A DNA stretch of 64,000 bases, taken from contig JAXGPF010000004.1 in the NCBI GenBank assembly GCA_040767085.1, positions 313,918 to 377,917 on the forward strand. The letters are read 5' to 3'. The notes under the pieces are model-generated. The model was not told the DNA's origin. It worked only from the letters and a program-made list of their open reading frames with translations, and searched no databases. Source of the DNA: Kiritimatiellia bacterium (lineage in GTDB: Bacteria; Verrucomicrobiota; Kiritimatiellia; JAAZAB01). Shown in pieces: positions 1 to 64,000 of this stretch (position 1 is its first letter; every line of letters begins with the position of its first letter). Both the position numbers and the translations under genes were made by a program.

Positions 1-198
1 GGCATATCCCAGATACAGCGCCCAGCTTTGAGAAGTGCAGTCAATGTAATCTTTGCCCGCGGCATCCCAGACGCGCACGCCCTTGCCCCGCACCAACACC
101 GGCCCGCCGCGGGTGCCGCCGCCCAGCATGACGTGCCGGGCGCACTCCTCCATCTGGCTGGCATCCAAACTGTAGATTTCCTGCAGCAATGCATCCAT
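1..198 (-). CDS. Class III aminotransferase, N-terminal part (runs off the window edge)
   Basis: Manual translation MDALLQEIY...PVLVRGKGVRVWDAAGKDYIDCTSQSWALYLGYA matches the typical 'RGxGxxxWDxxGxxYID...LG' start of class III PLP aminotransferases. GGAGG RBS upstream of the ATG at 198. Not in the ORF track. Confidence 0.8.
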   Translation of the reverse strand, partial: MDALLQEIYSLDASQMEECARHVMLGGGTRGGPVLVRGKGVRVWDAAGKDYIDCTSQSWALYLGYA

Positions 199-299
199 GT
201 TTTCCTCCCGCGGCTATATGCTTATCGGTTAACGGCGCCAATATAGCCTCGGCGCAGCGGGAAACACAACCGCGAATATCTACAAAGATTGATCGGAAT

Positions 300-1346
300 C
301 TACACTCGCCGGCCCGGCCCCTGCCGGGCCGGCGGCCGGGAGCCGCGGATCTCTCCCCCGGCGCGCTGAACCGAATCGCGGTAAACCGTCGGCGACATGC
401 CGTACACCTGGCGGAAGATACGGTCAAACGACGCATTGCTGCCGAAGCCGCAGGCAGCAATGATTTCCTTGATGCTGAGCGCGGGATTCTTCAGCAGGCT
501 TTGCGCCTGGCCCAGGCGCACTTCATGCAGGTAGTGCTTGAAAGAGATCCCCAGGGTCCGGGTGAACAGCGCGGAAAGATAATTCGGCGTGATGCCCAAT
601 TCCGCCGCCAGCCCCCCGACGGAAAGCGGCCGGTGGTAATCCTGGCGGATACGCGCCAGGGCCGACGCCAGTACCCGGCTGGAATGTTCCGCCGGCGCCC
701 GGCGCAGCACCATCACCGTCCGATAGCACAAATACAGCAGCAACTCGCGGAGGGTGTCCAGGTCGAAAGCCTGGTCCTGACGCAGGGCGCTCCAGGCCGG
801 CGCGCCGCCCATGGGAATGGTTACAATGCGTTTGCGGTAAAAATAACGCAGCGGCTGGCCCGCCGCTGCCGGGGCGAAGCCGGTCCAACTCACCGCGTAA
901 TGGGCCTCATACAGCAAAAACCACAGCAAGCCGTAACCGGCGTCGGCGCGGCTGTAGGCATCCACGTGGGGCTGGTACGGCGGAACGAAGATCACATCGC
1001 CGGCCTGGCAGGGATAAACGCGGTCCTGGATCAGGAACCGGCATGCGCCCTGCAAGACCAGCGCCACTTCGATATGCGCATGCATGTGCTGGGTGTCGTA
1101 GCCGTAACGCGTGCGCAGCCGCCGGACATGCAGGCTGCGGCGGCCGAAGAGATTCAGGCACCGTTCGCGCCGTAAACCGGCAACAATGGGCAGCGCCTGG
1201 TCAAACAGCGCCGCCACCAACTGCCGGAGGAAACCGCGGTCGAACTCGCTCTGAATTTCCACGCCCGGCCGATACTGGCTGACCGTCAGTTGATCGCCAT
1301 ACCGGCAGGCGGACTTGTTGGCATGAAGGTGCATATTGACAGTCAC
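300..1346 (-). CDS. AraC family transcriptional regulator (cupin plus HTH)
   Basis: Cupin HxHxE motif (HMHAHIE) and C-terminal AraC HTH (LAAELGITPNYLS...IKEIIAACGFGSNASFDRIFRQVYGMSPTVYR). Start uncertain. Confidence 0.9.
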   Translation of the reverse strand: MTVNMHLHANKSACRYGDQLTVSQYRPGVEIQSEFDRGFLRQLVAALFDQALPIVAGLRRERCLNLFGRRSLHVRRLRTRYGYDTQHMHAHIEVALVLQGACRFLIQDRVYPCQAGDVIFVPPYQPHVDAYSRADAGYGLLWFLLYEAHYAVSWTGFAPAAAGQPLRYFYRKRIVTIPMGGAPAWSALRQDQAFDLDTLRELLLYLCYRTVMVLRRAPAEHSSRVLASALARIRQDYHRPLSVGGLAAELGITPNYLSALFTRTLGISFKHYLHEVRLGQAQSLLKNPALSIKEIIAACGFGSNASFDRIFRQVYGMSPTVYRDSVQRAGGEIRGSRPPARQGPGRRV

Positions 1347-1595
1347 ATTCGCTCCCGGACAGCCTGCCGGGCGCGGGACATGCGATCGCGCTTATCCAGC
1401 AAATCCGCGCAGAATTTCACGGTGGCATCATAAACAATCTGGGCTTTTTGAAAGGAAAGCAGCTCCTGGTAGCCGCCAGGCGGAGGTATGATGTTGACGG
1501 TCATGCTGTTCCTGAAACGGTAATTGACGCAAAAACAAAAACGACATAAGGCTTTCCGCCCTTACGTCATTTCCGTCTCTTCCATGAATCACCAT

Positions 1596-1793
1596 CTGCG
1601 CCACGCGTAGCCCAACGGGCGAATTGAAAACCAGTTCCCATGGGCGCAGAAGAGCCGTGAAAACATTATACATTGCAAACTCTTTCGAGAAGCCCATGCT
1701 TCGTTGACCTGTGGTCAACTACGCAGGGCACGCTTCGCCCTCTGGCCTCCGCCGTGGCTGCGCCACGCGTAGCCCAACGGGCGAAGCGTGGCG
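1596..1793. repeat. Cluster of REP-like hairpins with GTA/GAA internal loops, including a 28-bp direct repeat (1596-1623 and 1758-1785)
   Basis: ctgcgccacgcgtagcccaacgggcgaa occurs twice. Hairpins at 1692-1729 and 1761-1793 share the architecture stem-GTA-stem-loop-stem-GAA-stem in opposite orientations. Confidence 0.75.
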
Positions 1794-1876
1794 GAAGGGG
1801 TGGGAGTCGAACCCACGGTCCCCGAGAGGACGCCGGTTTTCAAGACCGGTGCTTTAGACCACTCAGCCACCCTTCC
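1789..1876 (-). tRNA. tRNA-Ser (anticodon TGA)
   Basis: Reverse complement GGAAGGGTGGCTGAGTGGTCTAAAGCACCGGTC-TTGAAA-ACCGGCGTCCTCTCGGGGACCGTGGGTTCGACTCCCACCCCTTCCGCCA folds as a cloverleaf with a long variable arm, TTCGA T-loop and encoded CCA. Confidence 0.97.
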
Positions 1877-2056
1877 CTCTCCCGCAAAATTTTTATTTCC
1901 CGCGTGACTTTTCCGTCTGCAAATTGCACAATCAGCATTCAAAAGGAAGCGGAATTTCCGGGGACGCCCGGCGCGGCAAGCCCGCGCGGTGTTGGAATCG
2001 CCGGCAAACCGGCGCCGCAAGCGCCCAGCCGCAGCCACAAGCAAGGAAAGGATAAC

Positions 2057-2752
2057 ATGAGCTTGAATATTGTGCAACAAATTGATGACCGTGTCGCCGT
2101 GCGCAACGTGCTGATCAGCGCCTGGGACAAGACCGGGCTCGAAGACCTGGCGCGGAACCTGGCGGAGATCAATCCCGGCCTGAAAATTTATTCCACCGGC
2201 GGCACCTTTAAAGCCCTGCAGACGGCCCTGGGCCCGGATCGCGCCGCGCGCAACCTGGCCCAGGTATCCGCTTACACCGGCCAGCCGGAAATGCAGGGCG
2301 GTTTGGTGAAAACCCTGGATTTCAAAATTTACCTCGGGCTGCTGAGCGAAACCTACAATCCGGACCATGCCCGCGACTTGCAGCGCCTCCAGGCCCTGGC
2401 GATTGACATGGTGGTGGTGAACCTCTACCCGTTCGCCCGCGTGGTCGCCGAGCCCGGCGCCACGCCGGAACAGGCGCGCACGCATATCGATATCGGCGGC
2501 CCTTGCATGATCCGCGCCGCCGCCAAGAATTTCCTGCGGGTGGCCGCCGTCACGCAACCCGGCGACTATGGGCCCATCATCCAGGAATTGCGGGAGAATC
2601 GCGGCGCCATCGGATTACAAACGCGCTTTGAACTGGCGCGCAAGGCCTTTGCGCACACGGCGGAATACGACCGCCACATCGCCGGGTACCTCCAGCAATG
2701 CGCATTCGAGCAGGTCAAGGCGGGGTACCGATGCGGCAATGGCGGCAACTAA
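2057..2752 (+). CDS. purH: PurH N-terminal half (MGS-like IMP cyclohydrolase domain)
   Basis: Motifs LISAWDKTGL, YSTGGT, YTGQPEMQGGLVKTL, VVVNLYPF, IDIGGPCMIRAAAKN, AFAHTAEYD. AAGGA RBS before ATG 2057. Confidence 0.9.
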   Translation: MSLNIVQQIDDRVAVRNVLISAWDKTGLEDLARNLAEINPGLKIYSTGGTFKALQTALGPDRAARNLAQVSAYTGQPEMQGGLVKTLDFKIYLGLLSETYNPDHARDLQRLQALAIDMVVVNLYPFARVVAEPGATPEQARTHIDIGGPCMIRAAAKNFLRVAAVTQPGDYGPIIQELRENRGAIGLQTRFELARKAFAHTAEYDRHIAGYLQQCAFEQVKAGYRCGNGGN

Positions 2753-2867
2753 AAGACCTGCATCACGGATTCAGGGGAAAATGCCGTCAGCAAATCGCGC
2801 CGCGTTCGCGGCGCAACGGATTTAAACAGCCGGCCCTTGCCGGCATGAACATATAAGGAAATAAACC

Positions 2868-4121
2868 ATGAGCGCTCCGGATTACAAAAAAGCCTACAAA
2901 ACCATCATGGACGACCATTTCACGCCGCAACTGGAAATCAGTTTCATCCAGGACGGCCAGCGCCAGACGCTTTATTACGAGAAAGCCGTCTGGCGGATTG
3001 ACGGCGTGGAAAAAGGACTGCGCTACGGCGAGAACCCCGGCCAGGAAGCCGCGCTCTACCGCCTGGTCAACGGCAACCTCGCCCTGGGCACAGTCCAGTC
3101 CATCCAGCCCGGTCGTTACCTGGCGTCTGACGCCGAACTGCTGCAATCGGGCAAACATCCCGGCAAGACCAATCTGACCGACGTGGACAGCGCCTTGAAT
3201 ATTCTGCGTTACCTGATGGACGCGCCCTGCGTGGCAATCGTCAAGCACAACAATCCCTGCGGCGTGGCGCGCGCCGGCACCCTGGCGGAAGCCTATCAGC
3301 GCGCCAATGCCGCCGACATGGTAGCCGCCTTCGGGGGCGCGATTGTGGCCAACCGCCCCATGGACCGCGACACGGCCGAGCTGATCGCCCAGCAATACGC
3401 CGAGGTGGTCGCGGCCCCGGAATTCGGACCGGGCGTCCTGGAAATCTTCGCGCGGAAGAAAAACCTGCGGGTCATGCGCGTAGCCAACATCGGCCGGCTG
3501 GCGGAATATGTTGGCGCGCGCGTGGTGGATTTCCGGGCGTTGATGGACGGCGGCCTCGTGGCGCAATGGTCATTCCAGCCCGTCACCCGCGCGCCGGCCC
3601 AGTTCCTGCCTGCAACGGCCACATATAAGGGCAAGGAATATAAAATCAACCGGCAACCCACGGAGCAGGAAGCCGCCGACCTGGTATTCGGCTGGCTGAT
3701 CGAATGCGGCGTCACCAGCAACTCGGTGATCTATGTCAAAAACGGGGTGACCGTCGGCATCGGCACCGGCGAGCAGGACCGCGTGGGCGTGGCTGAAATT
3801 GCCCGGGACAAAGCCTACCGCAAGCTGGCCGACCGGCTGTGCCGCGAAAAATCCGGCATGCCGTACAATAACCTGCAGGATGCCGGGCAGCGCCGGGAGA
3901 TTGACGCCGAAACCGCGCGGCAGCGCGGAGGGCTGCCGGGCGCCTGCATGGTGTCAGACGCCTTTTTCCCGTTCCGCGACGGCGTGGATGTGGGCTTACG
4001 CGAAGGCATCACCGCCGTCATCCAGCCCGGCGGCTCGGAGCGTGATTTCGAATCCATCGAGGCCTGCAACGAAGCCAACGCCGCCATGGTCTTCACCGGT
4101 CAGCGTTGTTTCCGACATTAA
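2868..4121 (+). CDS. purH: PurH C-terminal half (AICAR transformylase)
   Basis: Motifs LRYGENPGQ, KHNNPCG, AFGG, EVVAAP, SNS, GIGTGEQDRV, SDAFFPFRDG, IQPGGS, MVFTGQRCFRH. Confidence 0.93.
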   Translation: MSAPDYKKAYKTIMDDHFTPQLEISFIQDGQRQTLYYEKAVWRIDGVEKGLRYGENPGQEAALYRLVNGNLALGTVQSIQPGRYLASDAELLQSGKHPGKTNLTDVDSALNILRYLMDAPCVAIVKHNNPCGVARAGTLAEAYQRANAADMVAAFGGAIVANRPMDRDTAELIAQQYAEVVAAPEFGPGVLEIFARKKNLRVMRVANIGRLAEYVGARVVDFRALMDGGLVAQWSFQPVTRAPAQFLPATATYKGKEYKINRQPTEQEAADLVFGWLIECGVTSNSVIYVKNGVTVGIGTGEQDRVGVAEIARDKAYRKLADRLCREKSGMPYNNLQDAGQRREIDAETARQRGGLPGACMVSDAFFPFRDGVDVGLREGITAVIQPGGSERDFESIEACNEANAAMVFTGQRCFRH

Positions 4122-4171
4122 TTATTGCTTGTCCCGCCCTGGAATTTCTATATTATTTTGATGCCAGCAAT

Positions 4172-4786
4172 ATGAGCATACACCAGAAAATCCGGACCGC
4201 GCTTTGCGTTTTGATCCCGGGCAGCTTGATCATGCTGCAGGGTTGCTGCTGCTTCGGCGGGCGCAAGTCCGCCGAAACCGTCAAGTATGAGGCCCACCCC
4301 CGGATTTCGCTGACACCGGAATGCCGGCAAATCAAGAAAGTGAGCGTCATGCCCTTCCGCGCCGCTACGGCAATTGCCGGCGAATCCGTCGCCGACATGT
4401 TCGTCACGGAAATCATCAAGGAACAGATTTACGAAGTGGTTGAGCGCAGTCAGATTGACAAGGTGCTCAGCGAAAGCGAGGTGGCGCTGGCGGGCCTCAC
4501 CAGTTCCAAGGCCGCGGAAATGGGCTCGATGCTGGGCGCGGACGCCGTGATCATCGGCACGGTGGATGAATACAGCATGATGCCGTCCAAGGACATGCAT
4601 TTCGCCGTCGTCGGGATCAATGCCCGGATGATTGACTGTAAATCCGGCAAGATTTTATGGAGCATTGACCTGGCCCAGCGCGCGGGCTCCACGTCCGTCA
4701 CCGTGCCGGAGCATGCCCGCGCGGTCGTGCGGGCCATGATCGAGGCGCTCCGCGCGGAATTGGCCAAAACCATGGGCGCATATTGA
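4172..4786 (+). CDS. CsgG/HfaB-like lipoprotein
   Basis: Lipobox-like LQGC and CsgG-type core YEVVERSQIDKVLSE...MGSMLGADAVIIGTV...ARMIDCKSGKILW. Confidence 0.75.
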   Translation: MSIHQKIRTALCVLIPGSLIMLQGCCCFGGRKSAETVKYEAHPRISLTPECRQIKKVSVMPFRAATAIAGESVADMFVTEIIKEQIYEVVERSQIDKVLSESEVALAGLTSSKAAEMGSMLGADAVIIGTVDEYSMMPSKDMHFAVVGINARMIDCKSGKILWSIDLAQRAGSTSVTVPEHARAVVRAMIEALRAELAKTMGAY

Positions 4787-5937
4787 AAAACCGGCTCGCC
4801 AGCACGACATGGTCTGCTGTCCGCCTGACGCTATGGCCGCTGGTCCCGCTGCTGGCGGTAATGGCCGCCGGCTGCGCCACCGCGCCGCCGCTGCCCGCCG
4901 CCAAGCCCGCCGCGGAACCGCTCCGCACTACGCCGCCGCCCCGGGTCATCGTCCTGCTGAATGAAAAGGACGCCGGCGGCGCGGCCGCCGCGGAAGCGGA
5001 GTCGGCCGCCGTCAATTACCTGGTCGCCCATAACATCCCCGTGGTGGACCGGGCGGTCGTGCAGTCCAACCAGGAGAAAATCCAGGCGCTGCTGGCGCTG
5101 GCGGGCGACGACCAGGGCGCCGCCGCCATCGGCATGCAGTTCGGCGCCGATGTCATTCTCCGCGGCGAGGCGGAAGCCCGGCAGACCGCGGCCGGCATCC
5201 GCGGGAGCAAGTTGAACAGTTACCAGGGCAAGCTGGATCTCCGGGCGATTGACGCGGATGACGGGCAGATTCTTGCCGCCGCCGCCGCCGCCGTGCCGGC
5301 AATCGCCATGGACGCGGTCAATGGCTCCGCCCAGGCCTTGCAGTCCGCCGCCGCGCGCGCCCTGCCCGAGTTGCTGCCGAAACTGCTCGCGGCCTGGGAC
5401 ACCAAGGCTGAAAACAAGGTCCGGCATCCGGGCCGGACCGGCATGTCGCTCTCCGCGGCATTGCGCCCGGCCGATGCCGATTCCGCCGCGGTGGAACTGC
5501 CCAAGCCGCCCCGCGGGCGCAAAACGCCGGTGGCAGCCATCTGGCGGCTGACCGCCCAGACGGGCGCGCAGCCGGAATGGATGGAGCCGCTGACGGAAAC
5601 GCTGTACGCGGTGCTGTCGCAAAGCGGCTGGTTCCGCCTGGTCACCCGGGAGGACATGGAAAAAATCATGGCCGAGCATAACATCCAGCTCAGCGACATC
5701 TGCGACACCACCGAACGGGCGATCGAATTAGGCAAAATCCTGAGCGCGCAGAAAATGCTGATCGGGACCGTCAGCAAACTGGGCGGCACCTACCAGGCGG
5801 TGGTCAAACTGGTGGACGTCGAAACCGGCGAAATTGAAAGCGTCGGCCAGGCGGATGCCAAGGGCACGATGGATGTCCTCTTTCAACTGGTGCGCCAGGC
5901 CAGCGCCGATCTTCTGGAACACGCGGGGCAGCGGTAA
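4783..5937 (+). CDS. Lipoprotein with two CsgG/TolB-N-like domains
   Basis: Lipobox MAAGC. First domain GMQFGADVILRG...LRAIDADDGQIL; second domain FRLVTREDMEKIMAE...ELGKILSAQKMLIGTVSKLG..KLVDVETGEI. Confidence 0.72.
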   Translation: MKNRLASTTWSAVRLTLWPLVPLLAVMAAGCATAPPLPAAKPAAEPLRTTPPPRVIVLLNEKDAGGAAAAEAESAAVNYLVAHNIPVVDRAVVQSNQEKIQALLALAGDDQGAAAIGMQFGADVILRGEAEARQTAAGIRGSKLNSYQGKLDLRAIDADDGQILAAAAAAVPAIAMDAVNGSAQALQSAAARALPELLPKLLAAWDTKAENKVRHPGRTGMSLSAALRPADADSAAVELPKPPRGRKTPVAAIWRLTAQTGAQPEWMEPLTETLYAVLSQSGWFRLVTREDMEKIMAEHNIQLSDICDTTERAIELGKILSAQKMLIGTVSKLGGTYQAVVKLVDVETGEIESVGQADAKGTMDVLFQLVRQASADLLEHAGQR

Positions 5938-6054
5938 GAATTTTGCTTGCGTTGGCGGCCGGCGGCGTTAAACTGTAAACATCTTAAGGATGCCCATTTG
6001 CCAGCACAACGGTTTGGACGATCGCAATTCAACCCCGAGGACAGGAGAACGGTC

Positions 6055-7146
6055 ATGCAAAAGTCAGCGCGGGCGGTGTTGTGGGCGGCGGTATTGGCGG
6101 CCGCGGGCGCCTGGGCCCAGGACAAGGAGCAGGTAACGGTCATCCGGCAGGGCGCCGGCGGCGAAGTGCAGATCATTTCCAAGGAACAAACTGCGCCGGC
6201 GGAAACGGCCCCCACGGACGCCGCGCGCGAAGCGGCGCGGGCCGTGGCCGCCGACGACACGCCGCGCAAGGCGCGCGTGATGGTGATCCCGGCGATTTTC
6301 GCCCAGGAGCAACGCCGGCGTGTGGACCGCGAGTTTTTCGAGCGGTTCAACATCACCGATCCGGGTGTAATTGAAAACCCGGGGTACACCAGTTACCTGA
6401 TTGACGCGCTGGTGAATGTCCGCAAATTCGACATGCTGGAGCGCGAGGAACTGCGGCAGGTGGTCAAGGAACTGGATTTCGGGGAAAGCGACTACGTGGA
6501 TGTGGAAAAAGTCGTTAAAATCGGCAACATGGTCGGCGCGGACTACATGATCATCCCCACCATCCGCTACCTGGAAGTTGACCGCGAAACCAAAAACGTG
6601 CCGTATGTCGGCGGCCAGCAAATCGCCATCCGCTGCAAATTCGCCACCAACGTGCGCACGGTGGACGTGGCCTCCGGCAAGATCATCGCCTCCGGCGTGC
6701 GCGAAGTGGAAAAGAAGAAACGCCAGCGGGCCCAGGACTCCCAGCGCATCCTCGTCATGGACACCGTGAGCGAGTGCTACAAGGAATCCGCCATGCTGGA
6801 TGCCGCCAAGATCGTGGATGTGGCCTACCCCATCCGCATCATGAGCATTGACGGCAAGACGGTCATGCTCAACCGGGGCCAGGGCGCGATCCTGCCGGGC
6901 GAAGTCCTGAAAGTTTATGCCGCCGGCGAAGTCATGATCGACCCTGACACCAAGGACAACCTGGGCTACCATGAAACTTACCTGGGCTCGGTCAAGGTCA
7001 CCGAAGTTGACTTGAAAACCAGCAAGGGCACAATTATTGACCAGCCCGGAACAATCGAGCGGTTGGCTATTTGCCGGCGCACCGAACAGCCTACACTGGC
7101 TGACCCGCGCCTGCAGCCGCCGACGGCGGCGCCCAAAATCGACTGA
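6055..7146 (+). CDS. Secreted CsgG-like protein with FlgT C-terminal-like domain
   Basis: Signal peptide ending AWA-QD; FDMLEREEL...IGNMVGADY; C-terminal VMLNRGQG...IDPDTKDNLG...GSVKVTEV. AGGAG RBS. Confidence 0.72.
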   Translation: MQKSARAVLWAAVLAAAGAWAQDKEQVTVIRQGAGGEVQIISKEQTAPAETAPTDAAREAARAVAADDTPRKARVMVIPAIFAQEQRRRVDREFFERFNITDPGVIENPGYTSYLIDALVNVRKFDMLEREELRQVVKELDFGESDYVDVEKVVKIGNMVGADYMIIPTIRYLEVDRETKNVPYVGGQQIAIRCKFATNVRTVDVASGKIIASGVREVEKKKRQRAQDSQRILVMDTVSECYKESAMLDAAKIVDVAYPIRIMSIDGKTVMLNRGQGAILPGEVLKVYAAGEVMIDPDTKDNLGYHETYLGSVKVTEVDLKTSKGTIIDQPGTIERLAICRRTEQPTLADPRLQPPTAAPKID

Positions 7147-7282
7147 GCCGGCAACCGGAGACTTGCGCCGGGCCCGGCCGCGCGGCGCCGCCTGTGCCCC
7201 GGCCGGCAAACATGCCTGGAACTGGAACCGGCTTAATGGCCGGGCCTTGGACCGGGCGGCCATCTGAAGGAAGGATGTTAAG

Positions 7283-7714
7283 ATGACGGCAAAATTATTG
7301 GGCATGATGGCGCTGGCATTCGCGCTGGCCGGGCTGGCCGGCGGCTGCCGCAACCCGGTGACCTCCGCCGGCGCCACGATGGAGAGCTACGCCGGCAACC
7401 AGGTCAAGGTCAACTCGCGGGTTTTCGGCAAGCATTTCCGCGTGGCCAACGTGGCGACAGCCAGGGGCCAGAACCAGTTGCTGAAGACCACCGTCACGCT
7501 GGAAAACCTCCAGCAATTTTCCATGGCTTTCGAATACCGGTTCCGCTGGGTGGACGCCGAAGGCATTGAAATCGCCACCGGCACAACGCTTTGGATTTCC
7601 AAGATCGCCGCGGCGCGCGAAATGGTGCTGATGACCGCCATCGCGCCCACGAAACTGGCGGAGGATTTTATTCTGGACGCCCGTTTTGTTTATCCCAGCA
7701 CGCGCTGGAAATGA
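7283..7714 (+). CDS. YcfL/DUF1425-like lipoprotein
   Basis: Lipobox LAGGC; FEYRFRWVDAEG and AIAPT motifs; lies directly upstream of an LpoB-like gene, as ycfL does. Confidence 0.75.
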   Translation: MTAKLLGMMALAFALAGLAGGCRNPVTSAGATMESYAGNQVKVNSRVFGKHFRVANVATARGQNQLLKTTVTLENLQQFSMAFEYRFRWVDAEGIEIATGTTLWISKIAAAREMVLMTAIAPTKLAEDFILDARFVYPSTRWK

Positions 7715-7760
7715 TACGGTCGCCGAGTATACGGCATTCAAGCGACAAGGAGCAATCAGC

Positions 7761-8393
7761 ATGCGGAAATCTATGTATTGGACGCGGGCGGCGGGCGGCC
7801 TGGCCGCGCTGGCGCTGTTAGCCGGCTGCCGGTCGGTGGACATACCCCGGACCGGTTACGTCTCGCCCGAGGAAGAAGGCGTCATGACCATCGCCCTGGA
7901 TGACCACGATTACGACCTGGCCGCCGAAGGCATCGCCCGCGAGATGTTCATGCGCGGACTGCCGAAAGATTATGTCGTCGTCCTGGGCCCGGTGGATACC
8001 CGCGAATGCCCCTATGACGTGCGGGTGATCCAACTGCAGAAATCGCTGCAAGTGATTTTTAACCGCGAAGGGACGTTAAAATTCCTGACAGCGGCGGACG
8101 CCATGGCCGGCGGCACGGCGGTGGATGAAATCTACAAGATCATTCAATACAACTGGCTGAACAGCAACCCCATGGACCTGGAGGATTTGCAAACCTTCGG
8201 TCAACTGGCCCGCATCAACGGTATTCTGTTCGGGCGCGTCTCATCCCTGGAACGCAACCTGCCGGGGGGCGGCCGAGAAATCAGCTACCGCTTTGTCTGG
8301 GAACTCACCAATACCAAAACCGGCGTGCTGGACATCTCCCATGAACAGCGCATCCGCAAAAACATATCACGGGACATGCTGCTGAGGCAATGA
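7761..8393 (+). CDS. LpoB-like lipoprotein (penicillin-binding protein activator family)
   Basis: Lipobox LLAGC; LDDHDYDLAAE; LFGRVSS...YRFVWELTNTKTG...EQRIRK C-terminus. AAGGAG RBS. Confidence 0.7.
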   Translation: MRKSMYWTRAAGGLAALALLAGCRSVDIPRTGYVSPEEEGVMTIALDDHDYDLAAEGIAREMFMRGLPKDYVVVLGPVDTRECPYDVRVIQLQKSLQVIFNREGTLKFLTAADAMAGGTAVDEIYKIIQYNWLNSNPMDLEDLQTFGQLARINGILFGRVSSLERNLPGGGREISYRFVWELTNTKTGVLDISHEQRIRKNISRDMLLRQ

Positions 8394-8810
8394 TGCTTAA
8401 ACGGTTTTTATTTTCCGCGGCTTTGTCGCTCGGCGCGGCGCTGGCCGGACTCACCGGCTGCCGCTCGCATTCCGGACCGCCGCCCGCCCCGCCGCCGGCC
8501 TGGACGCTTTCCCCTAAACCGGCTGACAGCGTTTACTGCTATTTTGTCGGGACTTCGACCGGCCAGTCCGCGCCCGCCGCGGCGCGCGAGGCCGCTTACC
8601 AGGACGCCTTGCGCCAGATATCCCGGCACATCGTCAGCGAGGCCGGCCTGGGTCTGGCCGCCTTGCCGCCGGGCGGCATCCTCCTGCCGCTGGAGGGAGC
8701 GGAGATCATGCCGGGCTGCTTCTATCAAAGGCGCTTACCGGGGGTATGTGCAGGTGAGTTTCCCGATCGCCGGGAAGCGCAAAGTTATCGAACGGCTGCG
8801 CCAGCCGTAA
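8390..8810 (+). pseudogene. LPP20-like lipoprotein with an apparent frameshift near 8725
   Basis: Lipobox LTGC; PPAW...YFVG...AREAAYQDAL. Similarity to the paralog at 11914 continues in another frame (GAYRGYVQVSFP..., stop 8810). Confidence 0.6.
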
Positions 8811-8820
8811 GGGGGTCAAA

Positions 8821-9399
8821 ATGAAATCGGCAGCGAAATGGCTGGTGGTACTGGGTCTGGGCATGGCTTGCCTTGCGGCGGGGGCGGCCGAGTTAGGCCG
8901 GTCGCAGCCGGTAGCCGTGGTCAATGACCGGCCCGGCGGCAGCGGCAAAGCGGCCGGGCTGCAACTGGCGCTTTTCGCGCCGATCCAGGTGTTCCCGGAA
9001 AACTACAACATTTACGGGCTGCGCCTCAACCTGATTTACGGGATTAACCAGGACCTGCGCGGCCTGGACTTGGGTATGTTCAATGTCGGGCGTGGTTTGA
9101 TGGAAGGGCTGCAGGTCGGATTAGCCAATCGGACGGCGGAATTGTCCGGGATGCAGCTTGGCCTGCTGAACTTCACCGGCGCCTCCGAGGGCGGATTTCA
9201 ACTGGGACTGATGAATTACGCGCATGAATTCGCCGGACTGCAGTTGGGACCGATCAATTTCGCCAAGGACGTCAATGGCGCACAAATCGGCGTCATCAAC
9301 ATCTGCGAAACCACCGCCGGCGCCCAGATTGGCCTGATCAATATCATTTCCCAAAGCGATTGGCTGGTCTTCTGTCCGCTCGTTAACGCGCAATTCTGA
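8821..9399 (+). CDS. Secreted GLQxG-repeat protein (LA_2272-like beta-solenoid)
   Basis: Signal peptide; repeated GLQVG/GMQLG/GFQLG/GAQIG-xxN units; YGLRLNLIYG; ends PLVNAQF. Confidence 0.75.
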   Translation: MKSAAKWLVVLGLGMACLAAGAAELGRSQPVAVVNDRPGGSGKAAGLQLALFAPIQVFPENYNIYGLRLNLIYGINQDLRGLDLGMFNVGRGLMEGLQVGLANRTAELSGMQLGLLNFTGASEGGFQLGLMNYAHEFAGLQLGPINFAKDVNGAQIGVINICETTAGAQIGLINIISQSDWLVFCPLVNAQF

Positions 9400-11324
9400 T
9401 GAAGACTTCCCTGCCATGCCGGTTTCTGCTCTGCGCCCTGGCGCTGGCGGCGCACAACGGCCGCGCGCTGACGCCGGATGAGGCGGGCGTGCCGAAGCGG
9501 CTCCAGCCGACCATCATGGGCACGGTGGACCTCAACGAGGGCGGCACCAGGACCCTCAGCATGTCGCGATATGCCTCCACCTGGCTGGAGTCCAACGAAA
9601 AAGTCAGCGGGACGCTTATCCGTTCCGAAAGGGCCAACTGGAATGTCTTCGGGCCGGGATCCACCGTAAACCCCGGTGAAGATACGGTTACCATTAAAGC
9701 CACCAGAGCCGGCCAGGGCTATATCCAGGGGTATCGTTATCTTTATTATATGGATAACGGCGTGGAGCGGAGAAACATCCTCATCCAGATCTGGCTGCTG
9801 AAGGTGCATCCCCTGACCGATGGATCTTCCAACAATGCTCCGACCGGCTCGCCCGGCGGGGCATGGCCGACTGAGAAGCCGGACATCCCCCGGGCCGTCA
9901 TCAAGGGGCGGGCGGTGATGCGTGGAACGGACACCGGTGTGCCTGGCGCATATATTGAACTGATCGGCGCCAGAACCGGCACGTTGCGCACCAACTGGGA
10001 AACTGGCGCCGACGGCGGATTTAACATTAAGGCGGACAACATGCTGTCCGCGGACCGGTACGAAATTTTTATCCGCAAAGGCTCCGCCAATGCCGCCCGG
10101 GAAGATGCCGTGATGGAGGATTTATGGCCGATCCGCAGGTATTACGTGACCGTGACCCGCGACAACTGCCTGAATCTTAACCTGGGCCGGATCGAAATGG
10201 CGTCCGTCGAGGATTTATGGGGCGCGGACCGGACGGCCGGCGCCGATGCCGCCCGCCCGGAACTTGACATTACCCCCAAGGCCGGACCCGGCGCCGGCGG
10301 CGGCCAGACGACTCCATCCGGGCAGATACCCGGCGGCGGCCAAACGCCCGGATCGGCAACAGCCCCGGGCGCCGGCGGCGGTCAAGCGCCGGGAACCGGC
10401 CCAACCCCGGGCGGCGGCGGGCAACCTCCGGCGCCGCCTCAAACACCGGATGCGCCGGATGCCCCCGGCACACCCCAGCCGCTGGACGATAGTGTGCCGG
10501 TTTTAATCGCCCCCGGCGCGATCGGCGCGGCAGCGGCTGCCCAATCCCTGCAAATTGTATATAAAGGCTATGTTGAAGTAGATTTCAACCTTAAGGCCAC
10601 CATGACCTTAAAACTTGCCGGATCGGCCGTGACCGGCGAGTTATACGCGCCGCCGGTGTCCCAGCCCAATGTGCGGCTGCCGGGCGCGCGTATGCTGCTG
10701 GACGGCACGCTGGCAGGCGGCTGGGAGGATGGCGGCAGGATTACCGGGAGTTGCACCGGCCATATCCTGTGGCCGGACGGCAAGCAGGAAGAGCGCGCGG
10801 GCCAGTTTCAAATCGCAAAGGCCGGCGCGGAAATTCACTTCCGCAGCACGAAGTTTTATTATAACCACTACATTTTCGGCGCATTGGGTATAAAATACGC
10901 CGGCGGCAATGCCGTAACCAACGCTGCCGGCACAAGCCTTAATTCCGTCTTGATCCTGATTGATGCTTCCGGCAGCATGCAGGGCGAAAAAATCAACCGG
11001 GCCAAGTCCACGGCCTGCCGGCGCATTGCCGAACTGGGGCCGGAGACCGAGTTAGCCGTGATCGCTTTCAGCGGCAATTCCCTGAAATTCCAGTTTGCGC
11101 CCATGGATGACGATGGGCGCGCGCGCGCCCAGGAAGCCGTCAATGGCGTCAGCGCCGGCGGCGGTACGCCCCTGGCCGCCGCTATCCGCAGCGCCGGCAG
11201 TTATATACGCGGCAACGCCCGGTCGAAAAACAAGACTTTGATCATTCTATCGGACGGCGAAGAAAGCGAAGGCGGCAACCCGCCGGAGGAAATCCGCAAG
11301 CTGAACGATGTGACGGTAAATTAA
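9399..11324 (+). CDS. Secreted multidomain protein with Pro/Gly linker and C-terminally truncated VWA domain
   Basis: Signal peptide; carboxypeptidase-regulatory-like segment (IKGRAV...VPGAYIEL...ETGADGGF); MIDAS residues DASGSM, GGTPL, IILSDG; ends abruptly at NDVTVN. Confidence 0.8.
   Translation: MKTSLPCRFLLCALALAAHNGRALTPDEAGVPKRLQPTIMGTVDLNEGGTRTLSMSRYASTWLESNEKVSGTLIRSERANWNVFGPGSTVNPGEDTVTIKATRAGQGYIQGYRYLYYMDNGVERRNILIQIWLLKVHPLTDGSSNNAPTGSPGGAWPTEKPDIPRAVIKGRAVMRGTDTGVPGAYIELIGARTGTLRTNWETGADGGFNIKADNMLSADRYEIFIRKGSANAAREDAVMEDLWPIRRYYVTVTRDNCLNLNLGRIEMASVEDLWGADRTAGADAARPELDITPKAGPGAGGGQTTPSGQIPGGGQTPGSATAPGAGGGQAPGTGPTPGGGGQPPAPPQTPDAPDAPGTPQPLDDSVPVLIAPGAIGAAAAAQSLQIVYKGYVEVDFNLKATMTLKLAGSAVTGELYAPPVSQPNVRLPGARMLLDGTLAGGWEDGGRITGSCTGHILWPDGKQEERAGQFQIAKAGAEIHFRSTKFYYNHYIFGALGIKYAGGNAVTNAAGTSLNSVLILIDASGSMQGEKINRAKSTACRRIAELGPETELAVIAFSGNSLKFQFAPMDDDGRARAQEAVNGVSAGGGTPLAAAIRSAGSYIRGNARSKNKTLIILSDGEESEGGNPPEEIRKLNDVTVN
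10280..10480 (+). repeat. Degenerate intragenic repeats encoding a (P)GGGQ(T/A)P low-complexity linker
   Basis: About four ggcggcggNca(a/g) units; protein GAGGGQTTP / PGGGQTP / GAGGGQAP / PGGGGQPP. Confidence 0.65.
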
Positions 11325-11329
11325 CCGTT

Positions 11330-11908
11330 ATGAAAATTTTACGTCCCATGATGATGTGCGCAGCGGCGGCGCTGGTTTGCGCGCAGGCCGGCGCGCAGGA
11401 TGCCGCACCCGGACCGGCGAGCCGGGATTTAATCAACATTGTCGCCGTCGGCTATGACATTGAAAACAATCCCAAGGCCCAGCAAATGCTCCAGGATATG
11501 GCGCAGGCCGCCCGCGATGCCGGCGCCGGCGGCACCGTGATCATGGCCGGGCAGGACGAGGCACAACTGGACCAGGCCATGCAAAAGGCCATGACCATCG
11601 CCACCCAGCCGCCGGCGCCGGCATACCGGCTGGAACTCAAGACCGCTTCCGCCGCGCCGGGGGCCAGGATCGTGGTGGTGCATTCCGATTTCCCGGCAAC
11701 GAACCGCGAGGCCTGGATTGCCTTTTATGAAAAGGCCGGCGACCGCGACCAGGACTATCTGTCTTATACCTTTCTGGCCAACCTGAACGATCGGACATAC
11801 GATGTCACGGCCCCTGACAAGCCCGGCGCCGAGTATCATTTCCGCCTTTTTTTAACCAAGGAATACGATTGCGCCGCCCGCAGTGAACCAGTCCATATCG
11901 CCGAATAA
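11330..11908 (+). CDS. Secreted protein: C-terminal VWA segment plus Ig/SKICH-like domain
   Basis: Own signal peptide (AQAGA-QD), then INIVAVGYDI...AQQMLQDMAQA...GGTVIMAGQDEAQLDQAM, then an Ig-like domain (AWIAFY...APDKPGAEYHFRLF). Confidence 0.7.
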   Translation: MKILRPMMMCAAAALVCAQAGAQDAAPGPASRDLINIVAVGYDIENNPKAQQMLQDMAQAARDAGAGGTVIMAGQDEAQLDQAMQKAMTIATQPPAPAYRLELKTASAAPGARIVVVHSDFPATNREAWIAFYEKAGDRDQDYLSYTFLANLNDRTYDVTAPDKPGAEYHFRLFLTKEYDCAARSEPVHIAE

Positions 11909-11913
11909 TCTGC

Positions 11914-13164
11914 ATGAAGTTTTTCCGCCTGTTTTTGATGAGCCTTGCACTGCTGGCGGGTTGGCCGGCAGTTCCAGTTGGCGCCGCGCCGGATTACCGT
12001 CCGCTCTGGATCGAGCAGCCTAAAAGCGACGACAGCATTTACCTTTACCGCGTCGGCACCGCCGCCGCCGGATCGGAAACCGCGGCGCGCCAGGCCGCCC
12101 TGGTCCAAGCCGGCGAAATCATCCTGGATGAAATCCTCGCGCAAAGCGGCGTGCCGGAAACAGAGCGCGTTGAATTGCGCGGCGCTCTGGCGTTGCGGGA
12201 TTTGACGCCGGTTCCCGACGCCGTGCATTATGCCCCTGAAAACGGCGGCACCCGGTGCTGGCTGCAGGTCAGTCTGCCGTTGCAGGAGCGCGCCCGCCTG
12301 CGGCAGGACATCGCGGCCGCCATGGAGCGCCGCCGCTTGCAGGAGGAATTCGACGCCCGCATCAACGGGCAATGGCAGGAGGGCCGGGCCGCCAGCCTGC
12401 GGGGCGAATACACCCAGGCCCTGGCGCTCTTGCGGGAGGCCGAAACCAACTTTGCCGCGGTCCATCGCCCGGCATTTGCGATGGAGGAACTGCGCCTGCT
12501 GCTGGGCGATGTGCAGCGGGAACTAGGCCGGCCCCTGGACGCGCGCGGTTACTACGAAACCGTGGCCGGACTGGCAACCGCTGAAACCTGGCAGGCGCAG
12601 GCGGCGGCGCGCCTGGCGGCGCTGCCCGATCCGCCGCGCCTATGGCCGGCGCTGACCCGTTGGCAGGACCGCGCCGCGGCGCAAGTCTGCGTATTGCAGC
12701 CGGCCGGCGATCCGGCGGCATGGTTTGGCGAACTTGCCGCGGTGCTGCACCGCGATTTTCAAGCCTGCCGGCGGGATTTGTGCGACCTGGCCCAGTGGCC
12801 GCCGGAATCCGCCGCGCAGCTTTTCATAACGCGCCAGACGGCAGCCCTGGCCGGCGCCGCCCGCGCCGCATCGGCTGGAATGGTGCTGGTGATCTACGCC
12901 CGGGGGGATGCCACCGGTGGCGGGACGCCGCCGGAAACGGGCGGACTGCGCTTCCCCGCGCCGGATATGACCGTCCAATTCATGGTGTTGGACGCCATCG
13001 CCAATCGCATCGTATATGCCGGCGAATTCCGGGAAATGCGCGGCCGGCGCGGCAACGCGCGGCTGGCCGAACGGATTGCGTCAATCCTGATCAACAATTA
13101 CCTGGCGCCCAAATGTCCGGCGCTGGCGCCCGGGCCAGGCGGCGCGGCGGCCGGCCCCGGATAA
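11914..13164 (+). CDS. Secreted protein with LPP20-like N-domain and TPR-like helices
   Basis: Signal peptide; PLWIEQP...YLYRVG...ARQAAL; TPR-like GEYTQALALL...LLGDVQRELGRPLDARGYY. Confidence 0.6.
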   Translation: MKFFRLFLMSLALLAGWPAVPVGAAPDYRPLWIEQPKSDDSIYLYRVGTAAAGSETAARQAALVQAGEIILDEILAQSGVPETERVELRGALALRDLTPVPDAVHYAPENGGTRCWLQVSLPLQERARLRQDIAAAMERRRLQEEFDARINGQWQEGRAASLRGEYTQALALLREAETNFAAVHRPAFAMEELRLLLGDVQRELGRPLDARGYYETVAGLATAETWQAQAAARLAALPDPPRLWPALTRWQDRAAAQVCVLQPAGDPAAWFGELAAVLHRDFQACRRDLCDLAQWPPESAAQLFITRQTAALAGAARAASAGMVLVIYARGDATGGGTPPETGGLRFPAPDMTVQFMVLDAIANRIVYAGEFREMRGRRGNARLAERIASILINNYLAPKCPALAPGPGGAAAGPG

Positions 13165-13167
13165 CCC

Positions 13168-13935
13168 CTACCGCCGCCGGGCCGGCGACCGGTCAATGCT
13201 GCAAACCCGCATCAGCCACCGCACGCATAAATCGCCCCAGGGATGCACGATCAGCAGGCCGGCGCCATGGCCGCCGTCGGGGAACACGTGCAATTCATAC
13301 GGCACGCCATGACGGCGCAATTCGGCGGCAAACATGAGACTGTTTTCCGGCAACACGCCCTTGTCATCGCCCGCGTGCCACAAAAAACACGGCGGCGTGC
13401 GATCGGTCACCAGGGTTTCGCAGGAAACTGACGCCCAATCCCCCGGCGGGGCGTCCGGGCCCAGCAGGTTGTTGCGCGAGCCGGCATGGCCATAGGGCGG
13501 CTGCATGGAAATCACCGGGTAACACAACACCCCGAAATCAGGGCGTAATTCCGCCGCGCGCCGCGCGCCGGCCGTCATCACATGCGCGGCCAGGTGGCCG
13601 CCCGCGGAAGAGCCCATGACCCCGATGCAATCCTGGCGGACGCCGAATTCCGCCGCGCGCGTCCGGACCGTGGCCACCGACGCCAGGCCATCTTCCAGCA
13701 TCTCCGGATGACGGTGGCCGGACGAGCCGCCCAGCCGGTACCGGGCCACGAAGGCGCAAATGCCGCGGGCCGACAGGTATTCGGCATAGCCGCGGCCTTC
13801 GTGCTCGGCCAAATGCCCGTAGCCGCCGCCGGGAAATATTATCACCCCGATCCCCTGCCCCTTCCGCGGGGCAAACACTTCCAATTCCGGCGCCGGGCTG
13901 GTAGCCGCGCCGGGCAGGGCCGCATGAATGATCAC
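13168..13935 (-). CDS. Alpha/beta hydrolase (acetyl esterase/BD-FAE-like)
   Basis: PGGGY, HEG, GSSAGGH nucleophile elbow, YPVIS, TPPCFLWH, D..V, HG. GTG start after GGAGGAG. Confidence 0.9.
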   Translation of the reverse strand: MIIHAALPGAATSPAPELEVFAPRKGQGIGVIIFPGGGYGHLAEHEGRGYAEYLSARGICAFVARYRLGGSSGHRHPEMLEDGLASVATVRTRAAEFGVRQDCIGVMGSSAGGHLAAHVMTAGARRAAELRPDFGVLCYPVISMQPPYGHAGSRNNLLGPDAPPGDWASVSCETLVTDRTPPCFLWHAGDDKGVLPENSLMFAAELRRHGVPYELHVFPDGGHGAGLLIVHPWGDLCVRWLMRVCSIDRSPARRR

Positions 13936-14199
13936 AATTAGCTCCTCCGTTGATTGTTTAAAAACACGCCGGCTTGCGCGCCGGGGTTGGCATGCGCGAG
14001 AGAGACGCAGGCGCAGTTTGGATGTATCAAATTGAACATCCCGTGTCACGCTCAAGTTGCGGGAATGAGACGCCGGGGGTGTAATACAATCCAATGCGAA
14101 TTGACAAAACGAAGCAAGGAGGATAAAGTCCGGACAGAAAACATGACTCAGACCAGTTGGCGCGGCGGCTCGGCGCCGTAAAACATTGCATGGCCCAGA

Positions 14200-15339
14200 A
14201 TGACCGCCATCCTGTCATCCCCGGACACCCGCTCGAAACTTGCCATCCTCTCCCAGGAATCGCAATATGACCTGGCTTGCTCATGCGGCACGAGGGATCA
14301 GGACCGCCGGCGCCGGTCGCCCAATGACACCTGGCTCTACCCGGTCGCCCTGCCCGGCGGCGGCTACTCGATCCTGTTCAAGACTTTGGTATCGAACTAT
14401 TGCGCCAACGACTACAAATACTGCCCGCTGCGCGCAGGCCAGGATTTGCGGCGGTGCGCGCTGACCTCCGAAGAAACCGTACGCGCTTTCCTGGATTACT
14501 GGAAAACCGGCAAAATCTTCGGCCTGTTTCTTACCAACGGGGTTGCCGGCGCGCCCGACCAGGCCATGGAGCAGATGCTCGCCATTGCCCGGCGGTTGAG
14601 GACCAGGGAACAATTCCGGGGATACCTGCACCTGAAAATCATTCCCGGCGCCTCGGATGCAGCGATTGAAGAGGCGTTGCGGCTGTCCAGCGCCGTTTCC
14701 ATCAACATTGAAACGGCGGGCGAAGCGCGTTTCCAGAAACTTTCAACCCGCAAACGCTACCTGGAAGACATCATCCGCCCGCTCAAGCTGATCAGCCGGC
14801 TCACCGGCAAGGACGGGCCATACAGCCGGGTCAAGCAGACGACGCAGTTCGTCGTCGGCGCCGCGGACGAGACCGACTCCGAACTGCTGAAATACACCTG
14901 GGGCTTATACCAGCGCCTGCACCTGAGCCGCGTGTACTTCAGCGCGTACCAGCGCGGATTGGGCGAAACCGACCTGCCGGGCGAGCATTCCCCGCTTTCC
15001 AACCGCGACCTGCTGATGCGCGAACACCGCCTGTACCAGGCCGACTGGCTGTTCCGGAAATACCATTTCCGGCTGGAGGAAATCCCGCTGGACGGGCAGG
15101 GCAACCTGCCGCTGGATATTGATCCCAAGGAATACTGGGCGCAAAGGCATCCGGATTTTTTCCCGGTCAATGTCAACCGGGCGGATTACGAACAACTCCT
15201 GCGCGTGCCCGGGCTGGGCATGGTGACCGTCCGGCGGCTGCTGGCGCGGCGTTCCGGCGGAGCGCGGTTCCGGGCGGCGGCAGACCTCGGCTTTGCGGGA
15301 CGGCGTCTGCAAAAAGCCGCCGCCTACCTGGCATTCTGA
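14200..15339 (+). CDS. Putative DNA modification/repair radical SAM protein with C-terminal HhH; second cluster Cys replaced by Tyr
   Basis: YDLACSC, LFKTL.SN.C, YLHLKIIPGA, SINIE, TQFVVGA, RVYFSAY, REHRLYQADWL, DPK, VNRA...LLRVPGLG. The cluster motif reads CANDYKYC. Confidence 0.85.
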   Translation: MTAILSSPDTRSKLAILSQESQYDLACSCGTRDQDRRRRSPNDTWLYPVALPGGGYSILFKTLVSNYCANDYKYCPLRAGQDLRRCALTSEETVRAFLDYWKTGKIFGLFLTNGVAGAPDQAMEQMLAIARRLRTREQFRGYLHLKIIPGASDAAIEEALRLSSAVSINIETAGEARFQKLSTRKRYLEDIIRPLKLISRLTGKDGPYSRVKQTTQFVVGAADETDSELLKYTWGLYQRLHLSRVYFSAYQRGLGETDLPGEHSPLSNRDLLMREHRLYQADWLFRKYHFRLEEIPLDGQGNLPLDIDPKEYWAQRHPDFFPVNVNRADYEQLLRVPGLGMVTVRRLLARRSGGARFRAAADLGFAGRRLQKAAAYLAF

Positions 15340-15381
15340 TCGGGCAGCATCCGGCGGCGTTAATGCGGCCGGCCCGGCGCC

Positions 15382-15864
15382 TTATCCGCTGGCCAGTTCC
15401 CTGACAAAATGCCATGCCATCCAGCCGGCGGCGGTCAGTTTCAGCAACGTGCCCAGCGATACCCCCAGGAACGCGGCCAACCCCGATCGCAATGCCGCGC
15501 CCGTTTTCCGGCCCGCCGCTAACTCGCCGGCGATGGCGCCAGCCAACGCCCCGATGATCATCCCCCAGGGCGGAAAGAAAAACAAGCCGGCCAGCATGCC
15601 CAGCGCAATCCCCCACCCGCCCCGGCGGCTGCCGCCGAACCGCCGGGCGCTCCAGACGGGGATGGCGTAATCAAGCAAAGAAACCAGGACCGTCACCACC
15701 GCCCAGCCAACGAGAAATTCCCTGGAAAAACTGTGGCGGACGGTTAAATGCAGCAGGAACAGGCCCGTATAGCTTAAAGGCGGGCCGGGCAGCACCGGCA
15801 GCACGCTGCCCAGGATGCCGCCAACCATGCAGAGGGCTCCCAGACCGATCAGCCAAATATCCAT
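15382..15864 (-). CDS. DUF456 family membrane protein
   Basis: GSVLPVLPGPPL, LDY, RRFGGSRRG, GMIIGALAGA..GEL, LLK. Confidence 0.88.
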   Translation of the reverse strand: MDIWLIGLGALCMVGGILGSVLPVLPGPPLSYTGLFLLHLTVRHSFSREFLVGWAVVTVLVSLLDYAIPVWSARRFGGSRRGGWGIALGMLAGLFFFPPWGMIIGALAGAIAGELAAGRKTGAALRSGLAAFLGVSLGTLLKLTAAGWMAWHFVRELASG

Positions 15865-15867
15865 AAC

Positions 15868-16752
15868 TCACCCCCGAAAATACAACGCGATGGCCAGCGT
15901 CATGGCCAGGGCGCCGGCCACCCTCCTGAACAGCACGGCGGGGCCGGCCCGCCCTTCGATATCGGTCCACCCCAACCGCGCCAGCGCCACGCCCAAACCG
16001 ATGGAAATGATCCCGCGCGCCGACTGCACGATGTTGCCGAAAACCGCGCCGATATCGCCAAAACAGGCGAACAGCAGGATCATGGCCGACAGCCAGCAGA
16101 CGGCAAAAGGCAACGCCGCGCGCCATGCAGCCGGTGCGCGCGCGGCGGGATGCCGCACCAGCCAGGGCGTCATGGCCAGGCCGCACGCCAGGTAGCTTAA
16201 CACCGCGCCAAAAAACGCGCCGCGTAAATTATCCAGCCCGGTAGCGCGGACCAGGCGGACAATGGACAGGTCCGAGAGCGAATATCCCGCAATGGCCACC
16301 GCCACCGCCAGCAAGCCGCGCGCCGGCAGACGCCCCCCGGCTTGATGCAGGGTAAACACTCCCGCCGCGGCCAGCAACACAGCCGCCCATTGAGCGGCTG
16401 ACAGCCAGGCGCCGCCCAGGGATGCCAGCAATGCCAGCAACAGGATTTTAGCGCCCAGCAAAGGCGCCAGCCGCGAAGCGTCCATGATCTGCAGGGCGCG
16501 GAACCATGCCAGTTGGCCGGCCAGGTAAAACCCACTGGTGCTCAGCGTCCATAACGCCACGCCGCTGTCCAGGCGCGCGCCCGGGACATACGCCCATGGC
16601 AGCAGCGCCAGACTCATCAGCGCCATCATGGCATGCGACACCGCCAGCAACAACCAGGGCGGGTAACCGGCCCGACGCAGGAAGGCGCGGGAATATATGT
16701 AGGACAAGGATTGCAGGGCGGCAGCGCCCAGTCCGAAGAGAATACCCATCAT
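15868..16752 (-). CDS. DMT/EamA family transporter
   Basis: About 10 hydrophobic segments in two repeats; ALQIMDASRLAPLLGAK. Confidence 0.8.
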   Translation of the reverse strand: MMGILFGLGAAALQSLSYIYSRAFLRRAGYPPWLLLAVSHAMMALMSLALLPWAYVPGARLDSGVALWTLSTSGFYLAGQLAWFRALQIMDASRLAPLLGAKILLLALLASLGGAWLSAAQWAAVLLAAAGVFTLHQAGGRLPARGLLAVAVAIAGYSLSDLSIVRLVRATGLDNLRGAFFGAVLSYLACGLAMTPWLVRHPAARAPAAWRAALPFAVCWLSAMILLFACFGDIGAVFGNIVQSARGIISIGLGVALARLGWTDIEGRAGPAVLFRRVAGALAMTLAIALYFRG

Positions 16753-16921
16753 ACTTGACAATCATCCGCAGCCGGCGGTAAACAGGGAATGAACCGGCCG
16801 AAACGTTTACGACACGCCAGGCACGGCGCATCCGGCGGCAAACCTACCGCCCGCCGCCGGTAAAGTCAATGGGAATGACTCCGGCAGGCCCGCGGCGATG
16901 AAAAATGCAAAATGTTTTAGA

Positions 16922-16985
16922 TTGACAAACCCCGCAGGTTCGGAATATTTTAACACTATATGAACCTTTGATTCATATTATGAAT
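16922..16985 (+). promoter_or_regulatory. Sigma70-like promoter with palindromic operator (likely IclR site)
   Basis: TTGACA at 16922, AT-rich -10 near 16946, perfect palindrome ATTCATA-T-TATGAAT at 16971-16985 overlapping ATATGAA-N7-TTCATAT. Confidence 0.6.
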
Positions 16986-17055
16986 TTATCTCTCCGGCGC
17001 GGGCGGCATGCAGCGATGGGCTACTTGATCAACGGCTGCGGCATTGGAAGCAAAT

Positions 17056-17808
17056 ATGTTTGAATTGAAGAACAAAAAAGCGCTCGTTACCGGAGCGTCG
17101 CGCGGCTTGGGCGCCGGCATCGCCCTCGCCCTGGCGGAAGCGGGCGCGGATGTGGCGGTCAATTTCCGCAGCAACCGGCAGGAAGCCGGAAAAGTCAGCG
17201 CGGCAATCACGGCCATGGGCCGCCGGGCATTGACGCTGCAGGCCGATGTTTCCGCGGCGGCGGACGTCCAAATGCTGTTTGCCGCAACCATGCGGGAATT
17301 CGGGCAGTTGGACATACTGGTGAATAATGCCGGCACCACCAAAGCCCAGGATATTTTTGAGACAACCCTGGCTGACTGGGATTATATTGTCAAAACCAAT
17401 CTCACCAGCCTGTTTCTCTGTTCGAAGGCGGCAATGGAAATCATGCAGGCGCAAAAATCGGGCCGGATTATCAACCTCAGTTCCATTGTCGGCCAGCGCG
17501 GCGCGCTGTTCGGCCATGTGCATTATGCCGCCACCAAGAGCGGGATCATCGGCTTCACCAAGACCCTGGCGCGTACGGCCGCGCCTTTCAACATCACGGT
17601 CAATGCCATTGCTCCCGGCATCATCGCAACCGAACTGCTGCTGCAAACCCATGGCGCCGACGAGGTCAGGAAACTGGCCGCCACCGTGCCGCTGGGCCTG
17701 GGCACCTGCCGGGACGTCGGGCTGGCGGCGGTGTTCCTGGCCGGGGAAGGCGGCCGCTACATCACCGGCGCCACGCTGGACGTCAATGGCGGGATGAATT
17801 TCCGATAA
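17056..17808 (+). CDS. Short-chain dehydrogenase/reductase (FabG-like)
   Basis: TGASRGLG, NNAG, YAATK, NAIAPG, DVNGG. Confidence 0.95.
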   Translation: MFELKNKKALVTGASRGLGAGIALALAEAGADVAVNFRSNRQEAGKVSAAITAMGRRALTLQADVSAAADVQMLFAATMREFGQLDILVNNAGTTKAQDIFETTLADWDYIVKTNLTSLFLCSKAAMEIMQAQKSGRIINLSSIVGQRGALFGHVHYAATKSGIIGFTKTLARTAAPFNITVNAIAPGIIATELLLQTHGADEVRKLAATVPLGLGTCRDVGLAAVFLAGEGGRYITGATLDVNGGMNFR

Positions 17809-17830
17809 GGCGTCTGTGTGATGAGGTAAA

Positions 17831-19015
17831 ATGAAAATTACAAGCATTCGAACATTCCTCTGTCATGCCTACCGCACCAACTGGGTGTTCGTGAAAGTGC
17901 TGACCGACGCCGGCCTGCATGGCATCGGGGAAGCCACCCTGGAATACCGGGAATTGACGGTGCGCCAGGCCGTCCATGACCTTGAACGCAGTTTGGTTGG
18001 AAAAGATCCGCGCAATATCGAGGCCATCTGGCAGCAGGCCTACCGCGACGCCTATTGGCGCGGCGGGCCGGTGCTGATGAGCGCCCTCTCAGGGGTGGAG
18101 ATGGCGCTGTGGGATATCAAGGGCAAGGAACTGGGTGTGCCGGTATTTCAATTGCTGGGCGGCAAGGTGCGCGACGCCATCCCCTGTTACGCCAACGCCT
18201 GGTTTGCCGGAGCCCGGACGCCGGCGGAATTCGCCGCGAAGGCGCAAGCCGCCGTGGCCGCAGGATTCAAGGGCCTGAAGTGGGATCCATTCGGCAGCGC
18301 CTGGATGAATATCTCCAAGCCGGAACTGCGGACGGCGCTGGACTGCGTCCAGGCGGTGGCGGCGGCGGCGGGGCGGGACGTGGATATCATGATCGAAGGG
18401 CACGGGCGGTTCAATGTTCCGACCGCCGTGCGCGTTGGCCGGGCATTGGAGGATTTTGACATTACATGGTTCGAAGAGCCGATCCCGCCGGACGACATGC
18501 CGGGGCTGCTGGAAGTCAAACGACGGGTGCGCGTGCCGATTGCCGGCGGCGAACGCCTGTATTCGCGCTGGGATTTCCGCGAGTATATCAACCGGCGCTG
18601 TGTGGATTTCATCCAACCGGATGTCTCGCATTGCGGCGGGATCGGCGAGTTGAAGAAAATTGCCGCCATGGCCGAAAGCGCGCACCTGGCCGTCTGCCCG
18701 CATAATCCCAGCGGCCCGGTGGCCAATGCCGCCAGCCTGCAACTGGCCGCCTGTATCCCAAATTATTATTTGCTGGAAACCATGGCGACGGATGTGCCAT
18801 ACCGGCGTGAAATCACGAATGAAGCGGTGGTCTTTACAGATGGCGCCATGCGGATACCGGATGCGCCGGGGCTCGGGTTGGATCTTAACGAAGCCGCGAT
18901 TGCCGCGCACCCATTCGAGCCGCGGACATTGCGGCATTATGCCGGCACCCTGACCGATATCCGGCCGCCGGATGCGGCGGGATACGCCATGCCGGACCGC
19001 CAGGCGCATTTATGA
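17831..19015 (+). CDS. dgoD: Galactonate dehydratase-like enzyme (mandelate racemase/enolase superfamily)
   Basis: GIGEATLE, YWRGG, ALWDIKGK, KWDPF, EGHGRF, WFEEP, GER, QPDVSHCGGI, PHNP, PGLG. Substrate not certain. Confidence 0.8.
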   Translation: MKITSIRTFLCHAYRTNWVFVKVLTDAGLHGIGEATLEYRELTVRQAVHDLERSLVGKDPRNIEAIWQQAYRDAYWRGGPVLMSALSGVEMALWDIKGKELGVPVFQLLGGKVRDAIPCYANAWFAGARTPAEFAAKAQAAVAAGFKGLKWDPFGSAWMNISKPELRTALDCVQAVAAAAGRDVDIMIEGHGRFNVPTAVRVGRALEDFDITWFEEPIPPDDMPGLLEVKRRVRVPIAGGERLYSRWDFREYINRRCVDFIQPDVSHCGGIGELKKIAAMAESAHLAVCPHNPSGPVANAASLQLAACIPNYYLLETMATDVPYRREITNEAVVFTDGAMRIPDAPGLGLDLNEAAIAAHPFEPRTLRHYAGTLTDIRPPDAAGYAMPDRQAHL

Positions 19016-19773
19016 TCAAAGTTGTCGCCAAAACCTTCGCCGTGCTGGAATTCGCCGCCGCGCATACCGGCCGGCCGGTGCTGCCCGGCGAGACGGCCGC
19101 AGCCCTGCGTTTGAACCAGGCCACCACGGTCAGGATCATGCGCGATTTGCTCGAACTGGGTTACCTCGCGCAGATTTCACGCAACAAGGGATATGTGCTC
19201 GGGCCGATGGCGCGCGGGGTTTTCGAGCGGAACCATTACCGCGCCCACCTGATCCGGATAGCGGCGCCGGCGGTGAAAGACTGCGCGGCGCAGACCGGCG
19301 AGTCGGTGGTGCTGGCGGTCATGCAAAGCGCGCGCCGCTACGTGCTCCTGCACGAAAACCGCAATCCAACCCTGAATATTAACGTCAGCGCGCTTTATTA
19401 TGACGACCTTTATCTCACGGCCACCGGGCGGCTGCTCCTGGCGCATGCCAATGCCGCGGATTTGAATGCGGTTGTAAAGAAATTGGATTTACCCGATCCC
19501 GCCGTCTGGCCGGAAGCCGCAACGGCGCCGGGATTGAACCGCGAACTGCGCAGGATCCGCCAGCATGGTTTTGTCTCTTTCCGCAGCGGCCAAACCGGCT
19601 TGCAGATCATGGCCGCCCCGATCTGGGAAGCGGACAAATGCCTGGCCGCTCTGGGCGCTTCTTTCCCTGGCGCCAGTGCCTCCAAGGCGAAGCATGACCG
19701 CATCCTGGCGGCCGTCCGGGAGACGGCCGCCGCAATTACGCGAAAGCTCGCCGTGATCCGTACGGCTGGATAG
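19012..19773 (+). CDS. IclR family transcriptional regulator
   Basis: N-terminal HTH (KTFAVLE...ATTVRIMRDLLELGY...YVLG), TGES, TATGRLLLA, MAAPI. Confidence 0.9.
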   Translation: MIKVVAKTFAVLEFAAAHTGRPVLPGETAAALRLNQATTVRIMRDLLELGYLAQISRNKGYVLGPMARGVFERNHYRAHLIRIAAPAVKDCAAQTGESVVLAVMQSARRYVLLHENRNPTLNINVSALYYDDLYLTATGRLLLAHANAADLNAVVKKLDLPDPAVWPEAATAPGLNRELRRIRQHGFVSFRSGQTGLQIMAAPIWEADKCLAALGASFPGASASKAKHDRILAAVRETAAAITRKLAVIRTAG

Positions 19774-19780
19774 GAAGCTT

Positions 19781-20726
19781 ATGGAACACAAACACATCAT
19801 TCCCGCCCCGCGCCATGCGGCATGGCGGAAGGAAACGGTATCAGCCCATGACTATGCGCTCAGGCCGGAAGATTTTAAGCCGATCGACCGGGAATTATGG
19901 GACCGGTTCCAGGCGGTATTTCCCGCCCAAAAGGGGAAGCAGGCGGCGCGCGTAACGCTGGATGCCGCGTTGCCGGAAGAGGGATACGCGCTGGATATCC
20001 AGCCGGCGGGCGTGGCGATCCGGGCCAAAACCGCGCGCAACCTGGGTGAATGTCCGGCCTGCGCCGAAGCAGCTGCGCGGGAGGGACCGGAAGGCGTTTA
20101 CCTCAGGTTTATTAATAAAATGTGTGACTGGGCGCGGCAGCAGGGTCGGACGCCGGTCTTGTGGGATGACATGCTTTGCCGTGATCCCGCGATCATTGAC
20201 CGGCGTGACCTCCACCATGATCATGTACCGGGACTACTGGACCACTTCCGTCAAAAGTCCCATTGTCGTCGCACGCGCATCCGGCAAGGGCATGGTTTAC
20301 GACCGGCGCTGGAACGACCAGTGGGCGGCGGAACGCAGCGAACTGGAGCAAACGATCGGCCGGCGGCCGCCGGACTTGGAATTGCCGGGGCCCGTGATCC
20401 ATGTTCCGTGCCGGCCGCCGCCCTCGCTTTTGCGGCTCTGGGAACACCTGGCGATCAAACTGGTGTTCAACACCATTTCAACCGCCACGGCGGCGCGGCT
20501 GGGGCGGCTGCGCGGCAACTGGATGGCCTTTGTCGAGACGACCAACAAGAAACTGATCGACCGGGGCACCCGGCTGGTGGCGGAATTGTGCGGATTGGAT
20601 TACACCGCAGCCTGCATCGCCCTGCATGCAACCATGGCGGAAATGGCGGCCATGCCGGAGCCGGAACGCAAAAAACATTCGCCGGTGGCGCTGACGGTCG
20701 AACGGACCGGGTTGAAGCGTGGTTGA
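19781..20726 (+). pseudogene. Mosaic remnant: GH20-like hexosaminidase fragments joined to a MurQ/GKRP-like C-terminus
   Basis: IIPAPR and EEGYALDI (GH20 domain 2), then CPAC...PVLWDDML. After a frame change near 20205: IMYRDYW, then KLVFNTISTATAARLGRLRGNWM...TNKKLIDRG. Confidence 0.65.
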
Positions 20727-20775
20727 GCGGTTCAGGATGATGATGTTTCGAATGACACGCGATTGGATCTGACCT

Positions 20776-23700
20776 ATGGGCATGAACCAGAACTATTTTT
20801 ATGATTTCGATACCGAGCCGGAAATCGGGAATTGGGTTGCAACACGGCTGGCGCCCGGCCGATATACGATTTCCGCAACATTCACCCCGCCGGCGGCCGG
20901 AGAGTATACGCTGCTGTTGGCGCCGCGGCATCCGACAGATAAATGGAAATTATTATCGCTGAAAGCCGCCGGCCGCGAATTCCAGGCTTGCGAATCCTCC
21001 ATTGCATATGTCAGCCCCAACTCGTGCGGCGGCTGGCGGTACGCGTTTCATGTTTCCTTGCCGGCCGGCGCCCAGTCCCTGGAATTGCGCGTGCAATCGA
21101 GCACGGAGGCGCCCGCGGCAGGATTTAAAGCCACCTGGATAAGCAATTCCATAATGACAACGCCATTAGCAAAAAATAATAATGCGGCGCCGGCGTGTTT
21201 TCCTCCCGGGCAAACCGGGCCGGAGGCAGCCCGGACACAGGTTGACCTGGGAGCGTCTCCGGAACTAAAAGATTATCTCCCCGGGATTGGCACGGATGCG
21301 AGCCCCAGTGCCGGCCGGTTCGGCTACACCAAGGGCGATGGCGTGCTGGATTGCGCCATGCCGATGCTGGGCATCATCGACAAGATGTATCTCTGCGGCC
21401 ACCCCCGGTACAACAAGCCATTCAAGTGGACTTATGCCGTGCTGCCGCCCGGCCTTGATCCGGCAACGGCCCGGCACGGTTCAACGCCGCCGGCACAGGT
21501 GGGCCTGGAGAACGACAAGATCGCCGTCAACCACCTGTCCGTCCGATGGCAAGCCAGCTTTGCGGCCACGGCGGATTTTTTCGAACGTCAAGCCGGGGCA
21601 AAAGTTGATTTTGCCTGCACCTACTCGCTGGCATCGCCGGGCCTCCTGGTCGAAACCTCCGATCCGGGCCTCTCGCTTTCCATGCTGGAATACGCCGGAA
21701 ATTACCAATTCTTTCTGGTTCCCCTAAAAGGCGGCATACGGAGCGTGCCTTTGGATGGCGATTGCCCGCTGGCCGGCACGATGACGGAAAACTGGCTGCT
21801 TTTGTTCGGCGCCACGGAATTTCCCGATGTGCCGATTCTGCTGGTGTTTACCCGGGAACCCGACGGCGTGCGGGCGCGGCGCAATCGCTCCGGGCGTTTG
21901 ACCGCGCTGGATTTTCACCTGCCGGCTGTCGCCGGACAAGATACAAAAGTATTCTGCGCGACGCCCTTCGGCATCGAGAGTTTCGATCCGGGAACCTTGT
22001 ATGGAGCAAAATACATGGCCGATGCGATCCGCCGCTGCCGGTTCTGGTCGCGGGCGTTCCTTGCCTACCCGGTGAAATGCAGGGAATATTACCAGACGGA
22101 TGAACCCGCCGGGCAGGTGAAAATCATCCAGAAATTCGAATATCGGAAACTTTCTGACGCGTGGGGAACGCCGCCATTAACGACCGCACCGCTGCCGCCG
22201 CCTTTGACGCTTCTGGATGGCCGGGGGATTGTTGCGTTAGACCAGGCGGCCCATGATTACAGGTTCCCCACCAAGTACGGGTATCTGAAAGGCGCGGTTG
22301 ACCGCGATTATGCGGAGTATATCCTGCCGTGCATGCCGCGCGTCCGCCGGTTTCCCCTGCGCGATACGCGCGACCGGCAAATTCCGGACTTGCTGGCCGA
22401 CGGCCTGGACGAATATTTCCGCTTCCACGAGCAGTTTGACCCGGACAAGCAGGCGTATCCTTATGCGGGGTCCGCGTTGGAGCCGTTTGCCTGGTCGGCA
22501 TCGTTGTTTAATTTCATGGAACCGGAGGCCCGGCGGCGCCTGGCCGGAAAGCTTGCGGATCGACTGCCGTTTGCGTGCGATGCGGAGCGGCATTATGTTT
22601 ACCCGGCGATCTGCTGGGGCGATTTCATGCGGGAGATGCCCGGGACTGACCGGGTATTGGAAATTTACCGCGACCCGGCCATGAAACATATCGAGCTTTT
22701 CAACTGGTACTGGCGCAAGGAGCCGTTTACCGGCCTGGCCTACCGGATTTGCTATCTGAATGTAGGCCTGTTTTCCAGCGGCAAGATCAAGACGGGCAGT
22801 CGTGCTGAAATTGCCGGACTGAAAATGCCCCTGATCGAGAATGATTGGGGCGCGGGATTGGCTTTTTACTACATTTATCTGGCGGCGCAAATTTCCGGTG
22901 ATTATTCGGCCGTGCGCAAGCACTGGCAAACACTTTGCGATGGATTTGACTATTTTGCCAAATTGCATGACTGGGCCTGCATGGCCACCGCCTACAGCGA
23001 CAATGGCATTGCCTGGATCGAAGGCGCCAATTACGGGGCATTTACCGCGTTTGTCAACCTGGCCGAAGCGGTGGGCGATCAGGATGCATCCGCCAAGGGC
23101 GTTTATATCGCGGCCAAGCAGTTTGCCCTGCGCCTGGCGCAATTCGTTTCCGGCGCAACATATTTCTGCCGCTATCTTGATCACCCGCCGTGGTATATTA
23201 CCAAGTTGTTCCACGAGGAGGCCGCGCCCGGCGCCGGATTTCTGCATGTGCCGGAACTCTGGCGGGATGAATTTGCCGGGATATACAATCTGACCACCGA
23301 AGGCATGTATCCGGAAGTGTTTGCCGGCTTAAATGAATTCCTGCCGCAAGAATGGCGCCTGGTGCGCGAGATGGCCCTGCAGGCTTATGCCGCCAATTTG
23401 AAAAACAGCGCCCTGCATGCATGGGGGGAAGTCCAGGGGTGCGCTTCATGCCTGATTGCCGCCGCGTTGGACGATGGTATGGCTGAGGAAAAATTATTGC
23501 GCGAAATTCGAGAGGTGGAAAGCCGCGGACATCTGCTTCAGGCATGGCGCGGCATCCACATTTACAGCCGGCTGTTGCCTCGCAATTATTTCAAATGCCA
23601 GTTGCTGGCCTGGCAAGCCAGCAAAACTCACCCGGCCTGGCTGGAATTCTGGACCAATACCGAAATAGAGCGCGCGGACTGGGATTCTGGCCAGGAGTCC

Positions 23701-23874
23701 GCTATCATCGAATTCAAACTCCGTGGGAATCATGCCGTCATCCGGTTCGGCGTGCGGCGCAATCCGTCATCCGTGCGCTTGAACGGACGAAAGCTTCATA
23801 CATGGCAGGCGGAAAAACAAAAGCTGACTGTTTCCGCGGCCGAGGAAGGCCTTCTGGTATTATCTTTCGCTTGA
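20776..23874 (+). CDS. Large hypothetical protein (1032 aa), possibly carbohydrate-active
   Basis: Long open frame, aromatic-rich, no signal peptide; lies in a sugar-catabolic operon. No family recognised. Confidence 0.7.
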   Translation: MGMNQNYFYDFDTEPEIGNWVATRLAPGRYTISATFTPPAAGEYTLLLAPRHPTDKWKLLSLKAAGREFQACESSIAYVSPNSCGGWRYAFHVSLPAGAQSLELRVQSSTEAPAAGFKATWISNSIMTTPLAKNNNAAPACFPPGQTGPEAARTQVDLGASPELKDYLPGIGTDASPSAGRFGYTKGDGVLDCAMPMLGIIDKMYLCGHPRYNKPFKWTYAVLPPGLDPATARHGSTPPAQVGLENDKIAVNHLSVRWQASFAATADFFERQAGAKVDFACTYSLASPGLLVETSDPGLSLSMLEYAGNYQFFLVPLKGGIRSVPLDGDCPLAGTMTENWLLLFGATEFPDVPILLVFTREPDGVRARRNRSGRLTALDFHLPAVAGQDTKVFCATPFGIESFDPGTLYGAKYMADAIRRCRFWSRAFLAYPVKCREYYQTDEPAGQVKIIQKFEYRKLSDAWGTPPLTTAPLPPPLTLLDGRGIVALDQAAHDYRFPTKYGYLKGAVDRDYAEYILPCMPRVRRFPLRDTRDRQIPDLLADGLDEYFRFHEQFDPDKQAYPYAGSALEPFAWSASLFNFMEPEARRRLAGKLADRLPFACDAERHYVYPAICWGDFMREMPGTDRVLEIYRDPAMKHIELFNWYWRKEPFTGLAYRICYLNVGLFSSGKIKTGSRAEIAGLKMPLIENDWGAGLAFYYIYLAAQISGDYSAVRKHWQTLCDGFDYFAKLHDWACMATAYSDNGIAWIEGANYGAFTAFVNLAEAVGDQDASAKGVYIAAKQFALRLAQFVSGATYFCRYLDHPPWYITKLFHEEAAPGAGFLHVPELWRDEFAGIYNLTTEGMYPEVFAGLNEFLPQEWRLVREMALQAYAANLKNSALHAWGEVQGCASCLIAAALDDGMAEEKLLREIREVESRGHLLQAWRGIHIYSRLLPRNYFKCQLLAWQASKTHPAWLEFWTNTEIERADWDSGQESAIIEFKLRGNHAVIRFGVRRNPSSVRLNGRKLHTWQAEKQKLTVSAAEEGLLVLSFA

Positions 23875-23931
23875 CGCGCCGGCTTGGGCCATGCCGCCCT
23901 GCTGCGGCGTCCGGCCGGCCCTTAGCCCTGG

Positions 23932-26900
23932 TTACTCCACCGCCATCGTCACCCGCGAAACCAAGATCGGCCCATCGAGGCGCAGGATGCCGTCCCTCGG
24001 GTAATCCACGGCGAACCAGAGGTTGTATGTCCCGGGCGCAAGGGACATGTCCTGCGCCAAGATGATTTGCGGCAGGTTCATCAGCGGACCCTGGTACGCC
24101 GGCCGACAGTTGGCAAGATTGCCGTCAAACGGAATGAAAGCCATGTCGGTATTCAGGTAATACCAGAGGTTCCCGTCGTGCGCATACGCCGCCACCCACC
24201 AGTCCACGTTGTGCCCGACATATTCAGCGGGCAGGTTCATCATTTCCACGGCAATCGTGACGGGTGTGCCGGCGGCAATACGCACGTTGTCCCCCACCAT
24301 CCCGTTGACGCTCACCAGCGGGCCGACCACCCCGGTGTAACCGCTGTCCGGCGCGCTGAATGAACTCGCACCGGCGGCATTCACCGCCTTGATCCAGTAA
24401 TAATATGTCGTCTGGCTCAGAGCCGTCAGATCATCATACCATTCGAGGACGGCCTGCCCGATTTTAGCGGCCACGCTGACATCGCGCGTGGTATGACGCC
24501 AGACTTCATACGATACCGCGCCGGCCGCGTAGTCCCAACTCATGCGCACTCTGTCCGGGTAAACGCCGTCGCTCGCGGAAACGCCGGTCGGGGTATCCGG
24601 CTGAGAGCCTGTTACCGTAACGCTGATGGATACTTGCGGAGCCGCGAGCCAGTTGTTATCGCCCGGCTGACTCGCCGCCACCACGACCACACCCGTCCCG
24701 CGGAACGAAAGCACGTTGGCGGCGGAGATTTTGCCCGGGCCGGACACCACCGTGAAAAACACCGGCAGCCCGGAGGAGGCCGTGCCTGAAAGGTCCACCC
24801 GACTGGTTATTGTCTGCACCGGCACTGCCGGGAAGCAGATGGTTTGAACAGCTTTCGCCGCAACAACATAACCCGTGGCGACGGCAGCGGCATAAAGCGG
24901 ATCACTGGCTTTTGCCGCCGCCACGACCACCGTCCCAACGCCGCTGGTGATCCAGAGGTTGGAACCGCCGACAATCTGGCCGGGTCCGGATTGGACGGCA
25001 AAAGCGATCGCGCCGCCGCCGGCTCCTCCTGCCGCCGCAAGGACATTGGTAGTATTATAGGTTTGCGGGCTGCCAGGATTGAAAGTCAGCGGCGGCTGGG
25101 ACAATTTGAAAACGTTGAAAACATTGGCGACATTCAGTGCCGGCAGCCAGTTGGCATCGCCGGGTTGGCTGGCAATTACCGTGACCTGGCCTGTGCCGGA
25201 AAAGACCAGCGTGGTCGGGCTGATGAAAAAGGCCGGCCCGCCGCCGCCCAGGGAAAACGCGACCGGATTGCCCGAAGATGCGCTGGCGCTCAAATTGAGC
25301 TGGTTGGTGATGAGTTGCGCGCCGGGGTTGGGAAATTGAATCGTCTGGCTGGCCCGGGCAATTGTCAAGGCCATCGTGCGAAGATGGACCGTTCCCGACG
25401 TGACATTCGAAAACACAACTACCTGGGTATACGGGCCGGCGGGCATGGCCGCCGCCGCCGCGCCAATCGCCGCCACCACCTGCGTGCCGGACCAGGCCGG
25501 CAAGGCCACCCAGTTAGTGCTGACCGTAAGCCAGGGCGGCACGTTGCTTACCGTCCAGGCAACAGTGCCCGGGCTGGCGTTGGTGAGCCGGTATATTTTC
25601 TGGGTGGGACTGAACGGCCCGCCATACACGCCCTGAGCGGCCAGGCCGTCCCAGGGTGTGACCAGCGCCAGGATATCCACCCCGGCCAGGGCATTGCTCA
25701 GGTTGGGCAGCGGCCCGATATTGCCGGACAGGCCGAAGGTTTGGGCATAGCCGCTCTGCACCAGGTTCGACCGTAACATCAGCGGCGGCAGGTAGAAGCC
25801 GTAGTTGGCGCGCGCATAACTCTGAATGGCGCCGGCGATGGCGGCGGAAAGCGCGCTGCCGCTGGAAGTTCCGGAAAAAGTGCGGGTATAATTATCGGTC
25901 GCCGACGACCCGGCAAGGTCGCCGTAGGCCAGGGTGGCGACGCTCCAATCGCCCCACCCCTGGATATCCAGGCGGGAGCCATAACACGAAAAGATGCAGC
26001 GCGCCCGGCTGGTGCTCTCTCCCGCGCCGACCATGATCGCGCCGGAATCGCGCGTGGCGCGCTGAAAGATGTTGCTCCAGCCGGCATTATCCAAATCCAG
26101 ATTGCCATTGCCCGCCGGCTCGATGACGATCCGGTCCAGGGCCGTCGCATTGGCGATGGCGCTGTAAATATCCGCTCGGACTTCGACCGGGCAATAGTTG
26201 CCGAAGGTGCTGCTCGTCTCCTGTTGCTCCAGCAGGATGACGTCCCCGGGGGCAGTGCGCGCCACGGCTTGGTTGATGGCATCGGCAATAACCCAGAACC
26301 CGCTGGAAACGGAACTGATCATACTGACGGCGCCTTGATGAATAATGCCGTTCATACCGAATCCATTGCTCAGTGCGCCGCTGATACCGACGCTGGCGGT
26401 CCCGTGGTCGGGGCCGTAATTGGTATAAAGATCGCCCCAGAGCAAATTCGTCGCGCGCATCTGGAGGTCTTCGTGGCCGAAGGTCCAATCATATTCGATA
26501 TCAATCAGGCGCGCCTGCGACCCGTTGCCGCCGGGCTTGCTCCAGGCATAATTGACATCGTAGCCGTTGGTGGCTGCCGGCCCCAGATAAATCTGGTTGG
26601 TTGAAAGGTCCGGCGTTGGCGGCGGCAAAGGACGCGAGCGGGCATAGGCGGTTTCCACCAGGGAATTGGTCCGCAGGGCGTTCAACAAAGCGGCGGCGGC
26701 ATGGTAATCCGGCACCGGCACATCGAAAAAAAGCGTCAAATCGGGCAAATCCGCCCCCACGCTGCGTTTGGCCGCGTCGTTCTCGCCGCGGAGCATGGCC
26801 GGCGCGCGCGAAAAGGTCGGCCGCGGGCTGGCGGCGCCGGCGGCCGCCAGCAGGCTGCGCAAAACCGCCAGTTGCTGGTCCTGTGCCGCCACCGGGGATT

Positions 26901-27108
26901 GGAAGAATCGCCCGGCGGCCAAGGTGCGGCTGATGGGAATGTCATTATGAAATTTCAGCACCACCACCCCGCCGTAGAATTCCCGCGGCGGCATGGGCGC
27001 GGGCGGGTCGTGCGTAAAAGAGCGATACAGAACCGCCCCGGCATTTCCGGCCATGCAACATACCATCAGCAACGCTACCGCCCGCGCCGTCAGGCAATGC
27101 GGTTTCAT
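23932..27108 (-). CDS. Secreted subtilisin-like S8 peptidase with BACON-like, Ig-like and FN3 domains
   Basis: Signal peptide; triad D (IDIEYDW), H (DHGT), S (FSGTSS); oxyanion AGNG; SQTIxF repeats; PTGVSASDG...YYYWIKAVN FN3. Confidence 0.88.
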   Translation of the reverse strand: MKPHCLTARAVALLMVCCMAGNAGAVLYRSFTHDPPAPMPPREFYGGVVVLKFHNDIPISRTLAAGRFFQSPVAAQDQQLAVLRSLLAAAGAASPRPTFSRAPAMLRGENDAAKRSVGADLPDLTLFFDVPVPDYHAAAALLNALRTNSLVETAYARSRPLPPPTPDLSTNQIYLGPAATNGYDVNYAWSKPGGNGSQARLIDIEYDWTFGHEDLQMRATNLLWGDLYTNYGPDHGTASVGISGALSNGFGMNGIIHQGAVSMISSVSSGFWVIADAINQAVARTAPGDVILLEQQETSSTFGNYCPVEVRADIYSAIANATALDRIVIEPAGNGNLDLDNAGWSNIFQRATRDSGAIMVGAGESTSRARCIFSCYGSRLDIQGWGDWSVATLAYGDLAGSSATDNYTRTFSGTSSGSALSAAIAGAIQSYARANYGFYLPPLMLRSNLVQSGYAQTFGLSGNIGPLPNLSNALAGVDILALVTPWDGLAAQGVYGGPFSPTQKIYRLTNASPGTVAWTVSNVPPWLTVSTNWVALPAWSGTQVVAAIGAAAAAMPAGPYTQVVVFSNVTSGTVHLRTMALTIARASQTIQFPNPGAQLITNQLNLSASASSGNPVAFSLGGGGPAFFISPTTLVFSGTGQVTVIASQPGDANWLPALNVANVFNVFKLSQPPLTFNPGSPQTYNTTNVLAAAGGAGGGAIAFAVQSGPGQIVGGSNLWITSGVGTVVVAAAKASDPLYAAAVATGYVVAAKAVQTICFPAVPVQTITSRVDLSGTASSGLPVFFTVVSGPGKISAANVLSFRGTGVVVVAASQPGDNNWLAAPQVSISVTVTGSQPDTPTGVSASDGVYPDRVRMSWDYAAGAVSYEVWRHTTRDVSVAAKIGQAVLEWYDDLTALSQTTYYYWIKAVNAAGASSFSAPDSGYTGVVGPLVSVNGMVGDNVRIAAGTPVTIAVEMMNLPAEYVGHNVDWWVAAYAHDGNLWYYLNTDMAFIPFDGNLANCRPAYQGPLMNLPQIILAQDMSLAPGTYNLWFAVDYPRDGILRLDGPILVSRVTMAVE

Positions 27109-27329
27109 GGTTGGTCCTGCTTATCATGAAGAATGTATGGTTAAACGCTACCTCCCTGGCTTGGATGTTGAACCGGAACCCGGCGGTTGTCAAGCAGTTT
27201 ATTGCCCTATCCGCGCGCCCGCCAGGGCTGCAAAGGGGATAAATCCGCCCTGGGTGGGGACTGCATCGCTCCGCGAACGCGGAGTGATCTGGCGGCAACC
27301 GTTTGCGCTCAAAGCGCGCAATCTTCCGG

Positions 27330-28736
27330 TCAAAGCTCGTAGGCGTCGCCATATTCCGGAATGGCGGTGGGCCAGCCGCGGGCCTTCTTGAGGGCGGCCG
27401 CGAAGGACCGGGCGGCGTCTTCCTCGCCGTGGGTGATGAACACGCGGCGGGGCGCCTGTTGGACGCCGGCCAGCCATTCCAGCAGTTCTTCGCGGTCGGC
27501 ATGCGCGGAAAATCCCTCAATGCGGGATACCTGCGCCTTGACCTCCAGAGTTTCCCCGAACAAGCGCACCTTGTCCGCGCCATCCAGGATAATGCGGCCC
27601 AGCGTCCCGCGGGCCTGGTAGCCGACAAACAGGATGGTGCTTTCTTCACGCGGCAGGTTGGTTTTCAAATGATGCTTGATACGGCCGCCGGTGCACATGC
27701 CCGAGCCGGCGATAATGATGGCCGAACCGCGGATGCGGTTGATGGACTTGGATTCATCCGTCGTCCGGGTCAGGTGCAAATTGGGAAAATGCTCCATCAG
27801 TTTCCCGCCCTGCAGCAAAGCCTTGGTTTCGCGGTCAAACAACTCGGGATGCCGTTTAAACACCTCGGTGACGCTGATGGCCATGGGGCTGTCCACGAAG
27901 ATTTGCAGGTGCGGAATGCGGTCTTCCCGCAGCAGCGTCCCCAGGAAATATAAAAGCTCCTGGGTGCGCTCGACGGCGAAACTGGGAATCACGATATTGC
28001 CGCCGCGGCCGACGGTGGCGTTGATGACCTCCGCCAAGGCTGCGGGTATGTCCGCGGTAGCGCCATGCCGCCGGTCGCCGTAGGTGGATTCCACCTGGAT
28101 GTAATCGGCGTCCATCGCGGGGTCCGGATCGCGCTGGATGGGCAGGTTTTTCCGGCCCATGTCGCCGGATAGCAGCACGCTGCGCGCCGTGCCGTCCGTG
28201 TCGCGCAATTCGAGGCGCAGGAAAGCGGAGCCGAAAATATGTCCGGCCTCGTAAAAAGCGGCCGTGATGCCCGGCGCGATTTCCACCGGCTCGCGGTAAG
28301 GCGCTTTGCGCAAAAGGCCGATGGCCTTCTCGGCGTCGGCGACATCGTAAAGCGGCTCGTAGGGATACGGGCTGACCCGACCTTCACGTTCATGGCGTTT
28401 CTGCTTGAATTTGATATCTTCCACCTGCAACCGGGCGGAATCCAGCATGATGATTTCCGCGATCCCCCGAGTAGCCGGCGTGCAGAACACCGGCCCGGAA
28501 AATCCCTCCTTCACCAGGCGCGGCAAGCGCCCGCAATGGTCAAGATGCGCGTGCGTCAGCACCGCCGCATCAATCGTCTGCAAATCCTCCGGGAGCGGCT
28601 CCCAGTTGCGCTTTTTCAATTCGCGTTCCTGGAACATCCCGCAATCCACGATGACCCGGGCCCGGCTGGTGCTGAGCAAGGTGCAGGAGCCCGTCACATT
28701 CTTCGCCGCGCCGTAATATTTTATGTTAATGGACAT
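27330..28736 (-). CDS. MBL-fold beta-CASP ribonuclease (Ysh1-like)
   Basis: GAAKNVTGS, DCGMFQ, THAHLDHCG, AGHIFGS, SGDMG, ESTYGDR, FAVERTQE, AGSGMCTGGR, FSAHAD, HGE. Confidence 0.93.
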   Translation of the reverse strand: MSINIKYYGAAKNVTGSCTLLSTSRARVIVDCGMFQERELKKRNWEPLPEDLQTIDAAVLTHAHLDHCGRLPRLVKEGFSGPVFCTPATRGIAEIIMLDSARLQVEDIKFKQKRHEREGRVSPYPYEPLYDVADAEKAIGLLRKAPYREPVEIAPGITAAFYEAGHIFGSAFLRLELRDTDGTARSVLLSGDMGRKNLPIQRDPDPAMDADYIQVESTYGDRRHGATADIPAALAEVINATVGRGGNIVIPSFAVERTQELLYFLGTLLREDRIPHLQIFVDSPMAISVTEVFKRHPELFDRETKALLQGGKLMEHFPNLHLTRTTDESKSINRIRGSAIIIAGSGMCTGGRIKHHLKTNLPREESTILFVGYQARGTLGRIILDGADKVRLFGETLEVKAQVSRIEGFSAHADREELLEWLAGVQQAPRRVFITHGEEDAARSFAAALKKARGWPTAIPEYGDAYEL

Positions 28737-28794
28737 TGTGTCTCCCAGGGATTGAACTCGCAACCGGCGCCGGCCGCGCCTTGGCCGCGGGTGA

Positions 28795-29700
28795 TCATGG
28801 TTGGCTGCTGTCGTGTTCGGCGTCGTAATTCCGGATTTTTTCGCGGATCGCCGGTTCGGCTTCCTGGTAAATCTCGCGGATATCCGGATCGTTGAAGTTA
28901 TAAACACGGTCTGCAAACCGGGTGCCGGCCAGCCTGTCAAACAGGCGCTGCCGCGCCCCGGCGATATCCTTGCCGTAAATGTGATACGAATCGGCCTGCC
29001 AGTTCATCCGGCCGAGACGGACCATTTTACCGCGGCGCCGGGCCACTTCGGCGGCAATCACATCCCGGTTAAAGAGGGTAAAGCCGAACATATTCATGAA
29101 ATTGGCGCCCCAGGCGTCATTGCTGCGGAACCGGATATTGCAATTCAGGCATTCCGTCCCCTGGTCATCCTCCACGATCCGATACCATATGGATTGCAGG
29201 CAGGGCGGATCGTAGCAATCCAGGTCCAGGTTCGGCATCCAGGTGATCATCTGCGCCTGGCGGGTAAATGGCTGGTCCGACAGCTTGGTAATCACCCGCT
29301 CGATCTGGTTGATGTCCATCGGGCCGGTCCACATGGATTGGCCATCCCGTTTCTCGCGCCATTGACCGTAATGCGCCAGGCGGCCGTGGTAGGTGTATTC
29401 CCAGCGGGTATCGTCGGGATCGTTTAAATTTTTGACCCAGTGATCCTTGATTCCCTGGACTTCCAGGGCATATTCATGCAAATCCTCGATGCCGCCGGGA
29501 AAGGCCTTATGAATCATCGGGTCGGCCAGCGGGTCCAGGATGGTCATGTTCATCGTGCAATCCAGGCTGGGCGGATCGCCCAACTTATCGTATTGCGTGC
29601 GGAACGGGATGCCGTGTTCATACAAGGCAATCAGGGCCTTTTCGTAAGCCTCCGCCAGGCTTTGCTCGCAGACAGTCAGTACCGGGATATTTCCCTGCAT
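28795..29700 (-). CDS. thyA: Thymidylate synthase, divergent (archaeal-like ThyA)
   Basis: YTYHGRL, TRQA, catalytic PPCL, FRSND, conserved Asn (ANFMN), DSYHIY. Confidence 0.8.
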   Translation of the reverse strand: MQGNIPVLTVCEQSLAEAYEKALIALYEHGIPFRTQYDKLGDPPSLDCTMNMTILDPLADPMIHKAFPGGIEDLHEYALEVQGIKDHWVKNLNDPDDTRWEYTYHGRLAHYGQWREKRDGQSMWTGPMDINQIERVITKLSDQPFTRQAQMITWMPNLDLDCYDPPCLQSIWYRIVEDDQGTECLNCNIRFRSNDAWGANFMNMFGFTLFNRDVIAAEVARRRGKMVRLGRMNWQADSYHIYGKDIAGARQRLFDRLAGTRFADRVYNFNDPDIREIYQEAEPAIREKIRNYDAEHDSSQP

Positions 29701-30206
29701 CAGTTTTTCTCCCTCAGGCGGGCCAGGCCCGCGTTACGGGCGGTGCCCCGCCCTCCTCGCGCCCTGCCGGACAGTTTACGCCTGCACCAATGATGATGAT
29801 CACCGGTGAATGACCCCGGCAACCGGCGCGCTTGATCATTCAACAGCGCGCGGTAAGTTTATAAAACTCACTGGCCCATTAAAAGCAAATAATTTACCGG
29901 GGGGATCGTCTGCGGCCAACTTTGCCGGCAGCAGCTCCGGCATCTGCCTGCGTGACGCATGATCCGGCTATCAAACATAGATCAGGCAACTGACAAGTTC
30001 ATGCCGGCTGGAAATGTCCAGCAGGCGGATTATTGCCGCTGCGTAATCCGCCGCTGAAAGCGCCGGATTGAAATGCGCTGGGCATCCTGCCGCGTGAGCG
30101 CGCCTGGCGGCGGACAGCGCGGCGCGGGACGCCGGCCGCCGCCCGCATCTCCCTCCGCCGGCGGCAGGTAAATATGAATTTCCCGGCGGACGGCGCGCGA
30201 ACAGGC

Positions 30207-30305
30207 CTAGGACAGTCCCAGGATCAACGCCGCCCAGCCGGCCAACTCACCCAGCAAACCGATGACGAAATCAATCACTGTGATCATAATACCCGAATTT
30301 TGCAT
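30207..30305 (-). CDS. Possible small hydrophobic peptide (26-32 aa)
   Basis: MQNSGIMITVIDFVIGLLGELAGWAALILGLS*, below the ORF-track cutoff. Weak RBS. Confidence 0.3.
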   Translation of the reverse strand: MQNSGIMITVIDFVIGLLGELAGWAALILGLS

Positions 30306-30638
30306 GAATATTGGCGTTGAACTGATTTTAAGCAATAATAGAGCGTGCAAAATAATTTTTGCACGGTTATCCCCCGTCACCCAGATGGTTACACAAGCAT
30401 AGTTTCAGAAAACGCCAATATTCCCCGGCAGCCGGCCGCGCGATCCGCCGTCGTTAAAACTATGGCGGACAAGTTTTTGGCGCAGGGCTTTGTTGCGCGG
30501 GGTTTTGCGGTATGTTTATACAGCGGCACCTCGCGCGCCGCGCCCTGCGCCAAACTTGCGCGGTGCAAAATCCGGGTAATAGCCGTCCTTATTAACCGCT
30601 TTCATAATCGAACCAGGACGTCTCGCCCCGCGCGGCGC

Positions 30639-30715
30639 TGGCGCGCCCGGCAGGACTTGAACCTGCAACCACCTGATCCGAAGTCAGGTGCTCTGTCCAA
30701 TTGAGCTACGGGCGC
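30639..30715 (-). tRNA. tRNA-Arg (anticodon TCG)
   Basis: Reverse complement GCGCCCGTAGCTCAATTGGACAGAGCA-CCTGA-CTTCGGA-TCAGG-TGGTTGCAGGTTCAAGTCCTGCCGGGCGCGCCA; 77 nt with CCA. Confidence 0.96.
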
Positions 30716-30721
30716 ATCCAA

Positions 30722-31141
30722 TCAATCTAAATCCGGCGAGACCGGGCGGCGGGCGGCTTTCTTGGCGCCATGCTGGCGCTTCTGTTCCACCGTAATCTGG
30801 CGCTGGCGGCGCGACCGCCGGCGTTTCTGGCGCCGGATTTTTTCCGCCGCCTGCCGCCGGGCCGACCGCGCCCCTTCCATCCGCTCCGCCAGGCGCTCGC
30901 ATAACTCGCGCCGGGCCAGGAACCGGTTCATCTCGCGCGACCGGCTGGCCTGGCACTTGACCTCGACGCCGCTGGCCGGGTGGCGCAGGTAAACGCAGGT
31001 GGAGGACTTGTTGACTTTCTGGCCGCCGCTGCCGGAGCCCAGAACGAACTTCTCCACCAGCGTGTTTTCCAATACGCCCAACTCGCGCAGGCGCTGCTCC
31101 AGGGCCTGCCGCTTCTCCGGACTGACCGGGGCGATATTCAT
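30722..31141 (-). CDS. Short GGQ peptidyl-tRNA hydrolase (ArfB/C12orf65-like ribosome rescue factor)
   Basis: EKFVLGSGSGGQKVNK, VKCQASRSREMNR, Arg/Lys-rich C-terminal tail; no codon-recognition domain. Confidence 0.88.
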   Translation of the reverse strand: MNIAPVSPEKRQALEQRLRELGVLENTLVEKFVLGSGSGGQKVNKSSTCVYLRHPASGVEVKCQASRSREMNRFLARRELCERLAERMEGARSARRQAAEKIRRQKRRRSRRQRQITVEQKRQHGAKKAARRPVSPDLD

Positions 31142-31367
31142 CACAAATTCTCTTCGGTATAAAGGGAAAGCTCGGTCATGTTTTCCAATCATCGCCGATG
31201 CGCAGGCGGCCGGCGGCTGGGGATTGACGGGGCTTTTTCATGGCGATTATTATTAACACGCGCGGGCGCGGGATTCAAACCTATAGTTAAACGCCCTAAA
31301 AAAGCATTGACTGACCGGCGGCGTATGGTATGCATGCTTAACTCTAGGACAAAGGCGGCAAAATATC

Positions 31368-32933
31368 ATGCAAAATATTGACGACATCGAACAAATCCTT
31401 AAATCACTGACCTGGGAACAGAAAATCGGCCAGATGCTGATGGCCCGCGGTTTTCACCGGTTCCCGGACGACCTCCGGGAATTGCTGGCAGCCGGCCTGG
31501 TCGGCGGCATCCAGGTCAACGCCCACCTCGACACCCGCGCGGAGATTGCCCGCGCGAAAAGCGCCGCGCCCCTGCCGCTGCTGGTGGCCGCGGATATGGA
31601 AAATGGTTTTTCCGGTCCCGGCTTCGGCGGTACCAACCTCCCCTGCCAGATGGCGCTGGGCGCGATTGGCGATGAAAATACCGCGCACGCGTGGGCGCAG
31701 ATTGCCGCCTTGGAAGCCCGGCAATACGGCGTCAACTTCGCCTTCGGCCCGGTGCTGGACATGGCGATCGAACCGGCCGCGCCCATGGTCAGCACGCGGG
31801 CGCTGCACGCCGATCCGGACGAGGTTATCCGGCTGGGCGCCGCCATCGTGCGCGGCTACCAGAAAAACGGCCTGCACGTTTCCGCCAAGCATTTCCCCGG
31901 CGCCGGCCGGTCGCCGGTGGACAATCACATCGAGATGGCCGCGCTGGATTGCTCCCGGGAGACGCTGGACCGGGAAGAATTGCGAATTTATCGCGAAGTC
32001 ATCCGGCAGACCGGCCTGCGCGGGATCATGTCCGGCCATATCATGGCCCCGGCCATTGACCCGCGGACCATCGCCACGGTTTCACCGGCTATTATCGGCA
32101 CGCTCAAGTCCATGAATTTCCAGGGGGTGCTGGTGACCGACTCGCTGGCGATGAAAGGCATCAAGGGCTATGTGCGCGATGCGGATTTGATTGCCGCGGC
32201 CATGGCCGCCGGCCACCACCTGATCCTGGTGGATTACAACCGCTCCCCCAAGGCGCAATTCCAGCAGATGCTGAAGGCGTTGCAGGATCAGGTTGTTACG
32301 CCGGAATTCGTGGAGGAGGCAGTCCGCCGCATCATGAAAGCCAAACAGCAAATCATAAAAAACACTCCGCCCGCGGATTTCGAGCCGGCGCAGCACGCGC
32401 AAGCGGCGCTGGCAATGAGCCGGCGCGCCATTACCGCCCGGGGCGATATCCGGCCATGGCTCGCTCAAAAGCAGCCCGGCCGGACATTGTTCATCATTGC
32501 CTCATCGGTGAAAGCGGCGATTGACACGGCTGAAATCGGCGGCGGCGGCGCCTCGGGCACTCTCGCCACCCTGCTGCGCCAAAAATTCCCGAACGCGCGC
32601 TTGCACGGCATCAGCGAAATTCCCGATCCGGTGGAAATGGAAGCGACGCTCGACCGGGCATTGGAATTTGACCGGATCGTTTTCCTGGCCGACGCCTTTC
32701 TCCACTCCTACAAGGGCACGGCGGACTTTTCACGTCAATTGCTCGCGCTGATCAGCGGGCTGCGGCGCAAGATCGCCGTCCTGGCGATTTCCGGCAATCC
32801 CTACGCCGCGCGGCATCTCCCGGAGCTGCCATGCGTCCTGTTCGCCTATGACGGCGGCCGCTCCGAGCAGGCGTTAGCCGAGGCGCTCAACGGCGAATTT
32901 ACGCCGCAAGGAAAACTGCCGGTGGAGATTTAA
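31368..32933 (+). CDS. Glycoside hydrolase family 3 (beta-N-acetylhexosaminidase-like)
   Basis: EQKIGQML, ADMENG, FGPVLD, KHFPGAG...DNH, MSGH, VTDSL, GNPY, GKLP. Confidence 0.9.
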   Translation: MQNIDDIEQILKSLTWEQKIGQMLMARGFHRFPDDLRELLAAGLVGGIQVNAHLDTRAEIARAKSAAPLPLLVAADMENGFSGPGFGGTNLPCQMALGAIGDENTAHAWAQIAALEARQYGVNFAFGPVLDMAIEPAAPMVSTRALHADPDEVIRLGAAIVRGYQKNGLHVSAKHFPGAGRSPVDNHIEMAALDCSRETLDREELRIYREVIRQTGLRGIMSGHIMAPAIDPRTIATVSPAIIGTLKSMNFQGVLVTDSLAMKGIKGYVRDADLIAAAMAAGHHLILVDYNRSPKAQFQQMLKALQDQVVTPEFVEEAVRRIMKAKQQIIKNTPPADFEPAQHAQAALAMSRRAITARGDIRPWLAQKQPGRTLFIIASSVKAAIDTAEIGGGGASGTLATLLRQKFPNARLHGISEIPDPVEMEATLDRALEFDRIVFLADAFLHSYKGTADFSRQLLALISGLRRKIAVLAISGNPYAARHLPELPCVLFAYDGGRSEQALAEALNGEFTPQGKLPVEI

Positions 32934-33267
32934 GCGGGGTGGCAGCATCTTCCTTACCTTGTTCCGCCTTATGGTAATATTATCAGGTTTTTGTTAAACC
33001 GGGAACCGCATTGACAGTGCTCCGCTGCGTTTGATAAGATGCAGCATATTCCATTGTTGACTACTGTTTCATGAACCGAATGACCATCCGCGACGGCAGG
33101 CTTATCGTCTTCCCGTGATGGCCGTGTGGAGGCTGGCGATGACGTTGTCGCGCCGCTCTCATACCGCTAGGCACGGCATCTATGTTGATGAGAATTAGGG
33201 TCATGTCTAAATTAACAATATTTCTAAAGCAGAACGGCTCGCACGCCACATCTGCGGCATCCGCGCC

Positions 33268-33384
33268 GACGAAGGCCCCGGCGATGGGGACCACCTCCTG
33301 CCGGAATATGAAAAGCTCCTCACCCAAGTCACCGCTACCCGGGGCAAGCTGAAAACGCAGCTTTTGGAGGCACTGTCGCGATGA
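33268..33384 (+). pseudogene. hsdM: C-terminal remnant of a type I restriction-modification methyltransferase
   Basis: DEGPGDGDHLLPEYEKLLTQVTATRGKLKTQLLEALSR* resembles the HsdM C-terminal helix; overlaps the next start (ATGA). Recognised from memory. Confidence 0.5.
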
Positions 33385-33703
33385 GCGCCGAATCCCTCGT
33401 CCCCGTTCATGGCGGGTACCGGAAGCTCAAGAGTTTTCAGGCTTGGGTGGCGGAGGAACACGGACGGACACGGACAGGCACGGATGGAAAAGGATGCCAG
33501 GAAACGGCCAACAAGCCCGTGTCGAAGCCTGAAGAGCTGGCGGCCAACGCCGCCCTTTCGCTGCTGAACATGGCCTGTTATCTGCTCGACCGTCAATTGA
33601 CAGCCCAGGCGGCTACTTTCGAGAAGGAAGGCGGATTCACCGAAAGGCTCTATCGTGTGCGCGCCGAAGCGCGCGGCAGACAAAAAGGAGGTCGTTCTTG
33701 ACC
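33367..33703 (+). repeat. 337-bp direct repeat, copy 1
   Basis: Matches 34473-34809 with about 12 substitutions by manual count. Confidence 0.95.
33381..33701 (+). pseudogene. Four-helix-bundle suffix-domain protein, internally deleted (copy 1)
   Basis: HGGYRKLKSFQ N-terminus joined directly to AWV...AANAALSLL...YLLDRQ...FEKEGGFTERLYRVR; the bundle core is missing. Confidence 0.7.
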
Positions 33704-33770
33704 GGCAGCCAGCGATTGCTATTTTGAATCAAACTGTTACACTGTTTTATATCAGGAAAGCGAGGTCGCC

Positions 33771-34001
33771 ATGACAGTCCGGATACAACAAGTCCTGGAA
33801 AAAGCCATTCATTTACCGCCTGTTGAGCGGGCCGAACTAGTCGAACAAATTCTTTCAAGCTTTAACCGTCCCTCCCGCGACGAAATCGACGCCCTCTGGG
33901 CAAGAGAAGCGGAAGATCGGATTGATGCCTATGACCAGGGTAAAATTAAGGCAATCCCTGCAAGCCAAGTATTTGAGAGAATCAATAGTCAAAAATCATG
34001 A
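33771..34001 (+). CDS. Addiction module antitoxin (TIGR02574-like)
   Basis: LPPVERAELVEQILSS...IDALWAREAEDRIDAY...IPASQVF; overlaps the toxin start. Confidence 0.88.
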   Translation: MTVRIQQVLEKAIHLPPVERAELVEQILSSFNRPSRDEIDALWAREAEDRIDAYDQGKIKAIPASQVFERINSQKS

Positions 34002-34306
34002 GAATAGAATTTCTCGATACGGCTGACGCTGAATTTGTCGAGACTATAACCTATTATAACCTTCAAAGCGAAGGGCTTGGTTATGAGTTCGCGGCCGAGA
34101 TCAAAAGGACCATAGAACGCATTTTACAATTTCCGAGTGCTTGGTCGCCTATTTCAAAACGTACTCGACGTTGCCGAACAAACAGATTCCCGTATGGCCT
34201 GATCTATCAAATCCGGAGTAATACAATCCTGATTGTGGCCGTCCAGAACCTCCATAAGCATCCTGATTCTTGGAAGTCCAGGCTCAAACCGGGGCAAGTT
34301 TTTTAA
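33998..34306 (+). CDS. RelE/ParE family toxin
   Basis: AEFVETITYY...GLGYEF...RRCRTNRFPYGLIY...ILIVAV..H. Confidence 0.88.
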   Translation: MRIEFLDTADAEFVETITYYNLQSEGLGYEFAAEIKRTIERILQFPSAWSPISKRTRRCRTNRFPYGLIYQIRSNTILIVAVQNLHKHPDSWKSRLKPGQVF

Positions 34307-34310
34307 TTTA

Positions 34311-34428
34311 CCCCTGAATCCGTGATGAGGTCAGTATGCCGGCGCGACGGCAAGGGCGCCGGTGTATAAGCACACTCCCAGCCCTTGCCAACAATGCAGA
34401 TGCGGCATAATGGCCTCACCCAAAGGGC
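34311..34428. mobile_element. MITE-like palindromic element
   Basis: Nested inverted repeats tgaggtcagtatgccg/cggcataatggcctca, ggcaaggg/cccttgcc and gtgt/acac. Its left end recurs at 2761 and 59922. Confidence 0.5.
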
Positions 34429-34472
34429 GGTCTTCCGTCACAAAACGGCACTGATTGTTTTAGTGATATTAT

Positions 34473-34809
34473 GAGGCACTGTCGCGATGAGCGCCGAATC
34501 CCTCGTCCCCGTTCATGGCGGGTACCGGAAGCTCAAGAGTTTTCAGGCTTGGGTGGCGGAGGAACACGGACGGACACGGACAGGCACGGATGGAAAAGGA
34601 CGCCAGGAAACGGCCGACAAGCCCGTGTCGAAGCCTGAAGAACTGGCGGCCAACGCCGCCCTTTCGCTGCTGAACCTGGCCTGTTATCTCCTCGACCGCC
34701 AACAGACAGCCCAGGCTACTGCTTTCGAGAAGGAAGGCGGATTCACCGAACGGCTCTATCGTGTGCGCGCCGAAGCGCGCGGCAGACAAAAAGGAGGTCG
34801 TTCTTGACC
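34473..34809 (+). repeat. 337-bp direct repeat, copy 2
   Basis: Matches 33367-33703. Confidence 0.95.
34487..34807 (+). pseudogene. Four-helix-bundle suffix-domain protein, internally deleted (copy 2)
   Basis: Near-identical to 33381-33701, with the same deletion junction (KSFQ/AWV). Confidence 0.7.
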
Positions 34810-35179
34810 CCAACATACTTGATCCCCTCCATTCCACGGAGCATGCCCGCCAGCGTAAGACCTGGTCCGCCGGCCATTGTCCTTGCCCGTCCGTGTCCGC
34901 CCTTGCCTGCCTATGTCCCGAAGAATAAGGAGAACACAAGGAAAACAAGGGCCAGCGCCCTCTAAAGTGTCGGTGCTTGTCTATTTGTTGGCACTCAAAC
35001 ATAGTCACTTGCCGCTACCAGCGACGATCTTTCCCCCTCCGGGGGATTGCGTTTGCCGATGTGCCCCACACCCTGTTTTAGATTCTCTTAAAAAAGTGAT
35101 TACAAGGCTTGACTAATTTGACATCAACTGTATAGTACTGCTTAAGTGTATTTTTACTTTGCTATACGCGAGTCGCATA

Positions 35180-36244
35180 ATGCTTCCGAAAAATACCGAA
35201 AACAATTCGCATCTGCCGGTTTATATGCGCATCCGGCAACAGGTTTTGAGCAGGACATCCCGTATCGGCGAAGGCGGCAATCGTAAATTTTTATCGGTGC
35301 GCAAACTGGCCGATACCTACAACGTCAGCGTGCCGACGGCAGTCAAGGCCGTTAAACAACTGGTCGCGGACGGCGTGCTGATTGCCCGGCGCGGACTGGG
35401 CACCTTCGTTGTCGCCGGGGGGGACAATAACGCGGGATGCATCGGGTTGATTGTAAGCAGCGGCGCAAGTATTCATTTTGGACGCGTTTGCTTGAAGATC
35501 ATGGGCGGGGTATTCGAAGTCATGGCCGACACCACTTGCGCCTTACAATTAATAAATAACGGCAATCGTAATGACGCCCTCCTCCACGAAACGCGCATGG
35601 CAAAGTTGGATGGTGTAATCTGGATTGATCCCAGCCAGGCATGCATATCTTCGCTGAAAATGCTTGAAAAAGCAGGGATGAAGGTGGTTGGCGTTGATTT
35701 GCGCCAAAGAGGCACAACGCCATGCTCTATCGCCTCGGACTGGTATGGCGAAGTCTATTGCATGACCGACTATCTGCTGTCCATGGGCCACAAGAAATTT
35801 GTTCTAGCCACGCAGGCCATACAGGCGCTAGAGGGAGACGGGCTTTATGCGAGTGTTAAGAAGGGGTTTGCCGATGCCTGCCGCGCGCATGGAGTCCGCC
35901 CAAGCACCCCCCCGATGATCGTGCGCGATGATTTTGCCGCGCGTCTGGAAACATTGTTGGATTTGAGAAGGGATTTAACGGCGCTGGCTATCGACAGCAA
36001 ATTCTTCCAACCGGCGTTGAAAATCCTGGCCGATCGAAAACGCCGGGTGCCGCGGGATGTTGCCATCATCACCGAAGATGACCATATTACCATGGATTTA
36101 AAATACCCAACGCCGACAAGGGTAGCCCGCCCGCTGCGCCAACTCGGTGAAACCGCCGCGCGCAAGATGATCGAATGGATCAAAACCGGTCAGACGCCCC
36201 CATCGGAAGTTCTGGACTGGAAAATCATCAAGGGCGACACATAA
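35180..36244 (+). CDS. GntR-HTH regulator with LacI-type sugar-sensing domain
   Basis: SVRKLADTYNVSVPT...RRGLGTFV; LDGVI, YLLSMGHKK, RVPRDVAII, PTPT. TTGACT-N16-TATAGT upstream at 35109-35136. Confidence 0.88.
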   Translation: MLPKNTENNSHLPVYMRIRQQVLSRTSRIGEGGNRKFLSVRKLADTYNVSVPTAVKAVKQLVADGVLIARRGLGTFVVAGGDNNAGCIGLIVSSGASIHFGRVCLKIMGGVFEVMADTTCALQLINNGNRNDALLHETRMAKLDGVIWIDPSQACISSLKMLEKAGMKVVGVDLRQRGTTPCSIASDWYGEVYCMTDYLLSMGHKKFVLATQAIQALEGDGLYASVKKGFADACRAHGVRPSTPPMIVRDDFAARLETLLDLRRDLTALAIDSKFFQPALKILADRKRRVPRDVAIITEDDHITMDLKYPTPTRVARPLRQLGETAARKMIEWIKTGQTPPSEVLDWKIIKGDT

Positions 36245-36305
36245 ACCATTCCTGTATTTTTTAAATGTCTTGGGCTTAACCTGTAACACCTAATCAGGGG
36301 GAAAA

Positions 36306-37718
36306 ATGATAAAACAAGCAAATTCATTCCAGACAGGTTTGTTGCTTGTGACGGTTGCATTTTCGGCTTGGTCCGCGCCGGATCGGTTTGTTTCCCCGGA
36401 TGGCGGCAACCAGTGGCCGTTCACCAACTGGGACATGGCGACCCCCGACTTATGCCTGGCTGTCAACACGGCCAACAGCAATAACGCCGGCGATGTCGTT
36501 TGGATCGCCACCGGGGTTTATGCGCCGGCCGCAAAAATAGTGGTCAGCAATACCATTGTGCGGGGGATCACCAGCAACGCCGAGGATATTGTCATCACCG
36601 GCAATGGAGAGCATGAATGTTTTATTTTAAGCCATCCGGACGCGATACTCGACAGTGTGACGCTCTCCAACGGCTACTATGAAACCGTCTATCGCGGCGG
36701 CGCGCTGACCATCTATAGCGGCACTGTCGTCAATTCAATCATCGGTTGGAGTTACGCCGCCCACGGGGGCGGTGTTTACATCCAGGGCTCATCGCTGGAA
36801 AGCGCTTTGGTTGATCGTTGCCGGATTATGAGCAATAGCTGCCTGCAGACGGGCGGAGGCGTGTCATTTGTCCGGGGCGGTGGAACAATCCGTGATTCCA
36901 CCATTGCCGGCAATTGGACTACTTCCGGCACCATCCCGTACGGCGGCGGCATCGGAACGTATCAAGCGACAAATGTTGCCATACTTGACTGTCTGGTTCA
37001 TAGCAATACATCTCAGTCGTATGGCGGCGGGATTTATTGCACAGCCTCCGGGACAGCCCGCGTTTGGAATTGTGTAGTTGAAAACAATTATGCGAATGGA
37101 TCAGGCAGCGGCCTCTATGTTGGCGGTGCCAATAATGCAGATATAAGAAATTCTATTTTCCGTTACAATACGACTGCTAATAATGGCGGCGGCGTGTGTA
37201 TGATTTCGCCAGGCAGTTTGCGCTCATGCCTTATGGTGAGTAATCTTGCGAATGGTTCGCATGGCGGCGGCGGGATTTACCTGCGATACGCGCCTGAAAT
37301 CGAAAATTGCACGGTTACTGCCAATACAGGTTACCGCGGCGGCGGGATTTATCAGTATCTTGAGAAATCTGCTGTTTTCCGGAATTGCGTGGTTTATGAT
37401 AACATCAAAACGAGCGCCTCCTACGCCACCGAATTTGATATAGGCGGCGCAATTGATTCCACTCAGTTTTTCCATTGTTGTTCATCGCGCGATCTTGGCG
37501 CGTCGCAAAACAACATCACCAACCCTCCGCTTTGGGTGGCGGTGGACAATTACCGCCTTCAATCCGATTCGCCCTGCATCAATACGGGCACAAACCGAGA
37601 ATGGATGGCCGGCACGCTTGACCTGGAAGGCCGCACGCGTCCGGATCGGTTTCGCGGCATAGTTGACATGGGCGCTTACGAATACATTGAGAGAGGTTTT
37701 TTGTTTTACGCAAGATAA
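36306..37718 (+). CDS. Secreted parallel beta-helix repeat protein (choice-of-anchor Q-like C-terminus)
   Basis: Signal peptide; many GGG(I/V)Y...NC...N repeats; YRLQSDSPCINTG...DLEGRTR...VDMGAYEY. Confidence 0.85.
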   Translation: MIKQANSFQTGLLLVTVAFSAWSAPDRFVSPDGGNQWPFTNWDMATPDLCLAVNTANSNNAGDVVWIATGVYAPAAKIVVSNTIVRGITSNAEDIVITGNGEHECFILSHPDAILDSVTLSNGYYETVYRGGALTIYSGTVVNSIIGWSYAAHGGGVYIQGSSLESALVDRCRIMSNSCLQTGGGVSFVRGGGTIRDSTIAGNWTTSGTIPYGGGIGTYQATNVAILDCLVHSNTSQSYGGGIYCTASGTARVWNCVVENNYANGSGSGLYVGGANNADIRNSIFRYNTTANNGGGVCMISPGSLRSCLMVSNLANGSHGGGGIYLRYAPEIENCTVTANTGYRGGGIYQYLEKSAVFRNCVVYDNIKTSASYATEFDIGGAIDSTQFFHCCSSRDLGASQNNITNPPLWVAVDNYRLQSDSPCINTGTNREWMAGTLDLEGRTRPDRFRGIVDMGAYEYIERGFLFYAR

Positions 37719-37772
37719 GACTTCGAACAGATGTTGCGGTTTATTTTAAATGCGTACAGGAGTAAATATATC

Positions 37773-40700
37773 ATGAATAATACGTTTCTGCTTATGGCGC
37801 CAAGGCAATGTTTTCGTTTTTTGCTGGTTATGCTTGCATTGTGGTCCGGTGTTTATACCGCCAACACAGCGGAGTTGCCGCCATTAAATATCCCGGTCTC
37901 CGCCAAACCGCCGCTATTGGACGGCAATCTTGACGATCCGGCCTGGCAGTCGGCCGCAACAATAGAAAATCTTTTTCAACTCAACAGCGACACCCCGGCG
38001 CCGGAAACGACGCTTTGGCTGATGCGCGACAATGCCTGGCTCTATATCGCCGCGCATTGCCGCAACCCGAACATGGAACATGTGACGCAACTGGCGCGCG
38101 ACCATGATGGCGGAGTCATCACGGATGATTCGCTGGAGATATTTCTGCGGCCCATGCCGGATGAGGAAGCGTTTTACTATTATTTCGCGCTGAACTTCGC
38201 CAATGTCGGACGCGACCAACGTTGCACCAAAGCAGGCTTGCGTGAAGTCGCATGGAATCCCTACTGGCGATCAGTCACGCAACGGCGGGCAGATGGGTGG
38301 ACGGCGGAAATCGCCATTCCGCTCTATTGCCTGGGAACGGACGACTTAAGCGGCTGTTCCATCAATATTTGCCGGAACATGATGGAAGTAGAACTTGATG
38401 TTTACGGCGCCAGGCAAAACGAGACACGCCGCTCCAGCACGCTTCGACCGGGTAACAGCGGCGGATTTCATAACTTTGCCAATTTCCGGACGCTTGCCGG
38501 ATTGGGTGGATTCAAGCCAGCCGTCCCGTTCGCCCCGCATATCGCCATGGCAACCATTGCCGGCGTCCGCCAAGTCAACGGCGGAAATATTTACGAATTG
38601 GAACTGACGTTGGAACTGGTTACATCCGCGGCCGGCCCGGCGCAAATCAAGGTGTTGGAGGACTTTGGCGAAGGCGAAACAGTAACAGCGTCGCAAACCT
38701 TGGAACTGAAAGGCTTGGAGAAGCTAACGCTCCAGGTTCCGGCCGGCGACTTGCGCGAACGCAAAATCAAGGTCGCACTGACCGACCCGGCCGACGGCAA
38801 TCTGCTGGCCGCGCGCATCCTGACCGACACCTCCGCCTTGAATATCATTCGTAACGCCTTTGCCGGACGCAGCTATTACACATCGGAGGATATGGCCGAG
38901 ATTCGGGTGGAGCTGGGGCTGCCGAAAAATATGCTGAAGAAAGCCGTGTTGGTCATTGAGGTGGCCGGGAAGAAAGCTGTGGAAATGTCGGACTTGCAGC
39001 CGGTGATGACTCCCGGCGTGCCGGTGGCCAATCTGACGCCTGGCGATAATGCCGCAACGGTGCAGGTGCTTGTGGATGGCCGGATATTGGCAAAAAACAC
39101 CTTGAATATCATCCGGCTTGAACCGCGGCCGGGGTATGAAACTCAGGCGGATTTCATCAAAGGCGTGCTGTTGAAGGATAAGCAGCCGCTCTTCCCAGTC
39201 GGCATTGCGTCGCACCCCCTGCAAATGCGATTAGGGATGCGGGATTGCCAGGAAAATGATGAGACGTTGTTCAAATATCTGGCGGAGGATATCGGCTTCA
39301 ATTTCATTACCCGCGACCAAACAGCAAAAAATACGGCAGCGTTCATGGAACTGGCCGAAAAATACGGGCTTTATGTGATGAACGCCACGGCGCGGGTACC
39401 CCCGCCCATTGGATGGGTGCGCGGCACCTGGCCGCCGCCGCCGGTTACCTTGCCTTTTGCGGAACGCCTGGCGCATCAGCGGGCATGGTATGACGAACTG
39501 GAGCCCGGGTTTATAGCCGACGCGAAAATTATGCGCGATTACAGTAACCTGATTATTTATTATAATGGCGATGAGCCGAACCTGGTGAATCCGGATGAAC
39601 GGATTGCCGTGGTGGAATGGTATTGGAAAGCCGTGCGCCCGCTGGACCCCTATCGCCCCATGACAATTGCATACTCCAAGTATGTTCCGCATGGCGACAA
39701 CTGGACGCGCTGGACGGATATGCTGGCGTATGACGTTTATCCGCGCGCGTATCTCAGTGAACCGGGATTATTGACCGCCTTCTATGCCTACGATTTGCGG
39801 GAACGCTGCCGGCGCGACAACAAGATCATGTGGTTCATTCCGCTGGCCAATATGCTGGATACCGGCCGCTCGCCCATAGGCTTAAGTAAAACCCATATGC
39901 TTTGCCAGGCCTATACCGCCATCATATACGGCGCGCGCGGATTGTGGTATTTTGCGCTGGGCAATGTTGTCGGACCGGAGGCATGGGACGCCCTGCGCGT
40001 CATCGCCGCGCAGGTTAAAGAAATGACGCCGGCGCTGGTCAACGGCGACATCCCCCAGGAAATCAACTATACGCCCGATGATTTCAGGCCGGCGGAAAGG
40101 ATATTCCCCGGGATTAATACCGCCGTGTTCCGGTATCCCAATGGCGATTATCTATTGATGGCCGTCAACATCAAATCCCACGCGGTGGATGCGAGATTCC
40201 AGGTGGGCGGGATGGAATGCGCGGCGCGGATGTTTGCAAGCGAGGGGCAAAGGGACAAAAAAACAGCGGCACAAAGGAAATTGGAGTTGGATGGAGAGGC
40301 GTTTGCCGACAAAATCGAGCCTTATGGCGTACGCGCCTGGCGCTTGCAACTGGCCGGATCTCCAACGCCCGTGCAAGTGGCGGTGGAAATGACGGATCGT
40401 CCCGAAGAATCCGCGCCAACGATTGATATCCAGGGTATTGTGCGCCAGGTGATGACTAGCAAAAACCATATGCCGAATCCATGCTTTACGCGGCAAACCA
40501 ATAAGAACGTTCCTGATTTTTATCGCCCGTTTTTCTGCCTGAGCGTTGACCCTTTTTGGGGGCAGAAAGGCAAAAGCGATTGGTTTTTAGACGACGCAAC
40601 TTTATGGAACGGACATCCGTCTTTAAGGATGTTTAAAAGGCCATACCTGGATGGCGGTTACAAGACTCGTTCTCTCTTCGCCGCCGCGTATCCGTCAATT

Positions 40701-41006
40701 TCCAGCAAGCCCGTCAAATTAACTTTTTCGCTTTACGCCAAAAGCGATCATCCAGCCTCCGGTCTGTCGCTTCGAATCAACGGCCTGGGCGGTAAAACCG
40801 CAACCTTCAAGAATTTAAGCGCGGACTGGCGGCGTTATCACACCACTTTTGAACTGCCGGCGGGCAATCGCAGCAATTTTGGACATGTCGAGGTTTTAAT
40901 TTCCCCATCCGAAAACGCAGTCGTGTGGATCAACGGCCTGCAAATGGAAGCCGGCGAGCAACCGACGGAATTCCAGGATGATTCCATGCTTGTAAAAAAA
41001 AAGTAG
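37773..41006 (+). CDS. Large secreted protein: CBM9-like domain, putative glycoside hydrolase barrel, C-terminal CBM-like domain
   Basis: PLLDGNLDDPAW, DDSLEIF, WTAEIAIP (CBM9-like); DEP, LDPYRP, DVYP, AIIYGARG (GH-A-like); QMEAGEQPTEF. AGGAG RBS. Confidence 0.75.
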   Translation: MNNTFLLMAPRQCFRFLLVMLALWSGVYTANTAELPPLNIPVSAKPPLLDGNLDDPAWQSAATIENLFQLNSDTPAPETTLWLMRDNAWLYIAAHCRNPNMEHVTQLARDHDGGVITDDSLEIFLRPMPDEEAFYYYFALNFANVGRDQRCTKAGLREVAWNPYWRSVTQRRADGWTAEIAIPLYCLGTDDLSGCSINICRNMMEVELDVYGARQNETRRSSTLRPGNSGGFHNFANFRTLAGLGGFKPAVPFAPHIAMATIAGVRQVNGGNIYELELTLELVTSAAGPAQIKVLEDFGEGETVTASQTLELKGLEKLTLQVPAGDLRERKIKVALTDPADGNLLAARILTDTSALNIIRNAFAGRSYYTSEDMAEIRVELGLPKNMLKKAVLVIEVAGKKAVEMSDLQPVMTPGVPVANLTPGDNAATVQVLVDGRILAKNTLNIIRLEPRPGYETQADFIKGVLLKDKQPLFPVGIASHPLQMRLGMRDCQENDETLFKYLAEDIGFNFITRDQTAKNTAAFMELAEKYGLYVMNATARVPPPIGWVRGTWPPPPVTLPFAERLAHQRAWYDELEPGFIADAKIMRDYSNLIIYYNGDEPNLVNPDERIAVVEWYWKAVRPLDPYRPMTIAYSKYVPHGDNWTRWTDMLAYDVYPRAYLSEPGLLTAFYAYDLRERCRRDNKIMWFIPLANMLDTGRSPIGLSKTHMLCQAYTAIIYGARGLWYFALGNVVGPEAWDALRVIAAQVKEMTPALVNGDIPQEINYTPDDFRPAERIFPGINTAVFRYPNGDYLLMAVNIKSHAVDARFQVGGMECAARMFASEGQRDKKTAAQRKLELDGEAFADKIEPYGVRAWRLQLAGSPTPVQVAVEMTDRPEESAPTIDIQGIVRQVMTSKNHMPNPCFTRQTNKNVPDFYRPFFCLSVDPFWGQKGKSDWFLDDATLWNGHPSLRMFKRPYLDGGYKTRSLFAAAYPSISSKPVKLTFSLYAKSDHPASGLSLRINGLGGKTATFKNLSADWRRYHTTFELPAGNRSNFGHVEVLISPSENAVVWINGLQMEAGEQPTEFQDDSMLVKKK

Positions 41007-41767
41007 TCGCTGACGATCCCGGCAACCTGCTGCGTAACGCCGGCGCGGAATATGGCGCGGCGGACGGCTGGCAGGGCCTGGAAAACAAGGCGCGCGGCGA
41101 ATTCGGCATCCGGCGGGGCATGGCACACAGCGGCGACTACGCCTTTTGCTGGCGCGGTCAGTCATCTGAAATCAAATCGGGTTGGATCAAAATTGATCCA
41201 ACCCGGAGTTATGAACTGAGCGGATGGTTTAAAACACAGGATGGCGAACAGCCAAATATAACCTTGGGGATTGTGATGGCGGACGAACAGGAGCGGCAGA
41301 TCAAGCATTGGAATCTATTTTCCGTCCCTGGTACCCGCACGGAACTGGCCCTACCCTGTCGAACCGGCGACCGGTTGCTTTATCTCAAAGACGCCGCCGG
41401 CTGGAAAACCGGAGCCGGCTTTGCCGCGGCATTCGGAGTGGAGGAAAACAATCTGTCATTTCAGGTCACGCCTTTGGGCATAGAGTCGGTCCGCCGGATG
41501 GACGATCACTGGGTGGTGGCCTTGAAAGATTCCTGCGGAGTGGACTTGCCGGCCGGCGCGGCGGTGGTGGAAAACCGTTCCGGCAATCACGGAATATTTG
41601 TCGTCCTCCGCCGGAAGGTACCGGATGAATGGATGGAACTAAAAGGTGTCATTACTCCAAAACAATGGTGGCCGGGCGCGGCTTTCGCAAGAGTGGTGGT
41701 TTTACCCAGGCGTGCCGCTGACACGACGCTCCTGCTAGACGATCTGGCCTTGCGCGAAATACAATAA
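41003..41767 (+). CDS. CBM-like domain, probably the -1 frame continuation of the upstream gene
   Basis: Frame is open from 40982: VVADDPGNLLRNAGAE...AHSGDYAF...YELSGWFK...LLLDDLALRE. Begins at an A9 run; first ATG (41120) is inside the domain. Confidence 0.65.
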   Translation, partial: VVADDPGNLLRNAGAEYGAADGWQGLENKARGEFGIRRGMAHSGDYAFCWRGQSSEIKSGWIKIDPTRSYELSGWFKTQDGEQPNITLGIVMADEQERQIKHWNLFSVPGTRTELALPCRTGDRLLYLKDAAGWKTGAGFAAAFGVEENNLSFQVTPLGIESVRRMDDHWVVALKDSCGVDLPAGAAVVENRSGNHGIFVVLRRKVPDEWMELKGVITPKQWWPGAAFARVVVLPRRAADTTLLLDDLALREIQ

Positions 41768-41860
41768 TTTCAAATAATTTGGCACGTTGTCGCTGCCGGA
41801 AGTTCGATAGCGGAACCAGATTACCATAGCCGATCAACTGAATCGCGGGAGCTGACGCGA

Positions 41861-43189
41861 ATGAATGATGTTTATTTCAACATAGGATGCGCGGAACGGG
41901 TAATTACGCCCGACCTTGGCGCCGCGATGGCCGGTTATTTCTTTGCCCGAAAATCCGCCGGGGTAAGAGACGATATTTTCGCGCGCGCTTTTGCCCTGGG
42001 CGACGGGCCAAGTACGCTTGTGTTAGTCTCGTGCGACCTCGCCGTCATCACCGCGCAGATTGCCGCTCCAGTCAAAAATAAAGTAATGGAACGGCACGGC
42101 ATTCCACCCCATCAAATTTGTATTTCCGCCACGCACACCCACACCGCCCCGGAAATAAGATCCGTAAACACGTCCCATCCATATGATCCGGCTTATAACG
42201 ACCGCCTGATTTCCGTAACTGCCGACGTGATATCGGCGGCGCTGGCGAACCGTTTCGAGGCGCGGATGCACTATGGGCGCACCGAAGTCGAAGGTCTATC
42301 GTTCAACCGCATTTACCGCCTTAAAGACGGCTCGGAAATATTCGGGCGCGGTAAATCGCAGGAAAATGCAATCATCGGTTTTGCCGGCCCGCTGGATACC
42401 TCGCTGCAGACCTTGTGCTTTCGAGATCGCGGGGGGCGTGTGCGAGCGATGATGGTGAATTTTGCCTGTCATCCGGATACACATCCGGATGATCACGGCG
42501 CCAAACAGGAAAATCTTATTTCGGCCGACTGGCCGGGCGAAATGATAAAATCGTTGCGCGCTGTTTACGGTCAGGAATTGCATGTAATTTTCCTGCAGGG
42601 ATGCAGCGGCGATATAAACCATGTAAATTATGATTGCGCCTGGCAAAAAGCGAGCGGCGAGCACAAGACTTTGCAGTTGGGGCGCGGCATTGCCGGGGCG
42701 GCCATGCTGGCGGCGGAATGCGCCGACCCCGTCGCGGCCGATCCGCTGTGCGCCGTCATGCAGACCTTGTCCATTCCTTATTACACACGGGACAAGGCAA
42801 TTATGGAACACATGGAATTATTGCGCGCGAAAGCTCCCCGCAGCCGCAAGGATGATATTTTCATGCGCCGGATCGAAGAATGGCCGTATGACGGATTGAA
42901 CGCGGATGTGCCGATACAGGCCATGCGCCTGGGCGATGTCGGCATGGTGGGATTGCCCGCGGAAATCTTCAACGGGATCGGAATGGAAATCAAACACTAC
43001 GCGCCGGCGGCTAAAACTCTTGTGGTCGAACTGGCAAACACCTGGGCAACGCCTTATGTCCCGACCACTGACCAGGCGGAACGCGGCGGATACGGCGCAT
43101 TGCCCATATTGTCGCGCCATCTCTGCGCCGATGCCGGACGGCGGATGAGCGAATGCGCCATCGCCTTGTTGCATGACCTGTGGAATTAA
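41861..43189 (+). CDS. Neutral/alkaline ceramidase-like hydrolase
   Basis: ITP...MAGY...DDIFARA, SATHTHTAP, FNR, NFACHPD, ISADWPG, QGCSGDINH, GLPAEIF, ELAN, YVPT. Confidence 0.8.
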   Translation: MNDVYFNIGCAERVITPDLGAAMAGYFFARKSAGVRDDIFARAFALGDGPSTLVLVSCDLAVITAQIAAPVKNKVMERHGIPPHQICISATHTHTAPEIRSVNTSHPYDPAYNDRLISVTADVISAALANRFEARMHYGRTEVEGLSFNRIYRLKDGSEIFGRGKSQENAIIGFAGPLDTSLQTLCFRDRGGRVRAMMVNFACHPDTHPDDHGAKQENLISADWPGEMIKSLRAVYGQELHVIFLQGCSGDINHVNYDCAWQKASGEHKTLQLGRGIAGAAMLAAECADPVAADPLCAVMQTLSIPYYTRDKAIMEHMELLRAKAPRSRKDDIFMRRIEEWPYDGLNADVPIQAMRLGDVGMVGLPAEIFNGIGMEIKHYAPAAKTLVVELANTWATPYVPTTDQAERGGYGALPILSRHLCADAGRRMSECAIALLHDLWN

Positions 43190-43275
43190 CGGCCTGCAAC
43201 CCAATGCCGGATATGCCGGCCGGATAATCTCCTGGACAATCTAATGAGAATCCGGTTAAAAACTAAAGGAACGGC

Positions 43276-44034
43276 ATGGCAAACAAAATACGCACACGTA
43301 AATATGAAGAAATGTTTCCGGATGAGGTCTTTGAAGAATTGTCGGTGAACCCGATCATATATCTGGCATTTGGCGGCTTGGAATCGCATGGACCGCATAA
43401 CCCGATGGGCATTGATATGCTGCCTTTTTACGGCATTGCCCAAAAAGCAGCAGAGCAGACTGGAGGCGTTGTGCATCCGCCGGTTTATATGGCGGTCCCC
43501 GGGAATCCGCGGTTGAGTTCCGCCCAGATACGCGCCAGGAATTTTCTCTATCCTCCCAGCATGTGGCATGGCTCCGAAATTATGGAGGCGTGGCTGGATG
43601 AAACGCTTTGGATGTTCAATTCCATTGGTTTTAAAATTTGTGTGCTGCTGCCCGGCCATGCGCCGAATGGCGCGCTGGCAGAGGAATTATCCAATAATCT
43701 TGATCACCATTCGGGTGATATGCGGATTATAGTGATGCGGGGCGTGCGGTTGATTAAGCCTGCCGGATTCACTCAAGAAGAAATAGGCCATGGCGCCATG
43801 ATGGAGTCCGCCTGGCTGGAAGCGCTGTTGCCGGGAATGGTTGATCTGGCGCGGATTAAACAGGCCATAGCAAAGGGGCCGGATGCCGAAGCTTTGGACC
43901 GGCGTTATCAATGGAAGTCTGCCAAAGCTCAGTCTTATGATAATATCGCCGTGGAAAAAGGGCAAAAATTCGTGGAACTGGCCGTGGACTGGATTGTGCG
44001 CGAAGTCGCGCTTTTAAGAACGTGCAACGCATGA
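43276..44034 (+). CDS. Creatininase family protein
   Basis: GGLESHGPHNPMGID, GH, HGAMMES. Confidence 0.85.
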   Translation: MANKIRTRKYEEMFPDEVFEELSVNPIIYLAFGGLESHGPHNPMGIDMLPFYGIAQKAAEQTGGVVHPPVYMAVPGNPRLSSAQIRARNFLYPPSMWHGSEIMEAWLDETLWMFNSIGFKICVLLPGHAPNGALAEELSNNLDHHSGDMRIIVMRGVRLIKPAGFTQEEIGHGAMMESAWLEALLPGMVDLARIKQAIAKGPDAEALDRRYQWKSAKAQSYDNIAVEKGQKFVELAVDWIVREVALLRTCNA

Positions 44035-44157
44035 ACGTTACGGCATCCCGCTTTTCATGTTTGGCGGGCGAGCCTCTCTCCGTGCCCGGGGCAAGTCGGT
44101 GCGGAACGACGGCATGCTGACGAATTACATCTGGGTAAATATCAAATTCGGAATATC

Positions 44158-45198
44158 ATGAAAGCTGTTATTACTAATGGTCAAGGCGAAGCGCGTTTGA
44201 TAGATTTGCCGCTTCCGGAGCCGACAGCGCATCAATGTCTCTGCCGGATGGAAGCCTGCGCCACCTGTACCGGCACGGACCTCAAAATTGTTGCCGGGAA
44301 AATCGGTCCGCCGGCGCAATATCCCGGCATTTTGGGGCATGAAAGCGTGGGGACAGTCGTGCAATGCGGGAAAAAGGCGCGCAATATAAAATGCGGCGAC
44401 CGGTTTTTACGTCCGGCCGCGGCATATCTAGCCACGCAACTTGACGGGTATTGGGGGCGGATGGGCGGGTTCGCGGAGTATGGCCTGGTGACTGACGTCA
44501 AGGCCATGCTGGAAGATTGCCCATCCGCGAAGGTGAATGCCTATTCCCAATATCAGCAGTTTATACCGCCTGATATTACTATTGCGCCGGCGGATGCGAC
44601 CATGCTGATTACACTGAAGGAAGTCGGCAGTTATGTTCGCGATATTGGCGTGTGGTTCGGCTCCAAAGTGATGGTCCTGGGAACGGGATCGGTTGCCATG
44701 GCCATGTGTTTTTTCGCCAAGCTGGCCGGCGCGTATCCGGTCATGGTCGCGGGACGGCGGTCTGAAATGATCGAACGCTGCCGGACAACCGGCGCGGATT
44801 ACGGCGTGGACACCCGATCCGCCGACATGGTTGATCGTGTCCGGGAATGGACGGACGGGGGCGGAGTTGATTTCATCATCGATTCGACCGGTGATGCCGA
44901 GTTGATAGAAGAATCCGGCCTGCTGCTTGTGAAAAATGGCGCCATCGCGACATATGCCTCGGTCACCGCACCGCGGCCGCTTGCGCTGGAGAAAATCAGA
45001 GGCATCCAACGCCGGAAAATAATACAATCCGGCCCCGACGAAACTTCGATGCACCAGTTTATGCTGGATTTGACGCGTTTGGGTTGTTTGCCGTTTGGCC
45101 GATTCTATTCGCACGTCATGCCTTTGAATGATTTTGAAAAGGGCTTTAAAATGCTGGTCGACAAGACGGCCTTTAAAATTGTTTTTGCCATGGAATAA
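44158..45198 (+). CDS. Zinc-binding alcohol dehydrogenase (MDR family)
   Basis: CTGTD, LGHESVG, GGFAEY, GTGSVA Rossmann motif, DSTG. Confidence 0.88.
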   Translation: MKAVITNGQGEARLIDLPLPEPTAHQCLCRMEACATCTGTDLKIVAGKIGPPAQYPGILGHESVGTVVQCGKKARNIKCGDRFLRPAAAYLATQLDGYWGRMGGFAEYGLVTDVKAMLEDCPSAKVNAYSQYQQFIPPDITIAPADATMLITLKEVGSYVRDIGVWFGSKVMVLGTGSVAMAMCFFAKLAGAYPVMVAGRRSEMIERCRTTGADYGVDTRSADMVDRVREWTDGGGVDFIIDSTGDAELIEESGLLLVKNGAIATYASVTAPRPLALEKIRGIQRRKIIQSGPDETSMHQFMLDLTRLGCLPFGRFYSHVMPLNDFEKGFKMLVDKTAFKIVFAME

Positions 45199-45311
45199 GG
45201 GTTTTATCGGTCATGCTGCAGAACGTCGCAAAATCGTTATAAATCGCCGATATGGCGCAATTATCAAGATGGTTGCATAAAGCGCCATTGAACAACCGGA
45301 GCGTAATATCC

Positions 45312-46112
45312 ATGTTGAACATGAAACTCAAAACGTTAGATGAACATCGGGAATATGTGGAAAAAATGGCGCGCCTGTCGTTTTATTTTGCGCGCCGGCT
45401 GAAGGATAAAATGCCGGAAAGCACGGTGGGCGAATTGTTGAGCATCCGCACACCCCTGTTTTATCACACCCTGAATTACCGGGATTACCAGACCAAGTGG
45501 GACAACCCGGATTGCCGGCCGATTGTCGCCCGCGCGAATGAATTTGGCGGTCTGCCGCCGGATGAATTCGAGGAACGGATGTTTGACTATATCCGCGAGC
45601 TCGCCCTGGCGCGCGCGGATGAATTTTACCCCAAAAGCGTCGGCATGCCCGGTTACCTGCCGCCGGAGTGGAACGTGCGCAGCCTGAAATACGATCCGCC
45701 GAAGCCCAACTTGCAGCCGAACTGGTGCTGCTTCCATATCGCCAACGCGCTGTCGCCCCGCTCGATTTACGATGATCCGCGCCATTTGCCGGAATGCTTC
45801 CTGGAACTGATGGAGCGCAGCGCCAGGGAATACGGCTATGACACGCTATACACCGGCACCTGGCTGAACGATCATCCGCGCTGGCTGGCATTGTTCCCGG
45901 AGGAATGGCACAAAAACCTTTCCGAGCGCAAGGATATTACCGGCTGGAATTTCGGCAACTGGGGGCAGTTGGTGACGGCCCGGGGGACGTTCAACGACCG
46001 GGCCGGCCAGTACGCGCGCGAGCATGTGACCCTGAAATACAAGGCGCGCAGTTCGCATTGCGCATTCGACGCCATGCGCCGGCACTTGCGCCAACTGATG
46101 GCTTCACTTTGA
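45312..46112 (+). CDS. Hypothetical protein
   Basis: Open frame with host-like codon usage and GGAG upstream; no family recognised. Confidence 0.65.
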   Translation: MLNMKLKTLDEHREYVEKMARLSFYFARRLKDKMPESTVGELLSIRTPLFYHTLNYRDYQTKWDNPDCRPIVARANEFGGLPPDEFEERMFDYIRELALARADEFYPKSVGMPGYLPPEWNVRSLKYDPPKPNLQPNWCCFHIANALSPRSIYDDPRHLPECFLELMERSAREYGYDTLYTGTWLNDHPRWLALFPEEWHKNLSERKDITGWNFGNWGQLVTARGTFNDRAGQYAREHVTLKYKARSSHCAFDAMRRHLRQLMASL

Positions 46113-46249
46113 TGTTGCGCGGAACGCAGATATTATTTCACCCCGCGTGATCACAACGAGCGCGCGCCTCCCACCAGGGCGCCAAGTTCGCCAAGGCCGG
46201 CCGGGGCGCCAATTTGCCAGTGTTTTAATTTTTTGTGTTTAATTTTTTG

Positions 46250-46294
46250 TTGACAACCGCCCATCCTGCAAATATATTCAACTATATTGAATAT
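46250..46294 (+). promoter_or_regulatory. Sigma70 promoter with overlapping palindromic operator
   Basis: TTGACA(46250)-N17-TATATT(46273); perfect inverted repeat ATATTCAA-N5-TTGAATAT at 46274-46294, just upstream of the IclR gene. Confidence 0.7.
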
Positions 46295-46311
46295 TTATTT
46301 GTTTTTTTCAT

Positions 46312-47121
46312 ATGCAGGCAGGCATTAAAAATGCCGATAAAGGCCGGCCCGACCGCACGCTGCAGTCGGTATTGCGCGGGTTTCAAGTCCTGGAGATCGT
46401 GGCGTCGGCGCATGAAGGCGCGCCCTTGAAGGATATCGCCGCGCAGATGGGGTTGAAGCCCCCTACCGCCCATATTCTCCTCAACACCCTGCTGGCGGGC
46501 GGCTACCTCGCGCGCCGGCCGGGGGACCTGCGCTACCGGCTGGGGGAAGCCGCCTTCCGCCTGACCGACCGCTACCTGGAAAACACCCTGCGACAGGGCG
46601 CCGAACAGGCGGTCCGCGAGGTTGCCGCGCAAATGCCGAAGGCCACGGTAATCTTTGTCGAACCCCGCGATTATGATTTTTATGTTCTGTTTCGGATGTC
46701 GCCCGACCGCCCCGGTATTATCCAGATGCCGCGCGAGCGCCGCATGGCGCCCTACCAGAGCGCTACCGCCCTGGCCTGCCTGGCCTTCTCGGCGCCCGAT
46801 GAACGTATGGCGTTTCGTCAGCGCCACGATTTTTTTGAAGAGGGCAAAGCCACATGGGGCAGCGAGAAAAAACTTGAGGCTTTTTTGCGCAAAGCGCGCC
46901 GCGCGGATTATGTCCTGCTGAATTTCACCAGTAGCGGCGTGCGCGCCACCGCCGCGCCAATCTTCAATCGCCGCGGTCAGCTGGCGGCCGCGCTGGGCGC
47001 CAGCATGCCGCCGGAAGATTTCCAGGTCCTGGAAAGCAAAATCATCAAAATTGTCACGGACGCGGCGCACAGGTTGTCGGCGCCGGGCCAGGATGCGCAA
47101 TCAGCAGGGGGAACGACATGA
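46312..47121 (+). CDS. IclR family transcriptional regulator
   Basis: LQSVLRGFQVLE...LKDIAAQMGLKPPTAHILLNTL...YRLG; AAPIFN...AALG. Confidence 0.9.
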   Translation: MQAGIKNADKGRPDRTLQSVLRGFQVLEIVASAHEGAPLKDIAAQMGLKPPTAHILLNTLLAGGYLARRPGDLRYRLGEAAFRLTDRYLENTLRQGAEQAVREVAAQMPKATVIFVEPRDYDFYVLFRMSPDRPGIIQMPRERRMAPYQSATALACLAFSAPDERMAFRQRHDFFEEGKATWGSEKKLEAFLRKARRADYVLLNFTSSGVRATAAPIFNRRGQLAAALGASMPPEDFQVLESKIIKIVTDAAHRLSAPGQDAQSAGGTT

Positions 47122-47873
47122 CAGCTTCGCAAAAATACGGAACGATCATCACCGGCATCATGAACGACATCCTGGAGCAGGAAGCCGCCAGCATTGACGC
47201 GGCCGCCGAACTCCTCGCCGCCTGCTATGCCGAGGACCGCCTGATCCACGTGTTCGGCGCGGGCGGCCATTCCGCCATCGGCGCCATGGAAATCTTCTGG
47301 CGCGCGGGCGGGTTGACCAAAATCAACGCCATGTTCCCGGTCGGCACCAACATCATCACCGCCGGCCCGACCACCGCCAAGGTTACGGGACTGGCGCCGT
47401 TCATCCTGAATTACTACGAAGTCAAGCCGGGCGACCCGCTGATTCTGGTCAATTTTTACGGGCTGAACCCGGTCGCGGTGGACGTCGCGATCGCGGCACA
47501 TGAGCGCGGCGTCAAACTCGTCACCGTCAATTCGCATAAATTCGCCGCCAAGGTCCCGGAAGATTTCAAGTGGCGCCATCCCACCAAGAAGAACATCCAT
47601 GATTTTGCCGATGTGGCGGTGGACAACCATGTCCCCTACCCCGACGCCGTCCTGCAGGTCCCGGGCGTGCCGGAACCGATCACGCCCACGGCCACCATCG
47701 CCACCTGTTTCACCTTGAATTGCATCATGACCGAAACCATCGCCAAACTGCCCGGCAAAAATGTTAAACCGGAAATATGGATCAGCAACAACATCCCCGG
47801 CTGCGACGAACACAATCAACCCCTGGTTGAAAAATACCGGCATCGCATCCACCACCTCTACCCGGTAGTGTAA
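47118..47873 (+). CDS. SIS (sugar isomerase) domain protein
   Basis: IHVFGAGGHS, EIFWRAGGL, GLNPVAVD, RHP, DNHVPYPDA. Confidence 0.85.
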   Translation: MTASQKYGTIITGIMNDILEQEAASIDAAAELLAACYAEDRLIHVFGAGGHSAIGAMEIFWRAGGLTKINAMFPVGTNIITAGPTTAKVTGLAPFILNYYEVKPGDPLILVNFYGLNPVAVDVAIAAHERGVKLVTVNSHKFAAKVPEDFKWRHPTKKNIHDFADVAVDNHVPYPDAVLQVPGVPEPITPTATIATCFTLNCIMTETIAKLPGKNVKPEIWISNNIPGCDEHNQPLVEKYRHRIHHLYPVV

Positions 47874-48131
47874 CAAAAGGAGCAAAGGAGCAAAGCCAGG
47901 TAGTCACAAAGTCAGATATCAGCGGAGTTCCGGAATTCCGCGGCCCCGTGAAGAATGAAGCGGATTAGCCCTTCCATTTGGAACGGCCTGTAATGTAAGG
48001 GGAAATGGGGCCGAGAAAGCCAAATACGGGGGGAAGACATTTTGCAAGATTGTGCTGTAATGGGCAGGTTGACACAGGCGTCTGCCATGCCACCGTGGTT
48101 TGAATTCGGGTGCCCGTAGTCCGCGGAGGGA

Positions 48132-48279
48132 TTCGAAAAGGCAAGGTAAGCTTGCCCCAGATGCGGGCGCGCCGGGAGCGGGGCTAACCTTGCGGTTGCC
48201 CCGCTGCCGGGAAGCCCGCCCGAAGGACCGCCCGTCGGCGGGCGGCAGATGGGGCAAGATCGCCGCCGCCCTTTTCGAA
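48132..48279. mobile_element. MITE-like element with 10-bp terminal inverted repeats and nested stems
   Basis: TTCGAAAAGG...CCTTTTCGAA ends; inner cttgcccca/tggggcaag, gcgggc/gcccgc, agcggggc/gccccgct. Confidence 0.55.
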
Positions 48280-48357
48280 CCGAATTCAAAACACTACGAC
48301 GGAGAGGAAGCAAAGCAAAATCGGGTTGCAGGCATACGCCCGCATGAGGAAGGAACA

Positions 48358-49518
48358 ATGAAAACAAGGGAACTACATGTGCCGGATCGTTATGCCATCG
48401 CCATCACCTCCATGGCCCGCGTCGGGCGCAAAATTTACCTCGGGCTGACCGCCGGCGCGCGGTCGCTGGCGATTTATGACATTGACCGCGGCGAAATCAG
48501 CATGGAACCGGAGATTTTCCCCTGGGTGGCCGGGCGGGGGTACTGCGCGAAAATCCACAACGCCATGGGCGCCTTGGATGACGGCACGTTGCTATTGGGC
48601 GAAGGCAACCATTTTACCTGGGACGGCATCCCGGTGACGGTGAACTATTTCAACACGGAACTCCCGGAAAGCATGCTGGCTCGCAAGCGCGCGCAGGGCT
48701 GGCCCGACGTCAAATACACCGATTTCTGCCGTGAAAACCTGGTCGGCTGGGACCGGTCCGTTACCGACCCGGGCGGAAAAATCCTGCGTTACAACCCCGC
48801 CGCTCAAAAAACGGAACTGATCGGCGAACTGCCAAAATTCCTGTATGCCCAATCCATGGTAGTGGATGCCAAACGGCAGCGCGCTTTCGGGCATACCCTG
48901 CCGGACAATCATTTTTTTTACGTGGATGTCCGCCAAAAAACAATCCGTAATTTCGGCCATATTTCCGATTTCGCCCATCACAACCTGGTGGTCACCCCGG
49001 CGGGCATATGCTATGGCGGCTGGATTGACCGGGCCAACGGCGCTTTAAAACTCTTGAAATTCGATCCGGGAAAACAGCGTCTGGAGTACCTGGACAAGGT
49101 GATTTTGCGCGATCCAGGCGCCAAGGTGGCCGGCAACCAGGGCATTGACTCCTGGATCGTCACCCGCTCGGGCGACATTTACATGGGGACGGTGGCCAAT
49201 TCCCTGCTGTTCCGGTTCGATCCGGCCGCGGAAGAATTTGAGCTGATCGGCCAACTGGCCAAGGGCGGCCGCATCACTTCCATGGACGAGGATGAAGACG
49301 GCATCATCTGGGTTGGCGCGGATTATCCCCACATGCGGCTGATCCGGTTCGACCCGCGCTCCGGCGGCAAGGATCGGATCACGGATTGCGGCCGGGTAAA
49401 CGACACTTATCCCCGCTGCTATTTCCACGCATCCTGCTGTTTTGAAGGGAAATTGTACCTGGGCGAAACTGACTGCTTTTCACCCTCGCTGCACATTGTG
49501 GATTTGGATCAAATGTGA
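48358..49518 (+). CDS. Hypothetical beta-propeller protein
   Basis: Repeated blade-like motifs (KIYLG, LRYNP, LKFDP, DIYMG, FRFDP, IIWVG, KLYLG). GAGGAAGG RBS. Confidence 0.7.
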   Translation: MKTRELHVPDRYAIAITSMARVGRKIYLGLTAGARSLAIYDIDRGEISMEPEIFPWVAGRGYCAKIHNAMGALDDGTLLLGEGNHFTWDGIPVTVNYFNTELPESMLARKRAQGWPDVKYTDFCRENLVGWDRSVTDPGGKILRYNPAAQKTELIGELPKFLYAQSMVVDAKRQRAFGHTLPDNHFFYVDVRQKTIRNFGHISDFAHHNLVVTPAGICYGGWIDRANGALKLLKFDPGKQRLEYLDKVILRDPGAKVAGNQGIDSWIVTRSGDIYMGTVANSLLFRFDPAAEEFELIGQLAKGGRITSMDEDEDGIIWVGADYPHMRLIRFDPRSGGKDRITDCGRVNDTYPRCYFHASCCFEGKLYLGETDCFSPSLHIVDLDQM

Positions 49519-49529
49519 CAGGTAAAGGC

Positions 49530-52337
49530 ATGCAATCAGGCACAAGCTGTTTTTTTGATCGTCCGGTGGTTCCAGCGGCGGGAGCGCCGATCTCGATCCG
49601 GCCATTTTCCGCCTCAGCCGGAGATGCATCGGCGCCGGTATATTGGCTGGCGCGCCGGGTGTTCAAACTGCCCGCGCAGCCGTCCGCCGCCGCGCTGACG
49701 ATCGCGGCCGACCGCCATTACGAAGTCTTCCTGAATCATACGCGGGTGGCAACCTGCCGCAATTATTTCAGCGGCGACCGTTACCTCTGGCTCCAGCGCC
49801 ATGCCGGCGCGGATTTGCCGGCCGCGGCGGCCGCCGGCGATAACGTCATCGAAATCCTGGTGCGGTCCGACCCCCAGGCGCATAAGAACCATGTCCCGTT
49901 CCATCCCATGATCTGGTGCCATCTGCGGCTGGAGACGCCCGCCGGGCCGGTTGACATTGCCACCGGCGCCGATTGGGAAGTCGCCTTGGCGCCCGGATGG
50001 CGCACCTTGCGCGCCTACCAGTTAACCATTGCTTACGAAACCTTGACCATCCCGCCGGCCGGCCGGCGCGGCGTACGGGGTATCCCCGCCGACCTGCAAT
50101 ACCAGCCGCCGGCATTGCTGGATTCGCGCCAACTGCCGCCGATTTATGAGTGGACCGACACGCCAAAACGCATTGATGTCCACCGCCCCGCCGCCGCGAC
50201 CGCAACCGGCGCCTGGACCGGCGCCGCCGAAAGTATTTGTTTCAACCTGCATGACTTGTTCACGGCTGGCGTCCCCGGGGCCGCCGGCGTGGTTTTGCGC
50301 ACAGAGTTCAACGCGCCGCGCGCACAGGATATCTGGATCGCAATTTCGGGATTCAGCGACTGCGCCGTTGCGCTGAACCAGGATCAAATCTGCGCGCGCA
50401 ACAACCTGCCGGGGCCGGACTTGATGCGCCAGAAGAATTTCCTGGCGCCGCCCTGCCGCTGCCGCGTCCGGCCAGGTTCGAACGAACTCGCCGTGCGGTT
50501 CGGCGACGATCACCGGCGGTTCATGGCATGGCAGTCGCGCCTGGCGCAGCAACCGCTGGCGGCGGGGTTGTGGTTCCGGATGCAAATCCAGGGGATCCCC
50601 TCGGCGGCATGGCGCTGGCAGGATGGCGCCGGCCGCGCTGTCGCACCCGTCGCCTGCCAGGGCAACCTGGAAGACATCCTGGGCGCCAAGGCCGCCCGCA
50701 TGCCGCTGGAATCCTTCCACGCCGGATCTACGCCGGCCAGCTTTGCCCTCCGCGGCCTGCGCGCCGGCGAGAAGCAATTTGTGCTGCTGGATTTCAGCGG
50801 CATCAAAAAAGGCAAGCTCTCTTTCATAATCCAGGCCGACTCGCCTGGCCGGGTTTACCTCGCTTATGGTTTCCTCGCCGAACAGGGTTCGGTAGATTGC
50901 GGACGCAACGGCAAAAAGGCCGTGGATATCATCGAAGTCCCCGCCGGGAATTCGGAATACGAGGCCTTCGAAGATCGGACTTTTGTTTACCTGGACATGG
51001 CGTTTGAAAATTTCTCCGGCACGCTGGCCATCGCCGATATCGCCCTCGCCGAACGCGTCTTTCTCGATGACCGCCGGGCGCATTGCCACTCGCCCGACCC
51101 GATGCTGCCAGCCGCCTGGAAGGCGTCGCTCCGCACGGCGCAAATCTGCTGCGATGAAATTTACATGGACAACTCCGAGCGCGAGCATGCCCAGTGGCTT
51201 TGCAGCGCGCCGCCCAACATCGCCGCCGGCTATTACGCCTTCGGCGGTGAAATGCGCAAGGCGGCCAAAGTCCTGCTCGAATACGCCCGGCACCAGCGGC
51301 CCAACGGGGAAATCCAGGGGTATGCCCCGGGCCATTGGGGGAACCGGCCAGGTTATCAATGCCACATGGGCCTGTATGTCCGGGCGGTCTGGCGCGACTA
51401 CCACTACCGGGGCGACACCGGGCTCCTGCGGCGCCTGATGCCGCACCTGCACCGCCTGCTGGCCTTCTGGGAAACACACCGCAACCCGCAGGGCTTGCTG
51501 GAAAACATCGAGACGGTCTGGATTGACTGGGGCCAGCACATTTATTCCTACGCGCCCGGCGGCATCTCCGGCGCCAAAGGCGCCGGCGGTGTCTTGACGG
51601 CCATGAACGCCTATTACCTCGGCGCATTGCGCATGTGCGCCGAACTGGCCCGCGCGCTGGGGGAAGACCGGCCGGCGGAACGCTACGCCGCCATGGCGGA
51701 GGAAACGGCTGCCGCCATGGTGCGGCTGTTGTTTGACCGCGATAAAATACTTTTCCGCGACGGACTCAACAACCCGACCGCCGAAAAGAATTATTCCCAG
51801 GCGGCCACGGCCGCGGCGGCGCTTTACGGCGCGCTGCCGCCCGCCGAGCGCCAGGCGGCTCTGCGCGCCGCCTTCGAAACCGCGCGCCCCTGGTTGGAAA
51901 TCATTCCCGCCAGCCCGCACTTCGGACTGTTGGCGGGCGAAGCCTTGTTTGAAGCCGGACTGGACGGCCTGGCCTACGCCTGGATCGGCCGGCATGCGCC
52001 GATGTGGCAGGCCCCATCCGGCACAATCTGGGAAACCTGGTCGCCGCATGTCTCGCATTGCCAGGGCATCGGCTCGGCCATCGCCTACCACCTCGCGCGC
52101 TACCATGCGGGCATTTATCCCGCCAAGCCCGGCTTCGCCGCCATCGGCATCCGCCCGCAGGCCTGCGGCCAGGCCTGGCTGCGGATGCAATTGCATACGC
52201 CATGGGGCGCGGTCGGCGCGGCCTGGGAACGGACCGACCGCGGATTTAATTACGAGTTGACCCTGCCGCCGGCGCTGCAAAACCGGCCGCTGGAAATTGA
52301 TCCATCGGTAAATTTAACTATCGCGCACCAGCGCTAA
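49530..52337 (+). CDS. Alpha-L-rhamnosidase-like glycoside hydrolase (GH78-like)
   Basis: IAADRHYEVFLN, LLDF, YMDNSEREHAQW, WIDW, GTIWETW, SHCQG, IRPQ, TPWG. Confidence 0.78.
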   Translation: MQSGTSCFFDRPVVPAAGAPISIRPFSASAGDASAPVYWLARRVFKLPAQPSAAALTIAADRHYEVFLNHTRVATCRNYFSGDRYLWLQRHAGADLPAAAAAGDNVIEILVRSDPQAHKNHVPFHPMIWCHLRLETPAGPVDIATGADWEVALAPGWRTLRAYQLTIAYETLTIPPAGRRGVRGIPADLQYQPPALLDSRQLPPIYEWTDTPKRIDVHRPAAATATGAWTGAAESICFNLHDLFTAGVPGAAGVVLRTEFNAPRAQDIWIAISGFSDCAVALNQDQICARNNLPGPDLMRQKNFLAPPCRCRVRPGSNELAVRFGDDHRRFMAWQSRLAQQPLAAGLWFRMQIQGIPSAAWRWQDGAGRAVAPVACQGNLEDILGAKAARMPLESFHAGSTPASFALRGLRAGEKQFVLLDFSGIKKGKLSFIIQADSPGRVYLAYGFLAEQGSVDCGRNGKKAVDIIEVPAGNSEYEAFEDRTFVYLDMAFENFSGTLAIADIALAERVFLDDRRAHCHSPDPMLPAAWKASLRTAQICCDEIYMDNSEREHAQWLCSAPPNIAAGYYAFGGEMRKAAKVLLEYARHQRPNGEIQGYAPGHWGNRPGYQCHMGLYVRAVWRDYHYRGDTGLLRRLMPHLHRLLAFWETHRNPQGLLENIETVWIDWGQHIYSYAPGGISGAKGAGGVLTAMNAYYLGALRMCAELARALGEDRPAERYAAMAEETAAAMVRLLFDRDKILFRDGLNNPTAEKNYSQAATAAAALYGALPPAERQAALRAAFETARPWLEIIPASPHFGLLAGEALFEAGLDGLAYAWIGRHAPMWQAPSGTIWETWSPHVSHCQGIGSAIAYHLARYHAGIYPAKPGFAAIGIRPQACGQAWLRMQLHTPWGAVGAAWERTDRGFNYELTLPPALQNRPLEIDPSVNLTIAHQR

Positions 52338-52356
52338 CCAATCCAAGGGAAACGCA

Positions 52357-54312
52357 ATGCAAGCCAAATTATTCGCCATCCCCCAGGTGCTGAACATGGG
52401 GTTTCATTACACCCTGCAATTCAGCCGGCGCACCCGCGTGAACGTCATCGGCCTGGTTGACCAGAGCACCGATGAATGGGCGGAGTGGTATTTAAAAGTC
52501 CACGAGCCGGCCGCCTTGCGCGAAATGGCCGACGCCGGCTATACCCTAATCGAAATCCATTTCCTTTACGGCTTCGGGTTGGAAGGCGAGCGCGAGGAAT
52601 GGGAGCGCGCACGCGACATGACCCGCCACGCCCATGCCGCCGGCCTCAAGGTGCAGGGATATTTCCAGTTTTTCTCCGTGCAGCAGGAGTTGTTTTTCCT
52701 GGAAAACCCATGGGCCAGAGACTGCATCCAGGTCAACGCCGAAGGCAAGCGCATCCAGTTCCGTTACGATCGCCCTGCCTTGTGCTTTACCGACGAACGC
52801 GTGCGCCGGTATTACATGGACGGGATTGAGCTTGGTTTAAAAACCTGCGATCTGGACGGCATCCGGCTGGACAACGACTATATTAAGGGCTGTTACTGCA
52901 AGAAATGCCAGGATGCATTCCGCGGCTGGCTGCGTGAAAAATTCCCGGTGCCGGCCGCCGCCCGCCGCGTGTTCGGCCTGTCCACCACCGACGGCATGGA
53001 TCTGGCGCCGATCCCCATGCCGCGCGATCCGCTCTGGCACGCTACCGTGCTCTTCCGCCAGGAACAGCGCCAGAAGATGATGCGCCAGATCTCCGAAAAA
53101 ATCCGCGCCATCAAACCCGACGCCATCCTCGGCGGCAACCCGGGCTGCAACCGGCGGTTTGACGACGCCTACCGCATCCACATTTACACGCCCGACCTGG
53201 CCGAGACGCATCACCTGGTCTGCGCGGAAAACATACGCTACCCGGCGCGCACCGGCGGCACTATCCGGCATCAAGCCCTGCTCTACAAGCATGGCCAGGC
53301 CGGCAATTTCGCCGTCTTCGCCAGCCACCACCTGCACAATGCGCAAGGCCGCATCCGCTGGCCGGACACGCTGGAAGAATGCGCGCTCTCGCTGTGCGAG
53401 GCGCTGGCGTTCGGCGGCCACCCCGTCTGCACCACCTGGGGCATCCGCATGGACGCCGGCGGCAAGATACTCTACCAGCGCCCGCTGTTCCGCAAGGCGC
53501 TGGACCCCGTTGCGGCATTCTTGAAGGAACACGGGGCAATTTACCGCGGCGCACAATGCGACGCTTCCATCGGCATTTACCAGAACCGGGAAAGCCTTTG
53601 CGGCGATTCGCCCAATAGCTGGCTTTCGCTGCAAGGCGCCGTCCAAATCCTGCTGCAACGCCAGATTCCGTTCCGGCTGGTTGACCGCGATACGGACGAA
53701 TTGCTGAACGGCATAAAATTGCTGGTCGTGCCGGACATGCAATTGATCAGCGAAGCGCAGATGGCCCGGCTGCGGAAATTCGCCGACGCCGGCGGCAAGC
53801 TGCTCTGGACGGGCCAGGCCGGCCGGTTTGACGACTGGCGGCTGAAACGCGATACCAGCCGGCTGGAATCCTGGCTCGGTCATGCCAACATCGCGCAGCT
53901 GCCGCATGCGCCGGAAAAAATATCCCGCGCCGACGAACATGGCAACGACCGGCAATTCGCCGGTGAGGGCGGCAGCGCCTGGTACATGGATTTACCCATG
54001 CCGCCGAGCGAGCAGGAATTCACCGCTATGGTCAAACAACTGGCCCCGGCGCCCGCGGTCACGGTCAGCGGCTCGCCTTTTGTCACTCTCGACACTTTTG
54101 CCAATGGAAATGGCGAACATTTTGCCCATCTGCTGAATTACGACAATGCCAACCCGTGTGATTTGACGGTTGGGATTGCCGGCGCCGGCAAGATCGAATG
54201 TTTCATGCCGGCGGGACTGGGAACGCGGAGCGCCCCATCCATCCGCACAACCGATGCAAGCACCGCCATTATGCTGAAGGGATTGCACACCTACTGCGTT
54301 ATTAAATATTGA
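52357..54312 (+). CDS. Putative glycoside hydrolase (TIM barrel plus GH42-type trimerisation domain)
   Basis: DGIRLDN, CYCKKCQDAFRGWL, LLVVPD...FADAGGKLLWTG, HLLNYD. Confidence 0.7.
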   Translation: MQAKLFAIPQVLNMGFHYTLQFSRRTRVNVIGLVDQSTDEWAEWYLKVHEPAALREMADAGYTLIEIHFLYGFGLEGEREEWERARDMTRHAHAAGLKVQGYFQFFSVQQELFFLENPWARDCIQVNAEGKRIQFRYDRPALCFTDERVRRYYMDGIELGLKTCDLDGIRLDNDYIKGCYCKKCQDAFRGWLREKFPVPAAARRVFGLSTTDGMDLAPIPMPRDPLWHATVLFRQEQRQKMMRQISEKIRAIKPDAILGGNPGCNRRFDDAYRIHIYTPDLAETHHLVCAENIRYPARTGGTIRHQALLYKHGQAGNFAVFASHHLHNAQGRIRWPDTLEECALSLCEALAFGGHPVCTTWGIRMDAGGKILYQRPLFRKALDPVAAFLKEHGAIYRGAQCDASIGIYQNRESLCGDSPNSWLSLQGAVQILLQRQIPFRLVDRDTDELLNGIKLLVVPDMQLISEAQMARLRKFADAGGKLLWTGQAGRFDDWRLKRDTSRLESWLGHANIAQLPHAPEKISRADEHGNDRQFAGEGGSAWYMDLPMPPSEQEFTAMVKQLAPAPAVTVSGSPFVTLDTFANGNGEHFAHLLNYDNANPCDLTVGIAGAGKIECFMPAGLGTRSAPSIRTTDASTAIMLKGLHTYCVIKY

Positions 54313-54459
54313 TTACGCCGGCTCCGTTCATATTCACAGTGAAGCGATGTAAGCGCCCGTGCCAGATGCAACCATGCCAGTGGAAATGGCCTCGTGGCGG
54401 GAACGGGAGAACATAAATATGTCTTCCAAATTCAACAGAAGCAACTACAAGAGCGCGCA

Positions 54460-55494
54460 ATGACAGATTATCAATCGATTCTCGAAGGCAATCCGCCGGA
54501 AAAATTATACTGGATTCCGACCCTGAAGACGGACAAACCCAGGGCATCTGCGCCGGTCCAGACGCCGCGCCGGCCATTCGCCAGCCGCAACGATCCGTGG
54601 CTTGCCACCGACTACCATGGCATCATATTTACCCACACCCAGGAAAACAACACGGACATATTCCGGTGGGAAACGCCGCGCGGCGCCATCATCGGGCGCC
54701 GCGAGCATAATCATATGGTTGAATATCCGCTGAAAACGACGGCTGATATTCCGCTCTGGCAATATATCCGCGAAAACACCATCTACCGGCCGGCGCCGGA
54801 TTTTTCCGCAACTCAACTGCAGCCATCACGGATGATGTCGTTTAAATGGTCGCCGGTGCAAGAGCTGTTGCAGTTCGGCGCCGGCATCGAGAATTTCTAT
54901 TATTTCATGGCCGACGCGCCGGAAGCGATGATCGCGCTGATGGATACCATGCACCGCAAAAACCTGGAAGCGCTGGATATCGGCTTCCAAACATGCCGTA
55001 CGGCAACGGTAATCCAGTTTAACGAAAACACCTCCTCCACCCTGATCTCGCCGTCATTCTACCGCGAACACAGCCTGCCGCATGTTCGCGATTACGCCAG
55101 CCTGGCCCACCGGCACGGCAAGCGGATCATTGTCCATATGTGCGGTCTGCTCAAAGCCCTGCTCGATTGTTTTCCGGCAACAGGCATGGACGGCATTCAC
55201 GCGGTCACCCCGCCGCCCATCGGCGATACGCATTATACGACCATCCGCGAACTATACGGCGATAAATTTGTCATTATCGGACGATTAAACGCCCAACTCT
55301 GGCTGGGAAAGCCGCGCGGGGAAATCTTGAATATGCTCCGGAACATGATTCCGGAGTCGCTTGTGCATACCCCGTTTTCGCTTTGGATCACTTCGGATGA
55401 AATGCCGGTGTCGCGGACGGATATCATCAACCTCAAGCATGCGCTGCATGCATACAACAACGATACATTAAAGGAGCCGGATGCAATCACATAA
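54460..55494 (+). CDS. Uroporphyrinogen decarboxylase-like (UroD/MtaA superfamily) protein
   Basis: ETPRG, EYPLKT, ENTSSTLISP, HMCG, TPPPIGD. Confidence 0.78.
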   Translation: MTDYQSILEGNPPEKLYWIPTLKTDKPRASAPVQTPRRPFASRNDPWLATDYHGIIFTHTQENNTDIFRWETPRGAIIGRREHNHMVEYPLKTTADIPLWQYIRENTIYRPAPDFSATQLQPSRMMSFKWSPVQELLQFGAGIENFYYFMADAPEAMIALMDTMHRKNLEALDIGFQTCRTATVIQFNENTSSTLISPSFYREHSLPHVRDYASLAHRHGKRIIVHMCGLLKALLDCFPATGMDGIHAVTPPPIGDTHYTTIRELYGDKFVIIGRLNAQLWLGKPRGEILNMLRNMIPESLVHTPFSLWITSDEMPVSRTDIINLKHALHAYNNDTLKEPDAIT

Positions 55495-56551
55495 ATCACC
55501 AACCAAAACTGCAGGCGCCCAGGAACGCGGCAACCTTACCCGCGAAATCAAGAAACTCGCCAAATCACTCGGCGCCGACCTGGTCGGCATCGCCTCGATG
55601 GACCGGTTTGACGGCGCCCCGGCCCAGATGGACCCGCGCTACATCATGCCGGAGGCAAAGTCCTGCATCGTGGTCGGGTTCCGCGTCCTGCGCGGCTCGC
55701 TGCGCGGGATTGAGGAAGGCACGTTTTTCAGCAATTATTCCTCCATGGGCTATGGCGGTATAACCTATATCTTCATGCCGACCGCCGTGGTCAACCTGGC
55801 GCGCTACATTGAGGACATGGGTTACGAGGCGTTCCCGATGGGGCACCAGAGCGACTGGCGCGCGATTGACAATGAAGGCCGGCTGCGCGCGGGCTTCAGC
55901 AAGCCGGTGGAACCGGGCAAGCCGGCGCCGGACATCATGGTGCACCTGCGCCTGGCGGCCTTCGCCGCCGGCCTGGGCGAAATCGGCTGGAGCAAAATGC
56001 TGATCACGCCCGAATTCGGCCCGGCCCTGCGCGTCGGCCTGGTATTGACCGAACTCGAACTCGACCCCGACCCGATCTACAACGGCCCCCAACTTTGCAA
56101 CAAATGCCTGGCCTGCGTCCGCGCCTGCCCCGGGCACGCCATCAGCGCCACCAGGAGCGTCAAAGTGACCGTGGCCGGCCATGAAATCGAATGGGGGGAG
56201 ATTGACCTGGATGCCTGCGATGTCGCCTTCCGCGGCGCGGAGGAAATTCAAGACAGCGATGCCAAGGGCCATTACATCAAGGGCAGCGACCGGTTCCGCC
56301 CGAACCACATTTCACCGTTTTATCAGGCGCCGCCGAAAGTTTACAATGCCGGCAAGGCGATTTGCGGCGCCGGCGGCTGCACCCGCGCCTGCATCGCCAG
56401 CTTGGAAGCCCGGGATGTGCTGACGCGTAAGTTCAAGCAGAAATTCCGCCGGCGCAAACCCTGGAAAATGGATTGGTCGCATTATGACCAGGAAATCGCG
56501 CAATTGCCCAAAGGCACCATCGGCATTAACACCCGGCTGGATACGGATTGA
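55481..56551 (+). CDS. QueG/reductive-dehalogenase-like 4Fe-4S protein
   Basis: IKKLAKSLGADLVGIA, AAGLGEIG, TPEFGP, CNKCLACVRACP and a second Cys cluster (C...ICGAGGCTRAC). Confidence 0.8.
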   Translation: MQSHKSPTKTAGAQERGNLTREIKKLAKSLGADLVGIASMDRFDGAPAQMDPRYIMPEAKSCIVVGFRVLRGSLRGIEEGTFFSNYSSMGYGGITYIFMPTAVVNLARYIEDMGYEAFPMGHQSDWRAIDNEGRLRAGFSKPVEPGKPAPDIMVHLRLAAFAAGLGEIGWSKMLITPEFGPALRVGLVLTELELDPDPIYNGPQLCNKCLACVRACPGHAISATRSVKVTVAGHEIEWGEIDLDACDVAFRGAEEIQDSDAKGHYIKGSDRFRPNHISPFYQAPPKVYNAGKAICGAGGCTRACIASLEARDVLTRKFKQKFRRRKPWKMDWSHYDQEIAQLPKGTIGINTRLDTD

Positions 56552-56643
56552 ATAGAGGAAAGGGCAAAGGCACATAGGAACAAATGAGCAGAGCTGGAAA
56601 TATTATCCGCGAAAGAGCACAATGATCGCAAAGAGATTGAATG

Positions 56644-57003
56644 CCGGAAACCGGATATATCTTACCAAGCCACAAAGAAGATGCGGATTTTCACCACGGA
56701 GCCGGATGAGCAGAGGGAGGGATTAGCCACCCGCCTTCGCTCAAGCTACGGCGGGCACACACATGTATAGGAAAGAGCATGGATGTAATCGAATTGCGTG
56801 GCATATTGACTGGTATGCCGCGCTGTCCGCTATGCGGACAGTGATCGGCGGACATTCTGATACACGAATTGATTCGCGTATCAGCATGTCTGCCGATCCG
56901 TCAGACCGGCAGATGCCGGTCAGGCGCGGCAATTCTGAATGAACTTAAATTTTGTGCATCTTTGTGGCTTCGTGACTTCGTGTGAGAATATTCCGTTTTC
57001 CGG
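56644..57003. repeat. Intergenic element with long imperfect inverted ends and an internal GTA/GAA hairpin (56730-56756)
   Basis: 56644-56684 pairs with 56956-57003, including an exact aagccacaaaga/tctttgtggctt; internal cccgcc-ttc-gctcaagc-tac-ggcggg. Confidence 0.55.
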
Positions 57004-57060
57004 ACTCACTCCGCTCCGTGTCCTCCAGCGTAGCGGGTGGTATGATAAAACAAAAAAACT

Positions 57061-59076
57061 ATGAACCCAAAACTGAAAAAACATTTCGGCTCGAAGCCCA
57101 TCGTGTGGGCGCCCGCCTGGGGCATCTCCAAGCTGCGGAAACGCGGCGGGCAATATGCCGGCTCGATCAACGGCGCGGCTACCTGGTATGACGACTGGTA
57201 CGCGCGCGTGATGTCGGCGGAAACCGCCGCCAAGCTGGCGGGGCTGGGCGTCAACCTGGTGATCCTGCCGTTTTCGCTGGGCGGCAGCGCGCGGATGGAA
57301 CAAACGGAACATGACGATTTCGAGCGCATGACCGGACACCTGCACCAGTATGGCATTGTCTCCCTGCCCTACCTGCAATACCAGAACATCCTGCAGGAAG
57401 ATTTGATCTTCGACGATACCGTCTGGGGGGTCAAGCTTGACGGCAGCCGCAAGCAATTCGCATACTGGCGGCGTACGGCCTGTCAGTCATCTCCGGCCTT
57501 CCGGGAGTATTTCAAGGGATTGATTGCCGCGGCGCTGCGGCGCGGCGCCGACGGCATCTGGATTGACAATACCCACCATGTGCCCTGCCGGTGCGGCTTG
57601 TGCCTCCAAAGTTTCAAGCAATGGCTGGCCGCCCATCGGCCCGGATTGCCGGCCGAACTCCGCCTGGAAAATTTCGACCGGATTGAAATGCCGCCGCTGG
57701 CCGGCGGAACCGATCCCATCGCCCAGGCGCTGCTGGATTTCAATTGCCGGCGGAATCTGGACATCCTGGCCGAGTTCAAGCATCACATGCTGGCCATCAA
57801 TCCCGACGCGCTGTTCGCCTCCAATCCCGGCATCGGCCGCGGCAGCAGCAATTACGATCGCGGCATTGACTTGCAGCCCTTCCTGCAATTGCACGATTTG
57901 ATGTACCTGGAAAACAAATTTTTCCCGAGTGTCGCCGCCGGCCAGACTACCGGCAACTTCCACGGCTTCATCGAATGCGAGGCTGCCGGCAGCATGGGCA
58001 TTCCCGGGGCGTGGCAGCGCCATGATTTCGACGATACCGCGGCGAAAACCGCCACCGGCATGCCGGAAACGGAGCCGGACATCCGGCGGGTGATTTTCGA
58101 GGCCGCCGCCTGCGGCGGCGCGCCCGGCATGCTCTGGGCCATCCGCACCCGCCCGGAGCACATGTGCGAAAAACCGGAAGATTTTTTGACCATGTATTTT
58201 GAGCATCCGGTGATTTACCGGGGCATGAAAAACGCCCTCGATTTCGTGCGCTCACTGCCGGTCTTAGGCGACTCCCGCAACATTGCCAATATCGCCGTGC
58301 TGCATCACCGCGCCAGCCTGGCCTTGGATGCCAAAGCCGCCTGGCCGGCAATGCATGTCATGGAGGAATTGTTGCATACCGCGGGCCTGCCCTACCAGGT
58401 CCTGTATTCCGAGGAATTCGCACCAAAAGCCGCTTTATACAAAGTTATCATTCTGCCCGGCGTCAGCGTCCTGGGAGATGCCGAGGCCGGCGCCATAAAA
58501 TGTTTCGTTGAAAATGGCGGCCGGCTGCTGGCGTTAGGCGATTGCGGACTTTATGACGAACGCCGGCGTGAACGGCCGGATTTCATTCTCCGGGATTTGC
58601 TGGGCGTCAGCCGGTTCAAGCGCGGCAATGTTTTTACCCGCGCCGCCTGCGGCGCGGGCCGCAGCGCCGCCCTGCCCCTGGCCGGCGCATCGGACAAAAC
58701 GATCAACCACATCATGCAGGCCGAACCCAAAAATTATTTGCCGGCCTGGCATTGCCGCCGCGGTGAGATCGTCCAGGTTCTCGCGGAACTGCTGGGCGCC
58801 GACCGACAAATCCGGATGATTGATCCGGAGCAGATCGCCGTGACGCTACGCCGGACGGAGTCCGGCTCCAACGCGGTTCATTTCCTGGCCTACACGCCTC
58901 CGACCGGCGGGACAATCCTGAAGGTGCAAGTTCAGGCCGGGCTGGCGCGCGCCAAACAACCTATGTGGCATACGCCGGAAGGCGGGGCGCAGCCGGTGGA
59001 GCCCGGCGCCGGCACGGCCGGGTACAATGCATACCGCCTGCCCGGATTCATGGATTACGGCGTGTTGACAATTTAG
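57061..59076 (+). CDS. Putative glycoside hydrolase, paralog of 52357-54312
   Basis: GADGIWIDN, CRCGLCLQSFKQWL, IILPG...FVENGGRLLALG...YDE, HFLAY. Confidence 0.7.
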   Translation: MNPKLKKHFGSKPIVWAPAWGISKLRKRGGQYAGSINGAATWYDDWYARVMSAETAAKLAGLGVNLVILPFSLGGSARMEQTEHDDFERMTGHLHQYGIVSLPYLQYQNILQEDLIFDDTVWGVKLDGSRKQFAYWRRTACQSSPAFREYFKGLIAAALRRGADGIWIDNTHHVPCRCGLCLQSFKQWLAAHRPGLPAELRLENFDRIEMPPLAGGTDPIAQALLDFNCRRNLDILAEFKHHMLAINPDALFASNPGIGRGSSNYDRGIDLQPFLQLHDLMYLENKFFPSVAAGQTTGNFHGFIECEAAGSMGIPGAWQRHDFDDTAAKTATGMPETEPDIRRVIFEAAACGGAPGMLWAIRTRPEHMCEKPEDFLTMYFEHPVIYRGMKNALDFVRSLPVLGDSRNIANIAVLHHRASLALDAKAAWPAMHVMEELLHTAGLPYQVLYSEEFAPKAALYKVIILPGVSVLGDAEAGAIKCFVENGGRLLALGDCGLYDERRRERPDFILRDLLGVSRFKRGNVFTRAACGAGRSAALPLAGASDKTINHIMQAEPKNYLPAWHCRRGEIVQVLAELLGADRQIRMIDPEQIAVTLRRTESGSNAVHFLAYTPPTGGTILKVQVQAGLARAKQPMWHTPEGGAQPVEPGAGTAGYNAYRLPGFMDYGVLTI

Positions 59077-59090
59077 CATCAGGAGGCAGG

Positions 59091-59909
59091 ATGAATATTA
59101 GACTCACAAAGAAAGTCAGCAAGACAGACTCATTTCAAGGCCCCATCATTGATTGCCACATCCACCCCGCGCTGGACGCCGGCACGGCCTTCAACTGGTT
59201 CGGCCCCTGCGGCGGCTTTGCCCGCCAGGTTGCCGACCTGCGCCGCGCCGGCATTGTCCAGGCCTGCGGCGCGCCCATCACCCCGGGCTTACCGGACACA
59301 TTCGCCGCCATCAGGCGCCTGAACGACCAGGCACTGCGGTTGCGCGACCGGTTCCCGGATTTTTACATCCCTGGCATCCAGGTGCATCCGCATTTCCCAG
59401 ACGAGTCATGCCGCGAGATCGAACGGTGCTGCGGCCGGGAAAGGGTGCGGTGGATCGGCGAATTGGTCGGCTATATGATGGGCTACGGCGACGATTACGC
59501 CTCGGCCGCCGCCTTGACGGTCATGCGCGCGGCGGCGGCGCATGGCGCCGCGGTCAACCTGCATTGCAACGATCTGAACACGCTCGACCGGCAATGTGCA
59601 ACCCTGCCGGAACTGAAGGTCGTATTGGCCCATCCGGGCGGCGGCAAGCGCGACATCCTGGAGCGGCTGGCCAAAGTCGCCCAATATCCCAGCCTGCACC
59701 TGGACATTTCCGGCGGCGGAATTGACCGCCTGGGTATCCTCCGCCAGGCCATGGACATTGCCGGCAAGGACAAGTTGCTGTTCGGCACGGATTTCCCGAT
59801 TAACAATCCCGCGGTTTATGTCCATGGCGCGCTCTTTGAAGCGCTTGCCCAAGATGAATATGACGCGCTGTTTGCAGGAAATTTTTTGCGGCTCACCCGG
59901 AATGGCTGA
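59091..59909 (+). CDS. Amidohydrolase_2 family protein
   Basis: IIDCHIHP, IGE, LAHPG, DISG, LLFGTDFP, GNFLRL. AGGAGG RBS. Confidence 0.88.
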   Translation: MNIRLTKKVSKTDSFQGPIIDCHIHPALDAGTAFNWFGPCGGFARQVADLRRAGIVQACGAPITPGLPDTFAAIRRLNDQALRLRDRFPDFYIPGIQVHPHFPDESCREIERCCGRERVRWIGELVGYMMGYGDDYASAAALTVMRAAAAHGAAVNLHCNDLNTLDRQCATLPELKVVLAHPGGGKRDILERLAKVAQYPSLHLDISGGGIDRLGILRQAMDIAGKDKLLFGTDFPINNPAVYVHGALFEALAQDEYDALFAGNFLRLTRNG

Positions 59910-59968
59910 CGTGTAATCCCGTCACGGATTCAGGCAGCGGTCTAAACTCAAACGACCAAGGGAAGATT

Positions 59969-62720
59969 ATGCAAAAGTTATTGACGATGATCGGTTGCGG
60001 ATTGCTGGTTTGCGCCGGCGCCGGCGGCGGTCAACGCCGCCCCGCCGCGTAAGCCTTACATTTCCACCTGGATGTCTTTTCACGGGTGGGACAAGGATTT
60101 CCGCAAAATCTACGGCAAGCCGCTGCCGGTGGCGGAAGTGATCAAAGCCCTGGCGGAGTCCGGCGTGACGGACTTGTATTTCGGCCATCAAAACCGCCCC
60201 GGCAACTTCCAGGACCGGCACAGCCGGTTTCAATCCAAACGCACGCCGGCCAACCGCGACCTGCTGGAAGAAGTGCTGGCGGCAGCCGACCAGTATCAGA
60301 TGCAGGTCTGGCTGTCACAAACCCCGAAAAACATGGCGGAGGACTTCATCGCCAGGGAACTGGCACCGGCTTATCCCGGCATCCGGGTCAGCCTGATCAA
60401 CGCCGGACTCCGCCAGTATTTTTACGAAATGATTGACAGCGTGGCGGCCAATTACGGCCAACACCCCAGCCTGGCCGGGTTTTCCTGGCATGAAATCAAC
60501 GGGGTGGCCGGCCGCCAAATCCGCCAGGACCCGGACCTGATCAAGGATTTTCAGCGCTTTGCGCTGGAACGTTACCAGGCGGAATATACCGGCACCGGCA
60601 TTCCGGAAGTGCAGCCGGACAGCCTCTGGTGGCGCCGGTTTTACCGTTACCACCTGCATACCATGAACGCCTTCATCCAGGACATGTGCCAACGCGCCAA
60701 ACAACATAACCTGCGCAGCGACTTCGTTTTCTACACCCCGGAATCCGGCAATGGCGAATCCTGGATCTGGGCGTATGACATCCTGGCCCTGGAACAGGCC
60801 GTGGATCAGATATGGTTCGTCGGGCGCAACGAGGCGGGTAAGTTTTATTACAGAATCCGCGGCGGCGTGGCGGATTTCGGGCCATCTTATGGCGGCCAGA
60901 ACCTGCTCAACAATTACTCCTACACTTTCCACGGACTGCCGCTGGGCTTCTGGGAGGGGAAGCGCCCGCTCTGGGTCAATACACAAGACACCTACACCGC
61001 CACGCAAAAAGGCGTGGAATTATGTTTTGGCAAGGAGTTGTTCCCGCAATGGCTGAACCTGATGGCCGCCTGGCAGGGCGGGACCAGCCCGGCGCAAGCG
61101 GCCATGGCGATCAATCCCCATCCCTTTATCATGCGCCATCCGCACGCGCCCGGCATTGATTACCGCGCCAAGGTCACGGACCTGCTGCAAGCGCTCAACC
61201 GCCACGTGGATTTGGACGGCATCATCACCGGAAGCCAGGCCATGCCGCGGGACTTGGCGCGTTATCGTTGCGTGATCCTGCCCGAGGAGATGAGTATGGG
61301 GCTGGATGCGTAGTCTTACGGGCGTTACCATGATCATGTCCAGAACGGCGGACGGCTCCTGGTCATCAATTCGCCCGTCACCATCACCCGCGACGACTTG
61401 ACGGAAGAGGCGGACAAGACCGAGGAATTATGCGGCGTGCGCCTGAACCAAAAAGCCTTGCCGGGCTTTGTCGCGCTGGAATCGGCCGCGCTGGCCGTGC
61501 CCACCAATAAAATCTGGGGGGCCGTTTCCGCCATCGAGCCGGCCGGCGCCGAAGTACTGGCGCGGGACAAGCAAACCGGCGTGCCGATTCTCACCCGGCA
61601 CAAATCAGGCAAGGGCGAAGTTTATTTTTCCGCGGTTTCCGCCGACCCGGCCGCCGCCGTATTTTTCGCCGACATCATCCGCCAGGCCGCGCCCTGCCCG
61701 ATCGCCCTGCGCAACAGCACCGGCATCGCCATCCGCGAAACCGTCCGTAATGGCAACTTGCTGGGAATCACCCTGTGGGGCCAGGGCGCCGGACTGCTGC
61801 AGGTTGACACCCGGGCCATCGGCCTCGACGCGCCGGCATTGGAAGTGCGCGACGCCATCATCGGCCGGGTGCTCAGCGCCAAAATCAGTGCGGACCAGTT
61901 GCGGCAGGGGCTGCCGGTGGAAAACGTTTATGCCGACCAATTATCGCTGGTGGTGATCGGTCCGCCCGCGGACACCGCCGCATTCACCGGCATCCTGCCG
62001 GGCGCGGAGTCTTTTAAAAACCTGGGCCAGCAGGCCATCCGGCTGATTGAAAACCCGGAAGTGCCGATTGACATCCCGCCGGGCGACGGCGCGCGCGTCG
62101 GCGTGTATTACAACGGCTTGGGCGCCGCCCCCATCATCGCCGCGCTGAAAGCCCGGGGCTGCCGGGTGTTCTCCTTGCCGCGCCTGGACGCCAATGCCTT
62201 CAAGCAAGCCGACATTGTCATCATCCCCCAGATGCGCGGCAAGAATTTTGCGCTCTTTAACCAGGCCTTGGACGAATTGCGCGCCTACGTTGACCAGGGC
62301 GGCAGCGTCCTGCTGACGCATGACGCCGTGGGCTATCGCGGCCACCGGCCGGCGTTCCCGGAAATCGGCCAGGGGCTGCTGAATCCCGTTTCCACTGAAA
62401 TTTACGACAAGGTCAGCGTTGCCGCCTAACACCCGGTGACCGCCGGCTTCAAACCGGGCGACACCTTCACTCACGCTTTTTTCGATCATGTGACCCTCAC
62501 CAGCGGGCCGCAAGGCGCCGTTTTGCTGAAAGACCAGCGCGATATGGCCGCGCTGGTGGTTGGGACTCACGGCAAAGGCCGCGTGGTTTTAAACGGCATG
62601 CTCCCGGGTTACGCCTCCGCGGAGCGCGGCAGTCGGAATGCTGCCGACCGCCAGCCGGAAGGCGGCGAATTGCAGATATTAATCAACGCCATCCAGTGGC
62701 TGACGGGCAACAAACCATAA
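59969..62720 (+). pseudogene. Secreted glycoside-hydrolase-like gene with GATase/ThuA-like domains, interrupted by one frameshift and two in-frame stops
   Basis: The signal peptide at 59969 is out of frame. ORFs 60072-61313, 61398-62429 and 62436-62720 share one frame and read through TAG(61311) and TAA(62427) as continuous domains (DA*SYGRYHDHVQNGGRLL; VAA*HPVTAG). Confidence 0.8.
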
Positions 62721-62759
62721 CTGACAACGAACGCAGCGTTTTATAAGGAGGAACCCGGT

Positions 62760-63692
62760 ATGCGAACTAGCTTAATCTTATGGCCCATCCATTTGCTCGC
62801 TTTGACGGCTTTTGCGACCAACACCCCGCCGCAAAAACCCGCCTGGCCCGCGCATGTCACGGAAATCGCCATTACCAGTTCGGCCGATAACTCGCCGCAG
62901 CCGGCGATGTATTACGCCCCGGCCGGCGATCAACCCGCCCCCCTGCTGGTTTCACTCCATACCTGGAGCGGCGGCTACACCCAACTGGCCGCCGGGAGGG
63001 CCAACTGGTGCCTGGCCAATCAATGGGCGTTCATCCACCCCCACTTCCGCGGGCCCAACCGTCGCCCGGAAGCCATGGGTTCCGAACTGGCCGTACGGGA
63101 TATTTTGGACGCAGTGGACTATGCCAAACAACACGCCAAAATTGACACCAACCGCATCTACCTGCTGGGCTTCTCCGGCGGCGGACATGCCGCGCTGTTG
63201 ATGGCCGGCCGCGCGCCGGACGTCTGGGCGGGAGTTTCCGCCTGGTGCGGCATCTCCGACTTGAAAAAGTGGCACGCCCAAAGTCCGGGGTACGGCCGCG
63301 GCATCCCCGTTGATATCGCCGCCGGCATCCATGACGGCCATACCGGCAGCGTCCCCGTCAGCCAGAGCCTGGAAGCATTCAACCTCCTCGCCCAGCCGGC
63401 GGACCGGCTGGCGGCTGAGGACATCGCCGCGATCACCAGGGACCAAGTCGTCCCGGAGCATCTGCGGCGGGAAAGCTACGGCATGCTGCTGCAAAAGGCA
63501 CGCATCCATTTCCAACGTCAATCCGGCAATGCGCGCATCACCATCTTTGAAGGCGGGCACCAGGGACTGGATGCCGTGGCGTTGCCCTGGCTCGCCCGGC
63601 AGCGCAAAGGCGCCCCGGCCGCCTGGGATGCCGGCGCCCCAGCCGCCATTGCGGCGACGAATGACGCCGACTTCACCGCCACCGGCAAATGA
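62760..63692 (+). CDS. Secreted alpha/beta hydrolase (S9-like), possibly with an in-frame internal deletion
   Basis: Signal peptide; LLVSLHTWS, HFRGPN, RIYLLGFSGGGH, AWCGISDL, AGIHDGH, FEGGH. Confidence 0.8.
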   Translation: MRTSLILWPIHLLALTAFATNTPPQKPAWPAHVTEIAITSSADNSPQPAMYYAPAGDQPAPLLVSLHTWSGGYTQLAAGRANWCLANQWAFIHPHFRGPNRRPEAMGSELAVRDILDAVDYAKQHAKIDTNRIYLLGFSGGGHAALLMAGRAPDVWAGVSAWCGISDLKKWHAQSPGYGRGIPVDIAAGIHDGHTGSVPVSQSLEAFNLLAQPADRLAAEDIAAITRDQVVPEHLRRESYGMLLQKARIHFQRQSGNARITIFEGGHQGLDAVALPWLARQRKGAPAAWDAGAPAAIAATNDADFTATGK

Positions 63693-64000
63693 GCATCAAC
63701 CGCCACATGGAAAAGCGGCATTGATTGCCGACGGGGCATGGCAATCCGGCAGTCGGTCGTTTTAACCTGAAAACGGCAGTTCATTTACCATGAAGAGCAC
63801 GAAGATATGAAGGGGCGGATAAATATAAGGAAAACAGCCTAACTCGCCTTGCTTTTCGATCCGACAGCCGGCACCTATTGAGTGGAAGACGTAGGCAAAT
63901 CCTGTCCTTCGTGGTTTCATCTGCTCTTTATTGATTGACGCAACCGTCTTATTCCGCTGGAGGGCGAAGCTGTGCTGAGCCGGCCGGAACGCCAACGGGA

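Follow-up and report, generated by a model that had tools for sequence, protein, structure and literature searches.

A VWA domain apparently split between two adjacent genes for separately exported proteins in a Kiritimatiellia bacterium

The window, the whole 64,000-nt stretch of Kiritimatiellia bacterium contig JAXGPF010000004.1 that was analysed, carries two adjacent genes on the plus strand, as do all the features described below. Gene 1 (9399..11324) encodes a protein of 641 aa and gene 2 (11330..11908) a protein of 192 aa. The junction (11322..11329) consists of the gene 1 stop codon TAA (11322-11324) and the 5-nt spacer CCGTT, after which the ATG of gene 2 starts at 11330 in a different frame. 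This arrangement had been pointed out in an earlier sequence-only reading and was verified by reading the letters directly. Upstream of the pair, genes for a CsgG/LpoB-like protein (5947-7146), a DUF1425 protein (7283-7714), an LpoB-like protein (7686-8393), a small lipoprotein-like ORF (8390-8824) and an LA_2272-repeat/VC2662-family protein (8821-9399) lie on the strand of gene 1 with overlapping or nearly abutting ends. The same upstream set, from the CsgG/LpoB-like to the LA_2272-repeat gene, flanks the pair in the relative G416. The product of the downstream gene (11914..13164), which is 416 aa long, has a signal peptide and gave no family match; this gene also follows gene 2 in Kiritimatiellia relatives. 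The only families identified by Pfam and NCBIfam in the eight neighbouring genes were CsgG/LpoB-like, DUF1425 and LA_2272-repeat, and no usher, periplasmic chaperone or pilin family was detected among them.

According to the AF2 model and Pfam, the product of gene 1 consists of a predicted signal peptide, within which helix 6-16 was modelled, two beta-sandwiches (residues 39-137 and 165-291), a disordered Gly/Pro-rich linker (293-382; pLDDT about 22 over residues 300-380), a beta-barrel-like domain (383-500) and the N-terminal two-thirds of a VWA domain (residues 512-641; 10932..11321). In the VWA part, strands 515-522, 550-557, 561-568 and 611-617 and helices 530-544, 571-582, 592-606 and 628-633 follow each other in the order betaA-alpha1-betaB-betaC-alpha2-alpha3-betaD-alpha4. 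The chain, which ends in ...EEIRKLNDVTVN, stops in the alpha4-betaE loop, and the six-stranded VWA fold is thus incomplete, with strands A-D and helices 1-4 only. Residues 517-639 were matched to positions 2-131 of the 174 positions of PF00092 with 42.4 bits (cut-off 23.8), and PF13519 was covered over positions 1-107 of 107 with 49.4 bits (cut-off 27), both above the gathering threshold. Solved VWA domains were aligned by VIA-align with Z of 15.3-12 over 121-131 residues, and only along their first 135-140 residues or so. Modelled alone, the truncated VWA reached an AF2 pLDDT of about 72-90. The MIDAS residues D522, S524 and S526 of the DASGS motif (residues 522-526; 10962..10976), T590 of GGTP (11166..11168) and D619 of SDG (11253..11255) are all located in gene 1, to which the sequence-only reading had assigned the whole MIDAS, and are invariant across 13 aligned relatives.

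The product of gene 2 comprises a signal-peptide-like N-terminus, a proposed VWA-completing module and a SKICH-like beta-sandwich. Residues 1-22 (11330..11395), MKILRPMMMCAAAALVCAQAGA followed by QD, by eye carry positive charge at the N-terminus, then a hydrophobic run, and end in an A-x-A site with the proposed cleavage between AGA and Q, and AF2 placed a helix at 8-21 with low pLDDT. This n/h/c pattern is that of a putative signal peptide, as had been proposed for gene 2. With a crude Kyte-Doolittle test, 28 of 33 gene-2 homologs showed a hydrophobic run ahead of the module, in a region of unconserved sequence. Of the five homologs that failed, two are fragments, one was missed by the regex and one has a gene call with a truncated start; the fifth, P0039, lacks a run of this kind. 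The mature protein had been said to begin with INIVAVGYDI; that segment is present, but a 12-residue linker (QDAAPGPASRDL) precedes it. The N-module of 60 residues (residues about 33-95; 11426..11614) was modelled as beta-alpha-beta-alpha with strands 36-42 and 67-73 and helices 48-63 and 77-92, and the mean pLDDT of 10-residue blocks was 88-97 over residues 41-90. Its secondary-structure content and order in the AF2 model are those of the part missing from the gene 1 VWA, and according to the model and the hhalign comparisons it is proposed to represent betaE-alpha5-betaF-alpha6. The Ig-like domain expected behind the module was recovered as an AF2 beta-sandwich (residues 101-190; 11630..11899) of SKICH/Ig-like type, for which the best Foldseek matches were SKICH domains (E 2.9e-6). 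No FHA domain occurs in gene 2 of the window, and Pfam gave no VWA match in gene 2 at E <= 0.1 but only a weak match to DUF1152.

The relationship of the module to the C-terminal part of VWA domains was studied by profile comparison with hhalign. With a pooled profile of 44 intact VWA sequences, gene 1 was aligned to columns 2-124 and the module to columns 122-178 (P 0.0014-0.0019), and none of 100 column shuffles reached the real score in either of two runs. The Bacillus-type ETCGGDP subgroup turned out to be the closest intact subgroup: gene 1 was placed on columns 6-151 and the module on columns 146-196 (P 7.5e-5), and the real score was not reached by any of 40 shuffles. With the other four of the five subgroup profiles, the module gave no significant match (P 0.11-0.28), and two of these four put it at other columns. 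When the module profile was compared with PDB sequences, nothing significant and no VWA was obtained, the best match being a CHAP domain with E 0.079; residues 23-100 of gene 2 gave no usable match in the ESM Atlas. The suggestion that the N-region of gene 2 aligns to the C-terminal VWA strands was therefore upheld by the pooled and the Bacillus-type profiles and was not borne out by the four other subgroups, Pfam or the PDB profile search.

At all 11 loci with upstream DNA (the window, L012, L013, L014, L015, L017, L071, L072, L095, L097 and L098; L096 lacks upstream DNA), the module gene comes immediately after one that ends in or contains a truncated VWA. Many of these loci are closely related, and together they represent about six independent architecture combinations. 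The split pair covers at least three phyla and five gene-1 architectures. In seven truncated-VWA proteins with these five architectures, the PF00092 match ends at profile position 124-132 of 174; in the control, the intact VWA of the same Acidobacteria locus, it extends to position 170. The break is located in the alpha4-betaE loop, the two genes are conserved together, and the module was found only at the start of small proteins, most of which have a signal-peptide-like N-terminus. Its position was determined with a HMMER scan of 1.84 billion representative proteins with the module profile, which resulted in 25 matches at E <= 0.001. In 22 of them, the protein is 139-279 aa long and carries the module at about residues 1-120, and the other three were long proteins matched in 4-13 short stretches, P0052 and P0053 being repeat proteins. 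Among the 1.84 billion representatives, HMMER never placed the module behind a VWA in one chain. A protein search for longer proteins homologous to gene 2 gave no match, which is weak evidence. Related genomes thus share the split, for which the sequence-only reading had suggested looking, and the searches turned up no homolog with the two parts fused and intact.

The module is sparsely distributed, being detected in 4 of 401 sampled genomes of the window's phylum and in 1 of 301 sampled genomes of the phylum of the Acidobacteria locus, the single genome being that of the locus itself. For P0040, a 'DFWD-type' homolog together with P0044, P0046 and P0048, no genomic locus was found. In a tree built from the VWA N-parts of 13 split and 45 intact forms, which has long branches and intact rows picked by pattern search, the split forms occupied one side of a branch with a support of 27; the tree is compatible with a single origin of the split forms. 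Full-text searches, judged on titles and the beginnings of abstracts, yielded no paper on a VWA divided between two genes.

The partner proteins differ in their tails, which consist either of a SKICH-like beta-sandwich or of a TM helix with an FHA domain. In P0032, P0037 and P0039 the order is module, poly-Gly, TM and FHA, and the FHA domains scored 58.6-72.3 bits on PF00498 (cut-off 20.7). These TM-FHA variants adjoin a Ser/Thr kinase. Together with the upstream truncated VWA, a TM-FHA partner would recreate an arrangement with the VWA outside and the FHA inside. A fused VWA-FHA protein ('Rosetta-stone') was sought through long P0037 matches in Anaerolineales loci; these matches appear to be FHA proteins without a VWA, judged from 7 of 22 loci, of which two gave full ORFs and the others were read in the wrong frame.

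Taken together, genes 1 and 2 probably encode one VWA fold that is completed in trans after export and serves as a coupler. In this mechanism, gene 1 would supply betaA to alpha4 with the complete MIDAS, and gene 2 would supply betaE-alpha5-betaF-alpha6. Both chains would be exported unfolded via Sec and their signal peptides cleaved, whereafter betaE of gene 2 could dock on the exposed betaD edge of gene 1, and the two helices of the module would pack on either face, completing the six-stranded sheet. Once complete, the domain would serve as a non-covalent link between the beta-rich domains of gene 1 and the tail of the partner, which is the SKICH-like beta-sandwich here and the membrane helix with a presumably cytoplasmic FHA domain in other lineages. 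The 5-nt gene spacing is consistent with coupled, roughly equimolar synthesis. The putative complex could be located at the surface or equally in the periplasm.

The main competing explanation is that the two proteins are linked but fold separately. Gene 1 would then contain a stable four-stranded 'mini-VWA', possibly self-completed by its conserved tail, and the module, as a small alpha/beta domain without relation to the VWA, would bind gene 1 elsewhere or share a common ligand with it. In favour of this, AF2 folds each part confidently alone and neither model calls for a partner, the module is recognised as a VWA neither by Pfam nor by the PDB profile search, four of the five subgroup comparisons were not significant, and N636, D637 and V640 of the gene 1 tail, which are conserved in the alignment of relatives, might have a role of their own. 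However, the VWA is the sole element common to the five gene-1 architectures and is broken at a matching profile position in all of them, and the secondary structure of the module corresponds exactly to the missing content. Moreover, both the pooled and the closest subgroup profiles place the module on exactly abutting columns with a score that no shuffle matched, and an isolated beta-alpha-beta-alpha unit whose first strand (INIVAVGY) is entirely hydrophobic appears unlikely as a stand-alone fold. Separate folding is considered rather unlikely.

Two further explanations concern the junction itself. By recoding, either a programmed -1 frameshift or stop read-through, a single chain could be produced in which the 'signal peptide' is an internal insertion. 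Just 5 nt separate the genes, and the gene-2 frame extends 73 codons ahead of its ATG to give an open frame of 265 aa, both of which would suit this mechanism; long open alternative frames are, however, common in this GC-rich DNA according to the ORF list. Against recoding, the gene-1 stops of relatives are TGA or TAA, the spacers vary from 5 to 9 nt, the relative frames differ, and the two ORFs overlap in G416. Furthermore, gene 1 of L017 runs 365 residues past the VWA break into other domains, in L015 a GGAGG Shine-Dalgarno sequence lies 5 nt ahead of the module-gene ATG, and no slippery heptamer was seen in the sequence ahead of the gene 1 stop. Recoding is thus very improbable. A sequencing frameshift, misassembly or recent pseudogene could be suspected from the frame break near the gene 1 end in L097, a metagenome contig, and from the only two fused relatives. 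These two are, however, deletion variants without most of the VWA and not intact ancestors. The junction is crossed without differences by contigs of runs X3 (10800-11579) and X7 (11130-11410) from two other studies, in line with the earlier view that the split is no simple sequencing frameshift, and the chain ends at the corresponding place in 11 of the 12 close gene-1 relatives, which reach down to 45% identity. Run X20, possibly RNA, contributed only pieces of 18 nt. The pair is also present in a complete 8.16-Mb chromosome from another phylum. An artefact or decay is hence hardly credible as the cause of the split.

If the completion in trans holds true, the gene-2 module constitutes an unannotated domain family for which Pfam has no model, and 'incomplete' VWA genes that pipelines could misread as truncated would be accounted for. 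The pair would also offer a testable model of post-export co-folding and, as a naturally divided domain, a means to couple proteins in the periplasm or at the cell surface, and the TM-FHA partners would connect an outside VWA site to inside phospho-signalling. The split VWA has apparently been kept in at least three phyla while both partners exchanged other domains.

In integrin I domains, the final VWA helix moves on ligand binding at the metal site. Since the final VWA helix would here belong to the second chain, a relay of ligand binding to the partner is possible, and it may be speculated that binding at the MIDAS is passed to the partner chain. A more far-reaching and doubtful proposal is that the split VWA is an obligate two-chain, Sec-compatible and exchangeable 'snap fastener' with a relay of ligand or metal binding from the MIDAS to the partner, which would be transmembrane in the TM-FHA variants. 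Any secreted chain ending in the first two-thirds could then be joined with any partner starting with the last third. Such a device would amount to a novel, two-component-like way of sensing at the surface, and could be used directly as an orthogonal split tag to couple extracytoplasmic proteins.

In comparison with single-chain VWA and integrin I-type domains (PF00092, PF13519), the split pair has the same DxSxS...T...D site and an equal order of strands and helices. The sequence of the break region is also similar, SDGEE.. GGxP being followed by V/I-x-V/I-G-F/Y-D-V/I. Among single-chain VWAs, the Bacillus-type 'ETCGGDP' proteins (loci L021-L035) come closest in sequence, and 4fx5, 6pyo and 6to1 (Mfa5 tip pilin) in structure, with Z up to about 15 in VIA-align. 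In contrast to the canonical VWA, the last beta-alpha-beta-alpha of the split pair is placed on a second polypeptide with its own predicted export signal.

Few natural domains are known to be divided between two chains that are exported separately, and the known cases, the donor strands of pili, involve one Ig-like strand. In donor-strand complementation of chaperone-usher and type V pili, one beta-strand completes the Ig-like fold of another exported protein, and the resulting joints, which are formed with the aid of a chaperone or protease in a polymerising series, are very stable and non-covalent. The proposed split VWA resembles these pili in that an exported protein with an incomplete fold would obtain the missing part from a second exported chain. 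Unlike in the chaperone-usher systems, no chaperone or usher family is found among the neighbours of the split pair. The contributed segment would also differ, since the second chain would supply a third of a Rossmann-like domain, comprising two strands and two helices, apparently in a 1:1 ratio.

Gene 1 (9399-11324, forward strand) encodes 641 residues ending in ...SDGEESEGGNPPEEIRKLNDVTVN, and gene 2 (11330-11908, forward strand) encodes 192 residues. The TAA of gene 1 at 11322-11324 was followed by the five-base spacer CCGTT and by the ATG of gene 2 at 11330, in another frame. Pfam matched residues 517-639 of gene 1 to positions 2-131 of 174 of the VWA profile PF00092, and its C-terminus also to the full VWA_2 profile (positions 1-107 of 107). 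The metal-site residues D522, S524, S526, T590 and D619 were all located in gene 1 and were invariant among 13 relatives. By Pfam score and metal site gene 1 is a VWA family member; the fold is not complete in this one chain. Gene 2 had no Pfam match at E <= 0.1 except a weak one to DUF1152. The sequence-only reading of a VWA domain split over two ORFs was correct, with one amendment: a 12-residue linker stands before INIVAVGYDI in the mature gene-2 chain.

Against a simple sequencing frameshift, already doubted in that reading, independent contigs crossed the junction unchanged and relatives keep the split. The Logan contigs of two sequencing runs, X3 (10800-11579) and X7 (11130-11410), from two studies separate from the possible source samples, had no differing letter, indel or joint. 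The search of a 5.8-billion-protein collection resulted in 12 close gene-1 relatives (45-100% identity), 11 of which had the same end point, ...LND-x-T/S-V-x-W; the remaining one, P0011, is a deletion form. The same split, sought in related genomes, recurred in three further species of the genus (L012-L014), in L015, a complete 8.16-Mb chromosome labelled Desulfatiglandales, and in additional loci. At L015 the operon of the window is absent and gene 2 has a GGAGG of its own five bases before the ATG. Recoding, which would join both genes into one chain, is argued against by the variation of the stop codon (TAA, TGA), the spacer and the relative frame between relatives. The split VWA feature is real and conserved.

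Two in-frame fused relatives were detected, both deletion variants. The 670-residue protein of genome G016 (L005:1492-3504, reverse strand; the same gene as L016:1885-3939) was the same as the split-form protein P0007 as far as ...ELAVIAFS and continued with the gene-2 sequence DIEASPEAQKML..., so that the segment from betaC to the beginning of betaE is missing, together with the stop, spacer and signal peptide. P0011 (621 residues) passed from just ahead of betaA straight into gene-2 ...GDQSQLDRAM. In both, the N-terminal domains of gene 1 are covalently linked to the gene-2 beta-sandwich; the fusions are either real strain variants or chimeras. In the metagenome contig gene L097:333-2353, a frame change was located about 25 codons ahead of the usual gene-1 end, the ending ...GEETGGGDPPAEVRRLNDLTVDW being legible in another frame and the downstream gene 2 intact. 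This copy is either decaying or affected by a sequencing error.

The AF2 model of gene 1 (13 sequences) contained E515-522, H530-544, E550-557, E561-568, H571-582, H592-606, E611-617 and H628-633, corresponding to strands A-D and helices 1-4. VIA-align superimposed residues ~510-641 on solved VWA domains with Z of 15.3-11.8 over 121-131 residues, and the targets were always covered only in their first ~135-140 residues. In the gene-2 model (27 sequences), a helix at 8-21 with low pLDDT was followed by E36-42, H48-63, E67-73 and H77-92 (pLDDT 88-97 as 10-residue block means over residues 41-90) and then by a beta-sandwich. The predicted N-terminal unit of gene 2 (residues ~33-95, hereafter the module) is exactly one beta-alpha-beta-alpha, as the VWA fold requires past helix 4.

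For the profile comparisons, 49 intact VWA domains were cut out from loci L018-L066, five of which were left out for stops or short ends. In hhalign against the resulting 44-sequence profile, gene 1 covered columns 2-124 (probability 99.9) while the module fell on 122/123-175/178 (P 0.0019 and 0.0014), and no column shuffle reached the real score (0 of 100 in each of two runs). Each of five subgroups of this set was then used separately. On the Bacillus-type 'ETCGGDP' profile, gene 1 occupied columns 6-151 and the module 146-196 (P 7.5e-5, probability 62%, 0 of 40 shuffles), VNIIGFDV standing under INIVAVGYDI. The other four subgroups gave P of 0.11-0.28, with the module placed elsewhere in two of them. 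No VWA was among the matches of a profile search against PDB sequences, Pfam detected nothing VWA-like in gene 2, and no usable match came from the ESM Atlas. The anticipated homology of the module to the VWA C-terminal part thus has the support of two profile comparisons, one good and one moderate, and of structural bookkeeping, but not of curated models. The Bacillus alignment located the break in the alpha4-betaE loop. Of gene 2, only the linker, which is not conserved, overlaps the conserved gene-1 tail (N636, D637, V640).

Five architectures of gene-1-type proteins were found: the window type (605-643 residues); P0013 (482 residues, other N-terminus); the G416 protein at L071 (370 residues), its pair inverted within the same CsgG-like/DUF1425/LpoB-like/LA_2272 gene set; that of L072, an Acidobacteria MAG (594 residues); and L017, with the VWA in the first half and then 365 residues of CarboxypepD_reg-like and other domains. 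The Pfam match ended at PF00092 position 124-132 of 174 in window gene 1 and likewise in each of the seven further proteins tested, and an intact VWA gene adjoining the L072 pair was matched over 2-170 as a control. The chain of P0014 (744 residues) stops shortly past the SDG-equivalent motif. Right before the VWA of gene 1, an all-beta unit (residues 383-500, window 10545-10898) best matched the Thermus outer-membrane beta-barrel protein 3dzm (Z 11.8, 114 residues); P0014 apparently has four like units ('...G.W.G...' repeats) ahead of its truncated VWA. Residues 293-382 (window 10275-10544) make up a stretch of 90 rich in Gly, Pro, Thr and Ala, AGPGAGGGQTTPSGQIPGGGQTPGS..., with predicted disorder (pLDDT about 22) and with a length and sequence that vary among relatives.

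The module gene was located directly 3' of a truncated-VWA gene in all 11 loci with upstream DNA, many of them closely related, so that about six independent combinations are represented, not eleven; an additional locus, L096, starts within gene 2 and is outside this count. The part following the module was a SKICH-like beta-sandwich in the window type (Foldseek E 2.9e-6), a short low-complexity tail in L015 and L095, and poly-Gly, a membrane helix and an FHA domain (PF00498, 58.6-72.3 bits) in P0032, P0037 and P0039. A crude hydropathy test detected a hydrophobic run ahead of the module in 28 of 33 homologs, with unconserved sequence; the misses were two fragments, one motif miss, one truncated-start gene call and P0039. 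The pair is the conserved unit while everything else varies. The L072 pair has a signalling-type neighbourhood (L072:1-7000): a TM-FHA protein (111-1061), the intact VWA protein (1063-2205), with membrane helices at its C-terminus, then the pair itself as truncated-VWA gene (2207-3991) and module-TM-FHA gene (4001-4789), and, downstream, a Ser/Thr-kinase-like protein of 669 residues judged from sequence (4850-6859), the C-terminus of which by eye resembles a formylglycine-generating-enzyme/sulfatase-modifying domain.

A HMMER scan of 1.84 billion representative proteins with the module profile A2 (7 sequences, 73 residues) resulted in 25 matches at E <= 0.001 and no single-chain relative of the module. 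Proteins of 139-279 residues with the module at about residues 1-120 accounted for 22; the three long ones (4799, 553 and 839 residues) were matched through 4-13 short stretches, and the two of these that were read, P0052 and P0053, are repeat proteins. The distribution is rare and patchy: 4 of 401 sampled genomes in the window's phylum had the module, and 1 of 301 in that of L072. The L015 pair (OY759599, 7166641-7174452), with 48% identity to the window's gene 1, has only unrelated genes around it. The CsgG-like operon is absent there, and gene 2 has no beta-sandwich. This suggests that the pair moves horizontally across phyla as a two-gene cassette.

Each gene has a putative export-type N-terminal signal, and their structural contents complement each other. 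The position of the break does not vary, and the two genes always adjoin, while the rest of their domains are all exchanged. A trans-completed VWA domain is the most likely reading. Both chains would cross the inner membrane unfolded, the first strand of the module would pair with the free betaD edge to complete the sheet, and one MIDAS-bearing VWA domain would tie the two proteins together. The window neighbours all have signal-peptide or lipoprotein-like N-termini and belong to envelope families (CsgG/LpoB-like, DUF1425, LA_2272 repeats/VC2662), which points to the cell envelope, either surface or periplasm, as the site of action. The ORFs 8390-8824 and 11914-13164, without a Pfam or NCBIfam match, share a similar ~45-residue stretch after a lipoprotein-like signal (W..xPK..DS.Y.Y.VGT..G.S...AR..A...A...I..EI) and may be paralogous envelope lipoproteins bracketing the pair. 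By analogy with the allostery of integrin I-domains, it can be speculated that the last helix, carried on chain 2, transmits the metal-site state.

The full-text literature search found no description of a VWA domain split over two genes, although papers beyond those searched, or supplements, could hold one. The pair would work like the donor-strand complementation of pili, in which one strand is donated. It does not belong to that system, because no usher or chaperone is present among the eight neighbouring genes scanned, the fold is another one, and the donated part would be two strands and two helices instead of a single strand.
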